DNA of 64,000 nt from Angelvirus px29 (lineage: Duplodnaviria; Heunggongvirae; Uroviricota; Caudoviricetes; Straboviridae). Shown here one piece after another: positions 1 to 64,000 of this stretch (within the stretch, counting starts at the first letter, position 1; each line of letters opens with the position of its first letter). The notes beneath the pieces were generated by a model. It was not told where the DNA came from. It did no database searches and saw only the letters and a program-made list of their open reading frames with translations. The stretch is from IMG/VR virus record IMGVR_UViG_2700988902_000001, positions 11,520-75,519 of that record; one strand, written 5' to 3'. The position numbers were made by a program, and so were the translations under genes.

Positions 1-846
1 GGAGTAAGTGTTGATACCACCTTGGAAAGTTACTTCTAGCGGCAGCTTAGATTGTTCTTTGACGAAACGGGATTTCTCCATGTTCAGAACAAAGTTATAA
101 CCCAGCAACTCTTTACCGTCTTTCTCTTGTTGACGACCGATAATGATCACGGTGTCGGCAGAGTAAGTGATACCAGTACCACCAGAAACGACTTTTTTGG
201 AATAAAGTTCTTGTGTGTCGTAGACGTGAGCAATAGCAATAGCCGGTATATCATTCATTGTTAGATAAGGCGTCATAATTCGAGTCAAAGATTTTAGTTG
301 CTTCGCTCTCGTCATATCACTAACGGATTTCTCGTCGATAGCGTCATCAACTTCTTTCTTAGATGCAGCGTTACCAATGGAATCGATAAACACAATAACG
401 CGATCACCGCGCTCAATTGCCTCAAGCTTTTTAACGATGTCGAATTTCAGTTCTTCAATGTTTTTGAACGGGCAGTGAATAACACGACTAACATCAACAC
501 CTTGTGATTCGAAATAACCCGGAGTAGAGCCGAATTCGTTGTCAAAGAACAGACAAACGGCATCTGGATATTTGCGCATATACGCGGCAATAAACACCAG
601 ACCTAGATTTGATTTAAAGTGCTTAGACGGGCCAGCAAGTACAGTCAGACCGGGAGCAAGACCACCATCAAGTTCACCGCTCATTGCCAAGTTAAGCAAC
701 GGTACGCGAGTGCGAACACTGTCTTTATCGTTGAAGAATTTACTTTCGGATAGAACAGCACTCATTTTATTAGTTGATGTTCCCGCCAGCTTAGACATAA
801 GAGTGCCTAAGTTACCAGCTCTTGCAGTTTTAATACCTTTAGCCAT
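1..846 (-). CDS. uvsX: UvsX RecA-like recombinase, partial (N-terminal ~282 aa; C-terminus lies beyond the window start)
   Basis: Hand translation of the minus strand from ATG at ~844-846 gives MAKGIKTARAGNLGTLMSKLAGTSTNKMSAVLSESKFFNDKD...LAGPSKHFKSN...DAVCLF..DSIGN...GGTGITYSADTVIIIGR, collinear with T4 UvsX (P-loop AGPSKSFKSN). RBS GAGG ~11 nt upstream. Absent from the ORF track because it runs off the window edge. Confidence 0.8.
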   Translation of the reverse strand, partial: MAKGIKTARAGNLGTLMSKLAGTSTNKMSAVLSESKFFNDKDSVRTRVPLLNLAMSGELDGGLAPGLTVLAGPSKHFKSNLGLVFIAAYMRKYPDAVCLFFDNEFGSTPGYFESQGVDVSRVIHCPFKNIEELKFDIVKKLEAIERGDRVIVFIDSIGNAASKKEVDDAIDEKSVSDMTRAKQLKSLTRIMTPYLTMNDIPAIAIAHVYDTQELYSKKVVSGGTGITYSADTVIIIGRQQEKDGKELLGYNFVLNMEKSRFVKEQSKLPLEVTFQGGINTYS

Positions 847-951
847 TTTACAGTTTTGCCTCTATTATCAGTTTTAGTTTCTATTTCATAATCTCCATAA
901 AGTAGTCATCAACATAGGGCTATTATCTCATAGCCCTACATCATTATAAAC

Positions 952-3714
952 TTACCAATCGCCAAAAAGATCGGTAAGACTTGTTTTCTTCTCTGTATCC
1001 CAGCCAATAGCCTCGCAGATATTTTCCAGTGGTTTCAGAAAATGCTTTCCATACATCCCAGTATAGTCCAGATACTTGTTCAAATCGAGTTCGAATTCAT
1101 CTGGGATCTTCTCACCACTCGGGAACGCCAAGACGGGAGAATGTAACTGGTTCGGTTCTTTCAGCATGATAATCTGAATCTTTTCACCACTTCGAATCAT
1201 ATCAACGCGCTTTTGTTCGGCAAACTTGTTATAAGCCAATGCGCCTTTGATGTGACCCGGACAACCTTTGACAGGAACCCAGTTGTTGTGGTTCTTATCA
1301 ATATTGTTCGCGCTCGATACGGATGCAATCTCTCGATAATCTTTCGTAGGATACGCTGCCTTAACTTCTGCAACGTGCTCCTGTAGAGCAGCTTCACCCT
1401 TAGTCAGGATTAGCTTGATACTCTTCTCAAGCGATTTACCAGCGAATACCGGTGTGCTTGAACGTTGAGTTTCGATACCCATGATCTTGAGCTTGGGAAC
1501 AACTTTACCGTGTTCGTCTAGCTTGCGTTTACCTTCTGAGTCCCACACGTTAGCAGCATAACGCTTTTTACCTGTGATAAAGAAAGTATCAGCGATGATC
1601 TCTCGATCCATGAACAACTGGTGATCATATGCGTTGGTATATTCTGCCAACTCACGATAGCTTTGATCGATATACGGCTCGCATTTCTCTTTAGCGAATT
1701 TCGACAAGAAATCAACCCATCGAATTTTCTCGATGCTATCAACTTCAATACCTTTTCGAGCTGCCATTTGACTTACGAAAGTTTCGAACGTCATATAAAT
1801 GGAGTCAGTATCGCCGTAAACAACATAATCAATCTGATTGGTATTACACACAGCATTCATATATTCGTTCATCTTACGCATAATCCAACGAATAGCGAGT
1901 TGACCGGATACAGTGATTGCCTCAGCGTTTCTTGTGTCAAAGTAACGGAAATGCTGATTACCCAATGCGCCATAAAGTGAGTTGATCAATACCTTACGTG
2001 CTTGTTGGTTTACGTTTTCAAGCTTCTCCATAAAGCGACACCAAGCAACAACTTCGCTAAGTGTGGCACTCGGTAGAGAATGCAGAACAGATTTAAAATC
2101 TTCAAACTCTTGACCTTTCATAGAAAGATTAATCGAATGAATATCAAATCGCTCGGTGCTGAAATTATTTTCGTCCAGCTTACCGTCTTGACGACCGACA
2201 ATAATATCGTATGCGATTGTTGCGATCTTATCCGCTGTGAATTCGGCATTCTTTGCTGCTTTACGCTGCAAGAACACTTTATCGATCTCGGTCGGGATAA
2301 TACCACGTTTAGCGCGAGTATAACGCATCCCATTTGCTGCAAAAGTCATATCGTCTTTCGGGATCTCATATGTCTTTGCAATCATACCGGTGCCAAATAC
2401 ATCTGGTACCATGCGATCTTTCACGAAAGTTCGCGGAACATCAACCTGTCCCATAATCGTCTCTGGACTAATGTTCAGCCATTTGATGATGTGTGGATAC
2501 AGTGATGTCAAGTCGAAACTCATAATCCATTTATAGAAACCGGGGAACGGTTCTTTAACAAATGCACCAGCGAATTTCTCTTTGGTCGAACGCTTGTTTT
2601 CTGGAACAACGATGCCTTGTACGATCAGACTATTGTGAATAATCGCGTCCCAAGTTTTCAGTGGACTAAACACGTTTTGATAGTTGACTTTTGCGTAATA
2701 CGCTACACTGGTAATCAGTGCCATCAACGACAAACGAGCGTCTAGTTTAACCAACAAGTCAACGTCTCGAATCAAATAGTCAATATATCGCTGTGGATTT
2801 TTCTGACTAAATGCGAGGTATGTCTTCTCGGTCATTTCCAACTTTCTCATACCCAGTTCAACTTGACCGATGTAATCCAAACGATATGTTGGACGAGTCT
2901 TGAAAGTGAACTTCTTATAAGCTGCCATGTAATCGATACAAGCAATGCCCATAAGTTCATAGGTGATGATTTCTTCGGCATCTTCGTCATCGTCATTGTG
3001 AGCTATGCGCTCAACAATTTGCTCCCAAGGACTAAGCTTGTTTGCATAGACTTCACCGAGAACCTTGCGATATCGATTTACAATATAGCGCAAGTCGAAC
3101 ATTTCGGAGTTCCACCCGGAGAATACATCTGGTGTATTATCGCGGAAGAATTTCAGATACTTGATTAAAAGCTCTCGCTCAGACGCACAGAACGTATATT
3201 CTACGTGTTCGAGTGTGTCAACGCTCTTACCACTATCGTCTTTATCGAGAATCGATTTGGCGATGTCCCACGGTCTTGTGGTGAACAAAAAGAATTTCTT
3301 GCGCTTGGTACTATAATGACAGATACCATCAATTTCCCAATCGCAAATATGAGGTTCTGGGAAAGGTCCATCAGTCGGGACCTCAATATCGACAAACGCG
3401 ATATCCAGTTGCTCATAGTTGAATGAAATCGGACCGCTATACGTGTGATACAGATATTGAAGAATAAAGTCATCCATACCAAGCGGTTCGCGATTGATAT
3501 CGCGCATTTCTTTCATCCAACGTCTTGCATCGCCAATGCTATCATGTTGAACAGCAACAGCAGCACGACCATAGATATCTTTTAGATCTCCGTTTGCGGA
3601 GTGCTTATACATAATCGGTTTAAACGGGACTTTGCGAGTTCGAGAAAGTCCAGAGTCATCGATAAATCGTTCTAAAACCTGATTGCCTTGAATACAAATA
3701 TTCGTGTAAAACAT
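952..3714 (-). CDS. 43: DNA polymerase, family B (T4 gp43)
   Basis: 920 aa with exonuclease motifs and the polymerase motif YGDTDS. C-terminal LTDLFGDW clamp-binding tail. Synteny with regA/62/44/45. Confidence 0.95.
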   Translation of the reverse strand: MFYTNICIQGNQVLERFIDDSGLSRTRKVPFKPIMYKHSANGDLKDIYGRAAVAVQHDSIGDARRWMKEMRDINREPLGMDDFILQYLYHTYSGPISFNYEQLDIAFVDIEVPTDGPFPEPHICDWEIDGICHYSTKRKKFFLFTTRPWDIAKSILDKDDSGKSVDTLEHVEYTFCASERELLIKYLKFFRDNTPDVFSGWNSEMFDLRYIVNRYRKVLGEVYANKLSPWEQIVERIAHNDDDEDAEEIITYELMGIACIDYMAAYKKFTFKTRPTYRLDYIGQVELGMRKLEMTEKTYLAFSQKNPQRYIDYLIRDVDLLVKLDARLSLMALITSVAYYAKVNYQNVFSPLKTWDAIIHNSLIVQGIVVPENKRSTKEKFAGAFVKEPFPGFYKWIMSFDLTSLYPHIIKWLNISPETIMGQVDVPRTFVKDRMVPDVFGTGMIAKTYEIPKDDMTFAANGMRYTRAKRGIIPTEIDKVFLQRKAAKNAEFTADKIATIAYDIIVGRQDGKLDENNFSTERFDIHSINLSMKGQEFEDFKSVLHSLPSATLSEVVAWCRFMEKLENVNQQARKVLINSLYGALGNQHFRYFDTRNAEAITVSGQLAIRWIMRKMNEYMNAVCNTNQIDYVVYGDTDSIYMTFETFVSQMAARKGIEVDSIEKIRWVDFLSKFAKEKCEPYIDQSYRELAEYTNAYDHQLFMDREIIADTFFITGKKRYAANVWDSEGKRKLDEHGKVVPKLKIMGIETQRSSTPVFAGKSLEKSIKLILTKGEAALQEHVAEVKAAYPTKDYREIASVSSANNIDKNHNNWVPVKGCPGHIKGALAYNKFAEQKRVDMIRSGEKIQIIMLKEPNQLHSPVLAFPSGEKIPDEFELDLNKYLDYTGMYGKHFLKPLENICEAIGWDTEKKTSLTDLFGDW

Positions 3715-3729
3715 TCATTACCTCTTTCA

Positions 3730-3760
3730 GTGCGCCTTTCGGGGGTCGCATCTTGGGTGA
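3730..3760 (-). promoter_or_regulatory. Putative gp43 autogenous translational operator hairpin just 5' of the gene 43 SD
   Basis: Minus-strand RNA GAUGCGACCCCCGAAAGGCGCAC forms a short stem with a CCCGAAA loop ~6 nt upstream of the SD GAAAGAGG and AUG. This position and form match the T4 gene 43 operator. Confidence 0.35.
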
Positions 3761-3842
3761 AACATCCATAATATACCTCTCACAAGTTGAAAGTCTATTA
3801 TAGATGCGCTCTCGATGTTAGTCAAGAGCGCAGAACGTTTTA

Positions 3843-4211
3843 TTAAGAGCCGAACTTGTATTTGTGTACCAGAGTCCAGTTTGCTTTCTCTTTGTGAGAG
3901 ATCACGCGGAAGAAGTTGTTGCCGGGTGCGGTATGTTCGCTGATGATTTCACACATACCCCATTCTTGCAGCAGTACAGCGATATCAGAACGACGATCAA
4001 TATCTTCTTGACTGATTTCTACCACACGACCATCGAGCTGGAGCAGTTCTTTAAAGTGAACGATGTAGTATTTGCCTTGCTTTTGCAGAATGTGGCAGCT
4101 TTGATACAGGCGCTTTTCTACGTTGTTCGCGATACCGATACGGGTCAGAGTCTCACGAATTTTCAGGAAGTCTTCATCAGTTTTCAATTGGATTTGCAGC
4201 ATCATTTTCAT
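3843..4211 (-). CDS. regA: RegA translational repressor of early genes
   Basis: 122 aa, same length as T4 RegA, with strong similarity (..YQSCHILQKQGKYYIVHFKE..NFFRVISHKEK..). Lies between 62 and 43 as in T4. Confidence 0.9.
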   Translation of the reverse strand: MKMMLQIQLKTDEDFLKIRETLTRIGIANNVEKRLYQSCHILQKQGKYYIVHFKELLQLDGRVVEISQEDIDRRSDIAVLLQEWGMCEIISEHTAPGNNFFRVISHKEKANWTLVHKYKFGS

Positions 4212-4220
4212 TATTTCCTT

Positions 4221-4799
4221 TTACCAAGAACGGATAGCGCGTTGAATTTTATCACGTTCGGTTTTAGTTGGGATCATTGCCAAGCACGGTGCGTTGACAT
4301 CATTTACCATCGGAGAAAACATTTTTCTCAGCTTGGCTTTTTGTTCATCAGAGAAGCGATTGATATATTCTCTGGCTCGTTGTGTCGAGACTTCGTAAAA
4401 GTCAGAAACTAGGTATTCGAACACTCGTTCTTCCCAGTCGTCAGTGAGTTTAGCAAACTTGACTTTAGGCAGACTACACTGACGAATGGTAAAATACATG
4501 TAATCATAATGCATTTGATCAGAAATGTGACCTTCCATCGTGTTGAGTTCGAAAGCATAACCTCTCATTTCAACATGCTGGGACAAAGCATTATTCAACA
4601 TATGTTGGTCATAATCGGCAAATCGCGCAACAGACCCATGACCTAGTTTCTTGGTAACGTTGTCCAGTACCACAAACAGACTTTGTTCAGCTGGAACTTT
4701 GAACTGTTTAGCCAGTTCTTTTACAGCGTCCCAATCTCTGGAACGCCATGCAACTTCGTGCTCGTTTAAGCTTTCTTCACCAAGAAAATCTAGAGACAT
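4221..4799 (-). CDS. 62: Clamp loader small subunit (gp62)
   Basis: 192 aa (T4 gp62 is 187 aa). Position between gp44 and regA, translationally coupled to gp44. Confidence 0.8.
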   Translation of the reverse strand: MSLDFLGEESLNEHEVAWRSRDWDAVKELAKQFKVPAEQSLFVVLDNVTKKLGHGSVARFADYDQHMLNNALSQHVEMRGYAFELNTMEGHISDQMHYDYMYFTIRQCSLPKVKFAKLTDDWEERVFEYLVSDFYEVSTQRAREYINRFSDEQKAKLRKMFSPMVNDVNAPCLAMIPTKTERDKIQRAIRSW

Positions 4800-4802
4800 A
4801 AT

Positions 4803-5774
4803 TTATTTCCATGTGGTTTCGAGTTCAAACGCGAGATCTGCCAGCAGATCAAACAGGTGAATCTCCATGTTCGGAATGTCGTTTGCGTACTTCTGGTTTT
4901 CCGCAATCAGCTTGATCATAACACGCAATCCAGCCGGTTTGATTTCAGTAAACAAACGCTCATAAAGCTTGGTAACGAAGTTATCATAATCGACAGTAAA
5001 CTTCGGAATCATAGCACGAATCGCGCCGAGTTTCTTAGTTCGAAGCATTTCGATTACTTCGTTCATATCCTCAGTTGCCTGAGTCGCTTTGGTCAAAACA
5101 CCTTCATCGATCTTGCCAGACTTGGCATAGCTATCGAGAGTTGTAATGGTACCGCGCAGATCTGGGAAATTCATCTTAACCAGTGCAGCGATAGCCTTAC
5201 GAGATTCTACTACAACACCTTCGATTTCGCAAATCTTTTCGCACCGAAGAATCATTTCTTTCATCATTCGGATCTTGTCTGCATCAGTCGGATTACCAAA
5301 TTCGATCTGACGGAAACGAGACTTGAGCGGCGCCGGGATTGCTTCGACATGATTACAAGTCATGATCACAGAACAGTTGAAACTGTATGCTTCCATCCAA
5401 GAACGAAGTTCTTCGTGAACTGCTTTCATACCCTTGTTATCACCTTCATCGATGATGATAACTTTGCCACCGGGCTTTTGTGTAGTAGTACACGCAAATG
5501 CGGTCAAGCTATTACGCAAGTCATCGATACGCAGTTTACCACCAGAGATAAACATCACTTCGGCGTCAATCTCGTTACACAGAACGCGAGCCATTGTGGT
5601 CTTACCAGTGCCGGGGCTCTTAGAGTAAAGCAGAATGTGTGGAATTCGACCAGAAGCAACAATACCTTTAAAACGCTCGATATCAGATTCAGGAAGAACA
5701 CACTCAGAAATCAGATTTGGTCGGAACTTTTGTTCCCACATAAACTCATTTGGATCAGTAACAGTCACAGTCAT
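4803..5774 (-). CDS. 44: Clamp loader large subunit, AAA+ ATPase (gp44)
   Basis: 323 aa. Walker A SPGTGKTT, Walker B IIIDEGD, RFC-like sensor motifs. Synteny. Confidence 0.9.
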   Translation of the reverse strand: MTVTVTDPNEFMWEQKFRPNLISECVLPESDIERFKGIVASGRIPHILLYSKSPGTGKTTMARVLCNEIDAEVMFISGGKLRIDDLRNSLTAFACTTTQKPGGKVIIIDEGDNKGMKAVHEELRSWMEAYSFNCSVIMTCNHVEAIPAPLKSRFRQIEFGNPTDADKIRMMKEMILRCEKICEIEGVVVESRKAIAALVKMNFPDLRGTITTLDSYAKSGKIDEGVLTKATQATEDMNEVIEMLRTKKLGAIRAMIPKFTVDYDNFVTKLYERLFTEIKPAGLRVMIKLIAENQKYANDIPNMEIHLFDLLADLAFELETTWK

Positions 5775-5837
5775 TTATATTTCTCTCATTGCGGGGTAAA
5801 ACAGTTTAGAATAACTAGCATTATAAACTATTTTAAG

Positions 5838-5856
5838 TGGGGAGGTCAACCCTCCC
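5838..5856 (-). other. Intercistronic stable hairpin between gp45 and gp44
   Basis: GGGGAGG-tcaac-CCTCCCC perfect 7-bp GC-rich stem directly after the gp45 stop. Likely a partial terminator or mRNA-stability element, as in the T4 45-44 junction. Confidence 0.4.
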
Positions 5857-5864
5857 CGAACTCA

Positions 5865-6542
5865 TTAAGCGGTATATTTGGACTTGGCATCCAGCGAGAT
5901 AATGTAACTTGCGTTAGCACCTTCAAAGCAGATTGCACCTTCTTTAGCAATCATTACTTTGTATTTCGCATCGGTCATTTTCATGTTACCAAGTGCAACG
6001 ATGAAATCAAAGTTAGCGTCGTTACCTTCGTAATCGTCAGCAACCGGAATTTCAAAGGTATTGCTGTTAGCGTCGCCGCCAGTCAGTCGAGCCAGAATCT
6101 TGCGACCATCATTTACAAAGTGCAGATCAACCAGTGACATGGTAGAAGCAGATTTCATGATCTGTTTCAGTTGTTCTTCGGTCAGCTCAAACACAACGGA
6201 CGCGGTTGGGATGCTGATAGCTTTCTTCGGATGAATGATGGTACCAGCTTCTGCCATCTTGATCTTAGCCATAGACTTGCCACCGGCTGCATTCTTGATA
6301 GTGATGTATTCACCATCCTCAGTCACTTGAGCAGGCAGACCAATCATGTTGGCTACACCAATCAATTCACCAAGACTGTAGATTCGCAGTTCGCTATCAA
6401 TTTGATCTTTGATAGTAGCGGATGCATACAGAACGTTGTTGACGCTCTTGGTGTTGATAAAAGTACCCGGTTTCAGCACCACAGACGGATTGATTTTGGC
6501 GAAGTTAGACAGGATTTCTACAGTTTCTTTGCTCAGTTGCAT
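5865..6542 (-). CDS. 45: Sliding clamp (gp45)
   Basis: 225 aa, N-terminus MQLSKETVEILSNFAKINPSVVLKPG aligns with T4 gp45 MKLSKDTTALLKNFATINSGIMLKSG. The ..GNMKM.. block is also conserved. Confidence 0.9.
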   Translation of the reverse strand: MQLSKETVEILSNFAKINPSVVLKPGTFINTKSVNNVLYASATIKDQIDSELRIYSLGELIGVANMIGLPAQVTEDGEYITIKNAAGGKSMAKIKMAEAGTIIHPKKAISIPTASVVFELTEEQLKQIMKSASTMSLVDLHFVNDGRKILARLTGGDANSNTFEIPVADDYEGNDANFDFIVALGNMKMTDAKYKVMIAKEGAICFEGANASYIISLDAKSKYTA

Positions 6543-6586
6543 TTCATTTCCTCAGTTTCAGTTCAATATTCGGTTAGGTGTTTAGT

Positions 6587-6883
6587 TTAAGCTGCTTTCC
6601 ACTCAGAGTAAACAAGCAGAGCGGCTTCGGTAACAAATTCTTCCAGATCGCGTTTGCAGTTCAGATTTGCAGCGCGGAATTCTTTAGACAGACGAAGCGC
6701 GGTTTCCATTACGTCGTCGTCAAACTCTTTGTAGACGTCGAAACGAACATCACGTTCCAGACACTGCAAACGGTCGTAATCTTCTTGACTGACCAGACAA
6801 ACCCAGTTTTTACGAGCAAGGTTCTGCCAGTAGAAAGCGGCGCTAGTAGTTTTCAGAGAATCACCAGGGATAAAATCAATCAT
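6587..6883 (-). CDS. Hypothetical protein at the position of T4 rpbA (RNA-polymerase-binding protein A)
   Basis: 98 aa ORF between gp46 and gp45. Assigned by position only. Confidence 0.45.
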   Translation of the reverse strand: MIDFIPGDSLKTTSAAFYWQNLARKNWVCLVSQEDYDRLQCLERDVRFDVYKEFDDDVMETALRLSKEFRAANLNCKRDLEEFVTEAALLVYSEWKAA

Positions 6884-7064
6884 TTCGAACTCCAGTCAAG
6901 TAAGTAATATAACGTTTCAATGAGCGAGAAAGATGTTTTCGAACTTTCTCACTGTCGTCGTGCATTATACACGATTTAAGCCACAAGTAAAGCACTATCA
7001 GACAAATGATTGGAAACATCAATGTCAGAATTATACGGTTCATTATAGCTTCCATGCTATCCAA
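6876..7064 (-). CDS. Small hydrophobic protein (1 TM)
   Basis: 62 aa with hydrophobic core ILTLMFPIICLIVLYLWL. Overlaps the neighbouring stop/start. Confidence 0.35.
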   Translation of the reverse strand: MDSMEAIMNRIILTLMFPIICLIVLYLWLKSCIMHDDSEKVRKHLSRSLKRYITYLTGVRND

Positions 7065-7208
7065 TGCGGGTCAAAGTTGTTGATAACCCTTGCTAAATGC
7101 TCTTCGCCAAATCTAGCAAGTAACTGATTATAAGTCAACTTGATTTCTTGGTTAAATCTCTTGTTTGATAGTACCCAGAATTCCACATCTGGGTACACTT
7201 CATCTATA

Positions 7209-9527
7209 TTATCGAACATTCTCCACCATCGTAGTAAAGCGACCTTGCTTATGCATACGAATGTGGCGGTTAAAGCTGTCGTCTCCGGCGTCTTTGCGGT
7301 GTGAGATCACAAGAATATTTGATTTCATCTTGTCAAGCATTCGGTTGATACCGGCAATGCCTACGTCATCACAACTACCGTCAAACACTTCGTCCATACA
7401 TAGCAAGTTGATATTAACACCACTAATCATACTGCTAACGTCACGCCATGTAAACAACAAACTGAGATTAATTCGTGCTTTCTCACCTTCTGAGAAGGAA
7501 GCGTAACAGAAATCCTCTCGACCTCTTGAACGAATCGACTCGTTAAAACTCTCGTCCAGTGCAAACACATAGTCAGCACCAAGCGATTTGAGATATTCGT
7601 TGATCTTCTTGTTAAAGACAGGGATATACCGTTTGACGATATGCGCTTTCACGCCATTGTCTTTCAGCATTTCACCAACGATAGAACGATGATGCAGTTC
7701 GAGAACGATTGTAGCGATCTCTTTCTTGTAGTCATTCAGTCGTTTCGTTGCGTCTTCAACTTGAGAGCAATCATACTCTTTCGCTTTTAGTTCGTCAATC
7801 TGATTTTTCAGATTTTTTGCATTCTCTGCCGACTTGTCATAAGACTCAGTATTGCTAATGATAGCAGCGTTTAAAGCGTCTACCGCAGCGTTATAGCGAG
7901 CCAGATTCAAGTTGTGTGCAGTCTCACGCTCCGAACGTTTGCGCTCTGCCTCGTCGTCCAGCTTATCGATAAGCTGTTCCAGTTCAGAACGATGTTCCTT
8001 GTAATAATTCTCACAGTCGCGGATCTCGTTGTTAATACGATTCAGCTTGTTGTGATAGTTATTGACCTGTTGAACATGATTCAGCTTCATGGATTCGATT
8101 TCGCGATCAATACGACGAATTTCTTCGTTGTGTTCTTCGCTCAGAGTTCGACAAGCTTGCGCATAGGCAGCGGTCTGTCTCTCATATGCTATACGAATCT
8201 GTGTGTTGCTGTCAAGATCAGATCGATATTGTTTTACTGCTTCATTGTAAGCCAGCTCTTGCGCATTCAGTTCAGCAAGAATAGCTTCCTGTTCTGCAAT
8301 TTTAGCATCAATCGCGGCGATTTCAACATCAAGTTCACCAATTCTTTCATGAGAATGAGTTGAGCAATCGGTGCCACAAGTCGGACACGCGCCACCTTTC
8401 TCGAAGAACTCACGGCGAGCCATGATCTTGCTCTTGTCGATCTGCATTGCAGTTGACAGTTTAGTGGCAAACTGAATATCTTCGCGGACATCAACCTTTA
8501 CAGGCTCAACGACTTCGGCATAAACTGGTTCATCCGGAATAGGAACGAGCGCAGTCTTAGCCACAAGCTGTTCTTCGGTAGGCTTGCTGTCTTCCAGCAT
8601 CATAACATCATGATCGAGCGCACATTCATATGGCTCCATCAGATGATGTTCACCTAACTGACACTTCAACTCAGCGATGTCGTCATCGAATTTTACTCTC
8701 AGATCTTCAATCTGAGACTCCAGATTACCGCGACGTTCTGCGATTTCTGTAGAATCATCCTGTTCAATGTAAACCGGCTCGATCAGATTGTCAAGATCGG
8801 TTTTGCTTTTCGCAGCACGTTCCTTGTAATCTTTCGCTTGATCGATAATCTCGCGGAAATTGGTAGTCAACATAACGATCATCATGTTGGTTTGCTTTTG
8901 TTGTGCAGCAATCGCACCTTCGGCAGACTCTACTTCATTAGTAGCAGATTCCAACTTGACTTTCAAGAGATCTTGTTGAGATTTCAACTCCTTGATTAGA
9001 CCTTTGTTCTGCTTGTCCATTTCCCCGATAACAGAGACATCAAGCAGATCTTCAACGAGTTCGCGACGCTTACCGGCAGGCAGCTCCATGAACGGCTTAT
9101 AACCAGCAGTACCAAGAACGATGATCTGTTTGAAGCTATCATAGTTGATGCCTAACAGCTCATTCTCGAAATACGCTTGATACTCGGTCGCGCTCGCAAC
9201 CTCTTTTAAAGGCACACCATTTTTCTGAATTTTCAGAACGTTAGGCTTGATACCGCGCTCGATGTGATAGCGATCTTTACCAACGCTCAATTCACCTTCA
9301 ACAAACAGACCTTTCTTGTTCTGTGAGTTTACGAGTTGTGCCTTTGTGATGTCTCGAAACGCTTTCCCATAAAGTAGAAAAGTCAATGCTTCGATGAAAG
9401 TCGATTTACCAGCACCGTTAGTACCAGTTACCAAAGTCTTTTTGTGTTGGTCAAGAACAACTGTGATGGGCTTCGCGCCCACCGACATAATGTTTTGATA
9501 CTTGACCCAATGGAATACTACGTCCAT
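7209..9527 (-). CDS. 46: Recombination endonuclease subunit, SbcC/Rad50-like (gp46)
   Basis: 772 aa. N-terminal Walker A GTNGAGKST, long coiled coil with zinc hook CPTCG, C-terminal signature/Walker B/D-loop. Start overlaps the gp47 stop. Confidence 0.9.
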   Translation of the reverse strand: MDVVFHWVKYQNIMSVGAKPITVVLDQHKKTLVTGTNGAGKSTFIEALTFLLYGKAFRDITKAQLVNSQNKKGLFVEGELSVGKDRYHIERGIKPNVLKIQKNGVPLKEVASATEYQAYFENELLGINYDSFKQIIVLGTAGYKPFMELPAGKRRELVEDLLDVSVIGEMDKQNKGLIKELKSQQDLLKVKLESATNEVESAEGAIAAQQKQTNMMIVMLTTNFREIIDQAKDYKERAAKSKTDLDNLIEPVYIEQDDSTEIAERRGNLESQIEDLRVKFDDDIAELKCQLGEHHLMEPYECALDHDVMMLEDSKPTEEQLVAKTALVPIPDEPVYAEVVEPVKVDVREDIQFATKLSTAMQIDKSKIMARREFFEKGGACPTCGTDCSTHSHERIGELDVEIAAIDAKIAEQEAILAELNAQELAYNEAVKQYRSDLDSNTQIRIAYERQTAAYAQACRTLSEEHNEEIRRIDREIESMKLNHVQQVNNYHNKLNRINNEIRDCENYYKEHRSELEQLIDKLDDEAERKRSERETAHNLNLARYNAAVDALNAAIISNTESYDKSAENAKNLKNQIDELKAKEYDCSQVEDATKRLNDYKKEIATIVLELHHRSIVGEMLKDNGVKAHIVKRYIPVFNKKINEYLKSLGADYVFALDESFNESIRSRGREDFCYASFSEGEKARINLSLLFTWRDVSSMISGVNINLLCMDEVFDGSCDDVGIAGINRMLDKMKSNILVISHRKDAGDDSFNRHIRMHKQGRFTTMVENVR

Positions 9528-10555
9528 TAAGCTCCCTTACCTGCGGTTGCGTTCGCGTACAAATCTTGTACGTATTTTGAAACAACTGTTTTTTCGTCAG
9601 CATCGATAGGCATGTTTTTAACATAGTCTTTCATTTGCTCGATAACCTTTTTGGTTTCGGTGATGTCTTCTACATCAGACGAAAAGTTATACACTTGTTT
9701 GTGTTTGAATTCGTGACACACGTTTTCCAACTGTGCCATAACAGCGTCAAGCTTTTCATCGAATTCATAGACTACCAATTCTACCACTTTGCCTTTGCAC
9801 TTGTCAAACAGCTTTTCATCAAAATCGCCACGATAGTCAATTCTGATGTGCCACATATCTGGGTTAGCTACAAACTCGAAAGTCTCGGTGTCGGTGTCAA
9901 ACACCCAGAAACCGCGAACTTCGTTTGCGTCGCCCATAGTCAAAGTGTAAGGAGTCCCAGTATAGAACACGTTACCTTTGCGGCTCGATGTGTGATAGTG
10001 TCCACTGACAACCTGCTTGTAATCGCTCAGGAAGTCGATTGCTTCACCAGTTGACGGGATACCCTTGTAGAACTCGAAACCATCAAGCTCCCAGTGTCCA
10101 GCGCAATATTCTGACTCGGATTTCTCAACGAAGTCAAGAATTTCTTTTTCATTTTCTGAACACTTCCACGGGAACAGATCCCAAAGTGTATCGCCAAACG
10201 CTACGGTAGTCGGTTTGTCGATGATGTGAACACCGGGAACATCATGAAACATTTCAGTAACAGAGTTCGGATGAATCTTGTCTTTCACATGCATATCATG
10301 ATTGCCTACCAGCTTGTAACGTTGCTCGAAAGCTTCGGTGTAAAGCGGGTTCAGCTTCTCACGTTGAAAGTTCATAGTCGCTTGAGACAGACCAGAACGA
10401 ACGTCAAACCAGTCACCTACTTGCAATAGTACAGTGATGCCGTTCTTCTTCGCGTAGTCACACAAGAATTTGGAACCCAGATAGATAGCGTTTTCCATGT
10501 ACTCGCTATCTTTATGAGTCCCAACATGCTTATCACCTTCAATGATAATCTTCAT
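9527..10555 (-). CDS. 47: Recombination nuclease subunit, SbcD/Mre11-like (gp47)
   Basis: Phosphoesterase motifs DKHVG, GNHD, GHYH. The track ORF extends to 10630 from a GTG. The likely true start is MKIIIEGDKHVG at ~10555. Confidence 0.85.
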   Translation of the reverse strand: MKIIIEGDKHVGTHKDSEYMENAIYLGSKFLCDYAKKNGITVLLQVGDWFDVRSGLSQATMNFQREKLNPLYTEAFEQRYKLVGNHDMHVKDKIHPNSVTEMFHDVPGVHIIDKPTTVAFGDTLWDLFPWKCSENEKEILDFVEKSESEYCAGHWELDGFEFYKGIPSTGEAIDFLSDYKQVVSGHYHTSSRKGNVFYTGTPYTLTMGDANEVRGFWVFDTDTETFEFVANPDMWHIRIDYRGDFDEKLFDKCKGKVVELVVYEFDEKLDAVMAQLENVCHEFKHKQVYNFSSDVEDITETKKVIEQMKDYVKNMPIDADEKTVVSKYVQDLYANATAGKGA

Positions 10556-10617
10556 ATTGTTTCCTTTGTTGAATGATAAAGCGATCATACACACTTCGAA
10601 ACTGAATGTAAACAAGT

Positions 10618-10730
10618 TTGTGCGCAGCACTTCGCGTTAGCGAGAGAAGATAAAATGTCTTATATATCTTTAATGAGAATCTATCTTCTCTTCTTCTTAG
10701 GTTTCAATGAGTTAGCGGCAAGCCGCAGTG
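10618..10730 (-). ncRNA. Repeated structured intergenic element, copy A (possible small RNA or regulatory RNA/DNA structure)
   Basis: Contains the 10-11 bp stem GAGAGAAGATA/TATCTTCTCTC with a ~30 nt loop holding TATATA, then TTAGCGGCAAGCCGCAGTG..GCACA. Closing helix TTGTGC...GCACAA. Shares this architecture with copy B at ~27345-27485. Confidence 0.4.
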
Positions 10731-10744
10731 TAAGCACAATAGAT

Positions 10745-10769
10745 ACAAAAAAGCCACCCGAAGGTGGCT
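10745..10769 (-). terminator. Rho-independent terminator with UUCG tetraloop
   Basis: Minus-strand RNA GCCACC-UUCG-GGUGGC followed by U6. Confidence 0.75.
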
Positions 10770-10788
10770 AATTTATTAAGCTAATTCA

Positions 10789-10804
10789 GGGAGCCGAAGC
10801 TCCC
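10789..10804. terminator. UUCG/CGAA tetraloop hairpin, possibly bidirectional
   Basis: GGGAGC-CGAA-GCUCCC followed by TTTATTT on the plus strand. Sits immediately 3' of the 134-aa gene on the minus strand. Confidence 0.4.
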
Positions 10805-10809
10805 TTTAT

Positions 10810-11214
10810 TTAGATAGAACAGACTGGAACCGTAGCAGTCTCTGGTTGCTCACCAGACGCTACCTCAGTGTTTTCATTTACTTTCGCATATGCTTCCATC
10901 ACAAGTTCATCGTAACGCTGTTTTGAACTCAACCAGAGCGATTCAAGAACAGAACGTTCGATAGGTTTCTGCATGGTCAGAACACGAAGCTTTTCGATAG
11001 CGTAGATGTAACCATCTTTGTTACATACATGCAAACATTCTTCGGCGTGTTCGCGCAAACGTTTGATTTCTTTGCCATGTTTGGCCAAGTATTTCTTAGA
11101 TTTCTTCTCGACCATAGCTTTAATCAAAGCTTGTTCGCGTTCTTTCGCTTCGTTAATTTCTTTTTGATCTTGATCGATAAGTTGATCGATATTCTCGTTC
11201 ATTACATTTCCCAT
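10810..11214 (-). CDS. Hypothetical protein, charged/coiled-coil
   Basis: 134 aa, lysine/glutamate-rich N-terminus. Confidence 0.5.
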   Translation of the reverse strand: MGNVMNENIDQLIDQDQKEINEAKEREQALIKAMVEKKSKKYLAKHGKEIKRLREHAEECLHVCNKDGYIYAIEKLRVLTMQKPIERSVLESLWLSSKQRYDELVMEAYAKVNENTEVASGEQPETATVPVCSI

Positions 11215-11459
11215 TTAAACTTGTAGTGTGATTCTTCGGTATCGAGCGAAATGATTTCGCCAATTAGTTTACCATGCTTGACGCTTATGACGTTAGAACG
11301 AATTGAAAGAGGATCAATAATCACCGGGATTCCAGATTCGAGTAATTTTATTTTGAGCATATAGGGGACTAATTCGGGTTCATCATTGCACTCATGATAA
11401 TTTTCCCAGAGTGGAATAGTTACTTCAATATTATTCGTCGGCATCATCGTCATCCTCAA
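11202..11459 (-). CDS. Hypothetical protein
   Basis: 85 aa, overlaps its neighbours by a few codons. Confidence 0.45.
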   Translation of the reverse strand: MRMTMMPTNNIEVTIPLWENYHECNDEPELVPYMLKIKLLESGIPVIIDPLSIRSNVISVKHGKLIGEIISLDTEESHYKFKWEM

Positions 11460-11955
11460 GGAATGACAATCCGCCTAGTTGCTTTGGCTTTTTAGCTTTC
11501 TGATTTTTCATTGTAGCTTCAAAGTCGTTTGCTTTGGTCATCATGTCATTATAGAAAGATAGGTCAACTAATTTTGCCATATCTTCATCTTCGGCATCAT
11601 GGACGTGTTCCAAAAAATACTTATACTTTGCAGCTTCTTCTTTCTTGGAATGTCTAATTCGAGCAATGAACGAGCGAGCACATATCATGGTAATATATGC
11701 GTGTGGATTCGTATATCGTTCGGTGTCAAAGTTCTTGCAGTATTTCAAGCAAGTTTCAACAGCATCACCAACCATCAGCTCTTTCCAAGTGTCGGTATAA
11801 CGACTAAATCGCCAATAATTCGTGAACCCATAAGCGATCTTCATGATTGAAGAACCAATGAACTCGGGCATTCGCTCACTGGGGTTTTCTTTCAACTTCT
11901 CTTTCCAAGCGACAAATGCTTGATAAAGTTCCTCGTTGTTAACGTAATCTGCCAT
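11431..11955 (-). CDS. 55: Late-transcription sigma factor (gp55)
   Basis: MADYVNNEELYQAF...KNFDTERYTNPHAYITMICARSF aligns with T4 gp55 (..YVNNKELLQAI...[23 protein letters not shown]). Acidic C-terminus with an LSFL clamp-binding-like motif. The track start at 12009 is probably an over-extension; the true ATG is ~11955. Confidence 0.85.
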   Translation of the reverse strand: MADYVNNEELYQAFVAWKEKLKENPSERMPEFIGSSIMKIAYGFTNYWRFSRYTDTWKELMVGDAVETCLKYCKNFDTERYTNPHAYITMICARSFIARIRHSKKEEAAKYKYFLEHVHDAEDEDMAKLVDLSFYNDMMTKANDFEATMKNQKAKKPKQLGGLSFLEDDDDADE

Positions 11956-12011
11956 ACAGTATACTTCCTTTGTTTTTGTCAACAAAAGAAGTATACTATG
12001 TAAATGCAACT

Positions 12012-13472
12012 TTATAAACTCCGGAGCTTATTTATCCAGTCTGATACCAGTTTAACATGCTCGGGTTGTATGACGTCAAGCTTTAAATCCATTTTTGCTG
12101 ACCATCGGTAGAACTTTCCTTGTTCTGCTTTTGTAAAGTCGAACATGTTCACGAAACTAAGTTTCTTTTTGCGAGGCAGTTCTTCTTTCTTTCGCTCTTT
12201 ACGTGCTGGTCCACTAATCATGTGATTTGTGTCGATCTTAGCCTCTAACAGATATCTCGATTTCAGATACTCAGCAGCGCGTAAATCTGGGACCAACAGC
12301 GTGACTTTCCATGTTGAATGCTGATTACGAATATCGGTACGCAAGCACAATTGAAACACAGGCTCAAGATATTTCGATACCAAATAAGCATCAATCAACT
12401 TGTTTGTGTCCATGTCGTGACAGCTAGACAGACATTTCAGCAACTCGATTTGCCAAGGCATAGGATTATAGCTGAATAACGCTACCGCAGTTGTGTGGCT
12501 CATATAGCTGTTTAGCCCGTGTGGGTTATAAGCAACTCGATGTCCGACTTTCAATGCCGCACGATAACTATTTGTTGTGTAGATAAACGGCGTCATGCCA
12601 ACTAAATCATACACGTTATCCTTGACCTTGTTGTAAACACTTTCTCCGTCGATATCTTTGTCGGCAGCATATCTAGACCAGATACCATCGAATAATGGCA
12701 CGATCTCGACTCTACTCGAATTCGGATACTGAATGAAATCCAGTTTTTTCATCAACGGGCTTGTTTTGAATTTCCAACCGCAAAAGTCTTTGAGAACAAC
12801 ACCGGTGAATGTCTCTTTAAAGTTTGCACAAGCGATTGTGATCTTAGAAAAGACGTTCCACTTTTGAGTTGTACTATCATCGATAAAGTATACCACGTTA
12901 TCTTTGAGAATAACGGGGATATTTTGCAACAGAGATCTTGCTAATGAGAAAACAGAACTTGACACCACATCATGACCATATAGACCATCGGTAGCAATCT
13001 TTTCTACTTTCGAACGACACTCTTCTTTTAATGTCATTCTGCCATCAACAGTGTCGCAGTATTTCCCGATAAAGTCAAGGTTGTCAGTGAATTTCAACTG
13101 ATTTAATTGAACAAAATCAGGTACTTCATCGATATAGAGTTCATGATCTCTCATGTCTTCATAATCTGGATATGCCAGCAATGCAGCATGAGTAATGAAA
13201 ATGACTCTATTATGACCGATGCTTTCTTTTATTACCTCGGCGACGCTCTTGCTTCTACTAACATGATCTGAGTCAATGATAATACTGTCATTGTCACCAC
13301 TAATCTTGTTGTAAAAGTCAAAACTTTGTTGCGATAACTGACAACTAATTGACGCTATGATACAAGGCTTTTTGTTCTTTCGAACGTGAGTCAGAATAGC
13401 TTTTGTTTTACCAGCAGCAGGGACCGCCTGTAGAATCTCAACGCTTGATGCCATTATCCACACCAAAAGCAA
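12012..13472 (-). CDS. P-loop NTPase of unknown function
   Basis: 486 aa. N-terminal Walker A-like PAAGKTKAI and a DEVPD Walker-B-like segment. Occupies the T4 alpha-gt / 55.x position. Confidence 0.55.
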   Translation of the reverse strand: MLLVWIMASSVEILQAVPAAGKTKAILTHVRKNKKPCIIASISCQLSQQSFDFYNKISGDNDSIIIDSDHVSRSKSVAEVIKESIGHNRVIFITHAALLAYPDYEDMRDHELYIDEVPDFVQLNQLKFTDNLDFIGKYCDTVDGRMTLKEECRSKVEKIATDGLYGHDVVSSSVFSLARSLLQNIPVILKDNVVYFIDDSTTQKWNVFSKITIACANFKETFTGVVLKDFCGWKFKTSPLMKKLDFIQYPNSSRVEIVPLFDGIWSRYAADKDIDGESVYNKVKDNVYDLVGMTPFIYTTNSYRAALKVGHRVAYNPHGLNSYMSHTTAVALFSYNPMPWQIELLKCLSSCHDMDTNKLIDAYLVSKYLEPVFQLCLRTDIRNQHSTWKVTLLVPDLRAAEYLKSRYLLEAKIDTNHMISGPARKERKKEELPRKKKLSFVNMFDFTKAEQGKFYRWSAKMDLKLDVIQPEHVKLVSDWINKLRSL

Positions 13473-13686
13473 TTACATCATATTCACGTAGAATGAAAGC
13501 AACCAGATGCTCACGCAACTCGTTTTTCAACCACTGAGTATTTGCAACTACCTTGGAGACATCAGCATACATCCATTCGACTTGTTCGTCAAGCCATTTC
13601 GGATCACATGCCATACCGGTTTTCTTGCGAGCTTCAACAGCTTCAATGATACGAGTGTTACAGATATTACCAAATACAACGTTCAT
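13438..13686 (-). CDS. Hypothetical protein
   Basis: 82 aa ORF. Confidence 0.4.
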   Translation of the reverse strand: MNVVFGNICNTRIIEAVEARKKTGMACDPKWLDEQVEWMYADVSKVVANTQWLKNELREHLVAFILREYDVIAFGVDNGIKR

Positions 13687-13762
13687 TTATTCACCTCTCG
13701 TTTAATGTATGCATATTCTTGCATACTATTCAGTGTTCGTCAACAACAAAAAAGGTTCTGAC

Positions 13763-14305
13763 TTACGCCAGAACCTTGTTCCAATACTTGTATCCCATCT
13801 TTCGTGCGGTCTTATACGACTCAACAGCACTTAGCGGTTGCTTATGCAAACGTTTCGCACTCTTGACGACACCGGCACTACCATGAGAATATATATAGAT
13901 CAGTCCGACCCAAGAAGGAACTTCATCTGGCTTGACCAGTCCTTCGGGCACAGCATACCAGAAATAATTCGACATATGACCCGCTTCTAAAGCTTCCCGC
14001 TTCGACTTGCGCACCATTCTGTGAGTCCGGTATAGTGTAGGCTTCTCTAATTTTTCTGAGATTCGAACGTGTTTCTTTGCATCCACTCTGAAATCAGATC
14101 GACTCACTTTGATTTCTATTTCATCACATAACCCACTAGGACGCAAGCAAAATAAATCTGCCTCGTTGTCATATTGAGTATAGCAGTTCGGTACGATTAT
14201 ATCATACCTAAGTTGAAATTCGCGACTTCTGGCAATCGCTGCCTGTACGTCTTTTTCAGTCAAGACAACCTCCTTCAAACTTTTCGCTAAAAGTTTTGTA
14301 TCCAC
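13763..14305 (-). CDS. Hypothetical protein, possible PD-(D/E)xK nuclease fold
   Basis: 180 aa. D..(n)..DEIEIK arrangement resembles a PD-(D/E)xK core. Weak. Confidence 0.45.
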   Translation of the reverse strand: MDTKLLAKSLKEVVLTEKDVQAAIARSREFQLRYDIIVPNCYTQYDNEADLFCLRPSGLCDEIEIKVSRSDFRVDAKKHVRISEKLEKPTLYRTHRMVRKSKREALEAGHMSNYFWYAVPEGLVKPDEVPSWVGLIYIYSHGSAGVVKSAKRLHKQPLSAVESYKTARKMGYKYWNKVLA

Positions 14306-14546
14306 CTACCCATTTATCGTTGACAAAAATCTGAGGGTATGATCTTGGAGGCGTGTCTTTACCAGCTCTTACTCTACATTCTTCAATATTAGCACGATGA
14401 TACGTGAAACCAATAGATGATGAATCTTTAATAAGAATCGGTATAAATGTAAATTCTAACCCATGAGAACGACAGAAATCGACGGCAGCTTTACAACCGG
14501 GACATTGAACGAATTCTTCCGGTACGCCGTAGATTTCTATTTTCAT
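14256..14546 (-). CDS. Glutaredoxin/NrdH-like thioredoxin-fold protein
   Basis: 96 aa with CPGC redox motif near the N-terminus (MKIEIYGVPEEFVQCPGCK). Confidence 0.6.
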   Translation of the reverse strand: MKIEIYGVPEEFVQCPGCKAAVDFCRSHGLEFTFIPILIKDSSSIGFTYHRANIEECRVRAGKDTPPRSYPQIFVNDKWVGGYKTFSEKFEGGCLD

Positions 14547-14815
14547 GCGTTTTCGTTAACCCAAGCTTTGAGTTCTTCGAAACCACCGATATAATGACCG
14601 TCGATGAATGCTTGTGGCATAGATGTCACAACAACGCCATGTTCTTTAGCGCGACGAGTCAAATCGGCTTTATTGATTTTGTGTTCTTCTGTCTTGCTGA
14701 TCTTGGCGATAGGCAGAAAAACATAGTCTACCAGTCTGGTATCAAGCAGACGCTTGGCATTCAGACAAGGTTTGCATTCGAGTTCGAGAGGATCGAATCC
14801 GTATAGCTCAATCAT
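14543..14815 (-). CDS. nrdC: Thioredoxin/glutaredoxin NrdC
   Basis: 90 aa. CKPCLNAKRLL..MPQAFIDGHYIGGFEEL aligns with T4 NrdC CVYCDNAKRLL..MPQVF..GSHIGGFDQL. Confidence 0.8.
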   Translation of the reverse strand: MIELYGFDPLELECKPCLNAKRLLDTRLVDYVFLPIAKISKTEEHKINKADLTRRAKEHGVVVTSMPQAFIDGHYIGGFEELKAWVNENA

Positions 14816-14824
14816 TTATATTCC

Positions 14825-15202
14825 TTACATGCTTTGAGTAAATGTTCTGGAGATTACGTCCAGTTGTTGTTCTTGTGTCAGTGCGGCGAAACGAATAGCG
14901 TAGCCACTAACGCGAATTACCAGATTCGGATATTTCTCTGGTTGTTCCATAGCCAGAACGAGTTGTTCACGACTGAGAACATTCACGTTCAAATGTTGGC
15001 CGCTGTTATTCATAACTTCGAGTTCAACATCGCGAGTTTCGTTAAAATCAATCTCGGATTTGATAGCGTCGAATTTAAGACTACCAGCTTTGAAGACTTG
15101 ATCTTCGCCATAACCGGGAGCACAAATAACACGAACAGCGTCTTCGGTAATAATAAAGATGCCGCCTTTCAGACGACCTTTAAGAATTTGTAGAGCTTTC
15201 AT
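14825..15202 (-). CDS. grcA: Autonomous glycyl-radical cofactor (GrcA/YfiD-like; T4 Y06I family)
   Basis: 125 aa. C-terminal [51 protein letters not shown] matches the glycyl-radical domain of PflB/GrcA (RVSGYAV motif). Confidence 0.85.
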
Positions 15203-15680
15203 TTAATCTCTCTATGTGAATGATTCGTTGATTGCTTGACCCTCTGAAATTCAAATCGATGTCTTTTAATTCGGACACGAACTTTCCATCCACGAGTACG
15301 TCAATCAGTGATGTAACTATAACATGTTTTCTTGATTCAAGTAAACATTCTTCTCTTGTGAAACCAGTCCACAGCCAAACAGTTTTGTTCGGGAACTCAG
15401 CACGAAACCACTTGAGGAATGACACCAAACCGTCTAGGTTGCGTTCATAGAACGGATCGCCCCCAAGTAGTGATATCCCATCACGCTTAATACGGGAATC
15501 GCTCATATCACGTCTGACGCGCTCACGTAAATCAATTTCTTCTTCTGTCTGACCTTTCCACGCCCATGTGTGTTTGCTGAAACAGCCGGGACACTGATGA
15601 TCACAACCAGCAAGCCAGATGCTCGATCTTGTTCCTGTGCCGTTTAGCACATCCAATGATTTATAGTCAAGTATTAGCAC
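15180..15680 (-). CDS. nrdG: Anaerobic ribonucleotide reductase activating enzyme (radical SAM)
   Basis: 166 aa with CDHQCPGC (CxxxCxxC) radical-SAM cluster motif. Adjacent to nrdD. Confidence 0.85.
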
Positions 15681-15711
15681 GATTATTTTTACTCCAAACT
15701 TGAAATGTTAA

Positions 15712-15727
15712 AGGGCCCGAAGGCCCT
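15712..15727 (-). other. UUCG-tetraloop hairpin between nrdD and nrdG
   Basis: GGGCC-UUCG-GGCCC directly after the nrdD stop, with a partial U-tract. Confidence 0.5.
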
Positions 15728-15729
15728 TA

Positions 15730-17844
15730 TTACAAATGTTTAACACGTTTTTGCACTTCGTCCTGCTTGCCGGCATTAAATGCGCGAGAACCGGGGTTCC
15801 CCAAATAACCGCAGACGCGACGAATAACGTTCATTTTGGTATCATCATGATTGCCGCACTTAGGACATTCATATCCTTTAGATGTAGCAGTGAATTCGCC
15901 GTGATAACCGCATTCAAAACAAACATCAACTGGGGTATTGGTCCCATAATACGGGGTATTCCTATAAGCATAATCCCAAACATCTTCGAGAGCTTTCAGA
16001 TTATCTTTCATATTCGGATATTCACCGTATGAAATAAAACCACCAGAACTAAGCGGAATGAATTGCTTTTCAAAATCGATCTTGTCATACGGATTTGTAT
16101 TATGACGAACGTCCAGATGGAAACTGTTGGTATAATAATCCTTATCAAAGATTTTATGATTCGGATATTTTTCACTGTCAATCTTCGCGAAACGATAGCA
16201 CAGACTTTCAGACGGAGTACCGTACAAACTGAATGCTAAACCGGTTTCAGCTTTCCAAGAGTCAACAAGTTCTTTCATTCGAGCAAGAACTGCCAGCGCA
16301 AAAGTCTGCTTCTCTTTATTTTCCATGATATGTTCGCTAATGCTTGACATCATGATTTCGGTAACTTCATGCATACCGATGTAACCGATACTAACAGATG
16401 CGCGACCGTTGTCAAATGCTTTCATGATATCGTCATCTGGGTTCAGACGAACACCACAAGCACCTTCAACGTAAAGAATCGGAGCGACGCTGGCTTTAAC
16501 GCCACGCAGACGATCAACGCGAGCCATCAAAGCTTGCTTGGTGATTTCCATACGTTCTTCCAGAAGATCCCAGAAACGCATAGGATTGCCATTTGAATCA
16601 AGAGCGATTCGCGGCAAGTTCAGAGTGACCACACCCAAGTTGTTACGGCCTTCATGAACTTCAACACCGTTTTCGTCTTCCCAGCGATGCAAGAAACTAC
16701 GGCATCCCATTGGGAATTTGAAACTACCAGTCACTTCAACGATCTTATCATAGCTCAGAATGTCCGGATACATACGTTTCGCAGCGCATTCCAGAGCCAA
16801 CTGTTTGATACGATACAGCGGATCAGTCGGGTTCAAGTTGTGTCCGTCTTTCAGAGCGAATACCAGTTTCGGGAAAACAGGGGTGATACCCTCTTTACCA
16901 AGACCAGCCAAACGAACTTTCAGGATTGCTTCTTGAATCAGTTCTGACTCCCAGCTAGTACCAAGACCAAAGCCGAAGGTACAGAACGGAGTTTGACCAT
17001 TTGCGGAGTGCAGAGTGTTGACCTCATACTCCAGACCTTGCATAGCATCATATACAGCTTTGCGAGTCTTTGCAATAGCATATTGCTGTTGATCTGGAAT
17101 TTTCCAGTAACGAGCTTCATCCAAGTGCTTTTCGTGTGTCATTTTAACATACGGTGCCAGCACTTCGTCAATGCGATTGATTGTGTTACCGCCATAAATG
17201 TGACTTGCTACTTGAGCGATGATTTGAGCAATCACGGCAGCAGCGGTAGAAATGCTTTTCGGAGTCTCGATTTGAGCATTACCCATTCTGAAACCACGTT
17301 TCAACATTCCTTCAACATCTATCAACATGCAGTTAAACATTGGGAAGAACGGTGAATAATCAAGATCGTGGAAGTGAATCCAACCATTTTCGTGTGCTTG
17401 CATAACTTCAACAGGCAGATAATGCTTGGCGAAATGCTTACTAACGATACCAGCTACCAAATCGCGTTGAGTTGGAATTACCTTGGCGTCTTTGTTTGCA
17501 TTTTCATTCATGATTGATTCATCAGATTGCTTCATCAGTCCCATGATGCGTTTTGTCATGTCTGAGTTCAGGTCGCGAGCGACATCGCGATCATAGCGAT
17601 ATTCAATGTATGCGCGAGCCACAGCGGGATAGCGCGATCGCATCAGTGTATCTTCTACAACGTGTTGAATTTCGCCAATCGTCACCATAGAGCGACCAAT
17701 GAGCTTACGAACAACTGCTTCTGTAGCGTGATGTGGGAAGGTGGGATCGGTAATACCGATAGATTGCAGAGAATTAGAGATTGCTGTTTCAATAAAAGAT
17801 TGATCGAAATCAACGATTCGACCATCGCGTTTTTGTACTTGCAT
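15730..17844 (-). CDS. nrdD: Anaerobic ribonucleoside-triphosphate reductase
   Basis: 704 aa. N-terminal ATP-cone, C-terminal zinc ribbon CFECG..CPKCG and glycyl radical motif RRVCGYLG. Confidence 0.95.
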   Translation of the reverse strand: MQVQKRDGRIVDFDQSFIETAISNSLQSIGITDPTFPHHATEAVVRKLIGRSMVTIGEIQHVVEDTLMRSRYPAVARAYIEYRYDRDVARDLNSDMTKRIMGLMKQSDESIMNENANKDAKVIPTQRDLVAGIVSKHFAKHYLPVEVMQAHENGWIHFHDLDYSPFFPMFNCMLIDVEGMLKRGFRMGNAQIETPKSISTAAAVIAQIIAQVASHIYGGNTINRIDEVLAPYVKMTHEKHLDEARYWKIPDQQQYAIAKTRKAVYDAMQGLEYEVNTLHSANGQTPFCTFGFGLGTSWESELIQEAILKVRLAGLGKEGITPVFPKLVFALKDGHNLNPTDPLYRIKQLALECAAKRMYPDILSYDKIVEVTGSFKFPMGCRSFLHRWEDENGVEVHEGRNNLGVVTLNLPRIALDSNGNPMRFWDLLEERMEITKQALMARVDRLRGVKASVAPILYVEGACGVRLNPDDDIMKAFDNGRASVSIGYIGMHEVTEIMMSSISEHIMENKEKQTFALAVLARMKELVDSWKAETGLAFSLYGTPSESLCYRFAKIDSEKYPNHKIFDKDYYTNSFHLDVRHNTNPYDKIDFEKQFIPLSSGGFISYGEYPNMKDNLKALEDVWDYAYRNTPYYGTNTPVDVCFECGYHGEFTATSKGYECPKCGNHDDTKMNVIRRVCGYLGNPGSRAFNAGKQDEVQKRVKHL

Positions 17845-17933
17845 TTAGGTTTCCGTTGTGAGTGTATGGGAAAAATAAAAAACGAGTCTTTCGACTCGTT
17901 TCTATTGTACTGCTATTTAGTGTTTCGATAAAC

Positions 17934-18330
17934 TCAACCGAACAAAGAAAGTAGCTCGGTGTCTTCTTTTTTCAGATTGGCAACGATGTTAGCCAGCGCA
18001 GCATAGCGGATAGAACAACGACCTTTATTTACATCGATACCAGCTTCTTTCAGCGCAGACAACGGAATCGGACGAACGTTATCAAAAAAGATATCGTTGG
18101 TATTCAGTTCTTTGTCAGTCCAAGTGCCGGTGTAAACCTCGGTGATATCAGCGAAATAAGCTTTGTTCCCTTTGTCAACGATTGCGATGTGTTTTACCTT
18201 GTTGATGCGTTCGGCAGCACCGATAAAACCTTCGGCTTTCTTCTCTTTCAGCATACGCTCAAAGCTCAGACAGCCAGCAGTACCATCCATTTCGCGACTC
18301 GGGATTACAACGATAGTATCTTGTTTCATG
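17934..18330 (-). CDS. Hypothetical protein
   Basis: Probable true start MKQDTIVV (132 aa) with SD GAGGAAC. The track ORF is over-extended through the upstream promoter. Confidence 0.5.
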
Positions 18331-18355
18331 ATTTGTTCCTCAGCTTTGTTTCGAT

Positions 18356-18389
18356 AGAGCCATCTTATCATGATGGCTCTTTGTGTCAA
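18356..18389 (-). promoter_or_regulatory. Sigma70-like early promoter with the -10 region inside an inverted repeat
   Basis: Minus strand TTGACA-N16-TAAGAT. IR AGAGCCAT(c ttatcatg)ATGGCTCT brackets the -10. Confidence 0.55.
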
Positions 18390-18397
18390 CTAACTTT

Positions 18398-18700
18398 TCA
18401 GATTTTTTCGATTCTTGGACAACCAATCACAGACAGACCGGCGTTTTCGAGTTTCTGGATGCAACTGATAACATCATAGTGTTCTTCGATTACTGCATAT
18501 GCTTTTTTGTCTTCGAGGATCTCATTCAGATAATGATCTCGCTCGGGGTGAGTAAATCGCCGCATATGAGCACGATTCATCGCCTGTTGATTTTTCAGCT
18601 TGGTATAAGCAACGCGAGTTGTGATCCAAGCTTTCATCTGAGTTGGAGATACAAACACACATACAGTAACGGACATAATATTTTCCTCAGTTATCAACAT
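18398..18700 (-). CDS. Hypothetical protein
   Basis: 100 aa. Its start ATG overlaps the stop of the upstream prepilin-like mini-ORF (TAATG). Confidence 0.5.
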   Translation of the reverse strand: MLITEENIMSVTVCVFVSPTQMKAWITTRVAYTKLKNQQAMNRAHMRRFTHPERDHYLNEILEDKKAYAVIEEHYDVISCIQKLENAGLSVIGCPRIEKI

Positions 18701-18795
18701 TAGTGGAACAGTGCTGGGATAGATACGGATGCCAGAATTCCGATAATCGCAACAACAACCAACAGTTCAATCAGAGTAAAGCCTTTCATTTTCAT
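18700..18795 (-). CDS. Mini-ORF encoding a type IV prepilin-like N-terminal peptide (class III signal peptide + hydrophobic helix only)
   Basis: Hand translation gives MKMKGFTLIELLVVVAIIGILASVSIPALFH (31 codons, or MKGF.. from the second ATG). Canonical G|F cleavage site, E at +5, hydrophobic helix. SD GAGGA directly upstream. Stop TAA overlaps the ATG of the next gene (TAATG). Not in the ORF track (<60 aa). Confidence 0.55.
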   Translation of the reverse strand: MKMKGFTLIELLVVVAIIGILASVSIPALFH

Positions 18796-18852
18796 TCCTC
18801 GTTTGTTTTGATGTGTCCATCATAGCAGCACAAAAATCGGTGTCAAGGCACA

Positions 18853-18880
18853 AACAAAAAAAATCGCCCGAAGGCGATTT
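18853..18880 (-). terminator. Rho-independent terminator after nrdB
   Basis: Minus RNA AUCGCC-UUCG-GGCGAU followed by U8. Confidence 0.8.
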
Positions 18881-18882
18881 TC

Positions 18883-20013
18883 TTAAACTTCCAGTTCCTC
18901 AAAGAAATCTGCATCAAGTGTGGGATCAACTTGACCGATCAAATAGCTAGACAATTCTGCCTCTTGTGCAGCAACTTGAACGGAATCGGAGTTCAGCCAT
19001 TTGCGAATCCACGGCAGCGGATGTTTAATCGGTACGTTGACTTCATCCGGAACAGGCAAACCGACGGACCGCATACGACTACCAGTTAGATAATCGATGT
19101 AATCAATCATTTCGGCCAGACTCAATCCGGGAATACTTACGTTACCAAGCAAGTCTTTCGCCCATTCTTTCTCTTGTTCTGCTACCTCGATAAAAATAGA
19201 AACTGCTTTTGACTCAAGACGTCTAGCAATGTCAACCATTTCCGAGTCATCATCGCCGTTCTGCCAAGCACGAATGAGATACTGAGTCCCTTTCAAGTGC
19301 AATTGTTCGTCGCGAGCGATCAAGCGCATGATCTTGGCGTTACCTTCCATCAAACCACGCTCACCAAATGAGAATGTGCAAGCAAAGCTAACATAGAAAC
19401 GCATTGCCTCAAGAGCGTTTACGGCGTGCATTGCGAGATACATAGCTTCTTTTACATTGGTGAGCTGTGCAACTCTCAGCTCAGGAGAAAACACGGACTG
19501 ACGAAGCAGGTCGTAGGTTTTCAGCTCGCTAATCAGATCGTCGTAATACTGGGTTACAGAAGTTGCGCGAGCCATAATCTTGGCGTCAAGCAAGATCCTA
19601 TCAAAGACAGCAGACGGATCGACATACAGATTACGCATGATATGAGTATAAGAGCGACTGTGAATTGTCTCACTAAAACTCCAAGTCGTGATCCAAGTCT
19701 CAAGCGCAACATCAGAGACGATTGGCAAGAATACCAAGTTTGGTGCGCGACCTTGAACAGAGTCGAGCAGACTTTGATATTTCAGATTCTGAGTGAACAC
19801 ATATTGTTCTTGTTCGCTCAATCGAGAGTAATCAATCGCATCCTTAGACAGATCGACTTCCTCTGGTCGCCAGAAAAATGAGAGCGAACGTTCCGTTAAT
19901 TTATCAATCGCTGGGTGTTTTACTGTTTCATATCTGGCTAATCCCATTGCTTCGCCCAAGAACAACGGAGCTTTCATATGATCAACTACATTTTTATTAA
20001 ATACGGTATCCAT
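18883..20013 (-). CDS. nrdB: Ribonucleotide reductase small subunit (class Ia beta)
   Basis: 376 aa. Di-iron/tyrosyl radical R2 fold residues. Synteny with nrdA. Confidence 0.9.
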   Translation of the reverse strand: MDTVFNKNVVDHMKAPLFLGEAMGLARYETVKHPAIDKLTERSLSFFWRPEEVDLSKDAIDYSRLSEQEQYVFTQNLKYQSLLDSVQGRAPNLVFLPIVSDVALETWITTWSFSETIHSRSYTHIMRNLYVDPSAVFDRILLDAKIMARATSVTQYYDDLISELKTYDLLRQSVFSPELRVAQLTNVKEAMYLAMHAVNALEAMRFYVSFACTFSFGERGLMEGNAKIMRLIARDEQLHLKGTQYLIRAWQNGDDDSEMVDIARRLESKAVSIFIEVAEQEKEWAKDLLGNVSIPGLSLAEMIDYIDYLTGSRMRSVGLPVPDEVNVPIKHPLPWIRKWLNSDSVQVAAQEAELSSYLIGQVDPTLDADFFEELEV

Positions 20014-20039
20014 TTTTATTCCTTGTTATAGGGGCCGAA

Positions 20040-20055
20040 GCCCCTAGTGATAGAC
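20040..20055 (-). other. UUCG-tetraloop hairpin between nrdA and nrdB
   Basis: AGGGGC-UUCG-GCCCCU, no U-tract. Likely a processing/stability hairpin. Confidence 0.45.
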
Positions 20056-20061
20056 TTGATA

Positions 20062-22332
20062 TTAGACCTTGCACGTCTCGCATTCGGAAGAAGTATCTTC
20101 TGTGCCGTCTGCACCATCGCGGGTGTTTGAATAGTACATCGATTTAACACCATGTTTCTGTGCTCTTGACATATCTTTCAATACGATTTTCATCGGGATT
20201 TTCTCACCCGGATACACAGCGGGATCATAGTATGTGTTAGCACTGATCATCTGGTCTACGAACTTCTGCATGATGGCAACAATGTCAAGATATCCTTTCA
20301 TGCCACGCTTAGTCATTTTCCAAGCGGTTTCGTATTCGCTACCAAGCATATCAACCTCTGGAACGAGTTGATTAAACACGCCATCTTTCGATTGCTTTGT
20401 GCTCATTAGAGCGCGAGGTGGCTCAATTCCGTTTGTGCTGTTGGTGATCTGTGAACTACTCTCACACGGCATAAACGCGCTCAGTGTGTCATTACGAAGA
20501 CCATATTTCTTGATCTCAGCTCGCAACCATTCCCAATCCATTTTCAGATCATTCGGAACGATATTGTCAACATTCTTGTTGTACCAGTCAATCGGTAATA
20601 GACCATCAGCCCACTTAGTCTTGTGATGCCATTCATTTGCGCCACGTTCTTTAGCGAGTTCCATAGACGCAACAAGATTAGCAAATTGCATCATTTCCAT
20701 GGTACGATGAACAAGCTTGTTCGCGTTGCCGCTTGAATAGTCAACAAAGTTCTTTGCTAAGAAATAAGCAAAGTTTGTTACACCAATCCCAAGTGCGCGA
20801 CGCTTTTTGGCAGCAAGTGCTTGAACAACAGGATAATCCTGATAGTCAAGCAAGTTGTCCAGTGCTCGAACAGCAGCGCGAGCAACATTCAAAAAGTCTT
20901 CGTAACTCTCGATTGCACCAAGATTATATGCCGCAAGAGTACACAAAGCGATCTCGCCGGAACCATCACGCTTAACCGGATATGTCGGCAACGCGATCTC
21001 AATACACAAGTTGGACTGACGAATTGGCTCTTTGTACGGAGTAGCCGAGTTCACGTTATCAATAAACATCGGATAAATTCGACCTGTGCCAGTACGCTCT
21101 TGCGCAAACAGGTTGAAGATCTCAGATGCTTTGATACGCTTTTTGCGAACAAACGGTTCTTCTTCCAGCATTTCGTACAACTCTTTGAACTTAACGGGAT
21201 CTTTATAGAACAGATCGTAAAGCTCGCCATTTTGAACATCAGGACTAAACAGCGTGATATAATCATCGTTTTTCAGACGTTCCCAGAACATTTTATTGAT
21301 TTGGATACCGTAGTCCAAGTGTCTGATTCGATTTTCTTCCACACCCTTGTTGTTCTTGAGCACAAGGATTTTTTCAACTTCAAGATGCCACATCGGATAA
21401 TACAGAGTAGCAGCGCCACCACGTACACCGCCCTGTGAGCAGCTTTTTACCGCAGTCTGAAAGTATTTCCAGAATGGGATAATACCAGTATGACGAACCT
21501 CGCCAGAACGAATTCTAGAGCCTTCAGCACGAATAGCACCACCATTGATACCGATACCAGCTCTCTTGCTGATATAGTCAACGATAGAACTAGCGGTTGC
21601 GTTAATGCTATCGAGTTCATCACCACTTTCAATCTTGACGCATGAGCTAAACTGACGGGTCGGAGTACGAACACCAGCCAGAATAGGAGTCGGAAGACTC
21701 AGCTTGCCAAGAGAAGTGACGTCATAAAAGTTTTTAACTTTAGCGAGTCTATCTGTTTTTTCGTCTTGATGCAAGCACATTGCAACCAGCATATAAAGCA
21801 TTTGTGGAGTTTCGTACAACTCTCCGGTACTGCGATCTTTCGCCAAATACTTTTCTTTGAACTGCATTACACCAGCATAAGCCAGATTAAAATCGCGTTC
21901 GTGAATGATATAGTTATTCAGCTCACTGAATTCTTCATCAGTCCATTTAGTAGCAAGATCCGGATCATAGATGCCATCTTGTACCAGTTCGAGCGTATGG
22001 CGTTTCAGATGCGGAGGATCAAACTGATTATATGCTTGTTTGCGCAAGGCATACATTTGCAGACGAGCCGCAACATACTGATAATCAGGTTGTTCAATAG
22101 AAATTCTGTCTGCGGCAAACTTGATTGCCAGCTTTTGAATGTCTTTTGTGCTCATACCGTTAGTGATAGACGACATGATACCACTCATGATCTCAATCGG
22201 ATCAATTCGTGTGCCAGTGGTAGCAAACGTGATTATGCGATAAAGTTTCTGTTTGTCAAAGCTTTCTGTAATACCACTTGATTTTCTTACTAACATGTTA
22301 CCTCGTTGTGTTTGTATGGAGGAGAGATACAT
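20062..22332 (-). CDS. nrdA: Ribonucleotide reductase large subunit (class Ia alpha)
   Basis: 756 aa. N-terminal ATP cone, catalytic core, C-terminal redox cysteines (..ECETCKV). Confidence 0.95.
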   Translation of the reverse strand: MYLSSIQTQRGNMLVRKSSGITESFDKQKLYRIITFATTGTRIDPIEIMSGIMSSITNGMSTKDIQKLAIKFAADRISIEQPDYQYVAARLQMYALRKQAYNQFDPPHLKRHTLELVQDGIYDPDLATKWTDEEFSELNNYIIHERDFNLAYAGVMQFKEKYLAKDRSTGELYETPQMLYMLVAMCLHQDEKTDRLAKVKNFYDVTSLGKLSLPTPILAGVRTPTRQFSSCVKIESGDELDSINATASSIVDYISKRAGIGINGGAIRAEGSRIRSGEVRHTGIIPFWKYFQTAVKSCSQGGVRGGAATLYYPMWHLEVEKILVLKNNKGVEENRIRHLDYGIQINKMFWERLKNDDYITLFSPDVQNGELYDLFYKDPVKFKELYEMLEEEPFVRKKRIKASEIFNLFAQERTGTGRIYPMFIDNVNSATPYKEPIRQSNLCIEIALPTYPVKRDGSGEIALCTLAAYNLGAIESYEDFLNVARAAVRALDNLLDYQDYPVVQALAAKKRRALGIGVTNFAYFLAKNFVDYSSGNANKLVHRTMEMMQFANLVASMELAKERGANEWHHKTKWADGLLPIDWYNKNVDNIVPNDLKMDWEWLRAEIKKYGLRNDTLSAFMPCESSSQITNSTNGIEPPRALMSTKQSKDGVFNQLVPEVDMLGSEYETAWKMTKRGMKGYLDIVAIMQKFVDQMISANTYYDPAVYPGEKIPMKIVLKDMSRAQKHGVKSMYYSNTRDGADGTEDTSSECETCKV

Positions 22333-22409
22333 TATACATCATTCATGGTTGATGTAAACATTTTACATCTTTAGATTTTTAAAAATCCCGACTTAACGGG
22401 ATTTCTTAT

Positions 22410-22877
22410 TTACTTTTGATTGTAATGATTATCAACGAACGTCATCACATTGAGCCAATGTCTAGCTAGTTCAAGCCTAGCTTCATAGTATTTTACATTA
22501 TTCCGGTAATAACGTTCTTCTGCATACTGCATTTGAGGACTACTACCGTCTTTGATGTCAATCAGAAACAAGTCGTTACATGTTTCTTTGTCCCAGTGTG
22601 GATACATCGCCATAAGCGAATCGACTCGCAGAATACTAGCCACTTCAAATCCAACATGATAGCAGATGCCACACGCAATTGTCTTGCGCGCCAAAGTTCG
22701 ATCTGAGATCTTATACAGTGTTTCCATTGCATCGGCATATCGATCAGGCTTTTCGATTCGCATTTTCAGCAAATCATAATACTTTGTCAGATCCGAGTTG
22801 TCCAGAAATTTCAGTTTCAGACGCTCGTTCTTGCTCATGAAAATGGATTTGATTTTGGTTTGCAGTGCAGTAAACAT
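22410..22877 (-). CDS. Hypothetical protein, paralog 1 of a tandem triplet
   Basis: 155 aa. Shares the C-terminal motif Y(Y/W)xxRxELAxHWLxV with the next two ORFs. Confidence 0.55.
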   Translation of the reverse strand: MFTALQTKIKSIFMSKNERLKLKFLDNSDLTKYYDLLKMRIEKPDRYADAMETLYKISDRTLARKTIACGICYHVGFEVASILRVDSLMAMYPHWDKETCNDLFLIDIKDGSSPQMQYAEERYYRNNVKYYEARLELARHWLNVMTFVDNHYNQK

Positions 22878-23338
22878 TAATTTATTCCTCTCGATAAGAT
22901 AATGCCAGTATACGCTTTTTTCTCGTTTTGATACTGCTCAATTACTTTCAGCCAGTGATTGGCAAGTTCGACACGCTTTTTGTAGTATTCAATCTCCTCC
23001 GCCGGTTTCATCAGAAGTTGAGAGAAATCATGGTATGCATGAATACCACCTTCAATCGGATAAACGTGATCACCACTAAAATATTTATAGTCGCGATTCG
23101 CATAACGCTTGAAAGCAAGATTCGCTAGTCCATTCATACAGACACACAGACCAAACCGGAGATCTTCCATATCCTTTGTGCTAACGCTTTTAAGAAAAAG
23201 AACATCACGCTTAAATCGTTCAGTGTCCATGAAAGCATCCAAGTGTTCAGTGAATGCTACTTTTTCGTGATCAATCGGTTCCGGTTTCTTGAACCAATTT
23301 CGAATCCAATTAAGCATCATTTTTCTCCAGACTAACAA
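22877..23338 (-). CDS. Hypothetical protein, paralog 2
   Basis: 153 aa. Motif ..YYKKRVELANHWLKVIE.. Start overlaps the stop of paralog 3. Confidence 0.55.
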   Translation of the reverse strand: MLVWRKMMLNWIRNWFKKPEPIDHEKVAFTEHLDAFMDTERFKRDVLFLKSVSTKDMEDLRFGLCVCMNGLANLAFKRYANRDYKYFSGDHVYPIEGGIHAYHDFSQLLMKPAEEIEYYKKRVELANHWLKVIEQYQNEKKAYTGIILSRGIN

Positions 23339-23870
23339 TGTTACTCAGAACCAGTTCAACGAATTTCACCCAGTGACAAGCCAATGATTTACGAGCTTCC
23401 CAGTATTCCGGATTAGTGTCATCAACTTCACCGCGACAGAACCGATTCTCTTGATTGTACTCTGCGATTGCTTGATCCAAATATTCTTCATTGATACGAC
23501 CGGACTCGGTAGTCTTATCAGAGTAAAGAACATAGCCACGCTGGCCACTCCAGTATTCGAAATCTTTGTTGATTTCTTTGGCAGTCAGATTGATAGGAAG
23601 CAAATCACACAGACCTTCCCGGCAATCATAACGGGTCAATTCACCAGTGATAACTTTCTTGAGAATTTCGCGAGCATCCTTCCATAGTTGAATTTTTTCA
23701 CTGGTATAGATTTGTTCAGCGTAAACTTTTGCAATGTTTTCCATGATATATCTCTCGTTTGTTGATGTAGCTATCTTAGCAGATTCGCAATCGGTGTCAA
23801 TTAGTTTCGGAAAGAAATTTGATATCTTCTTTTGCGTCTTCAATACGAAGATATTCGCCACGCAGAACAC
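23310..23870 (-). CDS. Hypothetical protein, paralog 3
   Basis: 186 aa. ..EYWEARKSLACHWVKFVE.. True start possibly the internal MENIAKVY. Confidence 0.5.
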   Translation of the reverse strand: MFCVANIFVLKTQKKISNFFPKLIDTDCESAKIATSTNERYIMENIAKVYAEQIYTSEKIQLWKDAREILKKVITGELTRYDCREGLCDLLPINLTAKEINKDFEYWSGQRGYVLYSDKTTESGRINEEYLDQAIAEYNQENRFCRGEVDDTNPEYWEARKSLACHWVKFVELVLSNIVSLEKNDA

Positions 23871-24024
23871 TATCCATTACCATAGCGGTAGATCGTTCGG
23901 TTTTGTCTTTGCTCTTGAGCATAGCGTTAATCTTTGATCTGATTTCAAATGCTTCTTCTAGTGTCATGATATTATCCTCTAAAACAATAAAGCCAGTCTA
24001 TAGAAGACTGGCCGTTATGTCAAA

Positions 24025-24510
24025 TCAATTATGAAGTTTTTTCATCTTTTTTGGCATTTCTTTGTTGAACACTTTGCAGAGTTCAGCCTTGGTCATGCCG
24101 TCGTTGTACGCGAAACCGTTTGCTTGTAACTCGGCAATCATTGTCGGTTTGTCTTGACGAGCGAAACGCTTTTTCAAATCTGGCAACAGTTTCGGGTGAA
24201 TGTCATTTTCTTTGGTATCTTGTTCGAGATACGATATCAAGGTTTTTAGTTGTGTGATGTAATCGACATTTCTAGACGCCAGACCAGATCGCATAAACTC
24301 ATGTCTAACCATACCTTCAAACTTGTTACAAAAGCAACACAGCAAACCGCGCACACGTCCAGCTTGCGGCCCATCTAATTCGTGATCATGATCAAGATGA
24401 TTTTTGTTAATCTCTTTATCAAGCTCACGCTTACAGAGAGGGCAAATGCCGTTTTGTGCATGGTACAGTTTTTCTTTAGCGGCATCATAGGTTTTCGGTG
24501 TCAACAGCAT
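24025..24510 (-). CDS. 49: Endonuclease VII, Holliday junction resolvase (gp49)
   Basis: 161 aa. CPLCKREL..NHLDHDHELDGPQAGRVRGLLCCFCN matches T4 endo VII CLICQREL..NHLDHDHELNGPKAGKVRGLLCNLCN (zinc site + H-N-H). Confidence 0.9.
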   Translation of the reverse strand: MLLTPKTYDAAKEKLYHAQNGICPLCKRELDKEINKNHLDHDHELDGPQAGRVRGLLCCFCNKFEGMVRHEFMRSGLASRNVDYITQLKTLISYLEQDTKENDIHPKLLPDLKKRFARQDKPTMIAELQANGFAYNDGMTKAELCKVFNKEMPKKMKKLHN

Positions 24511-24546
24511 AGAGTCATTTCCATTAGTGAATATGACTCTATTTAG

Positions 24547-25452
24547 TTAGAAGTCACCGAACAGATCGGTCAACCCTTTATCTCGATTGAATTCGTCAAG
24601 AGTTTTTAGCCATTTCATCGTCTCGTTTTCTTCGAGATCTTTTATCTCGGCGTCGAAGTCAAGAGATTTTGATTTAGCTTTCGCTAGATTAGCATAGTTA
24701 TCTTCGCCTCTCCACTTGAACATCAGATAAGCTCTCGCGTACATTCTCGGCGGATAAGTGAATTCTCGATAGTCTATGCCTTTGCTATACTCGGGATAAG
24801 GCAATTTTTCTTTCTTGCACTTTACCTTTCTGTCTAGCCAATAAATGTAGCGATAAGTTTTGACATCAAACCACTTGCATTTATCATCGAGAAGCATTCT
24901 CCAACGTTCGAGCATAGAACCCGGTCGTTTTGTGTTCTCGAACGGAACATGATGAAACACTTCTCCGGTTTCGGTGTTCTCGGCAAATAGAGTTTGATCG
25001 AAACCGTAGTAATCGAAATTCGATGCTTTGTAGATTGTACCACAACCAAGTCTACCATCAGCAAAGCTTTGAATTGCTTTGATATGAGGATAACACTTGC
25101 GAATGATTTTAAATGACGCACCGAGCATAGTGGTTTCGCCATTATGCCCGATACTATCATCAATCCACAATCGATTCAACTCGATTATGTTATTTGATTC
25201 AAGTTCATCTGAAATTGATTTGTAAGAACCCGGGTTCATCAGATTCCCAAACACAGCAACCCCAAGAAGAACATCATCACGAAACACGCCAATGTTCACT
25301 ATTCCAAACGAGGTATTCCACTTTTTCGAGTAATGATTTTTCTCAATCATTTCTCTTGCAACGTCTCGGTCTACTTCCATGAATGTCAACAGACCGTTAT
25401 TTTTTGTTTGTTTGTGTATAACGTATTTCATTACTCTCCTTATGCTTCCCAC
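24547..25452 (-). CDS. Hypothetical protein with sliding-clamp-binding C-terminal tail; possible acyltransferase-like (Mom/GNAT-like) fold
   Basis: 301 aa. The C-terminal nonapeptide GLTDLFGDF is almost identical to the gp43 C-terminus SLTDLFGDW. N-terminal ..EKNHYSKKW..GV..VFGN.. and ..SFADGRLGCGTIYKASNFDYYG.. are reminiscent of acyltransferase-fold families. The fold assignment is tentative. Confidence 0.55.
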   Translation of the reverse strand: MGSIRRVMKYVIHKQTKNNGLLTFMEVDRDVAREMIEKNHYSKKWNTSFGIVNIGVFRDDVLLGVAVFGNLMNPGSYKSISDELESNNIIELNRLWIDDSIGHNGETTMLGASFKIIRKCYPHIKAIQSFADGRLGCGTIYKASNFDYYGFDQTLFAENTETGEVFHHVPFENTKRPGSMLERWRMLLDDKCKWFDVKTYRYIYWLDRKVKCKKEKLPYPEYSKGIDYREFTYPPRMYARAYLMFKWRGEDNYANLAKAKSKSLDFDAEIKDLEENETMKWLKTLDEFNRDKGLTDLFGDF

Positions 25453-26021
25453 TTCAGGATTTGATGCGTTTCGATATATTTGATGTTTGATTTCACCATT
25501 TTGTCGTTTTTATGCATATACCAGTTGCCGTTTTTGTCATAAGCATAGATTAGCCCAGTCTGACCCATAAACAGCATTGCATTCGATGATGGGTTATTAG
25601 TAAACGATGTATAACTAATGATCCCACCTTGTTCCATGAATCCCTGAACAAAGCCTATGAATCGAGTAACAACACGACTCGGCGGAATACCATTTTCTTG
25701 ACTCATGATTCGAAGTGGGAAATTGCGACCAATTGCAATCTCTTTCTGACGTTTTACATCGGCACCGACCCAGATTTTGTCGTCTTTCAGTATCAGATTA
25801 ATCGGACTCGAATACTCACTATTGATCCAGCTATCACCTTTCAGATGATAAAACTTAGCAGTGACATCCATATCACCGATTGTCATGAAAAACGTGGCTG
25901 CTTTTGCTTTCGAATCAAACTCAACAAGTCGGCAGCGTTTGCTTTTGATGATAGTATAATCACCAACACACAACTCTCGGTATTGATCTTCTGGCTTTGC
26001 GATTTCTTCAATTACAAACAT
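25440..26021 (-). CDS. Hypothetical protein
   Basis: 193 aa ORF, tightly packed. Confidence 0.5.
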   Translation of the reverse strand: MFVIEEIAKPEDQYRELCVGDYTIIKSKRCRLVEFDSKAKAATFFMTIGDMDVTAKFYHLKGDSWINSEYSSPINLILKDDKIWVGADVKRQKEIAIGRNFPLRIMSQENGIPPSRVVTRFIGFVQGFMEQGGIISYTSFTNNPSSNAMLFMGQTGLIYAYDKNGNWYMHKNDKMVKSNIKYIETHQILKWEA

Positions 26022-26542
26022 TAATCATATCTCCATGGCAAATCGAGTACATGTTCCAGACTACCGTCATTGGTAGAGTAGAGTTGAACGGCTTCATAAT
26101 CGCCAGATTCAACAGCGATAGCATAGTGCGCCATGCCTTTGTTGTCAATCAAAATCAAACAAGGATCTGCTTCTATGATGCCAATTCGCACACCCTCAAC
26201 TTTAGAGCTGATTTTATCCCATAGCAGTGTGATCCCAGTTTCGGCAACAACTTTCATTTCATCAACAAAATCACCAACATTAATCACGCTGCGATTAGTA
26301 TAGAAAAGCTCTTCGTTTTCGATTGTATAGTCGGACATATGAATTAGATACATCGGGCGACCAATCGGATCTTTTGCATTGCGCCAGCGTCCATTTTCAA
26401 ACACGAGTTCGGAATAAGCGATTTCTCCGATTGTGATCTTGATTGAGTTCGATGTTACCTCAGTCAAAACACCTTGCAGTCCTTTTACACGAACAACATT
26501 GCCGATTTCAACTTTTTTCTTGTCTTCTGAATAACGAAACAT
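26021..26542 (-). CDS. Hypothetical protein
   Basis: 173 aa ORF. Confidence 0.5.
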   Translation of the reverse strand: MFRYSEDKKKVEIGNVVRVKGLQGVLTEVTSNSIKITIGEIAYSELVFENGRWRNAKDPIGRPMYLIHMSDYTIENEELFYTNRSVINVGDFVDEMKVVAETGITLLWDKISSKVEGVRIGIIEADPCLILIDNKGMAHYAIAVESGDYEAVQLYSTNDGSLEHVLDLPWRYD

Positions 26543-26543
26543 G

Positions 26544-27116
26544 TTAACCCCGATATTGATTGACTACACAGATATGGGTATTGTTAATGAACATACGGCC
26601 TTCCGAGTCCGGTTCTACAAAGTAGAGTGTTTGTCCAGTTGCAACAATAACACGCTCTTTACCGTCTTCGGTTTTCACCACAATAGCGTTTCTTTCGGAC
26701 TTGCAGTTATGAAAAATGATCTCGTTTTTAGACATACCAAACGAGCCCACAGCCATCACCACACCCTTGTAATAGATAGACTCGACGCAGAAGTCGATAA
26801 TCTCACCAGCAGCGATTGGCTGCTTTATACCGTAATCATACAGCATACCAAGACTCATGCCATAGCGAGAGTTCACACCGCTACCAGTAATTTCGTGACC
26901 GCGTATGTCATACGTCGCGTCCGGGTGATACATTCGATAACGATATGATTTGGAAGTCAGTTGATAAAAAACAACTTCTACCTTTTCTCCCGTCTCTGAG
27001 TTAGTCAGATAAACTTTCTTGTCTTCAATTTTGTCGATAGTCAGGAGTTCGTCGCGATGCAAGCGAATCGAATCACCAACGGTCAGACGCTTTGGGTTAA
27101 CAATTTTACAAATCAT
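26544..27116 (-). CDS. Hypothetical protein
   Basis: 190 aa ORF. Confidence 0.5.
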   Translation of the reverse strand: MICKIVNPKRLTVGDSIRLHRDELLTIDKIEDKKVYLTNSETGEKVEVVFYQLTSKSYRYRMYHPDATYDIRGHEITGSGVNSRYGMSLGMLYDYGIKQPIAAGEIIDFCVESIYYKGVVMAVGSFGMSKNEIIFHNCKSERNAIVVKTEDGKERVIVATGQTLYFVEPDSEGRMFINNTHICVVNQYRG

Positions 27117-27286
27117 TTATTCATTCTCATTTCACGTTTAAGGCGTTCGATACGCTGTTTAATAGCGATACCGTCGGGAGTACACACAGAAGCACCAGAA
27201 GCGGTATGAATCTGCATAGAGTACACATTGATTTTGATCATCGGCTTGTACTTCATACGATTAAGCAGACGCTTCAAGTAATTCAT
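27113..27286 (-). CDS. Hypothetical small basic protein
   Basis: Probable start MNYLKRLLNRMKYK. The track ORF extended to 27340 would run into the structured element. Confidence 0.35.
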   Translation of the reverse strand: MNYLKRLLNRMKYKPMIKINVYSMQIHTASGASVCTPDGIAIKQRIERLKREMRMNK

Positions 27287-27344
27287 GATTATCTCCTCAG
27301 TTGAATACCAGTAGTATAGACGTTTCCGATATGATGTCAACTAA

Positions 27345-27485
27345 AAAATGTCGCGCCAGCGACTGCGGAGCTAACTCATTGTAACCTAATGAGAAGAGAA
27401 GATAGATCTTCATTAAAGGTATATAAGGAACTTTATCTTCTCTTCTTTTAACATTTAGCGGCAAAGCCGCAGTGCTACGCACATT
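27345..27485 (-). ncRNA. Repeated structured intergenic element, copy B
   Basis: 13-bp stem GAGAAGAGAAGATA/TATCTTCTCTTCT with a loop holding TATATA, then TTAGCGGCAAAGCCGCAGTG..GCACA. Closing helix AAATGT...ACATTT; GACTGCGG pairs with CCGCAGTG. Confidence 0.4.
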
Positions 27486-27943
27486 TAGTATCTTAGATTG
27501 AAGCGAGTTAACACAATGTTATTGGTACTATAATCTAATGTGATGTTATACCAGCGACCATACTCGGTACATACATTGCTATAACCGATCTTACAATTCG
27601 GACTTGCCCATTGCAGAGTGTTGGCAATGCCTTGATCTGTTCTATCTGAACTCATTTTGACCAGCACATTTTTACCAGTGTTTACTATGCAACCGCTACT
27701 AATGAAATCTTGATCGAACTCTTGTGGCTTAATCTCGATGTCAATCTTGCGAATAAAGCGCATAGGCATAGGCACCTCAGCATCCTTTAGCTTTAGCATG
27801 ACACTGTATTCAGCTAGGATATCAGCCTCCAAAACGCGATTGGTAAGCTGTGAGTGATACAGCTCGATTACTTGTTCTTTCGATAGATCTGGTTTATTTT
27901 CGAATTCATAGAAATCAACCATGTTTATAATTTGTACTCTCAT
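27485..27943 (-). CDS. Hypothetical protein
   Basis: 152 aa ORF. Confidence 0.5.
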   Translation of the reverse strand: MRVQIINMVDFYEFENKPDLSKEQVIELYHSQLTNRVLEADILAEYSVMLKLKDAEVPMPMRFIRKIDIEIKPQEFDQDFISSGCIVNTGKNVLVKMSSDRTDQGIANTLQWASPNCKIGYSNVCTEYGRWYNITLDYSTNNIVLTRFNLRY

Positions 27944-27961
27944 TTATTTCTCCAATGAAAA

Positions 27962-27977
27962 AGGGCCCGAAGGCCCT
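27962..27977. terminator. Bidirectional UUCG/CGAA-tetraloop terminator
   Basis: AGGGCC-CGAA-GGCCCU flanked by T-runs on both strands. Confidence 0.6.
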
Positions 27978-27983
27978 TTGTTT

Positions 27984-28202
27984 TTAGATTTCACTCAGAT
28001 GTATACCGTTTATTGCTTCAACTTTGGTGCCGTCTCGCAACACAACATCAAATGAGTTATAGGCGTTTGCACAAATGATTGTTACGTGTTCGCCATACAC
28101 CTGTGCTTTCAACAGCTTACCGAACACTACATCACCATAAGAGAATTCCCACTCGGATGCGTCTACCATGTCCAGTTTAACGATTTTTGCTTTTGCTTGC
28201 AT
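27984..28202 (-). CDS. Hypothetical protein
   Basis: 72 aa ORF with SD and promoter (TTGCAC-N16-TATTAT at ~28215-28245) upstream. Confidence 0.45.
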   Translation of the reverse strand: MQAKAKIVKLDMVDASEWEFSYGDVVFGKLLKAQVYGEHVTIICANAYNSFDVVLRDGTKVEAINGIHLSEI

Positions 28203-28256
28203 TATGTTTTCCTCAGTTGTTTTGCTTCAATGAGGATATAATATCAGAACCACGGA

Positions 28257-28610
28257 TCAGTGCAAGCACTTTTTCATAAATTCGTGATGTTTTTTTCGAT
28301 TGAAGGTATATCCGAACTCAGGACGAGCCACTATACCTTCAAACAAAACGTGTTTCTTTGCTACCACTGTGACATCATAGCCGATCAGTTCGCGCTCGCC
28401 ATCAATATTCGGGACTTTGATCTCACGCTCTACCTGTTCTTGAACAACAACACCGTGAATAGTCCGGAACAAATAACCGGTAACTTTTTTCTTGATCATA
28501 ACGGGAATAGTGAAAAGCTCTTTGATTCGAATTCCTTCGATGTGACCATTAGCAATCATTTGTTGATAAACAGCCAGAGACGCTTTCCAATCTTCTTTCT
28601 TGATAAACAT
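28257..28610 (-). CDS. Hypothetical protein
   Basis: 117 aa ORF. Confidence 0.45.
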   Translation of the reverse strand: MFIKKEDWKASLAVYQQMIANGHIEGIRIKELFTIPVMIKKKVTGYLFRTIHGVVVQEQVEREIKVPNIDGERELIGYDVTVVAKKHVLFEGIVARPEFGYTFNRKKHHEFMKKCLH

Positions 28611-28619
28611 AGTATTTCC

Positions 28620-28847
28620 TTAAATCAGCTCAATGAATTTTGATGGGATATCTTCAAACAAAACACAATTCAACTCAAAGCTATATCCGTTTTCCGTCTC
28701 TTCAATTTCAAACTCGGTCTTTCGTTCGGCATGATAGAAGAAAACATGAATACCGTGAATACCAATAAGTCCATACAGATAATCACTTACATCGGATGAA
28801 ACAAAGGCTTCGATGTTGATTCCAAAATCTTTGATACGTGCTTTCAT
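28620..28847 (-). CDS. Hypothetical protein
   Basis: 75 aa ORF. Confidence 0.4.
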   Translation of the reverse strand: MKARIKDFGINIEAFVSSDVSDYLYGLIGIHGIHVFFYHAERKTEFEIEETENGYSFELNCVLFEDIPSKFIELI

Positions 28848-29293
28848 TAACGACCCTCACGACAAGAAATAAAACCAAAGATACCATGAGCGGATGCTTG
28901 GCTCATTGCGGAACGCCAATCGGAAACGTTACCACGAACATACTTAGAAGCAGCTTTCCAGCCATTCGCTTTCATGATGTTACCGTTTTCCAAGTCAACA
29001 AACCACACAACACTTCTGGAGCTACCGTTGTAATCAGCGCGATAAACTCGGGCATTCTTACGACCGTATTCTACACCGTAGACATTGCGATTAAGGTTTT
29101 GCTTCATGAAACATTTAACGTGGTCTTCATCATAACGCTTTTTCATGTCAGGGATAAGAATGTTCCAGTAATGATTTTCACTGAACTCATTCATTTCACG
29201 GATCATTTGCTCGATTGCTGCTTTCATGATGTTTTCCTCAATGTTTCGTTTCGATGTGGCCATAATAACAGATACAGCCACACGCGCAAGCAC
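28847..29293 (-). CDS. Hypothetical protein
   Basis: 148 aa track ORF. Likely true start MKAAIEQMIREM (~126 aa), preceded by promoter TTGCGC-N16-TATTAT at ~29240-29275. Confidence 0.5.
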   Translation of the reverse strand: MLARVAVSVIMATSKRNIEENIMKAAIEQMIREMNEFSENHYWNILIPDMKKRYDEDHVKCFMKQNLNRNVYGVEYGRKNARVYRADYNGSSRSVVWFVDLENGNIMKANGWKAASKYVRGNVSDWRSAMSQASAHGIFGFISCREGR

Positions 29294-29301
29294 TTTCTTA
29301 A

Positions 29302-29874
29302 TTATTTTTCGATACCAGTGGTATTATAGTTGTGATCGATTTTATCGAAAAATTCGTTTACCAGTTCTTTCATTTCTTCATTATGCAACGGACAATCTCG
29401 ATTCACTCGACGGAACACATTACCCGGTATGTGTTGTGGACAAGTGCAGTGCGGCAAATTGTACTTGTGGAAAGACGAATCGATATCAAAACCCCAGAGA
29501 GATTGCAATTCGTATTCGATATCCCGTAGCCAAGCAAGATGATCAGCAATGCGTTGTTTCTGAACTACTTGACCAACAGTTCCAACATTGTAAAGTTCCT
29601 CGTTCTTTAGACGCTTTACATGCAAATCGCGATATCGTTGCAGTTGATCGATCTTGAGAATCGTTTCGTCTGATAGACCCCGAGAGATAGCCAGATCCAG
29701 ATTAACGGTAGTATGACGCTGTTTGATAGCGCGTTCCCATTGTTCGGCCATATATGCAATGATCTTTTGTGCATTCGGTCGATCTTTCGCTTCAAACGCA
29801 CCAAGCAGTTTCAGCGCGTCTTTCTGTGCGATATTGATACGAAGTTTATCCGTATCGGTAATCAGTTTTTTCAT
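29302..29874 (-). CDS. Hypothetical protein with cysteine/histidine-rich C-terminus
   Basis: 190 aa. C-terminal ..PHCTCPQH..CPLHNEE.. suggests possible metal binding. Confidence 0.5.
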   Translation of the reverse strand: MKKLITDTDKLRINIAQKDALKLLGAFEAKDRPNAQKIIAYMAEQWERAIKQRHTTVNLDLAISRGLSDETILKIDQLQRYRDLHVKRLKNEELYNVGTVGQVVQKQRIADHLAWLRDIEYELQSLWGFDIDSSFHKYNLPHCTCPQHIPGNVFRRVNRDCPLHNEEMKELVNEFFDKIDHNYNTTGIEK

Positions 29875-30098
29875 TTGACAAATTCCATCAGTTGTTGTTC
29901 GAAACCACGAGCGTTAGCATAAGAAACAACGTCTTCTCCACCCGCGATCATGTGACGACGCAGAGATTCCAAAAAGTAATCGAACTCGCTAAAACCAACA
30001 GAACTTTGCATTTTCAAATGCCAGTTGATTTTTTGATCCAGTTCGGTCAGATTGATTGTGTGATGTTTCCAATGAAATATTCGATTTTGACCTTTCAT
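29871..30098 (-). CDS. Hypothetical protein
   Basis: 75 aa ORF overlapping its neighbour by 4 nt. Confidence 0.4.
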   Translation of the reverse strand: MKGQNRIFHWKHHTINLTELDQKINWHLKMQSSVGFSEFDYFLESLRRHMIAGGEDVVSYANARGFEQQLMEFVK

Positions 30099-30152
30099 AA
30101 CAATCTCCTTTTAAGATGGGAGCATTATTACATGCTCCCGGATTTTCGTCAA

Positions 30153-31070
30153 TCACTTTTTACCAACAAACCAAGCAACTACCAGAGAGAAAGTGCGATC
30201 AGCGTTTTTGCAACCGGCAGCTTCATAAGCAGCGATGAATTCCGCTTTGGTCTTGATCCCGTTTTCCCAGATTTGAACAGCGGTCTTGGACGGTTTGTGA
30301 GCAACCAACAGACCACTCGGAGCCATGTGACGCTTCGGGGTAGCGACTGCGGTATTAGCAGCAACTGGCAGAGCTTTAGGAGCTACTACAGCAACAGGAG
30401 TAACAACCTTGGCTTTAGCAATAGCAACTTTCTTCTGAGTGTCAACCACGTTAGTTTTAACAGTGTAAGGAGCGACTTCGTTATCACGGGTCGGAACAAC
30501 ATTCATTGCAGTTTTCTGAACTTCGCCAACAAAGTGAGATTTGTCCAGACGACGGGAAACGCCGTTAACAGTGGTCAAGTAGTAATGACCTGCCATCACT
30601 TTGTTATGACGAACTTGACCGAGTTTAATAGATTTACCGTGAACATTGTATTCATATTCAGCGGTGGCCAGTTCCAGTTGGTGATAAGTGTGAGCTTGAC
30701 CACCCAGCATTTCATGCAGGAACTTCCAACGAGAGTCATGACCGCTTTTTTGACGCTGAACATAATCAACAACGTGAGCGATTTCATGGCTAACTGTTTC
30801 GTCCAGCATATGCCACCAAGCTTTTTCGTTCATGATCATCATGTTGACGTTGAAACGAATGGCATACTTGCGAGAGTCAAAACCACCAGCTTTGCGACCA
30901 GTCATAACAGCTTGACCAGCGGCACGACCTTTCAGATTGAATTCAACTTTCAGATTCTTACCGATTACCAGATTCGCGTCGAAGTGTTCGTTTGCCATTT
31001 TCAGATCGTGATTGATGCGAGCGGTCAGAGCAGCGATGGCGTTTTGTTTCATTTCGATTGTAGTCAGCAT
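30153..31070 (-). CDS. SprT-like zinc metalloprotease domain protein
   Basis: 305 aa with HEIAHVVDY (HExxH) in an SprT-like context (..WWHMLDETVSHEIAH..). The C-terminal half is basic and Ala/Val-rich. Confidence 0.65.
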   Translation of the reverse strand: MLTTIEMKQNAIAALTARINHDLKMANEHFDANLVIGKNLKVEFNLKGRAAGQAVMTGRKAGGFDSRKYAIRFNVNMMIMNEKAWWHMLDETVSHEIAHVVDYVQRQKSGHDSRWKFLHEMLGGQAHTYHQLELATAEYEYNVHGKSIKLGQVRHNKVMAGHYYLTTVNGVSRRLDKSHFVGEVQKTAMNVVPTRDNEVAPYTVKTNVVDTQKKVAIAKAKVVTPVAVVAPKALPVAANTAVATPKRHMAPSGLLVAHKPSKTAVQIWENGIKTKAEFIAAYEAAGCKNADRTFSLVVAWFVGKK

Positions 31071-31109
31071 GATGTTTTCCTCAGTTGTGTATCTCGTTTC
31101 GATGTAGCT

Positions 31110-31137
31110 ATATTAACAGAAACCGGATTCTGTGCAA
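31110..31137 (-). promoter_or_regulatory. Sigma70-like early promoter + conserved leader
   Basis: Minus strand AAAGTCC-TTGCAC-N16-TAATAT-AGCTACATCGAAACGAG..GAGGAAAACATC-ATG. Confidence 0.6.
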
Positions 31138-31155
31138 GGACTTTTCCGGATAAAA

Positions 31156-31181
31156 TAAAAAAAAACCACCCGAAGGTGGTT
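31156..31181 (-). terminator. Rho-independent terminator
   Basis: ACCACC-UUCG-GGUGGU followed by U9. Confidence 0.8.
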
Positions 31182-31477
31182 TAGACTTTCTTTGTAGCCA
31201 TTTTCAGCAAGTGCCTGAGTTGTGCGCTATCAATATTCGTTTTGATTTGTTCTGCCAAATCAGCTGGGTTTAAATCTGGCAGTGCATCGGCATACGCTTG
31301 ATAAACATCATCGGCACTGTCAAACCCACGATATCGCTTGATTCGATTCTTGGTTATTGACCGCATCAAGGACGATTCGAATTGATCTCGATAGATTCCA
31401 GATTTTACCACCATTCGATCAATAAAAGCGGCGATATGATAGAGAACATACAACAAGACAAATTGAACGTATTTCAT
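31181..31477 (-). CDS. Hypothetical protein
   Basis: 98 aa with hydrophobic N-terminus. Confidence 0.4.
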   Translation of the reverse strand: MKYVQFVLLYVLYHIAAFIDRMVVKSGIYRDQFESSLMRSITKNRIKRYRGFDSADDVYQAYADALPDLNPADLAEQIKTNIDSAQLRHLLKMATKKV

Positions 31478-31519
31478 ACTTCTCCTTAAATGAAAAGAGG
31501 GCTTTCGCCCTCTTATTGA

Positions 31520-32467
31520 TTACTGCATTTGTTTCAGAAACAGAGGAGCTTGACCGTTGCCCATCATAGTGAAGTTAGCAGGAACTTGACCATTCCAACC
31601 TTCACCAGCTTGTTTCATTTGAACTTCCAGACGCTTCAGCTCGATAATCTGCGGAGTCAGAGAAGATGCCAATTTCTGGTTACCAATCGCGGTTTGTTCA
31701 GCCATGTAACGATCTGCATCAGCTTTTTGTTTTACGCCATCAGCATATGCTTTGGCTTCCACGAATGTCTTGTAAGCTTCTGCTTCAAACTTCGCTTTGT
31801 TCGCGGCAGCGTTACCCTTAGCGGTTGCTTCGGTAGTCTGTGCGGCAGTGGTAGCGATTCGCAGTTGAGATTTCTCAGCTTCTTCTTTCTGAATTCGATC
31901 TTGAGTTTGCAGAATCTGATTCTGAATACGCGGATCGAAAGTTACGTCCTGAATCAGAATTTCTTGCAGAGTGATACCGGTTCCAGTCAATGCTTCTTGC
32001 AGGCGACGCTTGGTATTCTCTTGCATGGTGGTAACGTTGAAACTGTCAGCCAGACCACGTGAATCCGCAATTTTACGACCTTCGTCTTTGATAATGCTGG
32101 TCAGGAACTGAGACATCGCTTTATCAACAAACATTTCCATAGTACCGTAGTTCTTTTTGATGAACGGGGTCTTGGAGTTATCAACACGATACAGAACGGC
32201 AACGTTCGCGGTACTGTTGAAACGGTCTTTGGTCGGAATCAACAGATTCTCTTTAACAAACTTGTTGTTACGAGTGTCGAAAGTATCGAATCCCATCAGC
32301 GGGTTTACAAAGTGCAAACCTTCTTCCAGAGGACGATCTTGAACTTCACCCATGATGGTACCGACTTTGGTAGTACCAGCATCAACGATTGTGTAAGAGT
32401 TCATTGCCAGAATAGCAGCAAACAGACCACCAACAGCAACACCACCAAGTTTAAACATATCGTTCAT
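31520..32467 (-). CDS. SPFH (stomatin/prohibitin/flotillin/HflKC, band-7) domain protein
   Basis: 315 aa. N-terminal TM (LGGVAVGGLFAAILAM), band-7 core, long C-terminal Ala/Glu/Lys-rich coiled coil. Confidence 0.8.
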   Translation of the reverse strand: MNDMFKLGGVAVGGLFAAILAMNSYTIVDAGTTKVGTIMGEVQDRPLEEGLHFVNPLMGFDTFDTRNNKFVKENLLIPTKDRFNSTANVAVLYRVDNSKTPFIKKNYGTMEMFVDKAMSQFLTSIIKDEGRKIADSRGLADSFNVTTMQENTKRRLQEALTGTGITLQEILIQDVTFDPRIQNQILQTQDRIQKEEAEKSQLRIATTAAQTTEATAKGNAAANKAKFEAEAYKTFVEAKAYADGVKQKADADRYMAEQTAIGNQKLASSLTPQIIELKRLEVQMKQAGEGWNGQVPANFTMMGNGQAPLFLKQMQ

Positions 32468-32811
32468 TAAACAATCCTTTTATATTCTCCCATAACATCT
32501 TGATAATTTTCGACGTTAAAAGCTGGGAGAGAGCAGCTTAGATTAGAATCACAAAAGTGATTCACCAGTTGATCGATAACAGCATCATTAAGACGGAAGT
32601 TATCGGCTTCGTAAGTTTCCCAGGCATCACGTATCATTTGTTCGGTGACTGAGAAACAGAAATTGTTAACACCATACACTCTGATTTCGATTTCTTTGTT
32701 ATCAAACAAAGCAATCAGATTTTGAACATTCGGGCTAGTAACCATGTTTGCGCGAGTTGCATTGTAGATACCACGAGCATTGATTTTAGCTTTTACAGTA
32801 ACAAAGTGCAT
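32467..32811 (-). CDS. Hypothetical protein
   Basis: 114 aa. Promoter with AGAGCCAT/ATGGCTCT IR upstream. Confidence 0.45.
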   Translation of the reverse strand: MHFVTVKAKINARGIYNATRANMVTSPNVQNLIALFDNKEIEIRVYGVNNFCFSVTEQMIRDAWETYEADNFRLNDAVIDQLVNHFCDSNLSCSLPAFNVENYQDVMGEYKRIV

Positions 32812-32824
32812 AATGTATTCCTCA

Positions 32825-32859
32825 TTCGTTATTTGATAGAGCCATTATTGCATGGCTCT
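32825..32859 (-). promoter_or_regulatory. Early promoter with -10 inside an 8-bp-stem/6-nt-loop inverted repeat
   Basis: TTGACT-N17-AATAAT. IR AGAGCCAT-GCAATA-ATGGCTCT. Confidence 0.55.
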
Positions 32860-32879
32860 GTGCGTTAGTCAACAACTTT

Positions 32880-33167
32880 TTATTCGGCTTTACAAATCAT
32901 TGTGAGTTGCATAACCTTTTCAGAATCACCAGCACCAGACAACCAAGCGGTGTGATCCCATTGCTCAGTGATAGAAGCATTGGTGAACATCTTAGAACGA
33001 GACAGGTCGCGCTCGATTGCTTGCAGTGTGCCAACGTAGTCGGAAGTAACAACAATCATGTTATTGCCTTCACATTTACCATCGAAGTTAACGATGATTT
33101 GCACATTACGAACAGAGTATTTGCGAGTTGCGAACAGTGCTTTGAATTCGGCGGCTACGTTTTTCAT
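32880..33167 (-). CDS. Hypothetical protein
   Basis: 95 aa. Confidence 0.45.
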   Translation of the reverse strand: MKNVAAEFKALFATRKYSVRNVQIIVNFDGKCEGNNMIVVTSDYVGTLQAIERDLSRSKMFTNASITEQWDHTAWLSGAGDSEKVMQLTMICKAE

Positions 33168-33196
33168 GATGTATTCCTCAGTTGTCTTGATTTGAT

Positions 33197-33231
33197 AGAG
33201 ACATTATCGCATGTCTCTTGGCGTTCGTCAA
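33197..33231 (-). promoter_or_regulatory. Early promoter with -10 inside an inverted repeat
   Basis: TTGACG-N17-GATAAT. IR AGAGACAT-GCGATA-ATGTCTCT (centre covaries relative to 32825). Confidence 0.55.
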
Positions 33232-33254
33232 CAACTTTCAAAAAACTTTTTCAA

Positions 33255-33656
33255 TTAACTGCGATCATCATCCAGTGATGGTTCATCCCAGTAATCATCC
33301 ATTTCAAGAGGATAATCCCAAGAGCCAGAATCGGTATTTCGTTGCTTGATAATATCGAGTTCTTTGCACATTTTCACATAACGATCCGCAGCTTTCTTTT
33401 TGAAGAACAACCGGTGATAGTTATAATTGTTGATTTCGCCAACGTTGCAATCACCAAGGCTGAAATCGCTATCGAATTTACCGATAGTACCATCAGAGAA
33501 TACAAACCCAGCTCGAACAAAGATGTATCCAGTTCTTGGACTCACATACGGACGCGAACGAACAATGTATTTGGTAACGAATGAGTGTTCACCAAGAGCG
33601 TGAGCATAGTAAACAGTCTGACCAGCTTTGATATTCTTTGCTTTCATCTTTTTCAT
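33255..33656 (-). CDS. Hypothetical protein
   Basis: 133 aa. Confidence 0.45.
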   Translation of the reverse strand: MKKMKAKNIKAGQTVYYAHALGEHSFVTKYIVRSRPYVSPRTGYIFVRAGFVFSDGTIGKFDSDFSLGDCNVGEINNYNYHRLFFKKKAADRYVKMCKELDIIKQRNTDSGSWDYPLEMDDYWDEPSLDDDRS

Positions 33657-33659
33657 GAT

Positions 33660-33968
33660 TTATTCCTCATAGCTTTTGATTGAATTGATAATGCTTTCGA
33701 TGAATTCTAGATCCGCATCTTCGAAGATAGTTGGTTCCAGATTATCGGTAACGTCATTATAATAATAAACAGTATATCCGAAAATCTTTGGATAAACAAC
33801 TAACATCTTAGAGACTGGCATTCTGATGTAGACAGAATTCCCCGGAAACGCTATCGATCTATAACCATTGTATCCCAGCATTTTAAAGAAAGCAATGAGT
33901 TTTTCGCATTTTCTTTCTTTGATGAACTCAAACATTATTTGGCCCAACCCGGTTTGTAACATTCCCAA
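33660..33968 (-). CDS. Hypothetical protein
   Basis: 102 aa. Confidence 0.4.
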   Translation of the reverse strand: MGMLQTGLGQIMFEFIKERKCEKLIAFFKMLGYNGYRSIAFPGNSVYIRMPVSKMLVVYPKIFGYTVYYYNDVTDNLEPTIFEDADLEFIESIINSIKSYEE

Positions 33969-34198
33969 GTGATTTCGATGTCACATTCATCAGCGATTTG
34001 TTGCGCGGTTTCGTGTGCATCGACCAAACTATCTTCGAAATCTTCGAAAATCTCTTGACCAAAAACATCTTCGGCAGCACCAGTTGCTTTAACACCGTAA
34101 TGCTCTTCCAAAACATCTTCATCTTGATCAACAACAGCTTCATAAGAATAGATGATAACTTGAGTGATTTCTTTGGTCATGATACTTTCTTCTGTCTT
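33935..34198 (-). CDS. Hypothetical acidic protein
   Basis: Likely start MTKEITQVIIYSYEAV, Asp/Glu-rich. Promoter TTGACG-N16-TATAAT at 34202-34236. Confidence 0.4.
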   Translation of the reverse strand, partial: KTEESIMTKEITQVIIYSYEAVVDQDEDVLEEHYGVKATGAAEDVFGQEIFEDFEDSLVDAHETAQQIADECDIEITWECYKPGWAK

Positions 34199-34201
34199 GA
34201 T

Positions 34202-34236
34202 ATGGCTCATTATACAGTAACGAGCCATACCGTCAA
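34202..34236 (-). promoter_or_regulatory. Early promoter with a perfect TATAAT in the loop of an inverted repeat
   Basis: IR ATGGCTC(..TATAAT..)GAGCCAT. The arms are in everted order relative to the 32825 class. Confidence 0.55.
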
Positions 34237-34239
34237 GCA

Positions 34240-35169
34240 TTAAGAAAAGATAATTCGAACTTTTTTCTTAAAAATTTTCCACTTCAAATCGCTGATAATC
34301 GCATTCATGATAGGCATGATCTGCTTGTAACGATCTGCGCTTTCTGTGCTAGTACCATGAGCGTTTCTGATTCGCTCTTTAAACTTCTTATAGGTAATGC
34401 CATTCTGACAACCAGCACTCACACAAACCTCATTTTCATGAGTAAAGAACAACACGTTGCGACCGTACTTTCCACACCCAGCAAGCATGAAATGATCACC
34501 GAGATTCAATTCAGCGCGATCCGGCAGCTTAGTATTAGACAGTTTGACACTCTCGCCAATCTTAGCCGAACCAGCTTGAACGGAATGCAAATCAACACAT
34601 TGATCGATAACACTATAATCACCAATCGATGATTTGTCAATAGACACAGAACGTTTGATCTCGCTATCTCGTCCGATATTAGAACGACTAATATTAACTC
34701 CATCCCATAGATGCGTATTGTAACCGATTTTGGTACCGGTACCTAATGTGCAACTCGAACCGATTCTAGCACCACTACAAATACAACATCTTTCATAAAT
34801 CGATGTATTGTAACCGATTCTGACGCTGTTTTGAATAAGAGTATTCGACATAATCAAAACGTTCATGCCGATTTGAACTCCATCTGAAATCATTACATCG
34901 TCTTTGATTCGAGCGCGACCTTCGATCACGCAATTCTCACCGATATAACAGCTTCCGAGTTTGGAACTCATTATATGAGGATAGAAAGTGGTACCTTTAC
35001 CTACCCACAATCTTTCTGTGGTTTTAGGCAACTTGACAAAACTTTCAATCTTGGCACCAACATCGCCAGCTTTAACAAATTTGTCGCGACTAGCGGCAGG
35101 ATGATAAAAGTTGTAATCTACTAACGCTTCGATGCAACCATCTTCATTGATTTTCCAGAGTTCAGTCAT
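34240..35169 (-). CDS. Hexapeptide-repeat (left-handed beta-helix) acyl/acetyltransferase-like protein
   Basis: 309 aa with >10 consecutive [LIV]-G-x-x-x-x hexapeptide repeats (..VRIGYNTSIYERCCICSGARIGSSCTLGTGTKIGYNTHLWDGVNISRSNIGRDSEI..). Confidence 0.7.
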   Translation of the reverse strand: MTELWKINEDGCIEALVDYNFYHPAASRDKFVKAGDVGAKIESFVKLPKTTERLWVGKGTTFYPHIMSSKLGSCYIGENCVIEGRARIKDDVMISDGVQIGMNVLIMSNTLIQNSVRIGYNTSIYERCCICSGARIGSSCTLGTGTKIGYNTHLWDGVNISRSNIGRDSEIKRSVSIDKSSIGDYSVIDQCVDLHSVQAGSAKIGESVKLSNTKLPDRAELNLGDHFMLAGCGKYGRNVLFFTHENEVCVSAGCQNGITYKKFKERIRNAHGTSTESADRYKQIMPIMNAIISDLKWKIFKKKVRIIFS

Positions 35170-35450
35170 AGATCTTTGTCCAGTTTGATTAGAGTCTTAA
35201 CAAAAGCAATTGCACCTTTGATATGATTGATTTCAACCACTTCTGGTGTGCAATCATTTGTAATCTTGTATTGCATTAGACCGGGAGTAACCCAAAGCTT
35301 CATGCACTCCAACGAGACAACACAGCAATCACGATACCGTTCGAATGCAATATTTTCTTTCTTGAGTCGCTTTGCTAGTTCATCAACTCGCCGCTTCATA
35401 ATCATTTTCTTGATATCTGCGATCAACATACGGTTACCTTTGCATTCCAC
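35166..35450 (-). CDS. Hypothetical protein
   Basis: 94 aa. Confidence 0.45.
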   Translation of the reverse strand: MECKGNRMLIADIKKMIMKRRVDELAKRLKKENIAFERYRDCCVVSLECMKLWVTPGLMQYKITNDCTPEVVEINHIKGAIAFVKTLIKLDKDL

Positions 35451-35728
35451 GCTTGAATCGCTTGAATCATTTCAACATCCGAACCAAAGATAGTCGATAC
35501 TTTATCACACATACGCTTCTTATAGCTTGCAGTAGAGATACAACGGAAGTTTGTTTGCTTCACAAAGATATCAGCGATTGCTTGTGCCTGAACGTGATCT
35601 GAAATCCATACTTCCAGCTTAAAGCGATTACCGAATTCAGTAGAACTAACTACAACGTTGTGATAACTGTAACTCAGCTTCTCTAACAGTTGCTTTACAA
35701 CAATTTGAAGTTCTTGCTTGGTAGTCAT
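35423..35728 (-). CDS. Hypothetical protein
   Basis: 101 aa. Confidence 0.45.
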   Translation of the reverse strand: MTTKQELQIVVKQLLEKLSYSYHNVVVSSTEFGNRFKLEVWISDHVQAQAIADIFVKQTNFRCISTASYKKRMCDKVSTIFGSDVEMIQAIQAWNAKVTVC

Positions 35729-35911
35729 ACGTTAGTCTCCAGAACATAGATGGAATGCAAAATGCTTTCGATTTCTTTTTCCCATACATCACGCTTATCT
35801 GCGCCTTCGGGTGTCCACACTTCATCATAAGATGATTCGATTTGATTTTGCAGATACTTGATTTGTGAACTCAGGACTTCGATTGCTACTTTGTTTTGCA
35901 TGATTATTTCC

Positions 35912-36143
35912 TCAGAATTTTTCGATGTTAGATTTTACAAACTCAACAACCTGTGCAGTCAGCTTTTTACCAAGCTTCTTGCTAGAACCCGGACGACCAG
36001 TGTTAGCATAAACAGTGGCAGTGCCGTTAACGTCAAACACTCGAACATAGATACCGTTGACCCATACCGCAACTTCGATCTTACCATTCATTTCTTGCTT
36101 AGAGAATTGAGCAACACTGATAGTTTCGATTTGCTTGATCATG
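35912..36143 (-). CDS. Hypothetical protein
   Basis: True start probably MIKQIETI with SD CAGAGGAAAAT. The upstream part of the track ORF covers promoter TTGCGT-N16-TATTAT and an 11-bp IR CTTGCGTCTTG/CAAGACGCAAG at ~36170-36217. Confidence 0.45.
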
Positions 36144-36232
36144 ATATTTTCCTCTGTTCGTGTGTTTGACGTCTTGCGTCTTGATGTAGGTATAATATCA
36201 AACCGGTACCAAGACGCAAGCTCTTTTTTCAC

Positions 36233-36466
36233 TTAATCCAAATAAACTTTTGGACCATAGTGTTCATAACCTTCGCGAATCAAGAATTCGCATTCTTGAC
36301 CTTCTCGTTCTTCGTCATGAACATAGGTACCAGTCCACTCCCAAGCACCATCTTCACTGCGAACCGGCTTGGTCTTACACACAAATCGAGCAACATGAAA
36401 GCCATAACACTCAACAAACGGAGTACCAACTTCCAGTTTCTTCACACATTCTTCAATTTTACTCAC
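36233..36466 (-). CDS. Hypothetical protein
   Basis: 77 aa, GTG start per the track. Confidence 0.45.
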   Translation of the reverse strand: MSKIEECVKKLEVGTPFVECYGFHVARFVCKTKPVRSEDGAWEWTGTYVHDEEREGQECEFLIREGYEHYGPKVYLD

Positions 36467-36713
36467 TCAAAAACCCCTTAGTATCAAGAACTTTACACGC
36501 TTCGCGAACTGCTTCGATGCTTTCGCTAATGCTTTCATCGTGACCGTATACAGCAATATGACGCATCACCTTGTCCATTGCACCCGGCAGATTGTTGTTG
36601 TAGATCGCAGACACCGGATCTTTCAGCGGACGATGCTTAAAGAAAGTCGCCAGCATGATCTTGTTTACGTGATCTTTAGTCTCTTGCCAATAACTCATTA
36701 GATAATCCCACAA
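36459..36713 (-). CDS. Hypothetical protein
   Basis: 84 aa. Confidence 0.45.
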   Translation of the reverse strand: MWDYLMSYWQETKDHVNKIMLATFFKHRPLKDPVSAIYNNNLPGAMDKVMRHIAVYGHDESISESIEAVREACKVLDTKGFLSE

Positions 36714-36886
36714 TAGTTAAACAGAAAATAAGACAGACTAATGAACGGAATCATGGTAGTCAAGCCAACGATATAACGTTTCATCGTTTGACCTTCATCC
36801 CAGACTTCCAAGAAACATACTACACCAAGTCCATATACAACGTTTATCAGTGTCAGACAAAGTGCGATGATTTCTTGATTGTTCAT
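36698..36886 (-). CDS. Small membrane protein (2 TM)
   Basis: 62 aa, two hydrophobic segments. Confidence 0.45.
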   Translation of the reverse strand: MNNQEIIALCLTLINVVYGLGVVCFLEVWDEGQTMKRYIVGLTTMIPFISLSYFLFNYCGII

Positions 36887-36910
36887 GATTATCTCCTCGT
36901 TTCGATAGAG

Positions 36911-37522
36911 CTATATTAACAGAACAAAAATCAGATTGCAAGCACCAAAAACGAAAAAACCACCCGAAGGTGGTTTTATTTTTACCAAGATAACATCAGT
37001 CAGACTTTCGCCCATAATGCTCTCTGCTTCTTCAATCCAATCGGACGTATCCGGTGAATCATAGAATTGTTCAACGCTTTCGAAAATAGCTTGCTTTTGT
37101 CCCATTTCGGTACGTTTCTTGGATTGAAATCCAGCAGTTCCCTTTGGGTACACAGTAGCAATTTCGATCTGTCTGTTCTTCACACGACCAGCAACGCTAA
37201 TATCCATTGACTTCGAATGAAACATGAACTGACCATTTCGAATCTTTTCATCTTCGACATAATGCGCAATCTTACGATAAAACGCTTTCCAGTCTTCTGC
37301 GGATACATCATTGCGACGTTGTGCGGCGCGAGCCTGTGCATGAATAGAACTCATGAAATCATAAACACCAACTTTCATTTTGGTATTCAGTTTAGATTTC
37401 TTTGATAGTTCAAACTCCTGCTCTTTTGTCAGCTCGACAACTTGATTTTTACTTTTGTATACTTGCTTTGGTTCTGGAGCTTCTTTCACACTCTCAGCAA
37501 GAAAATTACTTAATGTCTTCAC
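36911..37522 (-). CDS. Hypothetical protein
   Basis: 203 aa track ORF. The N-terminal limit is uncertain: it overlaps a terminator hairpin, so the true start may be internal. Confidence 0.45.
   Translation of the reverse strand: MKTLSNFLAESVKEAPEPKQVYKSKNQVVELTKEQEFELSKKSKLNTKMKVGVYDFMSSIHAQARAAQRRNDVSAEDWKAFYRKIAHYVEDEKIRNGQFMFHSKSMDISVAGRVKNRQIEIATVYPKGTAGFQSKKRTEMGQKQAIFESVEQFYDSPDTSDWIEEAESIMGESLTDVILVKIKPPSGGFFVFGACNLIFVLLI
36913..36940 (-). promoter_or_regulatory. Sigma70-like early promoter + conserved leader
   Basis: TTGCAA-N16-TAATAT-AGCTCTATCGAAACGAGGAGAT-ATG. Confidence 0.6.
36958..36975. terminator. Bidirectional UUCG/CGAA-tetraloop terminator
   Basis: AACCACC-CGAA-GGUGGUU with T-runs on both sides. 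Confidence 0.7.
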
Positions 37523-37766
37523 TCTTTGTCTCCTTACGAATCTTTGCGCGTAGCATCAAATCAGCAACAGCAAAAACAACAATAACACCAGAGAAATAGA
37601 GCGCAAACGGACCATCACTCTCAACGAATGTATCCGTAATCCACGCTTGTCCAGCAGCGAATGCCATAGAACCTAGCAACAGTTGCCAAAGTGTGCAACA
37701 CAGTTTTTGAAAGAATTTGACATCAAACCCGGCCAATACTTTTTTCAGTTCTTCTTCATCGGTCAT
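37506..37766 (-). CDS. Small membrane protein (2 TM)
   Basis: Likely start MTDEEELKKVLAGF.. (~86 aa) with two hydrophobic helices. Confidence 0.45.
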   Translation of the reverse strand: MTDEEELKKVLAGFDVKFFQKLCCTLWQLLLGSMAFAAGQAWITDTFVESDGPFALYFSGVIVVFAVADLMLRAKIRKETKSEDIK

Positions 37767-37788
37767 TTTTATTCTCCTAAAACTGTAT

Positions 37789-37977
37789 TTAGTGAGAAAT
37801 GAACATAACCGACTTGGCACCAAATTGAGCCAACACAATCAGCCATATGAATGCAACAAAAAAGTAAAACGAGTTCTTTCGTTTTTGTAATGTATCGGCA
37901 AACAACGCGCCATGAAGTGATATTACAATCGAGATTGTATACATCATATTCAACAAAAGAATGCCAAGTCCGGTCAT
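37789..37977 (-). CDS. Small membrane protein (2 TM)
   Basis: 62 aa, strongly hydrophobic. Confidence 0.45.
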   Translation of the reverse strand: MTGLGILLLNMMYTISIVISLHGALFADTLQKRKNSFYFFVAFIWLIVLAQFGAKSVMFISH

Positions 37978-38108
37978 TTTATTAGTCCATTAGTGAGTAA
38001 GTAAAAAGCTACACCGAATCCAATAATGGCACCGCGAGTTATATTGTTGCCAACTATTAACAAAAACACAGCCGCAGATAGCAACAAATTGGATTCGATA
38101 AACATCAG
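37977..38108 (-). CDS. Tiny membrane peptide (unannotated, ~43 aa)
   Basis: Hand translation gives MFIESNLLLSAAVFLLIVGNNITRGAIIGFGVAFYLLTNGLIK. Its stop overlaps the ATG of the next gene (AAAATGA). Confidence 0.35.
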
Positions 38109-38389
38109 ATTACCCCGAGTTCGATCAGTTCATAGTCATCGGCAGTCTTACGCTTGATATCATAATCAGTCAGAGACGGATCATCAATGCCAGAGTTAAA
38201 CCACTTAGTAACTTGATTGTGATGAATCACGTTTTCGAAGATACCACGATCTGATGAAATAAACGGGACAGAACACATGAAATCGAAATCAGCGGTCACC
38301 GAATTGCAGAACTCAGCATTTTCGTTTGCGGTAGTTGAGATACCAAGCCACAGATCTTTCTTCTCTTTATGACGCATTGCATAGAACAT
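38105..38389 (-). CDS. Hypothetical protein
   Basis: 94 aa. Confidence 0.45.
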   Translation of the reverse strand: MFYAMRHKEKKDLWLGISTTANENAEFCNSVTADFDFMCSVPFISSDRGIFENVIHHNQVTKWFNSGIDDPSLTDYDIKRKTADDYELIELGVI

Positions 38390-38446
38390 GATATATTCCT
38401 CTTGATAAGATAGGTCCTATTCTACATGAACAGGACCTGATGTCAA

Positions 38447-38776
38447 CTAGATTAAGCCAAGAATTTTCTTTTCTTCGTCACTCAGTTTAGCAAGTGCCGC
38501 GGCTTTCTTCTCGTTGTTGATTTTTGTTTCGTAATCTTCGCGTTTGCGAATAACGGTAATGCGATTTTTAACTAGGAAGCTGAATTCTTCGCCGTCGATA
38601 TCAAAAGTCATTACATCTTTTGCACCAGAGTAGCAAGCACCATTACCACCATACCAACCTTTACCCTTAGACAATTCCAGCCCCAGAGATTCGTTGGTTG
38701 AGTAACAGAACACACCGGATTGACGCTCGTCGGTAGCAACCGAGATTTCATAAACTTTTTCGCGTTTCAGATTCAT
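38447..38776 (-). CDS. Hypothetical protein
   Basis: 109 aa. Confidence 0.45.
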   Translation of the reverse strand: MNLKREKVYEISVATDERQSGVFCYSTNESLGLELSKGKGWYGGNGACYSGAKDVMTFDIDGEEFSFLVKNRITVIRKREDYETKINNEKKAAALAKLSDEEKKILGLI

Positions 38777-38970
38777 TACAGATACTCCGTTGAAGAACTG
38801 ATTTCTTTACCGTTCAGAGTGATCGACACTTTCAAAGTGACATCATTATAATAACCATGACGACGGTTAATATTGATGCTCAGATGTTGTTCCAGATATT
38901 CCTGAATTTTCTCTTCAAACCAGCCATTGTCATGACGGCAGCGTTCTTTGTCTTTATCGCTCATTACCAT
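38776..38970 (-). CDS. Hypothetical protein, tandem paralog a
   Basis: 64 aa. Shares I(Q/K)xYL(E/K)..L..(I/V)..(8-10)..(I/V)SSS(T/S)EY with the next ORF. Confidence 0.4.
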   Translation of the reverse strand: MVMSDKDKERCRHDNGWFEEKIQEYLEQHLSININRRHGYYNDVTLKVSITLNGKEISSSTEYL

Positions 38971-39197
38971 TCATCCTTTTGATTGATCATGTCACAAATG
39001 TATTCGGAACTGCTTGAAATCGTTTCGTCTCCGATGTTTATATCAACGCGGATTCGACCGCATTGTGTATAAAGCGATACATTCAGATTTTCTTTCAGAT
39101 AAGCTTTTATCTGTTCGTTGAGATTAAGTTTACTGGATTCTGCCTCGGTGTCAACATCTTTTTTCAGATCCGACCCATGTTCTTGTGTTCCTGACAT
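38964..39197 (-). CDS. Hypothetical protein, tandem paralog b
   Basis: 77 aa paralog of the previous ORF. Confidence 0.4.
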   Translation of the reverse strand: MSGTQEHGSDLKKDVDTEAESSKLNLNEQIKAYLKENLNVSLYTQCGRIRVDINIGDETISSSSEYICDMINQKDEW

Positions 39198-39652
39198 TGC
39201 GTAGTCCTATAACCATCAAATACACTTCTGGCACGATAATAGTCCTTGACTGTAAAGCCATTAGCACTATCAACGTGAATGAAATTTTCTTTTTGTGATT
39301 CCAACATATCGTCATCATCGTCAATGATAACATACTTTTTACAATCGAGGTGTTTGTCTAACCATTCTTTGATTAGCTCTCCGCGATGTTCACCAACGAG
39401 ATCCCGAGTCTTGAAATCTTCATGCAGACATCCGGGAGGAAATCCAGCTAGTGCTAGATGATCTCTCACCATCTGAACATCACAGCCAAGTCTCCAAGTG
39501 CTACTGTATACCACTTTCAAATTGTAGTCAACGATAAGTTTTGATAGGAGCTTTACAGCCCCTATATCTACCATTTGTCCATATTTCAGATAGCTAGAAT
39601 CAGAATGATAAACGCCATCAACATCGAGAAACAATACTCTCAGTTCTTTCAT
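39164..39652 (-). CDS. HAD-superfamily phosphatase (nucleotidase/polynucleotide phosphatase-like)
   Basis: 162 aa. Motif I FLDVDGV and motif IV VIIDDDDD. Confidence 0.7.
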   Translation of the reverse strand: MKELRVLFLDVDGVYHSDSSYLKYGQMVDIGAVKLLSKLIVDYNLKVVYSSTWRLGCDVQMVRDHLALAGFPPGCLHEDFKTRDLVGEHRGELIKEWLDKHLDCKKYVIIDDDDDMLESQKENFIHVDSANGFTVKDYYRARSVFDGYRTTQCQEHKNMGRI

Positions 39653-40896
39653 ATGTCAAGCGTCCACATTGTATCTTTCAGCCAAGACGGATATTCTCTA
39701 CCTTCGCTGGTATCAGTTTCGTCTAGTGTGTTGCAATAAGCAATACAAAATTCTAACTGCGAACGTTGTTCTTCGCCGAGTAACGCAACCAAACGCTCTA
39801 TGGCAGCGTTTCTATTGTCCAGCATATACTCGCAAGCGTAGATACGAGAAACGATTCTGGTAGCACCCTGACCAGCGTTGAGCATACGCTTTACAATACC
39901 TTCGAGTATGTTACCGTCACCGCACGATGGCTCAAAGAAAGTCGAACCTGAATTCAGATCATCGATGTCCGTATAATCTAACATCTGATTAACGATTTCA
40001 ATCGGAGTAAAGAATTCTGCCGTTTTCTTTTGACGTTCTCGCTCGATTGTGCTAGTGAAGTTTCTGGTTTCATCAACAACTTTCGTTTTGTGTCTGATAC
40101 CAGAATAGTAATCTTCGATTACTTCCGGCACTTTATGTCTGATATGAGTTAATTCAAATTTCTCAAATAGTTCATCATCAGTCCAGCGTCTGGTCATATC
40201 TAACCATGGTATCGCATTCAGTTCTCCGCTGTCAAGATGAATGTTCATCTTATACAAAGAAAGCATGAATCTAGCGAAATCTGTTTTCAGATAAGCAACA
40301 AAGTTCTCTGCCTCTTCTAACGTTTTGAATGCAAAGTTTTGACCACGCTTAGGCATTTCAGTTGTCGGAACGTAGTCGGTCGGAAACATGGTAAAGAAAT
40401 CAGAATTAAAGCGTTTGCCAGCTTCTGGTGGGTGTCCTCTAACACTCGCTATAGTGACGTAATGACTTGCGCCAATAACCTCACCGGAGCATTCCATATG
40501 CGCTACGCTAGGATATTTCATCTTGTCATAGACATCAGAACACCAATCGCCAAGCATATTGATTTTGTCTAAAGGCAATTTAGCAGTGTAATATCCAGAG
40601 ACATCGATTAGATCTGATTTCTTTGTGGTATCAATAACAGTTATACTAAGCGGAGTCAGAAACCCAGCTTTGAAAACGGCGTTACCGTCGAACAAATGAA
40701 TACTCGTTTTGTGCGCTTTCATGTTGCCAAGAAGTTCAGCAACGCGCTTTGTTTGTCGGGTCGGCTTTCTGTTTACAAAGGGGCCAGACGGATGCACAGC
40801 GATTGTGACATCACATTTCTTTACCCCTAAGTTAACAAAGTCAACGTGCAAACCCGCACTATATGGCGGGTTTGCGATCATATAATCAAAGCGCAT
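39649..40896 (-). CDS. DNA N6-adenine methyltransferase, beta-class
   Basis: 415 aa. Motif IV NPPY at residues 9-12, motif I EPSCGDGNIL ~300 aa downstream. Confidence 0.8.
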   Translation of the reverse strand: MRFDYMIANPPYSAGLHVDFVNLGVKKCDVTIAVHPSGPFVNRKPTRQTKRVAELLGNMKAHKTSIHLFDGNAVFKAGFLTPLSITVIDTTKKSDLIDVSGYYTAKLPLDKINMLGDWCSDVYDKMKYPSVAHMECSGEVIGASHYVTIASVRGHPPEAGKRFNSDFFTMFPTDYVPTTEMPKRGQNFAFKTLEEAENFVAYLKTDFARFMLSLYKMNIHLDSGELNAIPWLDMTRRWTDDELFEKFELTHIRHKVPEVIEDYYSGIRHKTKVVDETRNFTSTIERERQKKTAEFFTPIEIVNQMLDYTDIDDLNSGSTFFEPSCGDGNILEGIVKRMLNAGQGATRIVSRIYACEYMLDNRNAAIERLVALLGEEQRSQLEFCIAYCNTLDETDTSEGREYPSWLKDTMWTLDI

Positions 40897-41581
40897 GAGT
40901 GCTCAATCGCTCGCTGTATTCGCGCTCCATGCCGAACTCTTTCGCAATCTTCATAATAGCGATGTTCATTTTTACCAGCTTATCACGTTCGACGATATAA
41001 TCATTCATCATTACATCGAGTTCGAGTGCATGACGTCGCTTGATTTCAGCTTCAATTTGTTTGATTTGAAGTTTCAAAATGTCGGTAGAAACTTCTTTGA
41101 TGTCCTTTTCCACTTTAGCGATGATCTCCGGTTTCGGTTGCTTAGGAGCTTTTTGTAGCAAATCGATTTTGCGTTCGGGTATACGAACGTTCATTTTGAA
41201 TCCATAATCGGTGCGCTTTGCCGCGAAAGGAGAAAATGCTTTCATTCGAATGAAAATCTCGTCAATGATAGACTGACTACCACGACTGAATTCAAACTCA
41301 ACGATGTTAACAATTATGCCTTCGCCGAGTTTCGTTACATTAACACCCATCAACTCCGGGAACTGACCGTCTTCAATATACGCGCCAAACAGTTCGCTTA
41401 GATGCGCTTTGTTGAACGGACGACTACCAATCATCGATTCTGTATAGCGTCTGATGTTTTTGCGGAACTTCGCTGGGTCGATATCGACTTTAGTTCCAGC
41501 TGGCTTGGTATGAGTTTCACACGCAATATTCAGGAATTTGTACCACTGATTACGCGCAACCAACTTTCGTTTTTCGTTCAT
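40886..41581 (-). CDS. Hypothetical protein
   Basis: 231 aa, coiled-coil C-terminus. Confidence 0.5.
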   Translation of the reverse strand: MNEKRKLVARNQWYKFLNIACETHTKPAGTKVDIDPAKFRKNIRRYTESMIGSRPFNKAHLSELFGAYIEDGQFPELMGVNVTKLGEGIIVNIVEFEFSRGSQSIIDEIFIRMKAFSPFAAKRTDYGFKMNVRIPERKIDLLQKAPKQPKPEIIAKVEKDIKEVSTDILKLQIKQIEAEIKRRHALELDVMMNDYIVERDKLVKMNIAIMKIAKEFGMEREYSERLSTHAL

Positions 41582-41620
41582 AATTTCTCCAATGAGAGGG
41601 CTTTTAACCCTCTCACTATA

Positions 41621-42799
41621 TTAGATACCAAACATAAAATCAAGCCCAGATTTAGCATTTTCTTTATCGTGTGCTTCGATTGCTTTCTTATACGCTTCGA
41701 GTTCAGACGGAACACCAATAAACTCATGAGAATAGCTAACGCGATCTTTCACAAACTTGGGATCGACCGAGTGTTTCATCATTTTGTTTGGTGTAACTGG
41801 TGTTCTATTGCTGGACGTCGCTTTCCACTTGATAGAACGTTCGTGGTACTCTCCGAGCTTAGGGTTAGTGGTACGAGTATAGAATCTCTTACCTCTCGCC
41901 AGAAGCTGGTAGGCGACGGCCTCGGTCATCTTCGGACCAATCCCCATTCCCTGAAAGTCTGGAAGCACAACAAGACGATGTGCAATCCACGCATCTTTGA
42001 CTGTGCCAGATGGCAACGGGAGAATACTAACGAATCCAACCGGTACATCACCCCATTTCATCAAGTAACAATGGCTTGCCACGTTGATTTCGCGAGAGAG
42101 GTAGTGATGGTCGGCAAACCCAAGATCTGAGTAGGCTTTTGCTGATACAGGTGTGATGTCGAGCGCAATCGCTGGAAACCGCCTTTCTGACCCCCGAATA
42201 ATTAGTTGCTCATTCGATACGTCAAACACCCAATCCGGTTGCAGCCACTCGATGATATCATAGTGACAAGACGCAAACACAAGACCTTTGATGCCAGTAC
42301 GATCAACGTATTTTCTAATACTCTTTGAGCAAGAAATAGCAACGTTACGGTCAACAACCGATGTAAACTCGTCAATAACGGTATTATCAACCAGACTACG
42401 GGCCAAGTTAGCGCGGAACTGTTGACCATTAGAAAGAGAATGAAACGGTTTTGCCCAGTGTGGGACAGAGTTGAAACCAACGGCACCAAGTCGTTCTTGC
42501 GCATCTTCAACACTATCAAAGTGTGAAGCAATCGCTTTGTTGTGTTCCCACTTTACTTCTTTTTCGATACCGAAATTACGAAGAATGGTTGACTTACCAC
42601 TACCACTTGGACCAACAATCAAACCAATGCCGTATTCTTTCGGTACTTCATGTGGCATCAGATTCTTGATCTTGGTAGTGGTAGTTCCATCAAACTCAAA
42701 ATCCATTTGCTTGGTTACTTCAACGACAATAGCGTCGAGTTCAACTTTGGTTTCGCGAGTGATATATCCACTTTCGTCGGTAAATTGTTCGAGACTCAT
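41621..42799 (-). CDS. ABC-type ATPase fused to a GNAT N-acyltransferase domain; clamp-binding-like C-terminal tail
   Basis: 392 aa. Walker A GPSGSGKST, ABC signature LSNGQQ, Walker B VIDEFTSVVD, H-loop CH. C-terminal GNAT motif A ..LPDFQGMGIGPKM... Extreme C-terminus SGLDFMFGI resembles the T4 gp45-binding motif (LDFLF/Y). Confidence 0.75.
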   Translation of the reverse strand: MSLEQFTDESGYITRETKVELDAIVVEVTKQMDFEFDGTTTTKIKNLMPHEVPKEYGIGLIVGPSGSGKSTILRNFGIEKEVKWEHNKAIASHFDSVEDAQERLGAVGFNSVPHWAKPFHSLSNGQQFRANLARSLVDNTVIDEFTSVVDRNVAISCSKSIRKYVDRTGIKGLVFASCHYDIIEWLQPDWVFDVSNEQLIIRGSERRFPAIALDITPVSAKAYSDLGFADHHYLSREINVASHCYLMKWGDVPVGFVSILPLPSGTVKDAWIAHRLVVLPDFQGMGIGPKMTEAVAYQLLARGKRFYTRTTNPKLGEYHERSIKWKATSSNRTPVTPNKMMKHSVDPKFVKDRVSYSHEFIGVPSELEAYKKAIEAHDKENAKSGLDFMFGI

Positions 42800-42860
42800 T
42801 AAATTCCTCCAATAAAAAGCGCGTGACTGTAATTTACCACAATGTCACGCGCTTGTAAAC

Positions 42861-43652
42861 TTAGAATGTCAGAAGATTTGAACGAGCTTTGTTGATTTCT
42901 TCGATGATTGCTTGTTCTTCTTTTGCCATTTCGACTCGCTCTTTACGAAGACGCTCAATTTCAGCGTCGTGCAGTCGCATCTTCTCATTCAGCAAACGAA
43001 TACGGTCAAACTTCTCACCGTGATTCAGTTCGATGAAACGATTCACGCTTACCAGATACTGACGCTTGATTTCATTCTCACTGACCGGCGGCAGAGAAGA
43101 AGTGATGGTCGGTTCATCCAGTTGTACTACTTCCACAGTTTCTTCCTTTTTGTATGGTTTCACCAGATCGGCAGCAACCAATTCTTTGTTTTCTTGTTTA
43201 AGATACGGCATCATTTTCAGCGGTTTCAGTGTTTTCAGATCCGGAGACATAAAGATGTGAGCATCCAGTTGAATAACACCGTTCACAATCTTGGCATACC
43301 CCAACTTAACCATGTTGGAGTTTTCCATATGATTCACGTATTTGGAACGAATGACCATACGAATACAGTGAAACGATGCAAACTGATTGATAGCGCGAAC
43401 AACAGACGCAGTATCCCACACCACAGCTTCATCACCAAATGCACGATAGAACTTACGTTTCATGTTGAGATTGGTTTCAAGACGATCAGCTTTCTTTACG
43501 TGTTCGGCGGTATAATCGTTATACACGCGAATGGTTTGACCTTTTACGGTAACATTCTTGAAAAAGATGTGATTCAGAATCGCACGACAAGCGTTATGAT
43601 TCTTGATTGATTCTTTCATCTTATTCCGATTTGATTTTACTTGACTGCTCAT
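42861..43652 (-). CDS. Hypothetical protein
   Basis: 263 aa, C-terminal coiled coil. Confidence 0.5.
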   Translation of the reverse strand: MSSQVKSNRNKMKESIKNHNACRAILNHIFFKNVTVKGQTIRVYNDYTAEHVKKADRLETNLNMKRKFYRAFGDEAVVWDTASVVRAINQFASFHCIRMVIRSKYVNHMENSNMVKLGYAKIVNGVIQLDAHIFMSPDLKTLKPLKMMPYLKQENKELVAADLVKPYKKEETVEVVQLDEPTITSSLPPVSENEIKRQYLVSVNRFIELNHGEKFDRIRLLNEKMRLHDAEIERLRKERVEMAKEEQAIIEEINKARSNLLTF

Positions 43653-44530
43653 TACGCTTCCTTAAAGCTGTATTTGTCGAGAATTTGAGTCATGATAGTG
43701 ATTTTCGGTTGCAAAGTCAACATCACCTCATGATATTCTGCATATGCTTGTTGTTGTTCTGCAACAGCCTGATCAAGCTGTGCTTGTGCTTGTGCCAACA
43801 GTTGCTTGAACTGTTTCACATTGACACTCTTAGATTCAACAACGCGCTCCAGTTCTTGAAGTTGAGCGAAACCAGGCAGAACTTTTTCGAAATCGATATT
43901 AAAAACATCTTGACTTTGAACTTCTTTCTTGCTCATTTCTTCCAGAGTTCGGACGTTCTCGGTTCTGGTGTTTTTATAGCAGATATCAAAGCCTATTGAA
44001 TTTTTATCCGTGCGAACATCAAACAGTTTGTTTTCACCAAACACAGGAACAGTGATAACAACACGACTCTTATATTGTGTTGGGTCACAGTGCCAGACAC
44101 GCATACCGGTTTCGCCGTCTTTGAATCCCCAGTTCTCCATAGAGAAGTGTTTGCCGAGATTTGAATTAAGCAGCTTCTCAGGAACTTGTGATTTGAAATA
44201 CAATGCGATTTGCGTAGGAGAAATCACACGATATTGCCAAATGCTCGTTTGAAGACTAGGCCAAATCGGGCGCAATTTTTCGTATTGGTCATATTCCGCA
44301 TTGACGTTGTTATACAACGATTTGCTAAAGAAACTATCGGTACCAAACATTGCCACGAATGCGGATGCAATGCGAACCAGATTGGTACTGGAAAACATAT
44401 TACCGTCAAACGCACGGGTCTGAGTCTTACCGTCGATAGTCACGTTTTCACAGAACAGGATCTGATTCATACGAACAACGAAGTTTTTGAATTTCTTGTC
44501 CTTGAATACCTGCTTACGTTCTTTTTTCAT
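43652..44530 (-). CDS. Hypothetical protein
   Basis: 292 aa. Confidence 0.5.
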   Translation of the reverse strand: MKKERKQVFKDKKFKNFVVRMNQILFCENVTIDGKTQTRAFDGNMFSSTNLVRIASAFVAMFGTDSFFSKSLYNNVNAEYDQYEKLRPIWPSLQTSIWQYRVISPTQIALYFKSQVPEKLLNSNLGKHFSMENWGFKDGETGMRVWHCDPTQYKSRVVITVPVFGENKLFDVRTDKNSIGFDICYKNTRTENVRTLEEMSKKEVQSQDVFNIDFEKVLPGFAQLQELERVVESKSVNVKQFKQLLAQAQAQLDQAVAEQQQAYAEYHEVMLTLQPKITIMTQILDKYSFKEA

Positions 44531-44532
44531 TA

Positions 44533-44757
44533 TTAAGCCTCCGCTTTGATATAATCAACGATGTCGTCAAAGTTAGCAGATTCCACGCCAACACCAGATT
44601 CATCATTGACACTAAACACCGTGCCGTAATCTTCATCTTCGCGTTGTGCTACAGTAAAAACTCGACCGTTCTTCATGTGGACATTCATTTCATTTTGATT
44701 GTCCAGATCCAGATTGATGTATTTCACGGTTTCGATAGCGGAGATTTGAGCCAACAT
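44533..44757 (-). CDS. Hypothetical protein
   Basis: 74 aa. Confidence 0.45.
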   Translation of the reverse strand: MLAQISAIETVKYINLDLDNQNEMNVHMKNGRVFTVAQREDEDYGTVFSVNDESGVGVESANFDDIVDYIKAEA

Positions 44758-44787
44758 GATGTATTCCTCTTTTGTTTTGATGTAGCT

Positions 44788-44815
44788 ATCTTAACAGATC
44801 AGTATTCTACGTCAA
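44788..44815 (-). promoter_or_regulatory. Sigma70-like early promoter
   Basis: AAAGTCC-TTGACG-N16-TAAGAT-AGCTACATCAAAAC..GAGGAATACATC-ATG. Confidence 0.55.
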
Positions 44816-45332
44816 GGACTTTTCTCGCATAATCCACGTTTTTTACACATTGAATTAGCTCACCAAGTTTTTCTTTCTTGATAGTCAACGTGGTAAAATC
44901 ACCGTCGCTATTCATATCAAAAATCACGTTCTCTTTTGACGTTCTAACACCAAGTCTTGAATCATTGATTTTCATTCGACCGACTTGAATGTCTTTAGAT
45001 TTGAACACGGATTCGGTTACGATAGAATTCGATCTCTCGATAAACCTAACAAACTTGTCGTGGTCCGCTCGTTTCGGCAACTGAAACAAAACCTTTTTAT
45101 TAAAGTTCTCAGTTACCTCCATCACAGTAGTATGATCTTTGATATAAAATGAAATAGTGTAAAACTGATTGACACCAACACCAGAACAAGCAACCGCTTC
45201 CTTATTGTTGGCAATCAACTGATTATAGAAATCCGACTGATCTACAATAGCGGCGTTTGCAGAACAAACCACAAACGCCATTGCTATCTTAGTTGCCAGA
45301 TTCTTCACATTCTTCGGGAAGAACGGAATCAT
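44799..45332 (-). CDS. Secreted protein (signal peptide)
   Basis: Signal peptide ..KNLATKIAMAFVVCSANA|AIV. Start taken as MIPFF; the track ORF is longer. Confidence 0.5.
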   Translation of the reverse strand: MIPFFPKNVKNLATKIAMAFVVCSANAAIVDQSDFYNQLIANNKEAVACSGVGVNQFYTISFYIKDHTTVMEVTENFNKKVLFQLPKRADHDKFVRFIERSNSIVTESVFKSKDIQVGRMKINDSRLGVRTSKENVIFDMNSDGDFTTLTIKKEKLGELIQCVKNVDYARKVLDVEY

Positions 45333-45612
45333 CACACAGCACCTCTTCTTCGTTAGTACCATTATCGACTTGTTGATCGTTACCATTCTGCATAGCATTC
45401 ATAAGCATCATGGTAGTTACCACGTTTGCGGCAGTGTTGGTATGAACTGCGGCATTGCTCACTGTAGTAGCAGGGCGAACCGGTGCGCTAACTGAGACTG
45501 GACGCGATACGGTCATCGGGCGGCTGATAGTCATTGGACGACTCATGCTAATAGCAGCGTTAGCAGAACCGATCATAGAAAACAGAGCGATAGCCAGAAT
45601 TGATTTTTTCAT
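45289..45612 (-). CDS. Secreted acidic protein with (S/T)RP(M/V) repeats
   Basis: Start MKKSILAIALFSMIGSANA|AI. Repeats MSRPMTISRPMTVSRPVSVSAPVRP. Acidic Cys-containing C-terminus. Confidence 0.5.
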   Translation of the reverse strand: MKKSILAIALFSMIGSANAAISMSRPMTISRPMTVSRPVSVSAPVRPATTVSNAAVHTNTAANVVTTMMLMNAMQNGNDQQVDNGTNEEEVLCDDSVLPEECEESGN

Positions 45613-45726
45613 TTGTACCTCAAACAGAATAGGCATAATGCCATGATAAGTATTGTTGTCAGTGTTTCCACTTTCTTAACCCTCTTGTAAAAGTTTTAAG
45701 AAAGTGGGGAACAAGTCCCCGACTTT

Positions 45727-45960
45727 TTAATCTACTTTTCTGATTACAACGTGAAACCCGTTGTTTTTCAGTTTTGTTTCAAGACGACAAGCTTTCTTAA
45801 AATCTTCAATCGTTGTTGTTGCGTTAAAACCGATTACATCACCAGCTTTAGAGCGAACAGCTACAGCTTTCATCACAGTATCAACCAACAGAATTTCGTT
45901 GTTGTTGGTGATGGAGATATAACGCTCGGTCGGTACAACTACAGTGAAAACATATTTCAT
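45727..45960 (-). CDS. Hypothetical protein
   Basis: 77 aa. Confidence 0.45.
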   Translation of the reverse strand: MKYVFTVVVPTERYISITNNNEILLVDTVMKAVAVRSKAGDVIGFNATTTIEDFKKACRLETKLKNNGFHVVIRKVD

Positions 45961-46005
45961 GATAAGCTCCTCTCAGAAAGTAGAGCTATCTTACACTCGC
46001 ACGAA

Positions 46006-46335
46006 TCAGATGTCAAACATTTTCATCAAAGAAGATTTTTCTTTTTTCTCGACGTTTGTGGCAATAATCTCATGATCGCTTTTCGTCTTTGAACCACCGG
46101 TATATGTAACCGCAAAATCAACAATGCGATCAATTCCAAACGTTTCATCAAACAGTTGATGTTTTTTGTTGCAGAAAATGACCTTATGTTTATTCATAAG
46201 ATTCAAAGCATAACGCGATGATTCTTCTTGCAACTTATAGCCAAACGAGTTTCTATCGTCATATCTGGTAAAGCTATTGATGTATGGCGGGTCCATAAAC
46301 ACCAACGAGTTTACGGGAAACCCGGTACTGCTCAT
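46006..46335 (-). CDS. Hypothetical protein
   Basis: 109 aa. Confidence 0.45.
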   Translation of the reverse strand: MSSTGFPVNSLVFMDPPYINSFTRYDDRNSFGYKLQEESSRYALNLMNKHKVIFCNKKHQLFDETFGIDRIVDFAVTYTGGSKTKSDHEIIATNVEKKEKSSLMKMFDI

Positions 46336-46397
46336 TTATCTCTACTTTGTTACGATGAAGATATCATACTCGATACATACACCGTGGTCAATCATTT

Positions 46398-46940
46398 TTA
46401 TTGAAAATCGGAAACTTTTGTATGATTCACGCTTACATCGCTTTCAACCGCCGCATTCATCTGAGTACAGCCTTGAAGCATCATGTATGGGTTGGTGTGC
46501 ATCAACTGAGAACCAATCACAACGCCTTGTTCGAAACCGGCTTGAACCTTAGCGGCATCATAGTTCGGATTAGATTTCGCATCTTTCAGAACTTTGGTCT
46601 TAAAGTGATTGTAGTAGCTGGAATTTGACATCCGAGCTTGAGCACACTTACTGGTGATACCAAGTCCACGACCCAGATTGAAAGAGAAGTTCTTGGCTTC
46701 ATCTTCTGCGATTCGTTGATCGATCTTGGCGTCGTTCTGGCGAGACCATTCTTTCTGCTCTGCTTCGATAGCGTTACGCGCTTCGCGTTCTTCCAGATTG
46801 ATTGTAAGCTGTTTGGCTTGTTCTTCCATGTTGTTCAGAAAGTTGATCTGACTATGACGCGCACCGATGTCGTATTCATCGGACGGGATAGAAGCACAAC
46901 CACCAAGCAGTAAACCAGCAATCAGAATAAGACGTTTCAT
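46398..46940 (-). CDS. Lipoprotein
   Basis: 180 aa. Signal peptide + lipobox MKRLILIAGLLLGGC|AS. Confidence 0.6.
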   Translation of the reverse strand: MKRLILIAGLLLGGCASIPSDEYDIGARHSQINFLNNMEEQAKQLTINLEEREARNAIEAEQKEWSRQNDAKIDQRIAEDEAKNFSFNLGRGLGITSKCAQARMSNSSYYNHFKTKVLKDAKSNPNYDAAKVQAGFEQGVVIGSQLMHTNPYMMLQGCTQMNAAVESDVSVNHTKVSDFQ

Positions 46941-47266
46941 TTGGCACCTACACAGTTAACAAAAATACGGAAATCGGACGGCGTGAGATTGATTTCAACG
47001 CGATCATTTTTTAACACAGGATTGTTGATGTTGTCAACCAGTTCCTGTTTGCTCATTTCAAAAAAGAAATGAGACGGGTCGGTTGGATTAAACGGGTCGG
47101 CAGTGTAGCTAGTGAACACAACACCGGTTTTTTGTCCAACGTGAGCGAAAGACATCAGAGAGCGATCATAACCACCTTCTTTGGTGAAAGTTTCGCACTC
47201 GGTAGTGGCAGCGGTAGCGCCGAAAGAAAACAGGGTAGCAACAAGAAACAGATTTTTCATTTTCAT
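46937..47266 (-). CDS. Secreted protein (signal peptide)
   Basis: Likely start MKMKNLFLVATLFSFGATA|ATTE. The track ORF extends further upstream into an inverted repeat. Confidence 0.5.
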   Translation of the reverse strand: MKMKNLFLVATLFSFGATAATTECETFTKEGGYDRSLMSFAHVGQKTGVVFTSYTADPFNPTDPSHFFFEMSKQELVDNINNPVLKNDRVEINLTPSDFRIFVNCVGAK

Positions 47267-47274
47267 TTTATTTT

Positions 47275-47392
47275 CGCGACCCACTAACGATAGCTCTAAG
47301 AATGCCCCCATTCACCTAGCACAAACAATTAAGTTAAGTTAAAAGTTAGTGTAAGAAAAGAGCTACCGTTAGTGGGTCCCGTCTCCAATTTG
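47275..47392. repeat. 20-bp near-perfect inverted repeat flanking a ~55-nt AT-rich spacer that contains a promoter-like sequence
   Basis: Left arm GACCCACTAACGATAGCTCT, right arm AGAGCTACCGTTAGTGGGTC (1 mismatch, G:U-compatible). Spacer holds TTGTGC on the minus strand. Confidence 0.6.
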
Positions 47393-47932
47393 TTATTTCA
47401 GATAAGAAGTAGCGGATTCAACACAACCGGAAATCATGTCTGCCGATCCGTTGATATCAACAGCATAACCACCAACGAGGGAAGAATCATCTTGAACACC
47501 GAGATAAACTTCGCCGGTTGCATACTTATCGACGTCAACCTTTACCTCATTGAAAGAAACGTATTCATACTGGAAGAATTCGTCATCAACCAATTCTTTA
47601 ACATCGGAGTTTGCAACCAGTTTGATTTGACGGGCAAACTCAGTTGCATTTGCTTTGCTCATTGCGCCAAACATCGGAGAAAGAGCTTGATTACCTTCCA
47701 GCATGTAGCCGATAACAACAACGGTATTGGATTTCAGATTCACACCGATACCGAGTTGTTCGGGACCAACTTCGCCTGTAAAGTCGATGGTACACACGTT
47801 AGCACTTCGTTTTGCTGCCAGTTGTGCTTGAACTTCGTCCATAGTCAGTTGAACAAAGTTTTCGACGGTAGCGGCATTCGCTACACAGGAAAAGCCGAAC
47901 AGCATTGCAAATACAGATTTCTTGAAATTCAT
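47393..47932 (-). CDS. Secreted protein (signal peptide)
   Basis: 179 aa. MNFKKSVFAMLFGFSCVANA|ATVEN. Confidence 0.55.
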   Translation of the reverse strand: MNFKKSVFAMLFGFSCVANAATVENFVQLTMDEVQAQLAAKRSANVCTIDFTGEVGPEQLGIGVNLKSNTVVVIGYMLEGNQALSPMFGAMSKANATEFARQIKLVANSDVKELVDDEFFQYEYVSFNEVKVDVDKYATGEVYLGVQDDSSLVGGYAVDINGSADMISGCVESATSYLK

Positions 47933-47955
47933 GATTAAGTCTCTTTGTTGTTTCG

Positions 47956-48270
47956 TTATGAAGCTATAGTAATCTCTTTAGCGACTGAGGTCAAGGTGTT
48001 TTTGAAATTTTTTGCGATTTCGAGTTCAGTTTCACCAAATACTTGCACGATTTGCCACATGTAAATGTTATCAAAGTCTGATGTTTCGTGAGAATAAACA
48101 CTTCTCAGAACTACCCAGTGATCTGAATATTTGTATTCAGATACTCCCCACCCACGACTAACTCGTTCTTTTTTGGTAGCGAATGCAACAGCATAAGCAC
48201 CACGAGGGACCGGACCATCATAGGTACTATCGCTAATATCGTATTGCTTTTCCTGAAAATAATACTTCAT
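47956..48270 (-). CDS. Hypothetical protein
   Basis: 104 aa. Confidence 0.45.
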   Translation of the reverse strand: MKYYFQEKQYDISDSTYDGPVPRGAYAVAFATKKERVSRGWGVSEYKYSDHWVVLRSVYSHETSDFDNIYMWQIVQVFGETELEIAKNFKNTLTSVAKEITIAS

Positions 48271-48272
48271 GA

Positions 48273-48734
48273 TTATTCCTCAAATGTAAGTAATGTAATA
48301 ACACGGTCTTCGCGTCGAATAATGCGAACATCATTAGGTGGATTTTTAACATACTCACGAATTTCGTTTTGTAGCTTTTCCGTGAACATTCCGTGTCTAT
48401 TACCCCATCTGATTTTCATCATATCAGAGTCAACAACAGGATACAAGCCATATTCCAGTTTTATTTGTTCTTCGTCAAACTTATAATCTCGAACTCGTTC
48501 CATATAGCGAACTAAAAAGTGGTCTGACAGATTCAGACAACCAACAGTTCGCCAAGTGTTATAACAAAAGTGATCTTGAATTCGTCCATTCTTCCAGTCG
48601 CCCGGCAATACAGTTCGTTCAACACCATTCAAAATACGATTGCTTTCAGCAATGCAATCGTTAATCTCTTGAAGTTGTTGATTGAGTTTTAGAACCTTCG
48701 ACGGACGAACTCGTCTAAGTCTACGACCTTGCAT
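48273..48734 (-). CDS. Hypothetical protein
   Basis: 153 aa. Confidence 0.45.
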   Translation of the reverse strand: MQGRRLRRVRPSKVLKLNQQLQEINDCIAESNRILNGVERTVLPGDWKNGRIQDHFCYNTWRTVGCLNLSDHFLVRYMERVRDYKFDEEQIKLEYGLYPVVDSDMMKIRWGNRHGMFTEKLQNEIREYVKNPPNDVRIIRREDRVITLLTFEE

Positions 48735-48736
48735 AC

Positions 48737-49324
48737 TTATTTCCCCAGATAAAAATCAATTGCCTTGTGTGGATCAACGAAGATCTTAACAAGCAGATCG
48801 GAAACATCACACTGACCACCGCCATCAACTTTAGTAAAGGTGTGTCGAGTCTCGGTATTATCGCAATACCAGGTCTTTCCGTCAATCTCTTTTGTTTCTC
48901 GATGATTATGACTATGCACTTTATGATTTCTGATTTCAATAGGCATCAGACGAATTTCGTTCTTAATAAACACCACATATTTGATCTCAATCATGTTTGT
49001 CATGCCAAGCATACGGCATTCGATCTGAGTCAAATCCATATTGTTGATGCGATTCACATATGCAGTAGCTTCATGAACAGTGGTAAACACACGATTGACC
49101 GTGTATGCGTCGTGATGCAGATCGTCATTAATGATGTTGTAATCATTATAATCAATCTCTTTGAATTGACCACTACCAACAATTTGAATAACAGCTTTGT
49201 TGTCATTGATACTAACAACTTTACCGGTAAACATCAATGCGGTAACTTTATTATCGGTCTTGCGAACAATCACAGCGGACAAGTTATTATCGTATTTGAT
49301 TTGATTTTTGGATGAAACTAACAT
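48737..49324 (-). CDS. Hypothetical protein
   Basis: 195 aa. Confidence 0.45.
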   Translation of the reverse strand: MLVSSKNQIKYDNNLSAVIVRKTDNKVTALMFTGKVVSINDNKAVIQIVGSGQFKEIDYNDYNIINDDLHHDAYTVNRVFTTVHEATAYVNRINNMDLTQIECRMLGMTNMIEIKYVVFIKNEIRLMPIEIRNHKVHSHNHRETKEIDGKTWYCDNTETRHTFTKVDGGGQCDVSDLLVKIFVDPHKAIDFYLGK

Positions 49325-49378
49325 GATGATCTCCTATGTGTTTTCGACAATGAGCACTCGAAAGTGCTCATTAGCAAA

Positions 49379-49801
49379 TTACGCAGTAACGAAATCGGCG
49401 ATGATTCGCGGATTGGCAATGTGACCACTCAGTTTCCAGATAGAAACGGTGTCGGTCGTGTTCTTGATCTTGTGTTCGCGAGCAACTTCCATCGCTTGTT
49501 TATCAGTCATAGGACTCATAAACACGCTTTGACCGTCTGCATTAGTAATTTGAACGATAGAGGTCAGTTTGCCTTGTTTGACACCAACACCAATATCACT
49601 CATGATCTTCTTGGCTTCGGTATCGTTGATCTCATCCAGAGACTTGATACTCAGATAAACACGTTTGCCGTCAATGCGCAGAACACCAGAACAAACACCA
49701 TCACGCCAAGTATAATCTTCCATCTTAGCAACAGCGCCGTGATGCTTAGATTTTACGTTGTTTACACGAACCATACCACGATAAGAAGTTTTTACAGCCA
49801 T
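49379..49801 (-). CDS. Hypothetical protein
   Basis: 140 aa. Confidence 0.45.
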   Translation of the reverse strand: MAVKTSYRGMVRVNNVKSKHHGAVAKMEDYTWRDGVCSGVLRIDGKRVYLSIKSLDEINDTEAKKIMSDIGVGVKQGKLTSIVQITNADGQSVFMSPMTDKQAMEVAREHKIKNTTDTVSIWKLSGHIANPRIIADFVTA

Positions 49802-49809
49802 TTTTCACC

Positions 49810-50370
49810 TCAGATAAATTTGAATGTTTGTAGTGCTTCTTGACTAAGTTGCACTACCAGGTCTTTTTCGATACAGAGCTTTGAATACAGGTCCAGCTTA
49901 TCAGCTTTCACCAGTATGTCAACGATTTTATCGAACTTTTCTTTTGCTTCCCAATCGCCGTCAGCAACGATTGTAAATTCAGCAGTCGCAACAACAAACT
50001 CGCCTTCTATACCACGCGCTTTGGTCAAGCTGTAGGCATAGAAATCAAAGCTTTCACGCTTTGCAACTGCGGCATATTTTCGCACTTCCTCGATGCTATG
50101 CATGACCGCATCAAGAGGGAACATTGTGTTGAAATTGTATTTCCACTTGCCATGATAGTCGAATGCGCCACAATGACGTTGCAGATCAACAAACAGGTTT
50201 TCATGACTGTCTTCATACATCGGACGATGTGCGCGATGATTCCATCCACAATGAGTATGGCCCATCTTACCAGCTTGTTGACAGTTCACGCGCTCCAGAT
50301 CATCTTGGATTGGTTTGCGTCCAGTGAACTTTTTAAACAGTTTGGCATCCATTTCGGTTTTAAGACGCAT
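49810..50370 (-). CDS. Hypothetical protein, His/Cys-rich segment (possible metal site)
   Basis: 186 aa. ..CQQAGKMGHTHCGWNHRAHRP..HENLFVDLQRHCGAFDYHGKW.. Confidence 0.45.
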   Translation of the reverse strand: MRLKTEMDAKLFKKFTGRKPIQDDLERVNCQQAGKMGHTHCGWNHRAHRPMYEDSHENLFVDLQRHCGAFDYHGKWKYNFNTMFPLDAVMHSIEEVRKYAAVAKRESFDFYAYSLTKARGIEGEFVVATAEFTIVADGDWEAKEKFDKIVDILVKADKLDLYSKLCIEKDLVVQLSQEALQTFKFI

Positions 50371-50532
50371 ATGAGATCTCCAAAATACCGTATATGAAGA
50401 TGATGAACATCACGATTACCCCATTTTTGAGACAGTCGATCATTTGCATCGGTGTGAACTTTGAATTAAACGTCATGTAAATCATACGAGCTATGAACAT
50501 CGCAACAAATACAATCAGAATATAATAACGCA

Positions 50533-50796
50533 TTACATGTCCTCCAGAATAACGATCTCACGGTCTTTCGGGTTTGCGTCATAGTCAAAGAAAGACATCA
50601 CGCCATCTTTGCGAGCGGTCAAATAACCAAGATGATTATCAACTTGCTCGATTGTGTAGCCGTTTTCTTTCAGAAACATAACAACTTCTTGATGCGCGTG
50701 AGTGCGACCACACCCAGTCCAGTCAATCACAGCGGCTTTAGCACCAGCGTTGTTAGAAACAAACAGAGCATTGCGAACGTTATTCGGATTAAACAT
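50533..50796 (-). CDS. Hypothetical protein
   Basis: 87 aa. Promoter with IR ATGGTTCATT/AATGAACCAT upstream at 50821-50855. Confidence 0.45.
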   Translation of the reverse strand: MFNPNNVRNALFVSNNAGAKAAVIDWTGCGRTHAHQEVVMFLKENGYTIEQVDNHLGYLTARKDGVMSFFDYDANPKDREIVILEDM

Positions 50797-50820
50797 GGTG
50801 TATTCCTCTTGTCTTGATAT

Positions 50821-50855
50821 GGTTCATTATACGCTAATGAACCATGGCGTCAATC
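50821..50855 (-). promoter_or_regulatory. Early promoter with TATAAT flanked by a 10-bp inverted repeat
   Basis: TTGACG-N16-TATAAT. IR ATGGTTCATT(a gcgtat a)AATGAACCAT, a covariant of the ATGGCTC/GAGCCAT class. Confidence 0.55.
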
Positions 50856-51204
50856 ACTTTTTCAAAGCTTTTGGATCAAAATGCCAGAATCGAACTTTTT
50901 TACCGTTGTGCATGTATTGATCAAACACGATACCATGAGTCTTGCGCATATGCTCGATGTTTTCTTCGGACTGTTTGAATGCATTGCGAACGTCGCGCTC
51001 CCAAGTCTCAACCCAGCGAGTTTTAACAAACTCGTTGATCTTGTCGTCTTTTCGATTATACATGTCCAGATGTTTGTTGAAATCTGAGTTTTCGCGCAGA
51101 TAATCAACGATATCATTGTTACTGAATTTCACAAACGGAACACTTTTGATAGCCGGAATAGCATACATCAGAACGGCAGCACGTACACTCAGTTTCTTTT
51201 TCAT
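50854..51204 (-). CDS. Hypothetical protein with N-terminal signal/TM segment
   Basis: 116 aa. MKKKLSVRAAVLMYAIPAIKS.. Confidence 0.45.
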   Translation of the reverse strand: MKKKLSVRAAVLMYAIPAIKSVPFVKFSNNDIVDYLRENSDFNKHLDMYNRKDDKINEFVKTRWVETWERDVRNAFKQSEENIEHMRKTHGIVFDQYMHNGKKVRFWHFDPKALKK

Positions 51205-51372
51205 ATATTAACCTCTTACGTTTTTAATTACGGATGAACCAATATCAGCGATTGTACCAACTGCGGCAATAAGCAGCACGATAACAACCACACAGAAACC
51301 AAGTGCGACACTGGCAATATAAACCCAGTTTTCGATAATCCACGAAAACACACTAACAATTGAATCAAGCAT
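51205..51372 (-). CDS. Tiny membrane peptide (unannotated, ~56 aa)
   Basis: Hand translation gives MLDSIVSVFSWIIENWVYIASVALGFCVVVIVLLIAAVGTIADIGSSVIKNVRG. Its ATG overlaps the stop of the upstream 113-aa gene (AATGCTTGA). Confidence 0.35.
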
Positions 51373-51706
51373 TCAAGTGATCCTTTAATACTCGAAGATG
51401 ATCGGCACTCAGACCGCGAAGTTGTTTCTTCGCTTCTTCCAACAGATTGTGATCTCGATTCTGCTTTTCATCAACAACAACACGAAAAGAATCACCGAAA
51501 GATTTTGTGACTTTCACACCGTTTGCTTCATTCAGATGATTTGCATTCAGAACCTCAACTGGCTGAAAATTGTAGCCATAGTATGGGTTCTTTCCCTGCA
51601 ACAGCAGAAGACTTACAATCTTTTTGATCTCACCAGAGTAAACACCAAGGTGACGAATTGAGCGACCTTCACAATCGCCCTCAGTTGTTACGCTATAAGT
51701 TGCCAT
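51365..51706 (-). CDS. Hypothetical protein
   Basis: 113 aa. Confidence 0.45.
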   Translation of the reverse strand: MATYSVTTEGDCEGRSIRHLGVYSGEIKKIVSLLLLQGKNPYYGYNFQPVEVLNANHLNEANGVKVTKSFGDSFRVVVDEKQNRDHNLLEEAKKQLRGLSADHLRVLKDHLNA

Positions 51707-51714
51707 GATTTGCC

Positions 51715-51906
51715 TCAGATTTTAAATTTAACGATTTCGCTTTTGTGGATAACGATCACGGTTTGACGCTTACGCCAGAACTGATACCACTTAACTCGAA
51801 CGTAATCAGCCATTTGCATTACTTGCTCGACCGATGCGGTAGTAACAGAGATCTCACCATTAGGCAGTGACATCATAACTTGGTCATTCACGATTTGCAG
51901 ATTCAT
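51715..51906 (-). CDS. Hypothetical protein
   Basis: 63 aa. Confidence 0.4.
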   Translation of the reverse strand: MNLQIVNDQVMMSLPNGEISVTTASVEQVMQMADYVRVKWYQFWRKRQTVIVIHKSEIVKFKI

Positions 51907-52043
51907 AATATTTTACTCAGTTGAGTTGATTCAGTAAACTAGACAGTGCTTCGGCATATGCGAGTGCCAATCCTAAAAGGATTACAACAACAATCTTACC
52001 GAATAGTTGATCTGACATAATGATTCCTCGTTTCGATGTAGCT

Positions 52044-52072
52044 ATATTAACAGAACCAATTAGGTACACAAG
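52044..52072 (-). promoter_or_regulatory. Sigma70-like early promoter + conserved leader
   Basis: AAAGTCC-TTGTGT-N17-TAATAT-AGCTACATCGAAACGAGGAATC-ATG. The 30-nt leader block is identical to the one at 31090. Confidence 0.55.
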
Positions 52073-52127
52073 GACTTTAGGTGATTTTTTAACCAATTAT
52101 TTTTCGAGACATTAAAAAACCCGCCGA

Positions 52128-52146
52128 AGCGGGTTTAGTCTTTCTT
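52128..52146 (-). terminator. Rho-independent terminator
   Basis: ACCCGC-UUCG-GCGGGU followed by U6. Confidence 0.75.
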
Positions 52147-52356
52147 TGATGCTAACATAGCAGCCATCATTAGATCGTGTCGTCTTTGTTCTTCTTTCTC
52201 TTTGCGCAGATTCGGAAGAATCAACAGCAGAATGATAGAGAAAAGCGGGGTCAGAAACACAGTGATGATAAACCAACCCAGCACAGATCGACCGCGAGAG
52301 TTAGCCAACACCAAAGTTACGATCAGAAATACAAGCCACCCAATTGCGATTGTCAT
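52135..52356 (-). CDS. Small membrane protein (2 TM)
   Basis: 73 aa hydrophobic. The 3' end overlaps the terminator stem, so the ends are uncertain. Confidence 0.4.
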   Translation of the reverse strand: MTIAIGWLVFLIVTLVLANSRGRSVLGWFIITVFLTPLFSIILLLILPNLRKEKEEQRRHDLMMAAMLASKKD

Positions 52357-52809
52357 TTAATTACCATTATGATAGTTGATAGCGTATTCTTTCAGCTCTT
52401 GATAGAATGCTTGATACTCGATTGTTCGAATGATGTCCTTCGGACCAATGCCCTTCAAACGTCGAATATCGCTATTAGTCCGAAGATCGCTCATTTTGAT
52501 ATAAACAGAACGAATGTCCAGTTTAACCCGAGCTTTGTAATCTTCTTTACTTTCGCCCGGACGCTTGCTCACGTTTTCAACGAGTTGAATCGCGTCAAGA
52601 CTCATGCCGTTAGAGATCAACAGATCTCGACCGTTTTCGATGTCTTCGATGATATCGTGAGCCAATGCAGCTTGTTTGGTAGCTTCATCAGCACACTCAG
52701 GAAGTCCCTTCAAAACTGCTAGACAGTGTTCGAAATACGGGTGACCACCTTTGTCATTGACATCGGCAAATGCAGTTGCTACCAGTGCATAAAGTTTAGA
52801 TAGAGTCAT
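52357..52809 (-). CDS. HD-domain phosphohydrolase (YfbR/5'-deoxynucleotidase-like)
   Basis: 150 aa. H..(x)..ALAHDIIED arrangement (..GGHPYFEHCLAV...AALAHDIIEDIENG..). Confidence 0.6.
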   Translation of the reverse strand: MTLSKLYALVATAFADVNDKGGHPYFEHCLAVLKGLPECADEATKQAALAHDIIEDIENGRDLLISNGMSLDAIQLVENVSKRPGESKEDYKARVKLDIRSVYIKMSDLRTNSDIRRLKGIGPKDIIRTIEYQAFYQELKEYAINYHNGN

Positions 52810-52874
52810 GATTTATTCCTCAGTTGATTAAGTGCGACCATTATAGATCGCACTGTTTTGGACTACAAGCTATT

Positions 52875-53297
52875 TTAGAACTCTGGGTTCATTTTGCTAT
52901 GAGTACCGGAAACAAGAGCAAAGGTCTTGGAGTACAGCCACTGACCAGTCAGCTTTTTGCGCCAGAACACACGACCGTTAGAGGTCTTGATAGTTTTCAG
53001 ACTCTCGGAGATTTTCACGATGGTACCACACGGGTAGTAATCACCATTGAAAGTCATGCTCACTTCATCACCAACTTTCGGCATTTCGATTACATCAAAG
53101 CGCGGGCTTACCCATTCGCCTTTGTCGATTGCCAGCAGGTTTTTACCTTCGAATTCATCAACGATAGCTTGAGCATTCTCCAGTGATTTGAAGTCCCAGC
53201 GAGAAACGATGTAGTGAGTACGATCAGCTTCGCGAGCTTTCATTGCGTCGGTAGCGTTGGTGTAGATTTCTTTGGTGTTCATATTGAAGTGCAGCAT
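52875..53297 (-). CDS. Hypothetical protein
   Basis: 140 aa. Promoter TTGACC-N16-GATAAT with IR GTGGCTAT/ATAGTCAC at 53341-53374. Confidence 0.45.
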   Translation of the reverse strand: MLHFNMNTKEIYTNATDAMKAREADRTHYIVSRWDFKSLENAQAIVDEFEGKNLLAIDKGEWVSPRFDVIEMPKVGDEVSMTFNGDYYPCGTIVKISESLKTIKTSNGRVFWRKKLTGQWLYSKTFALVSGTHSKMNPEF

Positions 53298-53390
53298 GAT
53301 GTAATCCTCAGAGTTTTCGTTGAGACTGTTTCGTCTTGATGTGACTATATTATCATAGCCACGCCGACGGTCAACTACTTTTTTCGAAAA

Positions 53391-53762
53391 TTAGTAATCT
53401 TTTCCATTTCGACCGGCACTATATACCATTTCTCGATATATCTTGATGCTCTTTTCATATGGATCTGAGATGTTATCCATATCTCGATAGAATTCTCGAT
53501 TGTTCTTACTATCTCTGATATACTTACCGAGATAGCAACCGATACCGGTCAGATAGGTACGCATGGATTGCGTATTAAGCATTTCAGACGGAATAGTTTG
53601 AAGTAGTGCTTTCAGTTCGTTGAAACGTTCTACCACTTTCTGGTATTGTTCATCGAACTTAGAAAACTCAGCCAGATTCATACGAAGTCGATTCATATGT
53701 CGGAGTTCGAACGCAAGTTCGCGAGATATTACTCCGAATTTACTTGCAAAATCAGGATTCAT
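53391..53762 (-). CDS. Hypothetical protein
   Basis: 123 aa. Confidence 0.45.
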   Translation of the reverse strand: MNPDFASKFGVISRELAFELRHMNRLRMNLAEFSKFDEQYQKVVERFNELKALLQTIPSEMLNTQSMRTYLTGIGCYLGKYIRDSKNNREFYRDMDNISDPYEKSIKIYREMVYSAGRNGKDY

Positions 53763-54039
53763 TTGATCTCCCTTTTAAGATTCGCATTTCCATTTCAGCA
53801 CAAGCGGCGTTATAGAAATCACGTTTGGCTTGTGCCAGTTCTGGAACAATCACGTTCATCCGATGCATATACAGATCATCAAGACGATTCAAAATCTTGA
53901 CACCATCGCGAGACAACTTACCGTTTTCGGTTTGTGCTTGCTTCTCAAGCTCGATTGCTCGAATGCAGTTCAACTGATAATCAGCCGACAATTGTCGCTC
54001 TTGCAACCGCTTGTATATTTCCAAAATATCAATTTGCAT
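53752..54039 (-). CDS. Hypothetical protein
   Basis: 95 aa. Confidence 0.45.
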   Translation of the reverse strand: MQIDILEIYKRLQERQLSADYQLNCIRAIELEKQAQTENGKLSRDGVKILNRLDDLYMHRMNVIVPELAQAKRDFYNAACAEMEMRILKGRSNES

Positions 54040-54301
54040 TTTTCAGTCCTATATACCACAGTTTACCAACACTGGTATGTTGATACCGTTCTTTATCCCA
54101 CATACGGCGTCTAACGGCACTTGTGTGTTCATTACCACCGCTCGTTTTGTCTAGCCAGCGCATCATGATACGGAAACAGAGTCCCACGTCCATTCTGAAT
54201 TCGCAAGCCATTTCATCATAAAGCTTGTCATTGACATAAAGCCGACAATGATACTTGTTGTTGATCCTTGTCAGCTTAGTCTTGGTTTTTAGTTCGCTCA
54301 A
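54029..54301 (-). CDS. Hypothetical protein
   Basis: 90 aa. Confidence 0.45.
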   Translation of the reverse strand: MSELKTKTKLTRINNKYHCRLYVNDKLYDEMACEFRMDVGLCFRIMMRWLDKTSGGNEHTSAVRRRMWDKERYQHTSVGKLWYIGLKNAN

Positions 54302-54483
54302 ATAAGACGCTCCCCGGTTACAACAGTTTTACCACTTGAATAGTAGCCATACTGTTTCCACTTGCGATGATTGCCAATCATGATATTCTTTGCCGCTTGT
54401 TCCGCTTTCTCCGCAGTATCATAAGAAACAGTATAATCAACACGGGAAATACCTACAGCACATACGAACGGATAAAATTTCAT
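54298..54483 (-). CDS. Hypothetical protein
   Basis: 61 aa. Confidence 0.4.
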   Translation of the reverse strand: MKFYPFVCAVGISRVDYTVSYDTAEKAEQAAKNIMIGNHRKWKQYGYYSSGKTVVTGERLI

Positions 54484-54541
54484 GATTAGCTCCTCGATTT
54501 GATAAAGTGATTGTATCAGATTCTATCAACAACAAGCAAGT

Positions 54542-54712
54542 GTTATTTGATAAGAAATTCGATTGTCGGATTGGTGATGATCTGATAGACACCAACTGAT
54601 GTCAGACAAAACAAAAACATCTTGATAACACAATCAAGAAACCCTCTTGTGCTCCACCACAAGGTGATAACACCAAGAACAAAAACACTCAACAGCATAT
54701 AGATAGTCAACA
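54542..54712 (-). CDS. Tiny membrane protein (unannotated, ~56 aa)
   Basis: Hand translation gives MLTIYMLLSVFVLGVITLWWSTRGFLDCVIKMFLFCLTSVGVYQIITNPTIEFLIK, with SD AAGGAGA upstream. Confidence 0.4.
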
Positions 54713-54723
54713 TAATTTTCTCC

Positions 54724-55038
54724 TTAGTTTAAACAATCAATTTCTTGTTTCCAATGATAGAGATCAACATAACCTTTTGCCTTGATCTTTTTCATAAAAG
54801 CAGTTGCCACAGAGAAAGCATTCATATAATAGCTATCATCTTCGGCATTAACAATCTTACCACGAAAAACGTGCTTCAACCGATAACGAACCGGAGAATC
54901 AATTCCTTCCAGAATGATAGTACAGCAAAAATCATCACTCAGACCTTCTGGAGTCATACACGCAACAATGTCACCACGCTCAACAGCGAGAGCATAACGG
55001 GATTCACCAGTGCTAGTCTTTTCGTTGATGTTGATCAT
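54724..55038 (-). CDS. Hypothetical protein
   Basis: 104 aa. Preceded by promoter TTGACA-N16-TAATAT at 55079-55106. Confidence 0.45.
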   Translation of the reverse strand: MININEKTSTGESRYALAVERGDIVACMTPEGLSDDFCCTIILEGIDSPVRYRLKHVFRGKIVNAEDDSYYMNAFSVATAFMKKIKAKGYVDLYHWKQEIDCLN

Positions 55039-55078
55039 TTTGATTCACTCAGTTCGTTTCGATGTAGCTATATTATCA

Positions 55079-55106
55079 TGTTCACATTTGATGTCAACAA
55101 AAAAGC
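55079..55106 (-). promoter_or_regulatory. Sigma70-like early promoter + conserved leader
   Basis: TTGACA-N16-TAATAT-AGCTACATCGAAACGAAC.. Confidence 0.6.
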
Positions 55107-55112
55107 CACCCG

Positions 55113-55130
55113 AAGGTGGCTTTTATTTTT
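55113..55130 (-). terminator. Rho-independent terminator after nadV
   Basis: GCCACC-UUCG-GGUGGC followed by U6. Same hairpin sequence as at 10752 and 61809. Confidence 0.8.
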
Positions 55131-56625
55131 ACGCTTGTTCGTCGCTACGTGCGCGAGCTTCGTCAAACAACTCTTTGGTGTATTGATGGGAGCAAGTCCC
55201 GTCCATCAGATAAGTAACAAACTCGTTGCTGTGCTCATACTGAGCAAAACGCGGGTCAAGAACGTTTACAGTCTTATATTGACCGTCAATCTTGACGAGA
55301 CGCATACGACCAGCTTTAGAAGCTTTCCATGCAGCGTCTTTCGGATTCTTACGAACACCACGCCATTTGCCATTTACGCGAATTGCAGAGCATTTGTAAG
55401 CCCACTTCTGGGTGTCGCGGTCGCATTTCTGCAACAGTCCACCACCCATACCGAAAGCAACGTTTTCGACACTGAAACCCAGTTCTTTGATGAACTTCAG
55501 GCAAGCTTCGATGTCCTTATCAGAACTCAGACCGTCGCCTTGAATCACACGATAGCTACCATGCAGAACTTTATAGCCTTTGCTGTTCACAGTGAAACCA
55601 ACGTTTTTCGCGATAGTCTCCAGAGCATATCCGATATTATCAAACATGTCGCCAGAGTCAGGACGAATCACGCAAGTACCGCCGCGAGCCAGAATCTCTT
55701 TCTTGAATTCACCAGTGGTCAGACGATCAACCGCTGCTTTGTAGTCGATAGAGTCAGCAACAATCGCATAAACACCGTCGCCCCAGTTGCGAATGCTGTT
55801 CCAGAATGCTTCGTCTTCTTGTTCAGGAGTCAGCAAACCTTCATCACCATAGCAAATGGTAGTGCTATGCTCACGCGCTGGGATACTGATACCAACAGCG
55901 ATATCATGAGCCATGTTATAGATGTCTTGTGCAAGAATCAGAGCTTCAACGGTATCAGTACCCATGAAGTTGATCAGATGCGCCAGACCACCCAGTTTCG
56001 CCGCTTGTTCGCAAGTCGCACCGCGAGCACCGAAGTCGTGCAGGCGAGTTTTCAGAACAAAGTCAAGATCAGCACCTTCCAGATCTGAGGTTTCTTTCAG
56101 ATACTTTTTGCAAAGCTTCTTGATTTTGAAACTCAGAGTTGCAACAGAGCTGGGATACCAGTGACCGCGCAACACGAAAGTTTCGAGGTGACCACCGATG
56201 CTGAAAGCAGAACCGAAAGTCTCCAGAACCATAGTTGCATTACGACCCGGAATAACTTGACCGTCTTTTGCACCGTACATATTAACCGGCAGTTTACCAC
56301 CACGTTCAGTTGCAATTTTCATCCACATGTCATACGCGAAGATATCGCGGCCGAAGTGAGATTTGTAAAGCAAGTTTGCGCGAGTTACGTCAGCGACAGT
56401 AATACCCTGCTCCAGGACACGCGCAAGAAAGTGAAGACCAGACAACATCACAGGATCATCGATTCGCGGTTCGGCGTAGAAACTAGCGGCATCGCTACCT
56501 TCTGGGAACTGCCAAGGATGGCTGATTTTGTAAGAGTCAGTGGAAACACACAGATTGGATTTAAATACGTTCATTTGAAGGCTCCCTTCATTGATTGATG
56601 TTTTTGTTTTGTGATTTCTTATCAC
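55129..56625 (-). CDS. nadV: Nicotinamide phosphoribosyltransferase (NAMPT)
   Basis: 498 aa. Conserved ..STDSYKISHPWQ.. and full-length similarity to NadV/PBEF of KVP40-type phages. Confidence 0.9.
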   Translation of the reverse strand: MIRNHKTKTSINEGSLQMNVFKSNLCVSTDSYKISHPWQFPEGSDAASFYAEPRIDDPVMLSGLHFLARVLEQGITVADVTRANLLYKSHFGRDIFAYDMWMKIATERGGKLPVNMYGAKDGQVIPGRNATMVLETFGSAFSIGGHLETFVLRGHWYPSSVATLSFKIKKLCKKYLKETSDLEGADLDFVLKTRLHDFGARGATCEQAAKLGGLAHLINFMGTDTVEALILAQDIYNMAHDIAVGISIPAREHSTTICYGDEGLLTPEQEDEAFWNSIRNWGDGVYAIVADSIDYKAAVDRLTTGEFKKEILARGGTCVIRPDSGDMFDNIGYALETIAKNVGFTVNSKGYKVLHGSYRVIQGDGLSSDKDIEACLKFIKELGFSVENVAFGMGGGLLQKCDRDTQKWAYKCSAIRVNGKWRGVRKNPKDAAWKASKAGRMRLVKIDGQYKTVNVLDPRFAQYEHSNEFVTYLMDGTCSHQYTKELFDEARARSDEQA

Positions 56626-56697
56626 AAAAAGATTGTCTCATATCTTTAGACACAAAACAAGCTTTTTGTGAGGGGTATTTTCTACCCCTTCACGTTA

Positions 56698-57375
56698 TCA
56701 GAATACCAGTGCAGCGCCGAGAACTGCGGAGTTGTCATAACCAACGCCAGTGGTGACGGTGTGACGCATCTTGACATACGGCTGAATCATATGACCGGTG
56801 AAAGTCATTGCAACTTCATGCTCATTTGAGGTCGGAGTGTTCAGATCGAAATCGGTACGCTCATGGAAACCTTTGCGAGTGTAGTTGTAACCAACAGTCA
56901 TTTCCGGATGCAGTTCATAACTAACGCCAGCTTTCACTTTGCTGTAGTCTTGACCTTCGTTCATGAAGCTATAACCGGCACCAGCGTAGGTATACAGTTT
57001 AGCGAACGGCATATATTCAACAATGCCCTGAACGTAGGTTTCGTGATCGGTGTTGTCGCCTTCGAAAATGCCGTATTCGACACTCGGAACAAAGGTGAAA
57101 TCATCGGACACTTGCAGGCTCTTACCCAGAACACCAGCGGTGTGTTTGTTGGTTTCGTGCTTTACTTCCATGAAGTAGTCAGCTGGCAGAGCAACACCCA
57201 TACCGTATTCGGTTACATCGGTGTTAGTGTTACGCTCGATATAAACCTTTTCCAGTTGTACCTGAGCCAGTGTTTCGGTGATTTCAGACGCTTGAACGCG
57301 CTGAGTACAACCAAAAGCGGCAGCAGCCACAGCCAAACCTACGATTACGGAGTGAACAAAATTCTTAGACATCAA
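56698..57375 (-). CDS. Outer-membrane beta-barrel-like protein (signal peptide, C-terminal Phe)
   Basis: 225 aa. Signal peptide ..VGLAVAAAAFGCTQRVQA|SE. Alternating amphipathic beta-strand pattern rich in Y/G/T. C-terminal ..AALVF ends in Phe, as in OMP barrels. Confidence 0.6.
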   Translation of the reverse strand: MMSKNFVHSVIVGLAVAAAAFGCTQRVQASEITETLAQVQLEKVYIERNTNTDVTEYGMGVALPADYFMEVKHETNKHTAGVLGKSLQVSDDFTFVPSVEYGIFEGDNTDHETYVQGIVEYMPFAKLYTYAGAGYSFMNEGQDYSKVKAGVSYELHPEMTVGYNYTRKGFHERTDFDLNTPTSNEHEVAMTFTGHMIQPYVKMRHTVTTGVGYDNSAVLGAALVF

Positions 57376-57643
57376 GGTATTACCTCTTTAGTTAGTTGAA
57401 ATTAAAGCAACAACAAGAATCAACATTATGATTAGTACCTTGTTGTTACTATGTTTGCTTAACGTCTCTAGTATACGATGTTCTATTGCTATTTTTTGCG
57501 ATTGCTAACGGAACTATCAAAAACGTTAAGCTCAAGAACTTATGTTGATTATACATTAGTTCCAGTATATTGCAAACAATATCGTACAAGCCCATATTGC
57601 TACGATGGTTGACGGTCGGTGAAGAAAATCAAACCAATCGTCC

Positions 57644-57940
57644 TTACAGTAACTCCGTCATATATCGACTATACGCGATTGTATAATCGGAGTCAAATCC
57701 AGTAATGTCGTCCCAATCTTGATTAGGGTCTACCTTGATGATAAACCCATAACCGAGAAAAGGAATTTCACTGTTTGTTGCTACGCCAACAACGGTAGCT
57801 TTATACTTGCCAACGTTGCCGACTTTCTTGGAGACAAGTTCAACTTCAACTCGATCTCCGTTTTCAAACGGTCGCATCAAATAATCCTTGTTGTTTTGCT
57901 TGCTCGAATAGCGGGTGATTATCCGAAATCGATATATCAA
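57644..57940 (-). CDS. Hypothetical protein
   Basis: 98 aa. Confidence 0.45.
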   Translation of the reverse strand: MIYRFRIITRYSSKQNNKDYLMRPFENGDRVEVELVSKKVGNVGKYKATVVGVATNSEIPFLGYGFIIKVDPNQDWDDITGFDSDYTIAYSRYMTELL

Positions 57941-58103
57941 GAGCTTTTATGATAAGACTAATGTCTTGTAATGTCAACTCTTTTTTCACGATTTTGTGTG
58001 TTTTCGGAATATAGATTGAACCAACCAAACTATTTCCACCGCGACGATACCAGTTTTCTCGTTGCTCGATCAATTCGTGTTGATGAAGTGCATCTTGACT
58101 CAC
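57864..58103 (-). CDS. Hypothetical protein
   Basis: 79 aa. Overlaps its neighbour, so the start may be internal. Confidence 0.4.
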   Translation of the reverse strand: MSQDALHQHELIEQRENWYRRGGNSLVGSIYIPKTHKIVKKELTLQDISLIIKALDISISDNHPLFEQAKQQGLFDATV

Positions 58104-59074
58104 AGCAGATTACTCCTGTCACCATAGTTTACTTCTTCAACGTACATTTCGTAAAGGAAATTATCCCAGAACTCGGTATCCACTTTTTCACGCATACCGT
58201 TTTTCTTGGCGATAACAATCTCTTTCTCGACGTCATTCATGAGCTGTTCGAGATACGGGTTAACTTCATCGACAAGACTACGCTTTCCTAGCTTGATGTC
58301 AAGGATAAATTCGCGATGTTTCAGTGGGAATTTCAGATCACCAGTTCGATAGATCTCAAGCAGTTGCTCACCTCCGCGCACGGCATGAGACAGTGCTTTC
58401 CAGTCAACACCGACCTCTTCTTTGGCTTTCTTAGCACGATCACCGTATTCTTCCCAGATCTTTGTGATCTGATGCTCAAATTCAGTAAACTTGATGCCAT
58501 AAAGATACTTGCGACCCAACACTTCATAGAATTGAACAACTTCACCGGTTCGACTAATTTCAGCACCCGGGAACGTGAATTCATCGGTAGGCAGTCGTCC
58601 AACGAAGCTGGACAGACGGTAGCCACGTTCGTCTTGTGGTACTGCTTTGACTACTGCCATAACTCGTTCCAGAGCGGCCAATCGCGTACCTTTCACACCG
58701 TACTTTGTTGCTTGTTTGCGACAGTAACCCAAGAAAGCGTCCATCTTGGTAGTGTAGAACATCGAGCGTTTTTGATGAATGTAATCCCAATATTTCGTGG
58801 TTTCGATCAGTTGATTACTATGCAACATATCAATGCACATAGTTTCGCCTTTGCTTGCGAGTCGCAAGAACTGACGCAAGGACATCATTTCGGTATCGAT
58901 ATCATCAACGGTATTTTTACCTTTACCGCCAGTCGATTCGTTGTAGACCTCACGTCCACCAAGAATGATTTCGCGAGCAGTAGGGATAAAGATCCCTTTA
59001 TAATCTCGGTCGGATGTTGGCGTACTCAGCCCATACAAATGCGAGCCGAACACGGTTTTCATTAGAGTTTTCAT
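58100..59074 (-). CDS. Pol-beta-superfamily nucleotidyltransferase domain protein
   Basis: 324 aa. N-terminal FGSHLYGLSTPTSDRDYKGIF (GS-x10-DxD minimal NTase motif) plus a helical C-terminal domain. Confidence 0.6.
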   Translation of the reverse strand: MKTLMKTVFGSHLYGLSTPTSDRDYKGIFIPTAREIILGGREVYNESTGGKGKNTVDDIDTEMMSLRQFLRLASKGETMCIDMLHSNQLIETTKYWDYIHQKRSMFYTTKMDAFLGYCRKQATKYGVKGTRLAALERVMAVVKAVPQDERGYRLSSFVGRLPTDEFTFPGAEISRTGEVVQFYEVLGRKYLYGIKFTEFEHQITKIWEEYGDRAKKAKEEVGVDWKALSHAVRGGEQLLEIYRTGDLKFPLKHREFILDIKLGKRSLVDEVNPYLEQLMNDVEKEIVIAKKNGMREKVDTEFWDNFLYEMYVEEVNYGDRSNLL

Positions 59075-59418
59075 TTAGTTTCCTCGAAGAAGTCAACAGA
59101 TTTTGTGATTTGACTTGAACTTTCTTTGAAATAATCAACCACGGTTTGTTCGTTTCGACCCATAGCACTCATGAACATTTTTGCTTGGCTTATCGTCATT
59201 GGACCGGTAGTCCGATTCCAACCCAGAAAAACGAAATACTTCTCTTGTTCTTGAATCTGAATCCCATATCGAAGCAGATTCTTATTCAGAACCGGCAGCT
59301 TGCTCAAGAATTTATCGCGATCCAGATAGTTCATGATCTTGACGTAGACAAGACGACAAACGAGCAGGAACACGAAAAGAATAATAACTTCTTTCAGACC
59401 AATTTCAATAACGTTCAT
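59071..59418 (-). CDS. Membrane-anchored hypothetical protein
   Basis: 115 aa. N-terminal TM VIILFVFLLVCRLVYV. Confidence 0.45.
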   Translation of the reverse strand: MNVIEIGLKEVIILFVFLLVCRLVYVKIMNYLDRDKFLSKLPVLNKNLLRYGIQIQEQEKYFVFLGWNRTTGPMTISQAKMFMSAMGRNEQTVVDYFKESSSQITKSVDFFEETK

Positions 59419-59744
59419 TACTGCATCGCCTTTTGTTGATAGAGTTCAGCCAAGTTTTTGTTCAGTCGCTCGATAGCTTGATCCATAGTCTCAGCATTCG
59501 AATCATAATTATCAGCGGTCGAATCATAATGTGATGTCGATTTGCCATGATTCACAGACCAATGAGTCGAAGTTGTATCTGGGCAACGAGTCACATACAG
59601 ATTTTGATCTGATTTGGATCGTAGATAAAACACTTTACAGCCAGTTAGACCTTCCGGCATTTGATATGCGTTCGTGGTCTCAGTTGTTACAGTATCGCAT
59701 CCCATTAGAGCAAATGCAAGAGCAATTACAGCAAATTTTTTCAT
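59418..59744 (-). CDS. Lipoprotein
   Basis: 108 aa. MKKFAVIALAFALMGC|DT lipobox. Confidence 0.55.
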   Translation of the reverse strand: MKKFAVIALAFALMGCDTVTTETTNAYQMPEGLTGCKVFYLRSKSDQNLYVTRCPDTTSTHWSVNHGKSTSHYDSTADNYDSNAETMDQAIERLNKNLAELYQQKAMQ

Positions 59745-59862
59745 ATTTCAAGCCACTCCAGTATAGGTAAAATCGCTTTGAGAACCATGATCATGAAGTC
59801 GTTACTCCCGATCATGGCCCAGATTATCACGTTCAGAACTAACGCAATATCACATATTACAT

Positions 59863-60117
59863 TTAATCCTTTCGCCACCATTTGTCGTCGTCTCTCATGT
59901 CATTTGATGTATTAGATCTTATCACAACGGGAGAGGAAGTTACAAGTGGTTTTTCCATTATTTTTGTTTCGAGAGTAGCATATACAGGGATGTATTTCTG
60001 ACTGAAATCTTGACCTTGTAACATTTTCTCGAAATTGCGCAACACAATATCTTTATTCGGTCCGCTAATGTCTTGATACTTACTTGACATTAAACTGACG
60101 ATACAGATACTTGCCAA
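59863..60117 (-). CDS. Hypothetical protein
   Basis: 84 aa. Confidence 0.4.
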   Translation of the reverse strand: MASICIVSLMSSKYQDISGPNKDIVLRNFEKMLQGQDFSQKYIPVYATLETKIMEKPLVTSSPVVIRSNTSNDMRDDDKWWRKD

Positions 60118-60454
60118 AGATCAGCTTGTTCAGATCTTTGGCATTCTCCGCCTTTCGAAGCAGATTATAGGTTTCGTCAATCGACAGAACCCGAGTTTGT
60201 TGACCAGCGTCACTAATAAAAGAATATCCGTTAGTGGTATCGGTCGGAATTTTCGGGATACCATACGAATCGTGAATTCGAACGGTGATACTCTTGCTTT
60301 GCATTGCGGCAAAGATCTCGTTCCAGTGTTCGCGAATCCAAGAACGGCGCATATTGAATTGAGTTTGCGAACGTTCTTTGAAATAGCTGGCAACAAAGTA
60401 AACGATGGCAGCAAAAGCAATGAAAAGAGTTGTCATCATAGCGGCAGCGTAAGC
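60080..60454 (-). CDS. Membrane-anchored hypothetical protein
   Basis: Likely start MAYAAAMMTTLFIAFAAIVYFV (N-terminal TM). The track ORF extends further upstream. Confidence 0.45.
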   Translation of the reverse strand, partial: AYAAAMMTTLFIAFAAIVYFVASYFKERSQTQFNMRRSWIREHWNEIFAAMQSKSITVRIHDSYGIPKIPTDTTNGYSFISDAGQQTRVLSIDETYNLLRKAENAKDLNKLIFGKYLYRQFNVK

Positions 60455-60458
60455 CATT

Positions 60459-60758
60459 TTATTCTCCAGTTTCGTTTTTTGGAAGAGTATGAGTATCGAG
60501 ATCGTCGGCGCACTGTACCCAGAAGTCAAACACTTCCGATGGATAAAGCTCACGACTCATTCGAGTTTCGGACTCAAAATAGAACGTTAGAATATTCTTT
60601 TGTTTGAGTTCATACCCTTGTTTTTTGGAATTGTGCTGAATGATATCCCAGTTTTTCTTGATTCGCCGAGAGCTATAGAACTCAATGAACATAGTCATCA
60701 GCGAAACAACAGCAAGAATAACACCAGCGACAATACCGATTACATCAATCGACGTCAA
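60459..60758 (-). CDS. Membrane-anchored hypothetical protein
   Basis: 99 aa. N-terminal TM IGIVAGVILAVVSLMTMFI. Confidence 0.45.
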   Translation of the reverse strand: MTSIDVIGIVAGVILAVVSLMTMFIEFYSSRRIKKNWDIIQHNSKKQGYELKQKNILTFYFESETRMSRELYPSEVFDFWVQCADDLDTHTLPKNETGE

Positions 60759-61112
60759 TTATACCTCCAGTTTGTAGCAGTCAATGAAAGCCTGAGCGTT
60801 TTTGTTGATGAACTCAACAATTTTATCACAAGCCAGTTCTCTGGTTTTCTGTTTCCGCAGAACTGGAAACTTCACACCGGATTTCCACTTGCAATCACCA
60901 CAGATAGCTTCAAACTTGGTTTCACCAGCATGAAGCATGAAGTGAGCCCAACGATTGTTGAAATACTCAAGATCAGAACAACCAATCTTAGCACCAACCA
61001 TGATCACTTCCATTGTCTCTTCGCCGAGTGACTTGCGAGACTTAACGCGCACGTATTCTACCAGACGAGAATCGATTTTGGACTTTACTTGTTCAACAAG
61101 AGCTTGATTCAT
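60759..61112 (-). CDS. Hypothetical protein
   Basis: 117 aa. Confidence 0.45.
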   Translation of the reverse strand: MNQALVEQVKSKIDSRLVEYVRVKSRKSLGEETMEVIMVGAKIGCSDLEYFNNRWAHFMLHAGETKFEAICGDCKWKSGVKFPVLRKQKTRELACDKIVEFINKNAQAFIDCYKLEV

Positions 61113-61122
61113 GATTTTCTCC

Positions 61123-61353
61123 TTACGCTGCTTTTTTCGGGTTATTGTAAACGTAGGTTTTGCGACGTTGTACTTTACCGGCGAACTGAGCTTCCAGTTT
61201 AGCAGCGACTTGATCGCGAACCATTTCCACAGTCTTGTCGATGTAACGACCGATGGTACGCGGGGAAACGTTCAGTTCGCGAGCTACTTGAGCTTTGGTT
61301 TTCTTAGCAGCAGTTACAGCGAAGTAGGCTTTGATTTCGATGTTGTTCATGAT
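61123..61353 (-). CDS. Small DNA-binding (HTH-like) protein
   Basis: Likely start MNNIEIKAYF. Contains ..KAQVARELNVSPRTIGRYIDK.. (helix-turn-helix-like). Confidence 0.5.
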   Translation of the reverse strand: MMNNIEIKAYFAVTAAKKTKAQVARELNVSPRTIGRYIDKTVEMVRDQVAAKLEAQFAGKVQRRKTYVYNNPKKAA

Positions 61354-61377
61354 GTTTTCCTCAGAGTGATTGTTTCG

Positions 61378-61412
61378 TTTCAATGAGGCCATTATTACAT
61401 GGCCTCTTAGTC
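61378..61412 (-). promoter_or_regulatory. Early promoter with -10 inside an inverted repeat
   Basis: TTGACA-N16-TAATAA. IR GAGGCCAT-GTAATA-ATGGCCTC. Confidence 0.55.
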
Positions 61413-61421
61413 GTGTCAAAC

Positions 61422-61724
61422 TTATTTTTGAACTTTTTTCTGATTTTTCTGGATTTCTTTCCAGACTTGCTTTTGCAGCTTTTCGCGACAACCATTACGA
61501 TTCATCAGATAATCGTTGGTGATCTTTTGTTGAGCGTGAAACCAGTGAGCAACAGCTTCACTCAGAATAACACGCTGTTCAGCTTCCGGGAGTTTCTTGA
61601 ACTTCTCGATACCGAAGTATTTGATACGAGACACAACACCATTTGCCATACGCTCAAGCGCGTCACGATTAACATTGAACTGCTTTGCGATTGCGTCGAA
61701 CTGTGCTTGAATTGCCATATCCAT
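61422..61724 (-). CDS. Hypothetical protein
   Basis: Likely start MDMAIQAQFDAI (~101 aa). Promoter TTGCGT-N17-TACTAT (IR TGTGT/ACACA) at 61764-61792. Confidence 0.45.
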   Translation of the reverse strand: MDMAIQAQFDAIAKQFNVNRDALERMANGVVSRIKYFGIEKFKKLPEAEQRVILSEAVAHWFHAQQKITNDYLMNRNGCREKLQKQVWKEIQKNQKKVQK

Positions 61725-61808
61725 GATGTTTTCCTCAGTTGTGTATTTCGTTTCGATGTGTGTATAGTAACACAACGGCAGATCGACGCAAGGACTTTTA
61801 CACAAAAA

Positions 61809-61826
61809 AGCCACCCGAAGGTGGCT
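61809..61826 (-). terminator. Rho-independent terminator
   Basis: GCCACC-UUCG-GGUGGC followed by U6. Confidence 0.8.
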
Positions 61827-61831
61827 TTAGT

Positions 61832-63967
61832 TTACTTACAGGCTCTGGACAAGAATTTCTCCAAGTCTTTTCCTTTAAGTTTCTTACACATAGAATATCT
61901 ATTGTATTCTGTTGACTTCGATGGAATATACACAGAAACATATGAGTCTTCGCCATACTCAAGTTCTACGCCGTTAGCCGGAACGAACTCTTTCGGGTCA
62001 ACATACTCAAGAATTCCGTTCTTGCGCATCGGGATCATACCGTCATAGAAAGTATAAATCGCATAATCGCTAGTCTTGGCCATCTTGGCTTCGGTCAGCA
62101 TTTCACTGAACTTCATTGTTTTGCTTTCGTTCATGCTTCCCTTCATTTTGATTTGATGCTCTTTGTATTTGCTGAAAGTGTTCAGCTCAACTTCATAGCA
62201 TTTCAAGATCTTGACTTGCTTCTTCGGATCAAACACGGCCCATTCTGGTGAACGAACTGCATGATGATCGGTTGGATTCGGACAACCAGCAGAACGATAA
62301 TCTTTTCTGCGCTCACCAAGAATGGTTTCCATTTCGAACACATAACCACGAGTCCCAGCATGACGACCATAACCATCGTTACTCACGTATTGCAAAATCT
62401 TATCGATTTTGTTACTAAAGTAAAGACCATCGCCAAGCATACGACCAACAACCGATTTATCCTTACTCGGGATGATCTTGAAACCATAGCGAAGAACCAT
62501 GTTAGCAGCGATACCACCAGTACCGTGGAAAGCTGGCACAATTTGTTCCAGTTTGCCAATAGATTCTTGAGCTTTCAAGAACTCGTTATATTCTGGATAA
62601 GACAAGTTAACAGTGAAAGACTTGTGAATCAATGGGTAAGTGTTACCGTGTTTGCCTGCATAGTAGGTATCAACCAGATGCTTACCAATCAAATATTTCT
62701 GTTCGTCGCTGATATTGTCATCGCTAACAGCACAAGGCGGAACAACTGTGCTTGAATCAGCAGCAGATTCAACACGACGAATATAATCACTAAAGTTTTC
62801 GCCTTTCTTAGCGCGAATCTTAGCAGCTTTTACCAGTTCGTCTGGGTCAATCTCGTTAAACTCGAACATCTTCTTAACGCGACGCATATCAGGGGTATCA
62901 AACATGTTGATCGGACCACCAGATACTTGGTTATAGATGAACTTAACACCAGTCAAAGTATTGCGAACTTTGGTCTTGTAATAAGTTTCCAGTTCTTCAA
63001 AGAATGCGTTAGCAACCACTTCATCTTCTTTCATACCATTATAAATGATATCAACCAGAGTTTGTTGTGCTTTCGCTTTATCATCACGACGTCTAATACC
63101 GGTCAGATTTTCTTTGTTCATGAACTTAAATCCGAATTCGACCTCAAGAGCCATAAACTTAGCTGATGATTTTTCATCGAAATCAATCTTGTTGATGAAG
63201 TCATATGTAAAGTCACCAACATACTGTGCGTCCATGTCATCGCCAAAGTGCTCATATGCTGCAAGCAACATCGGAACACGAACGTGTGGTTCACATTGAC
63301 CAATACGAGACACAAAGCGTCTAACGCCATCTTTTGTTTTGATGTTATTAAGCAAGAAATTAACACGCTCTTCTACCTGAGTTTCTGTTGTAGCAGAGTC
63401 AAGATAGGTCGGCATCAGTTGCATAGCGTAATGCACTTCGGCAGGATTATCAATCTTCTGCAAAATCATTTCTTGAATTTCTTTGGTCACTTCTGGGAAC
63501 TTAGTCATTGACAGTTTCAGCGCCTCAAGCGGCGGATAATTCACGCTGTTCAGTTTTGTATAACGAACAACTGCCTTGGCCAATTGAGCAACTGCAATAG
63601 ACGGCATGAAACGCAATGGAATATGCGTCATTTCATTTGGTTTTGCGCCTGCGGTCATCTTGTATTCATAAACGAATTCGGTATCATCAAGATACATTTT
63701 CTTGAGCCAATATTCGGAAATGAAATCAAAGTTAGCACCGGTAATATAATCGCGAGTCAGATAAACAACCATATTGCGGAACTTGTTAATCGGCTCGGTA
63801 CCCTTGCCCCATGTCGGCAGACCCGGGATTGTTGGGTAAATCTTGGCAATCTCTTCGTTACAGACTTTAACCAATGTGGCTTGTGCCTTGGTATTGGTGA
63901 AAATATCAAACTCAGAACCAAACAGTGGGTTCTGTTTCATGTCCGTGCCTTGATGTCCCATAAGCAC
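61832..63967 (-). CDS. Large protein with C-terminal PARP-like (H-Y-E class) ADP-ribosyltransferase domain
   Basis: 711 aa. Near the C-terminus ..VPAFHGTGGIAANMVLRYGFKIIP..MLGDGLYFSNKIDKILQYVS..RGYVFEMETILGE matches PARP motifs H-G-S/T, G-x-G-h-Y-F, S..Y and a catalytic Glu. Confidence 0.55.
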   Translation of the reverse strand: MLMGHQGTDMKQNPLFGSEFDIFTNTKAQATLVKVCNEEIAKIYPTIPGLPTWGKGTEPINKFRNMVVYLTRDYITGANFDFISEYWLKKMYLDDTEFVYEYKMTAGAKPNEMTHIPLRFMPSIAVAQLAKAVVRYTKLNSVNYPPLEALKLSMTKFPEVTKEIQEMILQKIDNPAEVHYAMQLMPTYLDSATTETQVEERVNFLLNNIKTKDGVRRFVSRIGQCEPHVRVPMLLAAYEHFGDDMDAQYVGDFTYDFINKIDFDEKSSAKFMALEVEFGFKFMNKENLTGIRRRDDKAKAQQTLVDIIYNGMKEDEVVANAFFEELETYYKTKVRNTLTGVKFIYNQVSGGPINMFDTPDMRRVKKMFEFNEIDPDELVKAAKIRAKKGENFSDYIRRVESAADSSTVVPPCAVSDDNISDEQKYLIGKHLVDTYYAGKHGNTYPLIHKSFTVNLSYPEYNEFLKAQESIGKLEQIVPAFHGTGGIAANMVLRYGFKIIPSKDKSVVGRMLGDGLYFSNKIDKILQYVSNDGYGRHAGTRGYVFEMETILGERRKDYRSAGCPNPTDHHAVRSPEWAVFDPKKQVKILKCYEVELNTFSKYKEHQIKMKGSMNESKTMKFSEMLTEAKMAKTSDYAIYTFYDGMIPMRKNGILEYVDPKEFVPANGVELEYGEDSYVSVYIPSKSTEYNRYSMCKKLKGKDLEKFLSRACK

Positions 63968-64000
63968 AGTTGAAACTGTGATGAAACTAACAGCAAATTG

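Follow-up and report, generated by a model that had tools for sequence, protein, structure and literature searches.

Palindromic intergenic repeats at seven conserved sites of Aeh1-like Aeromonas T4-type phages, candidate IHF-bound boundary elements

The window analysed here, a 64,000-nt stretch of the T4-like Aeromonas phage PX29, carries upstream of gp47 a structured intergenic element that recurs further along the sequence, and the question is what kind of element it is and at which level, RNA or DNA, it would act. The first-pass annotation had described two copies, each with an AG-rich/CT-rich stem around an AT-rich loop, in intergenic gaps, which holds for both copy A (about 10617-10741) and copy B (27350-27482). 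The stems were recovered in A (10682-10693 with 10642-10652) and in B (27392-27404 with 27434-27446), the loop between them measures about 29 nt and contains TATATAAG, and both copies carry the near-identical block TTAGCGGCAA(A)GCCGCAGTG. The count of two, by contrast, was too low. A and B are two of seven members in the 222-kb PX29 genome of a family of imperfect palindromes of 125-173 bp, typically about 140 bases long. The features around copy A are as follows.

10584..10612, minus strand: sigma-70-type early promoter for gp47, TTTACA-17-TATGAT, 10/12 matches
~10617..10741, minus strand: copy A, the palindromic element of site A upstream of gp47 (nhmmer 115 bits, E = 2e-34)
10620..10630, minus strand: terminal mini-hairpin GTGC-tgc-GCAC, containing the 'TTGTGC' half-helix of the first-pass annotation
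10642..10693, minus strand: AT-rich dyad, with 5' arm GAAGAGAAGATA (10682-10693), 29-nt centre (10653-10681) and 3' arm TATCTTCTCTC (10642-10652)
10702..10714, minus strand: IHF-consensus-like box TAACTCATTGAAA, 1 mismatch to TAAnnnnTTGATW
10715..10730, minus strand: GC-rich arm, CACTGCG with mini-hairpin GCGGC-tt-GCCGC
10746..10769, minus strand: intrinsic terminator-like hairpin AGCCACC-TTCG-GGTGGCT with T-run, directly upstream of copy A

Copy A has its F orientation, in which the IHF-like box is followed by the centre TCATTAAAG..TATAAG, on the minus strand. The gp47 early promoter lies directly downstream of it and outside the repeat, and the element is thus sandwiched between a terminator and the next promoter, a layout shared by Aeh1, avDM12 and phiAS5, whose copy A orthologues also lie upstream of gp47. 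The features around copy B are given below.

27313..27340, minus strand: sigma-70-type early promoter, TTGACA-16-TATACT, of a small downstream ORF, 11/12 matches
27350..27482, plus strand: copy B, the palindromic element of site B (146 bits), antisense to the flanking minus-strand genes
27350..27367, plus strand: left GC-rich arm, mini-hairpin GTCGC-gcca-GCGAC and ACTGCG
27372..27384, plus strand: IHF-consensus-like box TAACTCATTGTAA, 2 mismatches, CAA....TTA kept
27392..27446, plus strand: AT-rich dyad, with arm AGAAGAGAAGATA (27392-27404), 29-nt centre GATCTTCATTAAAGGTATATAAGGAACTT and arm TATCTTCTCTTCT (27434-27446)
27458..27482, plus strand: right GC-rich arm, GCGGC-aaa-GCCGC, CGCAGT (pairing with ACTGCG) and terminal hairpin GTGC-tac-GCAC

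Copy B has its F orientation on the plus strand. Its orthologues in Aeh1 and Ah1 are oriented alike, and that of phiAS5 is flipped. The promoter of the small ORF adjoins the copy, again outside the repeat, and the left mini-hairpin, read on the minus strand, is followed by ATTTTTT in a terminator-like arrangement. Folding of copy B far exceeded that of shuffled sequences on both strands (RNA z = -4.6; DNA z = -3.9 and -5.0), and that of copy A did so weakly (RNA z = -2.05 and -1.27; DNA about -1.5).

Comparison of the two copies revealed that positions 10643-10716 of A are the reverse complement of positions 27370-27443 of B (74 nt, 88%). Because this central segment is inverted, the GC-rich block that they share is on the same side as the IHF box in A but on the other side in B; reverse-complemented, the GC-rich arm of A and the right arm of B are identical at 19/20 positions. 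The collinear alignment proposed for A and B was partly wrong, and the covarying closing helix (TTGTGC/GCACAA in A, AAATGT/ACATTT in B) arose from comparing flanks that are not homologous. This helix is missing from the RNAalifold consensus of 10 copies and from the copy A orthologues of Aeh1, avDM12 and phiAS5, and its half-helices GTGC and GCAC in A are parts of the local mini-hairpin GTGC-tgc-GCAC. The additional ACTGCG/CGCAGT helix does exist, but it is invariant and hence uninformative on covariation.

Family members number seven in PX29, seven in phiAS5, eight in Aeh1 and at least seven in Ah1, and they occupy seven intergenic positions (sites A to G) common to these phages, which span three genera. 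All seven sites are filled in PX29, Aeh1 and phiAS5, and sites B-G, the six recovered, are filled in Ah1; no empty site and no presence/absence polymorphism was seen among the genomes examined, and site D carries a tandem duplication in Aeh1 and Ah1. Some sites fall between core genes, namely between gp54 and gp26, upstream of gp15 and upstream of gp47. The copies are evenly spaced at about 32 kb (coefficient of variation 0.20-0.28, P ~0.0003-0.002), where the three genomes are syntenic and count as one independent observation. Every copy adjoins an early or late promoter that transcribes away from the element; copies D, E and F adjoin late promoters with the clade consensus CTAAATA (PMC1524935), not early ones. 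Copy F sits in a divergent region, flanked at about 20 nt by the start of p208 and, on its other side, directly by the gp15 late promoter, and at sites B and E the element begins at the upstream stop codon or a few nucleotides from it. Orientation varies: phiAS5 keeps the element at site B, and Aeh1 and Ah1 keep it at site G, in flipped form. The F strand is the sense strand at 5/7 sites in PX29 and at 6/7 in phiAS5, the elements at sites B and C of PX29 being antisense to the flanking genes.

A strict core-pattern search of IMG/VR matched only genomes of Ah1, Aeh1 and phiAS5, and the same pattern had no match in either the 185,579 bacterial species genomes searched or the metagenome collection. 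Three IMG/VR matches to a looser palindrome pattern (L005-L007) were not family members. In the literature open without subscription, we found no earlier description of these repeats in Aeh1, PX29 or phiAS5.

Each element follows one plan: GC-rich arms with mini-hairpins, an AT-rich 13-bp stem, a partly palindromic 29-nt centre and a conserved box. The centre has 25-30% GC and the arms have 50-69%, against 42% for the genome, and TATATAAG in the centre is unique to the seven family members in PX29. Mini-palindromes occur at both ends in 26/30 copies, a few copies lacking a 4-bp hairpin on one side, and their sequences differ between copies yet remain perfectly self-complementary. The GC-rich arms are furthermore imperfect inverted repeats of each other, for example ACTGCG.AGCTAA with TTAGC..CGCAGT. 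The conserved box matches the IHF consensus TAAnnnnTTGATW (PMC10380432) perfectly in 21 of the 30 copies and with at most one mismatch in 27; in PX29 itself it is perfect in only 2/7 copies, and those of the window are degenerate (one mismatch in A, two in B). In the table of PMC6907758, as extracted, the H-NS and IHF motifs are swapped. The box stands at one constant position, 9 nt from the dyad with gapless spacing in 29/30 copies, whereas the spacer on the other side of the dyad varies from 0 to about 50 nt. Its invariant columns are the consensus positions and its variable columns 7-9 are N positions; in phiAS5 copy A the left block differs, but TAAnnnnCTGATT is kept at the same distance from the dyad. 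The chance of a perfect 13-mer match in one ancestral 140-bp element is about 0.004, or a few percent after correction for the 5-10 or so motifs tried. No IHF site was seen by eye within the central 29 nt, the match falling in the left conserved block, and a late promoter in the centre was rejected, TATATAAG being unlike the CTAAATA consensus.

The pairing is conserved across the family. Paired cells amounted to 93.9%, against 44-66% when partner columns were slid, four pairs showed double changes, and the RNAalifold consensus of 10 copies agreed with the pairing. The compensatory changes are located in the inner stem, the loop helix and the terminal mini-hairpins, and they go back to no more than about 3-4 independent events, each of which homogenisation has fixed across the genome. 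Paralogues within a genome share 0.85-0.91 identity compared with 0.71-0.78 for orthologues, and orthologous sites are no closer in sequence than non-orthologous ones, indicating that the copies evolve in concert; the family thus offers a clean natural case of concerted evolution of dispersed repeats at fixed loci. Wobbles are one-sided: 7 column pairs have G.T on the F strand and 3 have A.C. As RNA, the F strand is more stable than the R strand in 24/30 copies, a bias that tracks the element's own orientation and not the direction of transcription. Conservation is highest in unpaired blocks, which match a DNA-binding consensus. A DNA cruciform, symmetric protein binding and arm-to-arm gene conversion would each likewise produce covariation in a palindrome; such covariation is no hallmark of RNA. 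What stands of the initial proposal is a repeated, structured intergenic element under constraint.

A DNA landmark is a more probable reading of the element than a small RNA. Our tentative choice among the explanations considered is a clade-specific, cis-acting DNA boundary element, bound by IHF and resembling BIME-1/RIP, at seven evenly spaced junctions of gene ends and promoters in Aeh1-like Aeromonas T4-type phages. Host IHF would bind the conserved TAAnnnnTTGATW box, fixed 9 nt from an AT-rich dyad that is clamped by GC-rich mini-palindromes; the IHF bend and supercoiling could then lead to local melting or hairpin extrusion, or at least to a stable nucleoprotein knot. Such a structure would mark and insulate the boundary of transcription units or supercoil domains, as proposed for E. 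coli BIME-1/RIP, while ectopic gene conversion in a highly recombinogenic phage would keep the copies alike and recombination between the inverted arms would occasionally flip the core. IHF binding, action at the DNA level and the insulator role are what we infer from sequence. Pointing this way are the occupation of the same seven sites in three genera, the tolerance of orientation flips and of varied contexts (terminator and promoter at site A, divergent promoters at copy F), and the IHF consensus at a constant position and dyad spacing. The AT-rich centre between GC-rich arms, the even spacing, the self-complementary mini-palindromes, the concerted evolution and the BIME-1 precedent (PMC3333891; PMC6907758) argue for it as well. 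Against it, the one-strand wobble bias is unpredicted by a purely duplex DNA site, extrusion of a cruciform from duplex DNA is kinetically unfavourable with a centre of 29 nt, and the box is degenerate in A and B and perfect in just two PX29 copies. Phages of the PX29 clade may also carry DNA modification, possibly affecting the binding of host proteins (PMC8056088).

In BIME-1, a pair of inverted REPs is joined by a linker that carries an IHF site, and BIMEs serve as topological insulators (PMC3333891; PMC6907758). BIME-1/RIP (RIB) of E. coli and the phage element are both extragenic, about 100-150 bp long and found at the 3' ends of transcription units; in both, two inverted GC-rich palindromic units flank a linker carrying an IHF consensus, stem bases vary but stay complementary, and either orientation occurs. 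The roles proposed for BIME-1/RIP are DNA structuring or topological insulation and functions at mRNA 3' ends (PMC3333891; PMC6907758). Unlike REPs, however, the phage element has no REP sequence homology and lacks a GTAG at the palindrome foot; GTA(G) is confined to the loops of some mini-hairpins (GCGGC-gta-GCCGC) and does not occur 5' of the foot, and the PX29 annotation contains no RAYT/TnpA-REP gene. It also differs from BIME-1 in having 7-8 copies at fixed, even phage sites rather than hundreds in a bacterial chromosome, in a linker that adds the AT-rich 13-bp dyad with its 29-nt centre, and in complete homogenisation within a genome. If the elements are IHF-bound boundaries, they would be a phage counterpart of bacterial BIME/RIP, and host nucleoid proteins would organise the genome of a large lytic phage. 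Each genome with the family supplies seven sites that are defined by sequence, conserved in position and equipped with a predicted site for a host factor, which makes this directly testable.

Of the four candidates first put forward, a replication-origin-like site and a recombination hotspot are viable, whereas a small RNA and a cis-regulatory leader fit poorly. The RNA-centred candidates fit poorly because the element is flipped in place (B in phiAS5; G in Aeh1 and Ah1) and lies antisense at B and C in PX29, because at site A it stands between a terminator and the next promoter in every genome, because copy F lies in a divergent promoter region, because the best-conserved parts are unpaired and match a DNA-binding consensus, and because Rfam has no match. 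In the Rfam search, the whole window gave 0 matches at the gathering score, and with E up to 10 only sub-threshold generic hairpins came up, among them miRNA precursors scoring 14-21 bits where the cut-offs are 90-103. It is rather unlikely that the element acts in read-through mRNA as a long irregular hairpin at the upstream gene's 3' end, in the manner of T7 RNase III sites or of REP in RNA form, and provides a site of RNase III-type processing, a 3' stabiliser or a factor-independent terminator/insulator. The conserved pairing with its four double-change pairs and the agreement with RNAalifold would suit such a role, as would the prevalence of G.U among the wobbles of the F strand, which is sense at most sites. 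Also in its favour, the F strand has stops in all three frames at GCTAACTCATTGA...TAG, the elements at B and E begin at or near the upstream stop codon, and the left mini-hairpin of B with its T-run scores as a terminator. The antisense and flipped copies have, however, been kept without loss, the stability bias follows the element rather than transcription, a canonical terminator already precedes the element at site A, conservation peaks in unpaired blocks that fit a DNA-binding consensus, the independent compensatory events are few, and Rfam gives no match. T7 RNase III sites are mutually similar intergenic hairpins with an internal loop, located between phage genes. They measure about 50-60 nt, keep one orientation to transcription and are not known to carry a conserved protein-binding DNA consensus. 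The phage element has an irregular long hairpin, its orientation relative to transcription varies, and one copy lies behind a terminator. An independent family of small-RNA genes, each with its own promoter and terminator, is highly improbable. An internal sigma-70-like TTGAnn-18-TA(G/A)AT(T/C) with constant spacing and the better folding of the F strand speak for it, but the -10-like hexamer is TAGATC in 6/7 PX29 copies, without the key final T, a transcript from this promoter would miss the 5' arm and so have no conserved hairpin, no consistent terminator follows, and Rfam again gives no match.

Present data fit the insulator role and a role in replication or recombination alike. We consider it rather unlikely that the elements are replication-origin or recombination-initiation sites, at which an IHF bend, an AT-rich unwinding element and a promoter would admit the replisome, or a hairpin in single-stranded DNA would be nicked or cleaved, for instance by gp46/47, endonuclease VII or a site-specific protein; the breaks would prime recombination-dependent replication, and their repair would homogenise and flip the copies. 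The seven dispersed, evenly spaced sites recall the 5-7 dispersed origins of T4, each dependent on a nearby early, middle or late promoter and a DNA-unwinding element (PMC3016281), and oriC likewise has its unwinding element beside an IHF site (PMC10380432). The AT-rich core between GC clamps and the early or late promoter at every copy fit as well; concerted evolution, mosaic arms, the hypervariable spacer and in-place flips are expected from repeated break repair, and the one-strand wobble bias suits a single-stranded DNA hairpin. On the other hand, the promoters fire outward, and no convincing inward one was found at the elements, whereas the transcripts of T4 oriF/oriG enter the unwinding element. 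Concerted evolution is, besides, expected for any dispersed repeat of at least 50 bp in a T4-type phage (PMC2839356). The T4 origins (oriA-oriG), although likewise several dispersed sites with a promoter beside each and an AT-rich unwinding-type segment (PMC3016281), have no common motif and are not palindromes, which leaves no argument from homology. Although T4-type phages serve as a model of replication, recombination and transcription, no cis-acting DNA motif common to their origins or domain boundaries is known (PMC3016281). In E. coli oriC, as predicted here, the IHF site adjoins the unwinding-type segment (PMC10380432), but the phage element has no DnaA boxes or iterons. A more specific version, which we regard as quite unlikely, holds that Aeh1-like phages initiate replication or recombination-dependent replication at the seven elements as a shared set of sites, or equally that the elements load the sliding clamp, which activates late promoters. 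IHF would bend the DNA by the AT-rich dyad, the dyad would be opened or nicked on one strand, and repair of these programmed lesions would produce the concerted evolution, flips and mosaic arms. The opening or nicking agent could be p208, a clade-specific, CapR-like protein derived from homing endonucleases, whose gene adjoins copy F and occurs in exactly the element-bearing phages. A protein database search with p208 returned only three clade-restricted clusters, a PDB sequence search returned no match, and its AlphaFold model has a pLDDT of 41. If this holds, T4-type phages would gain their first conserved origin or entry motif that is defined at the sequence level. Should the elements be sites of initiation or breakage, the choice of origin and recombination-dependent replication would become tractable in the clade.

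It is very unlikely that the repeats are a domesticated or decaying MITE-like or homing-associated remnant that gene conversion maintains without function for the phage. The inverted terminal arms, dispersed copies in both orientations, mosaic arm types and the tandem duplication at site D would agree with such an origin, and the motif in the left flanks of copies C, D and G shares homology with the p208 ribosome-binding site and start. Set against this, no genome examined in the three genera has an empty site, there is no target-site duplication (the longest word common to the flanks of any PX29 copy is 3-4 nt and not duplication-positioned), the PX29 annotation tables list no transposase, and neither the bacterial species genomes nor the metagenome collection contain the core pattern; even spacing and invariant internal spacing would be unexpected of junk DNA. 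Correia (NEMIS) elements of Neisseria and ERIC/IRU of enterobacteria are imperfect intergenic palindromes of about 100-155 bp found in both orientations, and Correia elements have a central IHF site, outward promoters and RNase III processing once transcribed. Those families are high-copy and MITE-like with variable occupancy, and Correia makes a TA duplication, whereas the phage element has neither duplication nor occupancy polymorphism.

Among the repeats of T4-type genomes, promoter-early stem-loop (PeSL) cassettes are similar in being repeated intergenic hairpins by promoters, with copies that serve as substrates of homologous recombination (PMC2839356; PMC4122927). PeSLs, however, are small and contain the sigma-70 promoter within the repeat, whereas the present element measures 125-173 bp and has its promoter, early or late, outside. 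They are also numerous, lie in hyperplastic regions and mark variable gene content, in contrast to seven conserved sites, some of them between core genes. PeSL-like motifs are also present in the window.

Finally, a coding role was considered for a 61-aa ORF across copy B and for Aeh1fORF01c across its orthologue, and was rejected since the frame is not conserved among copies: the R-strand frame is open in PX29 but broken in phiAS5 A, B and D and in Aeh1 D2, and no start codon is common to the copies. The apparently divergent copy B of AsFcp_4 is a run of N and not biology. The AsFcp_1 record stops within the centre of copy B, and its ends are garbled; the palindrome most likely interrupted the assembly there. 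For practical work, the elements are places where assemblies break or become corrupted and where spurious CDSs are called.

Both query regions were 100% identical to Aeromonas phage PX29 (GU396103 / NC_023688; Straboviridae, Angelvirus), in which the genome coordinate equals the window coordinate plus 11519. Copy A of the palindromic intergenic element lies between a-gt.4 and gp47 and copy B between two small hypothetical genes, with all flanking genes on the minus strand. Both copies contained the stems, AT-rich centre and common GC-rich block that the first-pass annotation described. The two had also been aligned collinearly on the plus strand, but a repeat search of the window identified 10643-10716 and 27370-27443 as reverse complements (74 nt, 88%), so that collinearity applies only to the palindromic stems and one GC-rich arm. 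This arm, CACTGCGGCTT(T)GCCGCTAA, lies on opposite sides of the core in copies A and B. On both strands and with both parameter sets, copy B folded much better than its shuffles; the gain for copy A was marginal. The closing helix thought to covary between them was not family-wide: an RNAalifold consensus built on ten copies lacked it, as did the A-site orthologues in other phages.

The whole PX29 genome was assembled from the window and four fetched stretches, and BLAST, a regular expression and nhmmer agreed on exactly seven copies, all intergenic, at 22.2, 38.9, 77.0, 106.1, 135.5, 175.5 and 219.2 kb (genome coordinates). The element was detected by blastn in only 13 of 50,697 phage records, all from Aeh1-like Aeromonas phages (PX29, AsFcp_1, AsFcp_2, AsFcp_4, Aeh1, Ah1, avDM12-TAAL, phiAS5 and phiWae14). 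Whole genomes carried eight copies in Aeh1 and seven in phiAS5, and IMG/VR loci yielded seven for Ah1. The strict core pattern had zero matches in 185,579 bacterial and archaeal species (one genome each) and in the metagenome collection. In the F orientation, with the IHF box before the centre, the parts are as follows.

Parts of the element, F orientation
Part 1: GC-rich arm with mini-hairpin, e.g. GTCGC-gcca-GCGAC, then ACTGCG
Part 2: GC-TAAnnnnTTGATW
Part 3: 9-nt spacer
Part 4: purine-rich arm, ~13 nt
Part 5: centre, 29 nt, AT-rich and partly palindromic, TCATTAAAG...TATAAGA
Part 6: pyrimidine-rich arm
Part 7: spacer, 0 to ~50 nt
Part 8: GC-rich arm with TAGC, mini-hairpin (e.g. GCGGC-tac-GCCGC), CGCAGT and terminal hairpin

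From GCTAAC through the end of the 3' arm, 29 of 30 copies measured exactly 80 nt without gaps. GC content was 25-30% in the centre and 50-69% in the arms, against 42% for the genome. The conserved unpaired block matched the IHF consensus TAAnnnnTTGATW (PMC10380432) perfectly in 21 of 30 copies, with one mismatch in six and two in two; its invariant columns were the consensus positions and its variable columns the N positions. Window copies A and B have imperfect boxes. The aberrant A copy of phiAS5 has a different left block, yet retains TAAGTCGCTGATT at the unchanged distance from the dyad. In Aeh1, 8 of the 30 perfect consensus matches genome-wide fell inside elements, which make up ~0.5% of the genome. 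The chance of such a match is ~0.004, counted per family because the copies are homologous and before correction for the several motifs tried. DNA in the Aeh1-like clade may be modified (PMC8056088), a caveat on the IHF reading.

Across 25 gapless cores the 17-pair structure was 93.9% paired, compared with 44-66% when partner columns were slid, and none of 500 shuffles reached the observed score. Both sides had changed at four pairs, 29:71 (C:G to G:C), 32:68 (A:U to G:C), 40:60 and 23:77; these double changes set PX29 apart from the other genomes and thus amount to only ~3-4 events that each became fixed throughout the copies of a genome. Terminal mini-hairpins varied partly within one genome (GCGCC/GGCGC and GCGGC/GCCGC in phiAS5), always with perfectly complementary stems. 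Paralogues within a genome shared 85-91% identity in the core and 90-96% in the stem-loop, copies from different genera 71-78%, and orthologous sites were no more similar than non-orthologous ones. Since T4-type recombination needs <50 bp of homology (PMC2839356), gene conversion between copies would be the simplest cause of this concerted evolution. Recombination between inverted arms would explain why elements flipped in place and how the B arm came to lie on the opposite side in A.

The seven occupied gaps were identical across all three genera.

Element sites
Site A: upstream of gp47
Site B: near the gp49 region
Gap between the PARP-like giant ORF and the ADP-ribosylglycohydrolase gene
Site D: gp54/gp26 gap, two tandem copies in Aeh1 and Ah1
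Site F: p208/gp15 gap
pseT.2/vs.1 gap
Downstream of nudE, near gp52

The tandem copies at gp54/gp26 are ~170 bp apart (Aeh1 119933-120227, L015 19933-20227; Ah1 L030 3959-4286; L numbers denote fetched stretches with their own coordinates), and PX29 and phiAS5 have a single copy there. Gaps between copies were 17-44 kb, with a coefficient of variation of 0.20-0.28 matched by 0.03-0.2% of random placements; even spacing counts as one observation because the genomes are syntenic. Orientation was kept at five sites; phiAS5 has the reverse at B, and Aeh1 and Ah1 have it at G.

Every copy has a gene end on one side and a promoter on the other. Copy A has a canonical terminator before it and TTTACA-17-TATGAT after it, copy B is followed by TTGACA-16-TATACT, and the terminal hairpin of copy G overlaps TTGACA-16/17-TAATAAT. 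CTAAATA, the late-promoter consensus of the clade (PMC1524935), adjoins D, E and F in PX29 and phiAS5, and E and F in Aeh1 and Ah1. Copy F occupies a divergent region, its left arm ~20 nt from the p208 start. Two families of near-identical intergenic terminator hairpins were also seen.

Terminator families (window)
10745-10776 (directly upstream of copy A), 31157-31188, 36951-36982, 55097-55128, 61802-61833: AAAAAAGCCACC-CGAA-GGTGGCT, five copies, bidirectional in form
15704-15728, 20022-20046, 27954-27978: GGGCC-CGAA-GGCCC, three copies

The tolerated orientation flips, the terminator-element-promoter order at A, the divergent placement of copy F, the even spacing and the fixed distance from a protein-binding consensus to the dyad point to an element acting at the DNA level. 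The same is suggested by the lack of any Rfam match, a small RNA family having been among the earlier proposals, and by the lack of a conserved ORF across the copies. Read-through transcripts may also carry an RNA-level function, which could exist alongside a DNA role, as for REP. On the F strand the wobbles are mainly G.T, and RNA of that strand is stabler in 24 of 30 copies, a bias that tracks the element's own orientation and not the direction of flanking genes. A role as replication origin or recombination entry is a serious rival. The closest known architecture is that of BIME-1/RIP in E. coli, with two inverted GC-rich palindromic units, an IHF-binding linker and a position at transcription-unit 3' ends, for which insulator and structuring roles have been proposed. 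The element differs in sequence and RAYT association and is therefore an analogue, not a member. From the promoter-early stem-loops (PeSLs), a known repeat class of T4-type phages, it differs in size, content, number and distribution.

A candidate partner, by association only, is encoded beside copy F, outside the window.
PX29 134855-135469 (L003 9956-10570), minus strand: p208, abutting copy F; Cys-rich, 204 aa

All three clusters of p208 homologues gave a sub-threshold match to the Pfam CapR domain (22 bits, cut-off 24.2), p208 matched PHROG endonuclease families (E = 1e-11 and 3e-6), and its strong matches were exactly the 13 element-carrying records. CapR, a DNA-binding domain domesticated from a homing endonuclease, represses a promoter (PMC8096241), and p208 could act as a DNA-binding partner or be the relic of a homing-endonuclease gene. 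The p208 structure model could not be used. Next to the left arm of copies C, D and G in PX29 lies a ~27-nt motif (R strand TTCCTAGGAGAGTTTACTATTTGTACC; e.g. L001 31203-31240, L004 656-690) homologous to the p208 ribosome-binding site and start codon at copy F (TTTCTAGGTGAGTATACTATATGAAC), which suggests that element copies were once duplicated jointly with the p208 5' end.

Three annotated Aeh1 CDSs, Aeh1fORF01c, Aeh1hmmORF04c and Aeh1fORF03c, overlap copies B, C and G (L013 49489-49671; L016 37049-37153; L017 30599-30766) and probably reflect spurious gene calling; copy F contains the annotated start of phiAS5_ORF0008. Both ends of the AsFcp_1 GenBank record fall, garbled, inside the copy B centre (L040 1-60, L041 290-413), and AsFcp_4 has an N run in copy B (L008 about 480-500). 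In both records the assembly most likely failed at the palindrome, a physical discontinuity there being less likely.

Other repeats in the window
47275-47381: 23-bp inverted repeat (91% complementary), 61-nt spacer, between minus-strand ORFs 46937-47311 and 47393-47932
30106-30159, 32826-32879, 33185-33238, 34186-34239, 50803-50856, minus strand: early-promoter motif repeats
28218-28272, 29242-29296, 31090-31144, 52024-52078, 53327-53381, 61744-61798, minus strand: further early-promoter motif repeats

The inverted repeat is unrelated in sequence to the palindromic element; its minus-strand RNA folds at -51 kcal/mol (z = -7.8), and 0 of 200 shuffles folded as well. The early-promoter motifs form families of repeats (D1-D14 of the repeat search), in several of which a stem-loop overlaps the -10 region, e.g. 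TTGAC..AGAGCCATgcaataATGGCTCT, and look like PeSL-type promoter/stem-loop cassettes.

Follow-up and report, generated by a model that had tools for sequence, protein, structure and literature searches.

The DNA analyzed here (the window, a single stretch of 64,000 nucleotides) is from Aeromonas phage PX29 (GU396103; Straboviridae, Angelvirus), an Aeh1-like relative of T4. Positions 17900-20100 are 100% identical to the PX29 record. A preliminary description, made from the sequence alone, had placed it among KVP40-like phages, and this proved incorrect. Between nrdB (18883-20013, minus strand) and an ORF of 92-100 aa lies a mini-ORF (PX29p038, ADQ52757.1; 18700-18795, minus strand), which begins with ATG and spans 31 codons plus a stop; its product reads MKMKGFTLIELLVVVAIIGILASVSIPALFH. 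Both the ORF and its position between these neighbors are exactly as that description had them.

Upstream of the mini-gene are signals for its transcription. An intrinsic terminator after nrdB (AAGAAAATCGCC-TTCG-GGCGATTTTTTT; 18857-18884, minus strand) is also found in Aeh1, avDM12, Ah1, AsFcp_4 and phiAS5. It is followed by a sigma-70-type promoter, TTGACA-16-TATGAT with an extended -10 TG (18819-18846, minus strand), in which 11 of 12 positions match the consensus. In five relatives, the gene that we call A is preceded by a homologous promoter and 5'UTR. We infer that this is an early promoter serving both the mini-gene and the next gene, B, and that the mini-gene is probably expressed early. 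The surrounding early region is rich in small ORFs without assigned function.

Start codon of the mini-gene and its relation to neighboring genes

A Shine-Dalgarno element, GAGGA, is present at 18796-18800 (minus strand), in agreement with the preliminary description. It directly abuts the first ATG (spacer of 0 nt) and lies 6 nt from a second ATG at 18789. In all five relatives, the start of the mini-gene consists of GAGGA, a spacer of 6 nt (Aeh1, avDM12, Ah1, AsFcp_4) or 7 nt (phiAS5), and then ATGAAAGG, the equivalent of which in PX29 is the second ATG. Moreover, the form that begins there is predicted by gene callers on 5 metagenome contigs. Based on spacing, homology and these gene calls, the true coding sequence is probably 18700-18789 (minus strand), with a product of 29 aa, MKGFTLIELLVVVAIIGILASVSIPALFH, and a leader of three residues, MKG. 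Because of its distance from the Shine-Dalgarno element and the homology, the first ATG was rejected; it resembles a leftover from the stop context of gene A (compare GAGGAATGAAAAATG of phiAS5 with GAGGAATGAAAATG of PX29). A reading of the region as noncoding RNA was also rejected, as an Rfam scan of 18300-18950 gave no meaningful match and nothing near any gathering score.

Gene B (PX29p037, phrog_31756; 18398-18676, minus strand) is predicted to be cotranscribed with the mini-gene. Its annotated start is 18700, where the mini-gene stop codon TAA (18702-18700) overlaps an ATG (18700-18698). This TAATG overlap had been read as a sign of translational coupling. The overlap is present, yet coupling is probably not real, because the ATG at 18700 has no Shine-Dalgarno element, because gene B homologs in phiAS5 and avDM12 start at the position matching the ATG at 18676, and because in other phages the mini-gene is followed by a promoter or by nothing. 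A GAGGA at 18688-18684, 7 nt 5' of the ATG at 18676, marks the latter as the probable start. The arrangement is thus not conserved, and in Ah1 and AsFcp_4 the operon has no following gene at all.

The annotation of gene C (PX29p036; 17934-18389 region, minus strand) also invites revision. It is annotated as 145 aa from 18371, whereas its homologs start at MKQDTIVV (18329), behind GAGGAACAAATC. A sigma-70-like promoter at 18389-18362 overlaps the annotated start, which is probably too far upstream.

The product is a prepilin N-terminus without a globular domain

In sequence order, the peptide comprises a leader, MK(MK)G, then FTLIE, then LLVVVAIIGILASVSIPALF. Gly-1 is encoded at 18783-18781 and Glu+5 at 18768-18766; Phe+1, Gly+14 and Pro+22 are also in place, and the stop codon follows mature residue 26. 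Type IVa pilins and major pseudopilins typically have such helix-breaking residues at positions 14 and 22. From the position of the motif, a prepilin-peptidase cleavage site is predicted between Gly-1 (GGC) and Phe+1 (TTT), at 18778-18783 (minus strand). The peptide scored 36.9 bits with the Pfam model N_methyl (PF07963; curated cut-off 21.2, E=2e-9) and 37.6 bits with NCBIfam TIGR02532 (curated cut-off 16.3, E=1e-9). The Aeh1 form also exceeded the curated cut-offs of prepilin N-terminal models. This match is far from chance. A six-frame scan of the 64-kb window found no prepilin motif other than the mini-ORF. Hence the complete class III (prepilin) signal motif without a globular domain, recognized earlier from the sequence alone, is confirmed by profile searches.

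The features that define proteins of PF07963 and TIGR02532 are all there: the leader, G-1, F+1, E+5 and ~20 hydrophobic residues. With type IV prepilins and pseudopilins, the peptide shares a short basic leader, G-1, F+1, E+5 and a hydrophobic alpha1-N helix that includes G14 and P22. It can be aligned to residues 1-23 of alpha1-N in solved full-length type IV pilins. Proper type IV pilins and type II secretion system (T2SS) pseudopilins, in contrast, continue into alpha1-C and a globular beta-sheet domain, both absent from the PX29 protein. Mature forms of the latter and its closest kin have 24-26 residues, whereas the best bacterial matches have 117 or more. The setting differs as well: the gene resides in a lytic phage between nrdB and nrdD, and in place of a pilus or secretion gene set its neighbors are nrdA, nrdB, nrdD, nrdG and the small ORFs mentioned above. 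NCBIfam equivalog cut-offs were not reached (31.5 versus 88.85 for GspG, 34.5 versus 138 for PpdD, 35.2 versus 400 for PilA_Myxo), with matches confined to profile positions 1-36. Over the first 27 positions, the equivalog models PilA, PpdD, GspG, GspH and ComGC gave similar scores, so that a pilin origin is not separable from a pseudopilin origin. The mini-gene product is a member of the prepilin N-terminal domain family, not a pilin.

The motif itself is not new, because existing annotation already mentions it. The GenBank note for PX29p038 reads "similar to N-terminal part of fimbrial protein (pilin)", that for Aeh1ORF040c is similar, and UniRef names the PX29 and Aeh1 products prepilin-type proteins. 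Pilin or pseudopilin similarity is likewise flagged in GenBank for KVP40.0030 (PF00114), Aes508_086, ValKK3 ORF231 and PAK_P3 gp139. At the level of annotation, then, the earlier statement that no T4-like phage gene of this kind had been described was wrong. A literature search for studies of phage prepilins or pseudopilins found passing annotation remarks, such as that on ValKK3 ORF231, and no functional study.

The mini-gene is conserved and under purifying selection

Conservation of the reading frame had been proposed as a test of the mini-gene, and it passed. By tblastn and reading of the loci, we found the same mini-ORF (27-28 codons) between nrdB and nrdD in five relatives, Aeh1, avDM12, Ah1, AsFcp_4 and phiAS5, which span three genera. 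In every one, the ORF ends directly after the helix, at the same stop position. The products are 28 aa in Aeh1, avDM12, Ah1 and AsFcp_4, MKGFTLIELIVVVAILGILF(S/G)VVAP(A/T)IF, and 27 aa in phiAS5, MKGFTLIELIVVIAVLGIVAAILPKIF. The records of avDM12-TAAL, Ah1, AsFcp_4 and phiAS5 carry no annotation for this conserved gene, which has been overlooked by gene callers.

Comparisons of phiAS5 with the others gave dN/dS values of 0.08-0.21 (Nei-Gojobori), with changes at ~15/21 synonymous versus 10-15/~60 nonsynonymous sites (Fisher p=1.8e-5 and 1.9e-3). For PX29 versus the Aeh1 type, dN/dS was 0.5-0.7 and not significant (p=0.27), the C-terminal half being weakly constrained and tolerant of hydrophobic swaps. 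Across PX29 and the five relatives, the residues M, K, G-1, F1, T2, L3, I4, E5, L6, V8, V9, A11, G14, I15, P22 and F25 are invariant. Because the frame is conserved under purifying selection, the mini-gene is very probably translated.

The region between nrdB and nrdD can be viewed as a cassette of up to four genes: A (87 aa, phrog_23306), the mini-gene, B (~90 aa, phrog_31756) and C (131 aa, phrog_23814). All four are present in phiAS5 and avDM12. Aeh1 has A, the mini-gene and C; Ah1 and AsFcp_4 have A and the mini-gene; and PX29 has the mini-gene, B and C. The mini-gene is the only one of the four kept in all six phages. In PX29, gene A is lost and its terminator, promoter and 5'UTR are joined straight to the mini-gene (18796-18846, minus strand), as would be expected had the DNA between a pair of GAGGA Shine-Dalgarno repeats been deleted. 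Ah1 and AsFcp_4 carry another deletion, at an AAAAAG microhomology. It took out gene B and most of gene C but spared the mini-gene, whose stop codon now adjoins the final 12 codons of gene C (KEDTELLSLFG*). Two independent deletions thus stop exactly at the mini-gene borders.

These data bear on two other readings, in which a longer pilin-like phage gene is decaying and has left this remnant, or the ORF merely serves a neighbor as a coupling ORF or uORF. Longer phage homologs do exist, the mini-gene overlaps the stop codon of the upstream gene (ATGA) in Aeh1-type phages, and in PX29 an ATG coincides with its own stop. Yet the stop position is the same in three genera with omega ~0.1, and the mini-gene has been kept despite loss of the upstream gene in PX29 or of the downstream genes in Ah1 and AsFcp_4. 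The borders of the two deletions argue in the same direction, as does a second, independent lineage with the same format (the 33-aa form described below). We therefore regard a remnant or coupling device as highly improbable; conservation already largely refutes both a pseudogene and a coupling ORF.

Short prepilin-like ORFs recur in phages

With the 31-aa sequence as query, tblastn matched 166 phage records. Grouped by phage host, these included Synechococcus (49), Pseudomonas (37), Vibrio (32), Aeromonas (27), Acinetobacter (6), Xanthomonas (4) and Delftia (2); none of the 166 came from Escherichia or Klebsiella phages. The phage prepilin-like ORFs that we examined form a graded series of mature lengths, from 24-26 residues in the Aeh1 group through 38 in phiW-14 gp119, 53 in PAK_P3 gp139, 56-77 in KVP40, nt-1, ValKK3 and 1.081.O, and ~70 in Aes508, to 102 in Acibel004. 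The cyanophage ACG-2014f "pilin" totals 127 aa. The motif occurs in six PHROG families, five of which are of unknown function and one of which is called "pilin".

KVP40.0030 (phrog_13280), Aes508_086 (phrog_11263), PAK_P3 gp139 (phrog_10597) and phiW-14 gp119 resemble the PX29 product in having a leader, a GFTLIE helix, an early-region location and no known function. They differ in carrying a periplasmic tail of 12-50 residues, often with a Cys pair, where the PX29/Aeh1 form has none; the latter also lies at another locus and is not represented by a dedicated PHROG family. The PX29 peptide covers positions 1-30 of the 59-72 in the phrog_13280, 11263 and 10597 profiles rather than matching them whole, and as judged from these alignments its kinship to them is through the N-terminal helix only. 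The Cys pair in the tails of longer forms (Aes508, 1.081.O and metagenomic proteins of 45-50 aa) resembles a miniature pilin disulfide loop and implies that the tail is periplasmic.

An unrelated bare prepilin of 33 aa, MQKGFTLIELLIVLAIIGILASIVLPALKNLLF, is found on at least 51 metagenome contigs. One carrier is a 122-kb phage contig from a sewage metagenome, whose neighboring genes match phage families, including a virion protein. The 33-aa ORF (5001-5102 of its locus) is followed, after 26 nt, by a gene for a phrog_1383 "virion structural protein".

Two further records deserve comment. Asfd_1_157 (1776-2228 of its locus) is annotated as 150 aa with GFTLIE in mid-ORF; its probable start is an internal Met that would give a basic leader of ~19 residues, and the annotated N-terminus is doubtful. 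MT838545.1, a 5.1-kb "Bacteriophage sp." from human feces, contains three separate prepilin-like matches and may be a misclassified fragment that carries a pseudopilin operon.

We also scanned bacterial genomes for signs that the peptide mimics the host or was captured recently. The top 80 matches were to PVC-group bacteria, Pelagibacter, Patescibacteria and others; Aeromonas was absent from them. The helix is close to the pan-bacterial alpha1-N consensus and not specifically Aeromonas-like, so the target system cannot be named from it. Among the best 74 matches in bacterial genomes, 0 of the 71 complete ORFs had fewer than 117 mature residues. Within the sampled matches, the short format is a phage speciality. 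IMG/VR yielded mostly long DUF1559-type prepilin-like proteins of Planctomycete or Verrucomicrobial kind, the only mini forms there being those of Aeh1 and Ah1.

Might the helix simply be a small membrane peptide of pilin descent, acting as an anchor or as a membrane-active agent (in immunity, lysis timing or depolarization, as for type I toxins of like size) with no involvement of the peptidase or of type IV machinery? Its 25-26 very hydrophobic residues (mean Kyte-Doolittle 2.2-2.6) would suit such a role, as would the tolerance of hydrophobic swaps in the C-terminal half and a location among many other small early ORFs. But strict retention of G-1, F1, buried E5, G14 and P22 across saturated synonymous divergence would then be needless, and the host range is skewed toward bacteria with active type IV systems. 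We consider this explanation unlikely.

A possible membrane decoy for type IV filament assembly

Retention of G-1, F1 and a membrane-buried E5 would be costly for a generic transmembrane peptide and points to partners that read the pilin N-terminus. Candidates are the prepilin peptidase, the assembly platform, alignment proteins, neighboring subunits and sensors of the pilin pool. Aeromonas has Tap, Bfp/MSHA and Flp pili and a T2SS that depends on TapD, a peptidase common to the Tap pili and the T2SS.

We propose that the product acts as a processed membrane decoy. The peptide would insert in the inner membrane with its N-terminus inside, and the host prepilin peptidase TapD would cut after Gly-1 and N-methylate the new end, leaving a 26-residue stub in the membrane. 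This stub could then serve as a decoy for partners that recognize alpha1-N via F1 and E5, namely the assembly platform, alignment proteins and neighboring fiber subunits. Because it has no globular domain, it might block or destabilize fiber assembly, such that Tap or MSHA pili, the Exe type II secretion pseudopilus, or both would be disabled in the infected cell. The likely payoff would be exclusion of pilus-dependent competitors or shutdown of an envelope function, although what a strictly lytic myovirus would gain from blocking pili or the T2SS is conjectural. A leader of three residues is unusually short and counts against the model; the leaders MKG, MKRG and MKKG do occur, however, on long prepilin-like proteins of IMG/VR contigs. 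Taken together, the decoy is the mechanism that we put forward, tentatively, at somewhat less than even confidence.

Another idea is that the peptide competes with host prepilins for TapD and thereby lowers maturation of all pilins and pseudopilins. It has a perfect substrate motif, and TapD is shared by the Tap pili and T2SS. A cleavable substrate, however, is turned over rather than inhibitory, and in a genuine inhibitor one would expect Gly-1, invariant here, to have been lost. Competition of this sort is very unlikely to be the function.

The stub might instead imitate the pool of unassembled pilin, binding the transmembrane region of a PilS- or PleC-type kinase and so reprogramming pilin transcription, c-di-GMP or motility. 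Autoregulation of pilin through PilA and PilS reportedly requires conserved E5 and P22, and both residues are invariant in the phage peptides. In Caulobacter, a 17-aa transmembrane segment of PilA binds PleC TM1 and suffices for signaling, either as a truncation or as an added peptide (PMC7196804). Intramembrane PilA-PilS autoregulation, cited in PMC6058289, also speaks for this reading. On the other hand, a transcriptional effect would be slow relative to the lytic cycle. We judge signal mimicry to be rather improbable, if less so than competition for the peptidase.

Relation to known inhibitors and mimics

An effector consisting of alpha1-N alone, as in the decoy model, is plausible because of two precedents, the Caulobacter PilA transmembrane segment and PfsE. 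The 17-residue Caulobacter peptide ("CIP") is bioactive by itself and lowers PhiCbK susceptibility by 77% (PMC7196804). Like the proposed stub, it is an alpha1-N-only fragment active in the membrane, and it reduces both pilus function and infection by a pilus-specific phage. Yet it was made in the laboratory, as a truncation or synthetic peptide, from an Flp-type pilin of the host, whereas the PX29 stub is encoded by a natural phage gene, and the sequences are unrelated in detail. PfsE, a 30-aa protein of Pf filamentous phages, blocks type IV pili (T4P) via PilC for superinfection exclusion, and is thus similar in size and in origin (PMC8764522). It differs in that a YAWGW aromatic motif binds PilC; no prepilin motif is reported, and "pilin" has 0 occurrences in that paper (PMC8764522). 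The PX29 peptide has no Y or W, and thus no YxWGW motif of the PfsE type.

Other comparisons are more distant. Aqs1 and Tip (PMC13436744) are also small phage proteins that disarm type IV filaments, but they are soluble and cytoplasmic, bind the N2 domain of PilB, and have neither a membrane helix nor similarity to pilin. The archaeal provirus SNJ2 (PMC12426801), as is proposed for PX29, supplies a protein with a class III signal peptide to the pilus machinery of its host. The SNJ2 pilins are complete, however, and assemble into pili, whereas the PX29 product is too short for a pilin fold.

Implications

The mini-gene is real and selected, and among the short prepilin-like genes that recur in phages it stands at the extreme. 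Bare alpha1-N stubs (24-29 mature residues) and their longer phage kin may represent widespread, unrecognized effectors directed against type IV filaments. They would be processed by the peptidase and N-methylated, and would either poison assembly from within the membrane or spoof the pilin pool, giving lytic phages of Aeromonas, Vibrio, Pseudomonas and others a generic means to switch off T4P, T2SS or competence. This broader proposal strikes us as possible, though rather more likely wrong than right.

Were the stub indeed to disable type IV filament machines, no known natural inhibitor of pili and type II secretion would be smaller, and its mode of action, subunit mimicry, would be distinct from those of Aqs1 and Tip (PilB) and of PfsE (PilC). 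At least six PHROG families of unknown function, recurrent in large lytic phages that infect aquatic and opportunistic pathogens, would thereby be given a function, and a 25-residue peptide template would become available for anti-virulence agents against Aeromonas, Vibrio and Pseudomonas. Even otherwise, the mini-gene is a clear case of a phage protein of ~29 residues that is under selection and mostly missed by current annotation pipelines.

What the first reader, a model, noticed from the sequence alone, without database searches (positions are those of the whole stretch)
24547..25452. DNA-polymerase-type sliding-clamp-binding tail on a non-replicative (putative acyltransferase-fold) protein
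The 301-aa protein ends in ...GLTDLFGDF. The gp43 DNA polymerase in the same window ends in ...SLTDLFGDW. This is the position where T4/RB69 gp43, gp55 and gp33 carry their gp45-clamp-binding peptide. A near-identical C-terminal nonapeptide on an unrelated protein strongly suggests it is recruited to the gp45 clamp, i.e. it acts on DNA at replication forks or clamp-marked late-transcription sites. Its N-terminal motifs (..NHYSKKW.., ..SFADGRLGCGTIYKASNFDYYG..) loosely resemble acyltransferase-fold DNA-modification enzymes (Mom-like); that fold call is tentative. It sits directly beside endonuclease VII.
Basis: partly seen in the sequence, partly recalled or inferred. Interest (0 to 1): 0.75.

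Follow-up and report, generated by a model that had tools for sequence, protein, structure and literature searches.

The report
Clamp-docking tail on phage Mom enzyme
A T4-like Aeromonas phage encodes a Mom-type DNA-modifying enzyme whose last nine residues copy the tail that the phage's own DNA polymerase uses to hold the sliding clamp. This suggests that protective DNA modification is physically coupled to replication.

Summary
The window is Aeromonas phage PX29 (Straboviridae). The minus-strand gene 24547-25431 (294 aa from the real ATG, not 301) ends in GLTDLFGDF. The gp43 polymerase gene (952-3714) ends in SLTDLFGDW. Among 718 PX29 ORFs this tail is the only one resembling gp43's (score 38, next best 17). 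Five of the seven identical residues use different codons, so it is not a recent DNA copy.

The protein is a clear Mom-family GNAT: Pfam E 5e-57, best fold match Mu Mom 8BV8, catalytic Arg kept and Ser replaced by Thr. It is already annotated "Mom-like". The model shows a Mom core, a four-helix extension and a disordered tip that carries the motif.

The new evidence is comparative. Homologues in three other T4-like contexts end in gp43-type tails (DLSSLFGD, MSLDELFA, TISLDEFI). Homologues in phages that appear to use the host replisome end in beta-clamp or PIP-type tails (QLSLF, QTSIFDFL); 20 of 120 do, against 0.1-0.2 expected. In one unrelated contig, Mom and a DNA methyltransferase share the tail YDIFDFM.

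The best reading is a gp45-tethered adenine hypermodification enzyme. Binding and DNA chemistry are untested. I found no paper linking Mom to clamps. I class it as a new variant of known kinds.

The parts
24547..25431 (-). Mom-like DNA modification gene (PX29p046 / CL89_gp046, YP_009011475.1), 294 aa plus stop
   Evidence: ORF and translation. RefSeq and GenBank annotation. Shine-Dalgarno AAGGAG before the ATG at 25431. Pfam Mom E 4.9e-57.
24772..25431 (-). Mom/GNAT catalytic core (residues 1-220). It includes R87 (25171-25173, equivalent to Mu R111) and T100 (25132-25134, equivalent to Mu S124).
   Evidence: Pfam match to residues 22-220. Alignment to PDB 8BV8 and to Mu Mom. ELNR is invariant across 70 homologues. 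Foldseek top hit 8bv8, E 2e-17.
24580..24750 (-). C-terminal four-helix extension (residues 228-284). It is absent from Mu Mom and typical of the roughly 300-aa Mom subfamily.
   Evidence: AF2 model with helices 228-240, 244-254, 259-267 and 270-284, all at high pLDDT. Mu Mom ends right after the PYPK motif.
24550..24576 (-). Predicted gp45 clamp-binding tail GLTDLFGDF (residues 286-294), on a disordered tip
   Evidence: pLDDT falls to 58 and then 44 over the last 14 residues. Seven of nine residues are identical to the gp43 tail. Proteome-wide outlier, z = 7.1. Fits the gp43 tail consensus.
952..3714 (-). Gene 43 DNA polymerase. Its tail SLTDLFGDW is encoded at 955-981.
   Evidence: Tails of relatives: Aeh1 and Ah1 SLSDLFGDM, phiAS5 SLMDLFDF. 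Consensus from 120 gp43 C-termini.
5865..6542 (-). Gene 45 sliding clamp, the proposed docking partner
   Evidence: Pfam gp45-slide_C E 1.5e-15. Full-length match to T4 gp45 (1CZD) and RB69 gp45 (1B77/1B8H), E about 1e-32.
4221..5774 (-). Genes 62 and 44, the clamp loader that puts gp45 on DNA
   Evidence: RefSeq annotation.
11431..11955 (-). Gene 55 late sigma factor. It has a hydrophobic and acidic C-terminus (...GGLSFLEDDDDADE) and is a known class of gp45 client that would compete for the same clamp.
   Evidence: Review PMC2988020.
24511..24546 (-). Intergenic hairpin between the Mom stop codon and the gene 49 AUG. It shows the two genes are co-transcribed. It is not part of the protein mechanism.
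   Evidence: RNA fold of 24495-24560 gives -25.2 kcal/mol, z = -6.4. The 3' arm reaches the AUG of gene 49 and no T-run follows.

Best explanation
The gene encodes an active Mom-family GNAT enzyme. By homology with phage Mu Mom, it would transfer glycine from Gly-tRNA(Gly) to N6 of adenine in double-stranded DNA, giving N6-carbamoylmethyl-adenine.

A folded helical extension and a short disordered linker carry a C-terminal linear motif (L-T-D-L-F-G-D-F). This motif mimics the clamp-binding tail of the phage's own DNA polymerase.

Through this tail the enzyme would dock into the hydrophobic pocket of the gp45 trimer that gp44/62 loads at forks and nicks. It would then ride on freshly replicated phage DNA. 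That would couple anti-restriction hypermodification to replication, raise its processivity, and direct it to clamp-marked phage DNA.

Shown here: Mom family membership and fold, the position and near-identity of the tail, its disorder, its selective conservation, and the cognate clamp in the genome.

Inferred: binding to gp45, the chemistry, and the biological pay-off.
For: Family and fold:
- Pfam Mom E 4.9e-57 and PHROG Mom-like.
- phmmer to 8BV8 E 3e-27, with ELNR aligned and N-x-E-S in Mu matching N-G-E-T here.
- AF2 mean pLDDT 93.9. Foldseek top hit 8bv8, then other GNATs.

The tail in PX29:
- GLTDLFGDF versus SLTDLFGDW in gp43. It is the only such tail among 718 ORFs.
- Five of seven identical residues differ by synonymous codons.
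- It matches its own gp43 at the position that varies among relatives (T in PX29, S in Aeh1 and Ah1, M in phiAS5).
- Of 120 gp43 tails, 108 carry [LIM]xx[LIMF]F in the last 12 residues. Anchored on the final F, the commonest residues are A-[TS]-L-[EA]-[DS]-[LF]-F-[DGS], and the Mom tail fits this.
- The tip is disordered.

Conservation in orthologues:
- Against P0002, identity by region is core 73%, linker 18%, tail 63%. Against P0024 the L..LF core is retained after an unrelated linker.

Tail type follows clamp type:
- Mom homologues in T4-like contexts carry gp43-type tails. These are L011 beside endonuclease VII and nrdD, and L019 with gp59 and gp32.
- Homologues in contigs with DnaB or replication-organiser genes and no clamp in the sequenced stretch carry Q-type tails.
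- None of the 120 gp43 tails is Q-type.
- 20 of 120 homologues have Qx[STDNE][LIM]F in the last 16 residues, against 0.1-0.2 expected.

Independent replicate:
- In contig L023 a DNA N6/N4 methyltransferase and the Mom homologue share the tail YDIFDFM.

Partner and literature:
- gp45 is present and homologous over its full length to RB69 gp45, which was crystallised with the polymerase tail.
- gp43, gp33 and gp55 tails are interchangeable gp45-binding modules (PMC2988020).
- Mom chemistry is described in PMC13219725.
Against: - No binding test was possible.
- The Mu catalytic Ser124 is Thr here, as in most of this subfamily. Activity of the Thr form is untested.
- No data exist on modified bases in PX29 DNA.
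- About 78% of the nearest homologues have no recognisable clamp motif, among them the isolate phages vB_EfaS_159 and Lactococcus PMBT69, so the tail is not required for Mom function.
- For the metagenomic T4-like homologues I could not recover the gp43 of the same phage. Strict within-genome co-variation therefore rests on PX29 alone.
- The regular expressions used for the enrichment test were written after seeing the tails.
Confidence: 0.65

Rival explanations
1. The tail is a functional docking motif but its partner is not gp45. Candidates are the host beta clamp (DnaN), or another replisome protein that also recognises the gp43 C-terminus.
For: LTDLF resembles the beta-clamp pentapeptide QL[SD]LF without the Q. 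Non-T4 homologues carry true Q-type motifs. In T4, the gp43 tail has more than one reported binding site on gp45 (PMC2988020).
Against: The tail matches the phage's own gp43 rather than the Q-type motif. None of 120 gp43 tails is Q-type. All four Mom homologues in T4-like contexts lack the Q. PX29 encodes its own clamp and clamp loader.
Confidence: 0.1
2. The similarity is a non-functional relic or a coincidence. [quoted passage not shown]
For: The motif is only nine residues long. The gene is an insertion relative to Aeh1. T4-like genomes recombine often.
Against: Five of seven identical codons differ synonymously and there is no flanking DNA similarity. GC content equals that of the neighbours. 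The motif core is kept in orthologues that are 52-63% identical while the linker is scrambled. The tail is a proteome-wide outlier at z = 7.1. The same tail-sharing is seen independently in contig L023.
Confidence: 0.07
3. The protein mainly acts as a regulator that occupies gp45 sites, for example to tune the switch between replication and gp33/gp55-dependent late transcription. DNA modification would be secondary or lost.
For: It would compete with gp43, gp33 and gp55 for the three sites of one clamp (PMC2988020). Mu S124 is replaced by Thr.
Against: The whole Mom core is under strong conservation, with 35 invariant positions in 70 homologues, including ELNR and the SFADGRLG-x-GTIYKA block. 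The model is a complete GNAT with the Mom-specific insertion. Thr is the family consensus at that site.
Confidence: 0.05

Closest known systems
Phage Mu Mom (PDB 8BV8): a Gly-tRNA(Gly)-dependent adenine N6 hypermodification enzyme of the GNAT superfamily
   Same: Same Pfam family, at 34.5% identity over the core. Same fold with the Mom-specific helical insertion. The catalytic Arg is conserved and the Ser position holds a hydroxyl residue. It is a phage anti-restriction accessory gene.
   Different: Mu Mom ends right after the PYPK motif and has no C-terminal helical extension and no clamp motif. In Mu the link to replication is indirect: the mom activator MuC binds the beta clamp (PMC12867686). 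The PX29 gene is in an early or middle-type leftward gene cluster with no late promoter consensus upstream. I saw no com-like gene beside it.
T4/RB69 gp43, gp33 and gp55 C-terminal sliding-clamp-binding epitopes
   Same: The motif is at the extreme C-terminus. It is hydrophobic and acidic with an L-x-D-L-F core, sits on a flexible linker, and the cognate gp45 is in the same genome. Such tails are interchangeable between proteins (PMC2988020).
   Different: The carrier is a DNA base-modifying enzyme, not a polymerase or a transcription factor. In the literature I could search, no DNA-modifying enzyme is listed among gp45 clients.
Eukaryotic DNMT1-PCNA (a PIP-box-tethered maintenance DNA methyltransferase)
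   Same: The logic is the same. A post-replicative DNA-modifying enzyme is recruited by a short clamp-binding motif to newly replicated DNA (PMC9690074).
   Different: The enzyme fold, chemistry, clamp and lineage are all unrelated. The resemblance is by analogy only.
Bacterial beta-clamp clients with the QL[SD]LF motif, and PCNA PIP-box clients (Qxx[IL]xxFF)
   Same: Many Mom homologues end in exactly such motifs, for example EQLSLF, QISLF and QTSIFDFL.
   Different: The PX29 protein itself lacks the Q and follows the T4-type consensus instead.

Membership tests
Mom protein family (Pfam PF25680) | Profile HMM match above the curated threshold | tested here: met
   193.3 bits against a cut-off of 27.1, E 4.9e-57, residues 22-220 covering 2-201 of 202 profile positions. 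PHROG 1384 E 1.6e-56.
Mom protein family (Pfam PF25680) | GNAT fold with the Mom-specific helical (HTH-like) insertion | tested here: met
   AF2 model at pLDDT 93.9 with helix 170-181 in the insertion region. Foldseek best hit 8bv8 (E 2e-17, target TM 0.74-0.79), then generic GNATs.
Mom protein family (Pfam PF25680) | Residues essential for catalysis in Mu Mom (R111, S124; PMC13219725) | tested here: inconclusive
   R111 corresponds to R87 in the invariant ELNR motif. S124 corresponds to T100, where Thr is the subfamily consensus. A hydroxyl group is retained, but activity of the Thr form has not been shown.
Mom protein family (Pfam PF25680) | Gly-tRNA(Gly)-dependent N6-adenine modification of dsDNA | not testable with these tools
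   Needs LC-MS/MS of PX29 DNA or an in vitro assay.
T4-type gp45 clamp clients (C-terminal clamp-binding epitope) | Motif at the extreme C-terminus that matches the gp43-type consensus | tested here: met
   GLTDLFGDF fits A-[TS]-L-[EA]-[DS]-[LF]-F-[DGS], the commonest residues at each position in 120 gp43 tails. Seven of nine residues are identical to the phage's own gp43.
T4-type gp45 clamp clients (C-terminal clamp-binding epitope) | Motif carried on a flexible, poorly conserved linker | tested here: met
   pLDDT of 58 and then 44 for the last two ten-residue blocks. Linker identity to orthologues is 18-22%, against 43-63% in the tail.
T4-type gp45 clamp clients (C-terminal clamp-binding epitope) | Cognate gp45 clamp and gp44/62 loader encoded by the same genome | tested here: met
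   Window 5865-6542 (gp45) and 4221-5774 (gp62 and gp44).
T4-type gp45 clamp clients (C-terminal clamp-binding epitope) | Physical binding to gp45 | not testable with these tools
Bacterial beta-clamp clients (QL[SD]LF) | Q at position -4 from the F of the pentapeptide | tested here: not met
   PX29 has L-T-D-L-F. Only non-T4 homologues carry the Q. The PX29 protein is therefore not filed here.

The most novel reading that the evidence does not exclude
Clamp docking may be a general, modular strategy of phage post-replicative DNA-modifying enzymes, with the tail retuned to whichever clamp replicates the phage. Mom enzymes carry gp43-type tails in T4-like phages. They carry beta-clamp or PIP-type tails in phages that appear to use the host replisome. 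A large N6/N4 DNA methyltransferase family ends almost universally in (Q/M)YDIFDF(L/M), occasionally replaced by QLSLF. A TET-associated glycosyltransferase in a marine T4-like contig ends in a tail like that of its neighbouring gp43B. If this holds, epigenetic self-marking of phage DNA is widely coupled to the replication fork, as DNMT1-PCNA is in eukaryotes.
Probability: 0.45. Interest if true: 0.8.

Novelty: new variant of a known kind. Interest (0 to 1): 0.68.

Why it matters
Mom chemistry was solved only recently (PMC13219725). How the enzyme covers a replicating genome quickly enough, and how it is kept on phage DNA, was not addressed there.

A clamp-tethered Mom would add a DNA base-modifying enzyme to the short list of gp45 clients, which so far holds polymerase, clamp loader, gp33, gp55, RNase H and ligase. 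It would give a bacterial-virus counterpart to DNMT1-PCNA. It would also explain how a 222-kb phage could modify its DNA co-replicatively.

The idea is directly testable with peptides and tail mutants. The comparative pattern suggests a simple sequence rule for predicting which clamp a phage modification enzyme uses. That rule would help in annotating modification genes, in choosing enzymes for in vitro DNA labelling, and in understanding escape from restriction.

Tried and rejected
- A scan of IMG/VR for DNA encoding LTDLFGD[FW]-stop gave one hit that lay in no ORF of at least 80 aa, so I treated it as chance.
- The search for related loci with the single protein gave two distant loci. With the alignment it gave 80 loci, mostly of about 242 aa and most ending in a tail like ...IKxNIIxLLDK[IV]AA. 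None of the few I compared was T4-like. IMG/VR therefore added no replicate.
- I tried to recover the gp43 of the metagenomic T4-like phages that carry Mom. Megablast of L011 and L019 against GenBank phages found nothing. Contigs of gp43B proteins with matching tails came from other samples. Within-genome co-variation therefore rests on PX29, plus the L023 methyltransferase-Mom pair.
- I considered that the tail is a recent copy of the 3' end of gene 43. I rejected this on codon usage.
- I considered a late-promoter link. There is no TATAAATA upstream of the gene, and the sigma-70-like sites found are no more numerous than in shuffled sequence.
- I checked whether the predicted DNA glucosyltransferase of Aeh1 has a gp43-like tail. 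It does not.
- I checked whether "PX29p085", named in PMC8056088 as a GNAT DNA modifier, is this gene. It is a different gene.
- Wider Mom-family representatives clustered at 50% identity rarely have clamp-like tails (3 of 115). The trait is therefore confined to the long subfamily.

Full report
**Identity of the window and check of the observation**

The window is Aeromonas phage PX29 (Straboviridae, Angelvirus; NC_023688.1 / GU396103.1), record positions 11520-75519 in the same orientation.

The flagged ORF lies on the minus strand at 24547-25452 and ends ...NRDKGLTDLFGDF. The true start is the ATG at 25431. It is preceded by AAGGAG, and the GTG falls inside the upstream gene. This gives 294 aa, as annotated.

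Gene 43 (952-3714, minus strand) ends ...EKKTSLTDLFGDW. The two tails share LTDLFGD followed by an aromatic last residue.

I reassembled the whole 222-kb genome. I then scored the C-terminus of every ORF of at least 50 aa against the gp43 tail. The Mom-like protein scores 38, the next ORF scores 17, and z is 7.1 over 718 ORFs.

Five of the seven identical residues use different synonymous codons, and there is no DNA similarity around them. The GC content of the gene equals that of its neighbours. The identity is therefore maintained at the protein level and is not a recent copy.

**What the protein is**

- It is an unambiguous Mom-family member: Pfam PF25680 E 4.9e-57 over residues 22-220 and PHROG 1384 "Mom-like DNA modification protein".
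- phmmer finds the Mu Mom crystal structure 8BV8 at E 3e-27.
- An AlphaFold2 model built on 70 homologues has mean pLDDT 93.9. Its best structural match is 8BV8 (E 2e-17), followed by ordinary GNAT acetyltransferases.
- Mu Mom transfers glycine from Gly-tRNA(Gly) to N6 of adenine in dsDNA, and R111 and S124 are essential (PMC13219725). R111 aligns with R87 in an ELNR motif that is invariant in 70 homologues. S124 aligns with T100, and Thr is the subfamily consensus.
- The record has carried a "similar to protein mom" note since deposit. RefSeq names the product Mom-like. The enzyme family is therefore not new.
- The model has three parts: the Mom core (to about residue 220), a four-helix extension (228-284) that Mu Mom lacks, and a final stretch of about 10-14 residues whose pLDDT falls to 58 and then 44. 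The motif sits on that disordered tip.

**Is the tail a clamp-binding motif?**

[quoted passage not shown] They can be swapped freely between proteins. The RB69 clamp was crystallised with the 11 C-terminal residues of its polymerase (PMC2988020).

PX29 encodes gp45 (5865-6542; Pfam gp45-slide_C, and a full-length match to T4 1CZD and RB69 1B77/1B8H). It also encodes the gp44/62 loader.

I collected 120 C-termini of gp43 (mostly split gp43B) proteins from T4-like phages. Of these, 108 carry [LIM]xx[LIMF]F in the last 12 residues. Anchored on the final F, the commonest residues at each position are A-[TS]-L-[EA]-[DS]-[LF]-F-[DGS]. None has a Q-type motif. The PX29 Mom tail fits this consensus.

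Among close relatives that lack the mom gene, gp43 ends SLSDLFGDM (Aeh1, Ah1) or SLMDLFDF (phiAS5). The PX29 Mom tail carries T at the variable position, like PX29's own polymerase.

In Aeh1, gene 49 is followed directly by the orthologue of PX29 gp047. The mom gene is therefore an insertion in the PX29/AsFcp lineage. Its tail matches the clamp system already resident in the phage.

**Orthologues and the wider family**

In GenBank phages, only PX29 and AsFcp_1, _2 and _4 among T4-like phages carry the gene, and their proteins are identical. The nearest cores are in Enterococcus and Lactococcus phages (58% identity). Mu Mom is 34.5% identical.

A search of 5.8 billion proteins returned 944 relatives, and I read the 120 best. 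In a neighbour-joining tree of the core, PX29, P0002 (63% identical in the multiple alignment) and P0024 (about 50%) form one clade. Their tails are GLTDLFGDF, DLSSLFGD and MSLDELFA.

Identity by region shows an island of conservation at the very end:

| Comparison | Core | Linker | Tail |
|---|---|---|---|
| PX29 vs P0002 | 73% | 18% | 63% |
| PX29 vs P0024 | 57% | 22% | L..LF kept |

This pattern is typical of a short linear motif.

- P0024 lies in a T4-like contig next to endonuclease VII and NrdD, the same neighbourhood as in PX29.
- P0116 branches elsewhere in the tree. It lies in a T4-like contig with gp59, gp32 and a DNA ligase. It ends TISLDEFI, which resembles the ...SLDEFM tails of a group of marine gp43B proteins.

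Many other homologues instead end in beta-clamp or PIP-type motifs: EQLSLF, QISLF, QMSLF, QVSLFDL, QTSIFDFL, QISIFDLM, QYDIFDFMG and others. Twenty of 120 have Qx[STDNE][LIM]F starting in the last 16 residues. The expectation is 0.11 from internal positions and 0.17 from shuffled tails. With a broader definition the count is 26 of 120 against about 1. These expressions follow the published QL[SD]LF and Qxx[IL]xxFF consensus (PMC9690074), but I wrote them after seeing the data.

The three Q-type contexts I examined have no T4-like genes. Two carry replication genes of the kind found in phages that use the host replisome, a replication-organiser protein in one and a DnaB helicase in the other. 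Tail class therefore follows clamp class: four of four T4-like cases are L-type and three of three non-T4 cases are Q-type.

The Q-type tails are scattered among tail-less relatives in the tree. This implies repeated gain or loss.

The trait is confined to the long subfamily of about 300 aa. Among representatives of the wider family clustered at 50% identity, only 3 of 115 show such a tail. The IMG/VR relatives are mostly about 242 aa with a different ending.

**An independent replicate of tail sharing**

In the unrelated contig L023, a 582-aa N6/N4 DNA methyltransferase (Pfam E 2e-38) ends ...VVMYDIFDFMD. The Mom homologue 8 kb away ends ...KQYDIFDFMGDGESSGK. The tail score is 39 against 19 for the next of 40 ORFs.

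Of the 120 nearest relatives of that methyltransferase, about 110 end in (Q/M/V/A)(Y/F)(D/N)IFD(F/I/V/L)(L/M/G). Thirty-six of the 120 match the strict Q-type expression, against 0.04 expected. A few carry QLSLF or QYSLF at the same place.

In a marine T4-like contig, a TET-associated glycosyltransferase ends ...DDNFCIDDFN next to a gp43B ending ...QDNFDLDEFM. This is a weaker match, 23 against 13.

Two or three different classes of DNA-modifying enzyme thus carry the local clamp-type tail. This is hard to explain unless the tail is a docking signal.

**Mechanism proposed**

Gp44/62 loads gp45 at primer ends and nicks. Clamps left behind the fork mark new phage DNA. Mom would dock through its polymerase-like tail and track on duplex DNA. 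The GNAT core, and perhaps the helical extension, would engage DNA and Gly-tRNA(Gly). Adenines would then be hypermodified co-replicatively. Mom would share the three clamp sites with gp43, gp33 and gp55.

The gene sits in a long leftward cluster of early-type genes. It is separated from its upstream neighbour by only a few bases, and no TATAAATA lies upstream. This is compatible with expression during replication.

Only the sequence and structural features are shown. Binding, chemistry and benefit are inferred.

**Rivals**

- A different partner, such as the host beta clamp. This is disfavoured by the absence of the Q and by identity to the phage's own gp43.
- A relic or coincidence. This is disfavoured by the codon data, the orthologue conservation, the proteome-wide scan and the L023 replicate.
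- A non-enzymatic clamp regulator. This is disfavoured by the intact, strongly conserved catalytic core.

**Comparison with what is known, and novelty**

The enzyme family (Mom) and the motif class (T4-type clamp tail) are both known. Their combination is not described in the papers I could search:
- The 2026 Mom mechanism paper does not mention clamps or the C-terminus.
- The jumbo-phage survey notes Mom genes in T4-like jumbo phages but says nothing about clamps.
- Searches combining Mom or methyltransferase with clamp-binding motif returned only MuC.
- In Mu, the mom activator MuC binds the beta clamp (PMC12867686). The link to replication there is transcriptional.
- The closest functional analogy is DNMT1-PCNA.

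I rate this a new variant of known kinds, of moderately high interest. It is testable with simple biochemistry, and it may be one instance of a broader rule.

Noticed in passing
L023 170-1918 and proteins P0388-P0507: A large family of N6/N4 DNA methyltransferases from metagenomes, some labelled archaeal or Bacilli MAGs, ends almost universally in ...ARIKAEVV(Q/M)YDIFDF(L/M)(E/D). This reads as a PIP-box or beta-clamp-like motif. A few members carry QLSLF or QYSLF at the same place. I found no paper describing it.
   Followed up: partly
L030 9175-10422 versus L030 4051-5136: In a marine (TARA) T4-like contig, a TET-associated glycosyltransferase (Pfam TAGT, E 3.5e-45) ends ...DDNFCIDDFN. This resembles the neighbouring gp43B tail ...QDNFDLDEFM. 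It may be another clamp-tethered DNA modifier.
   Followed up: partly
window 17934-18371 (-): The hypothetical protein CL89_gp036 (145 aa, no Pfam hit), between nrdD and nrdB, ends ...KKEDTELLSLFG. This is another clamp-like C-terminal motif and a possible further gp45 client.
   Followed up: partly
window 24511-24546 (-), folded as 24495-24560: A strong RNA hairpin (-25.2 kcal/mol, z = -6.4) fills the spacer between the Mom stop codon and gene 49. Its 3' arm reaches the gene 49 AUG and no T-run follows. From my recollection, T4 gene 49 has a comparable hairpin that masks its start on long transcripts; I did not check this here.
   Followed up: partly
window 39649-44530 (-), especially 41621-42799: A second candidate DNA-modification module. 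PX29p085 is a P-loop ATPase fused to a GNAT domain (Pfam Acetyltransf_1, E 1.3e-8), listed in PMC8056088 as a presumed DNA modifier. The 415-aa gene two positions upstream of it (39649-40896) has a weak N6_Mtase hit. In Aeh1 the equivalent position holds a glucosyltransferase (Aeh1p093) instead.
   Followed up: partly
L019 15424-15648: A 74-aa protein with no Pfam hit in the T4-like contig that carries P0116 ends ...GVRDIFGF, which resembles gp43 tails such as LEDIFGF.
   Followed up: no
L019 11830-12339; window 30153-31070 (-): A SprT-like metalloprotease gene lies about 0.9 kb downstream of the Mom homologue in L019. PX29 has one about 5 kb from its Mom gene. The recurrence may be coincidental.
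   Followed up: no
proteins P0121-P0240; PX29 record 163133-164620: Most of the nearest gp43 C-terminal homologues are proteins of about 390 aa, consistent with a split gp43A/gp43B polymerase as annotated in Aeromonas phage 65. PX29 gp43 is a single 920-aa chain. Separately, PX29 DNA ligase gp30 (outside the window) ends ...KTIKKFFG.
   Followed up: no
window 952-900 (-), just downstream of gene 43: A perfect 9-bp inverted repeat (TAGGGCTAT...ATAGCCCTA) lies immediately after the gp43 stop codon and is followed directly by ATGTTGATG. The arrangement of a hairpin followed by an ATG is the same as after the Mom gene.
   Followed up: no
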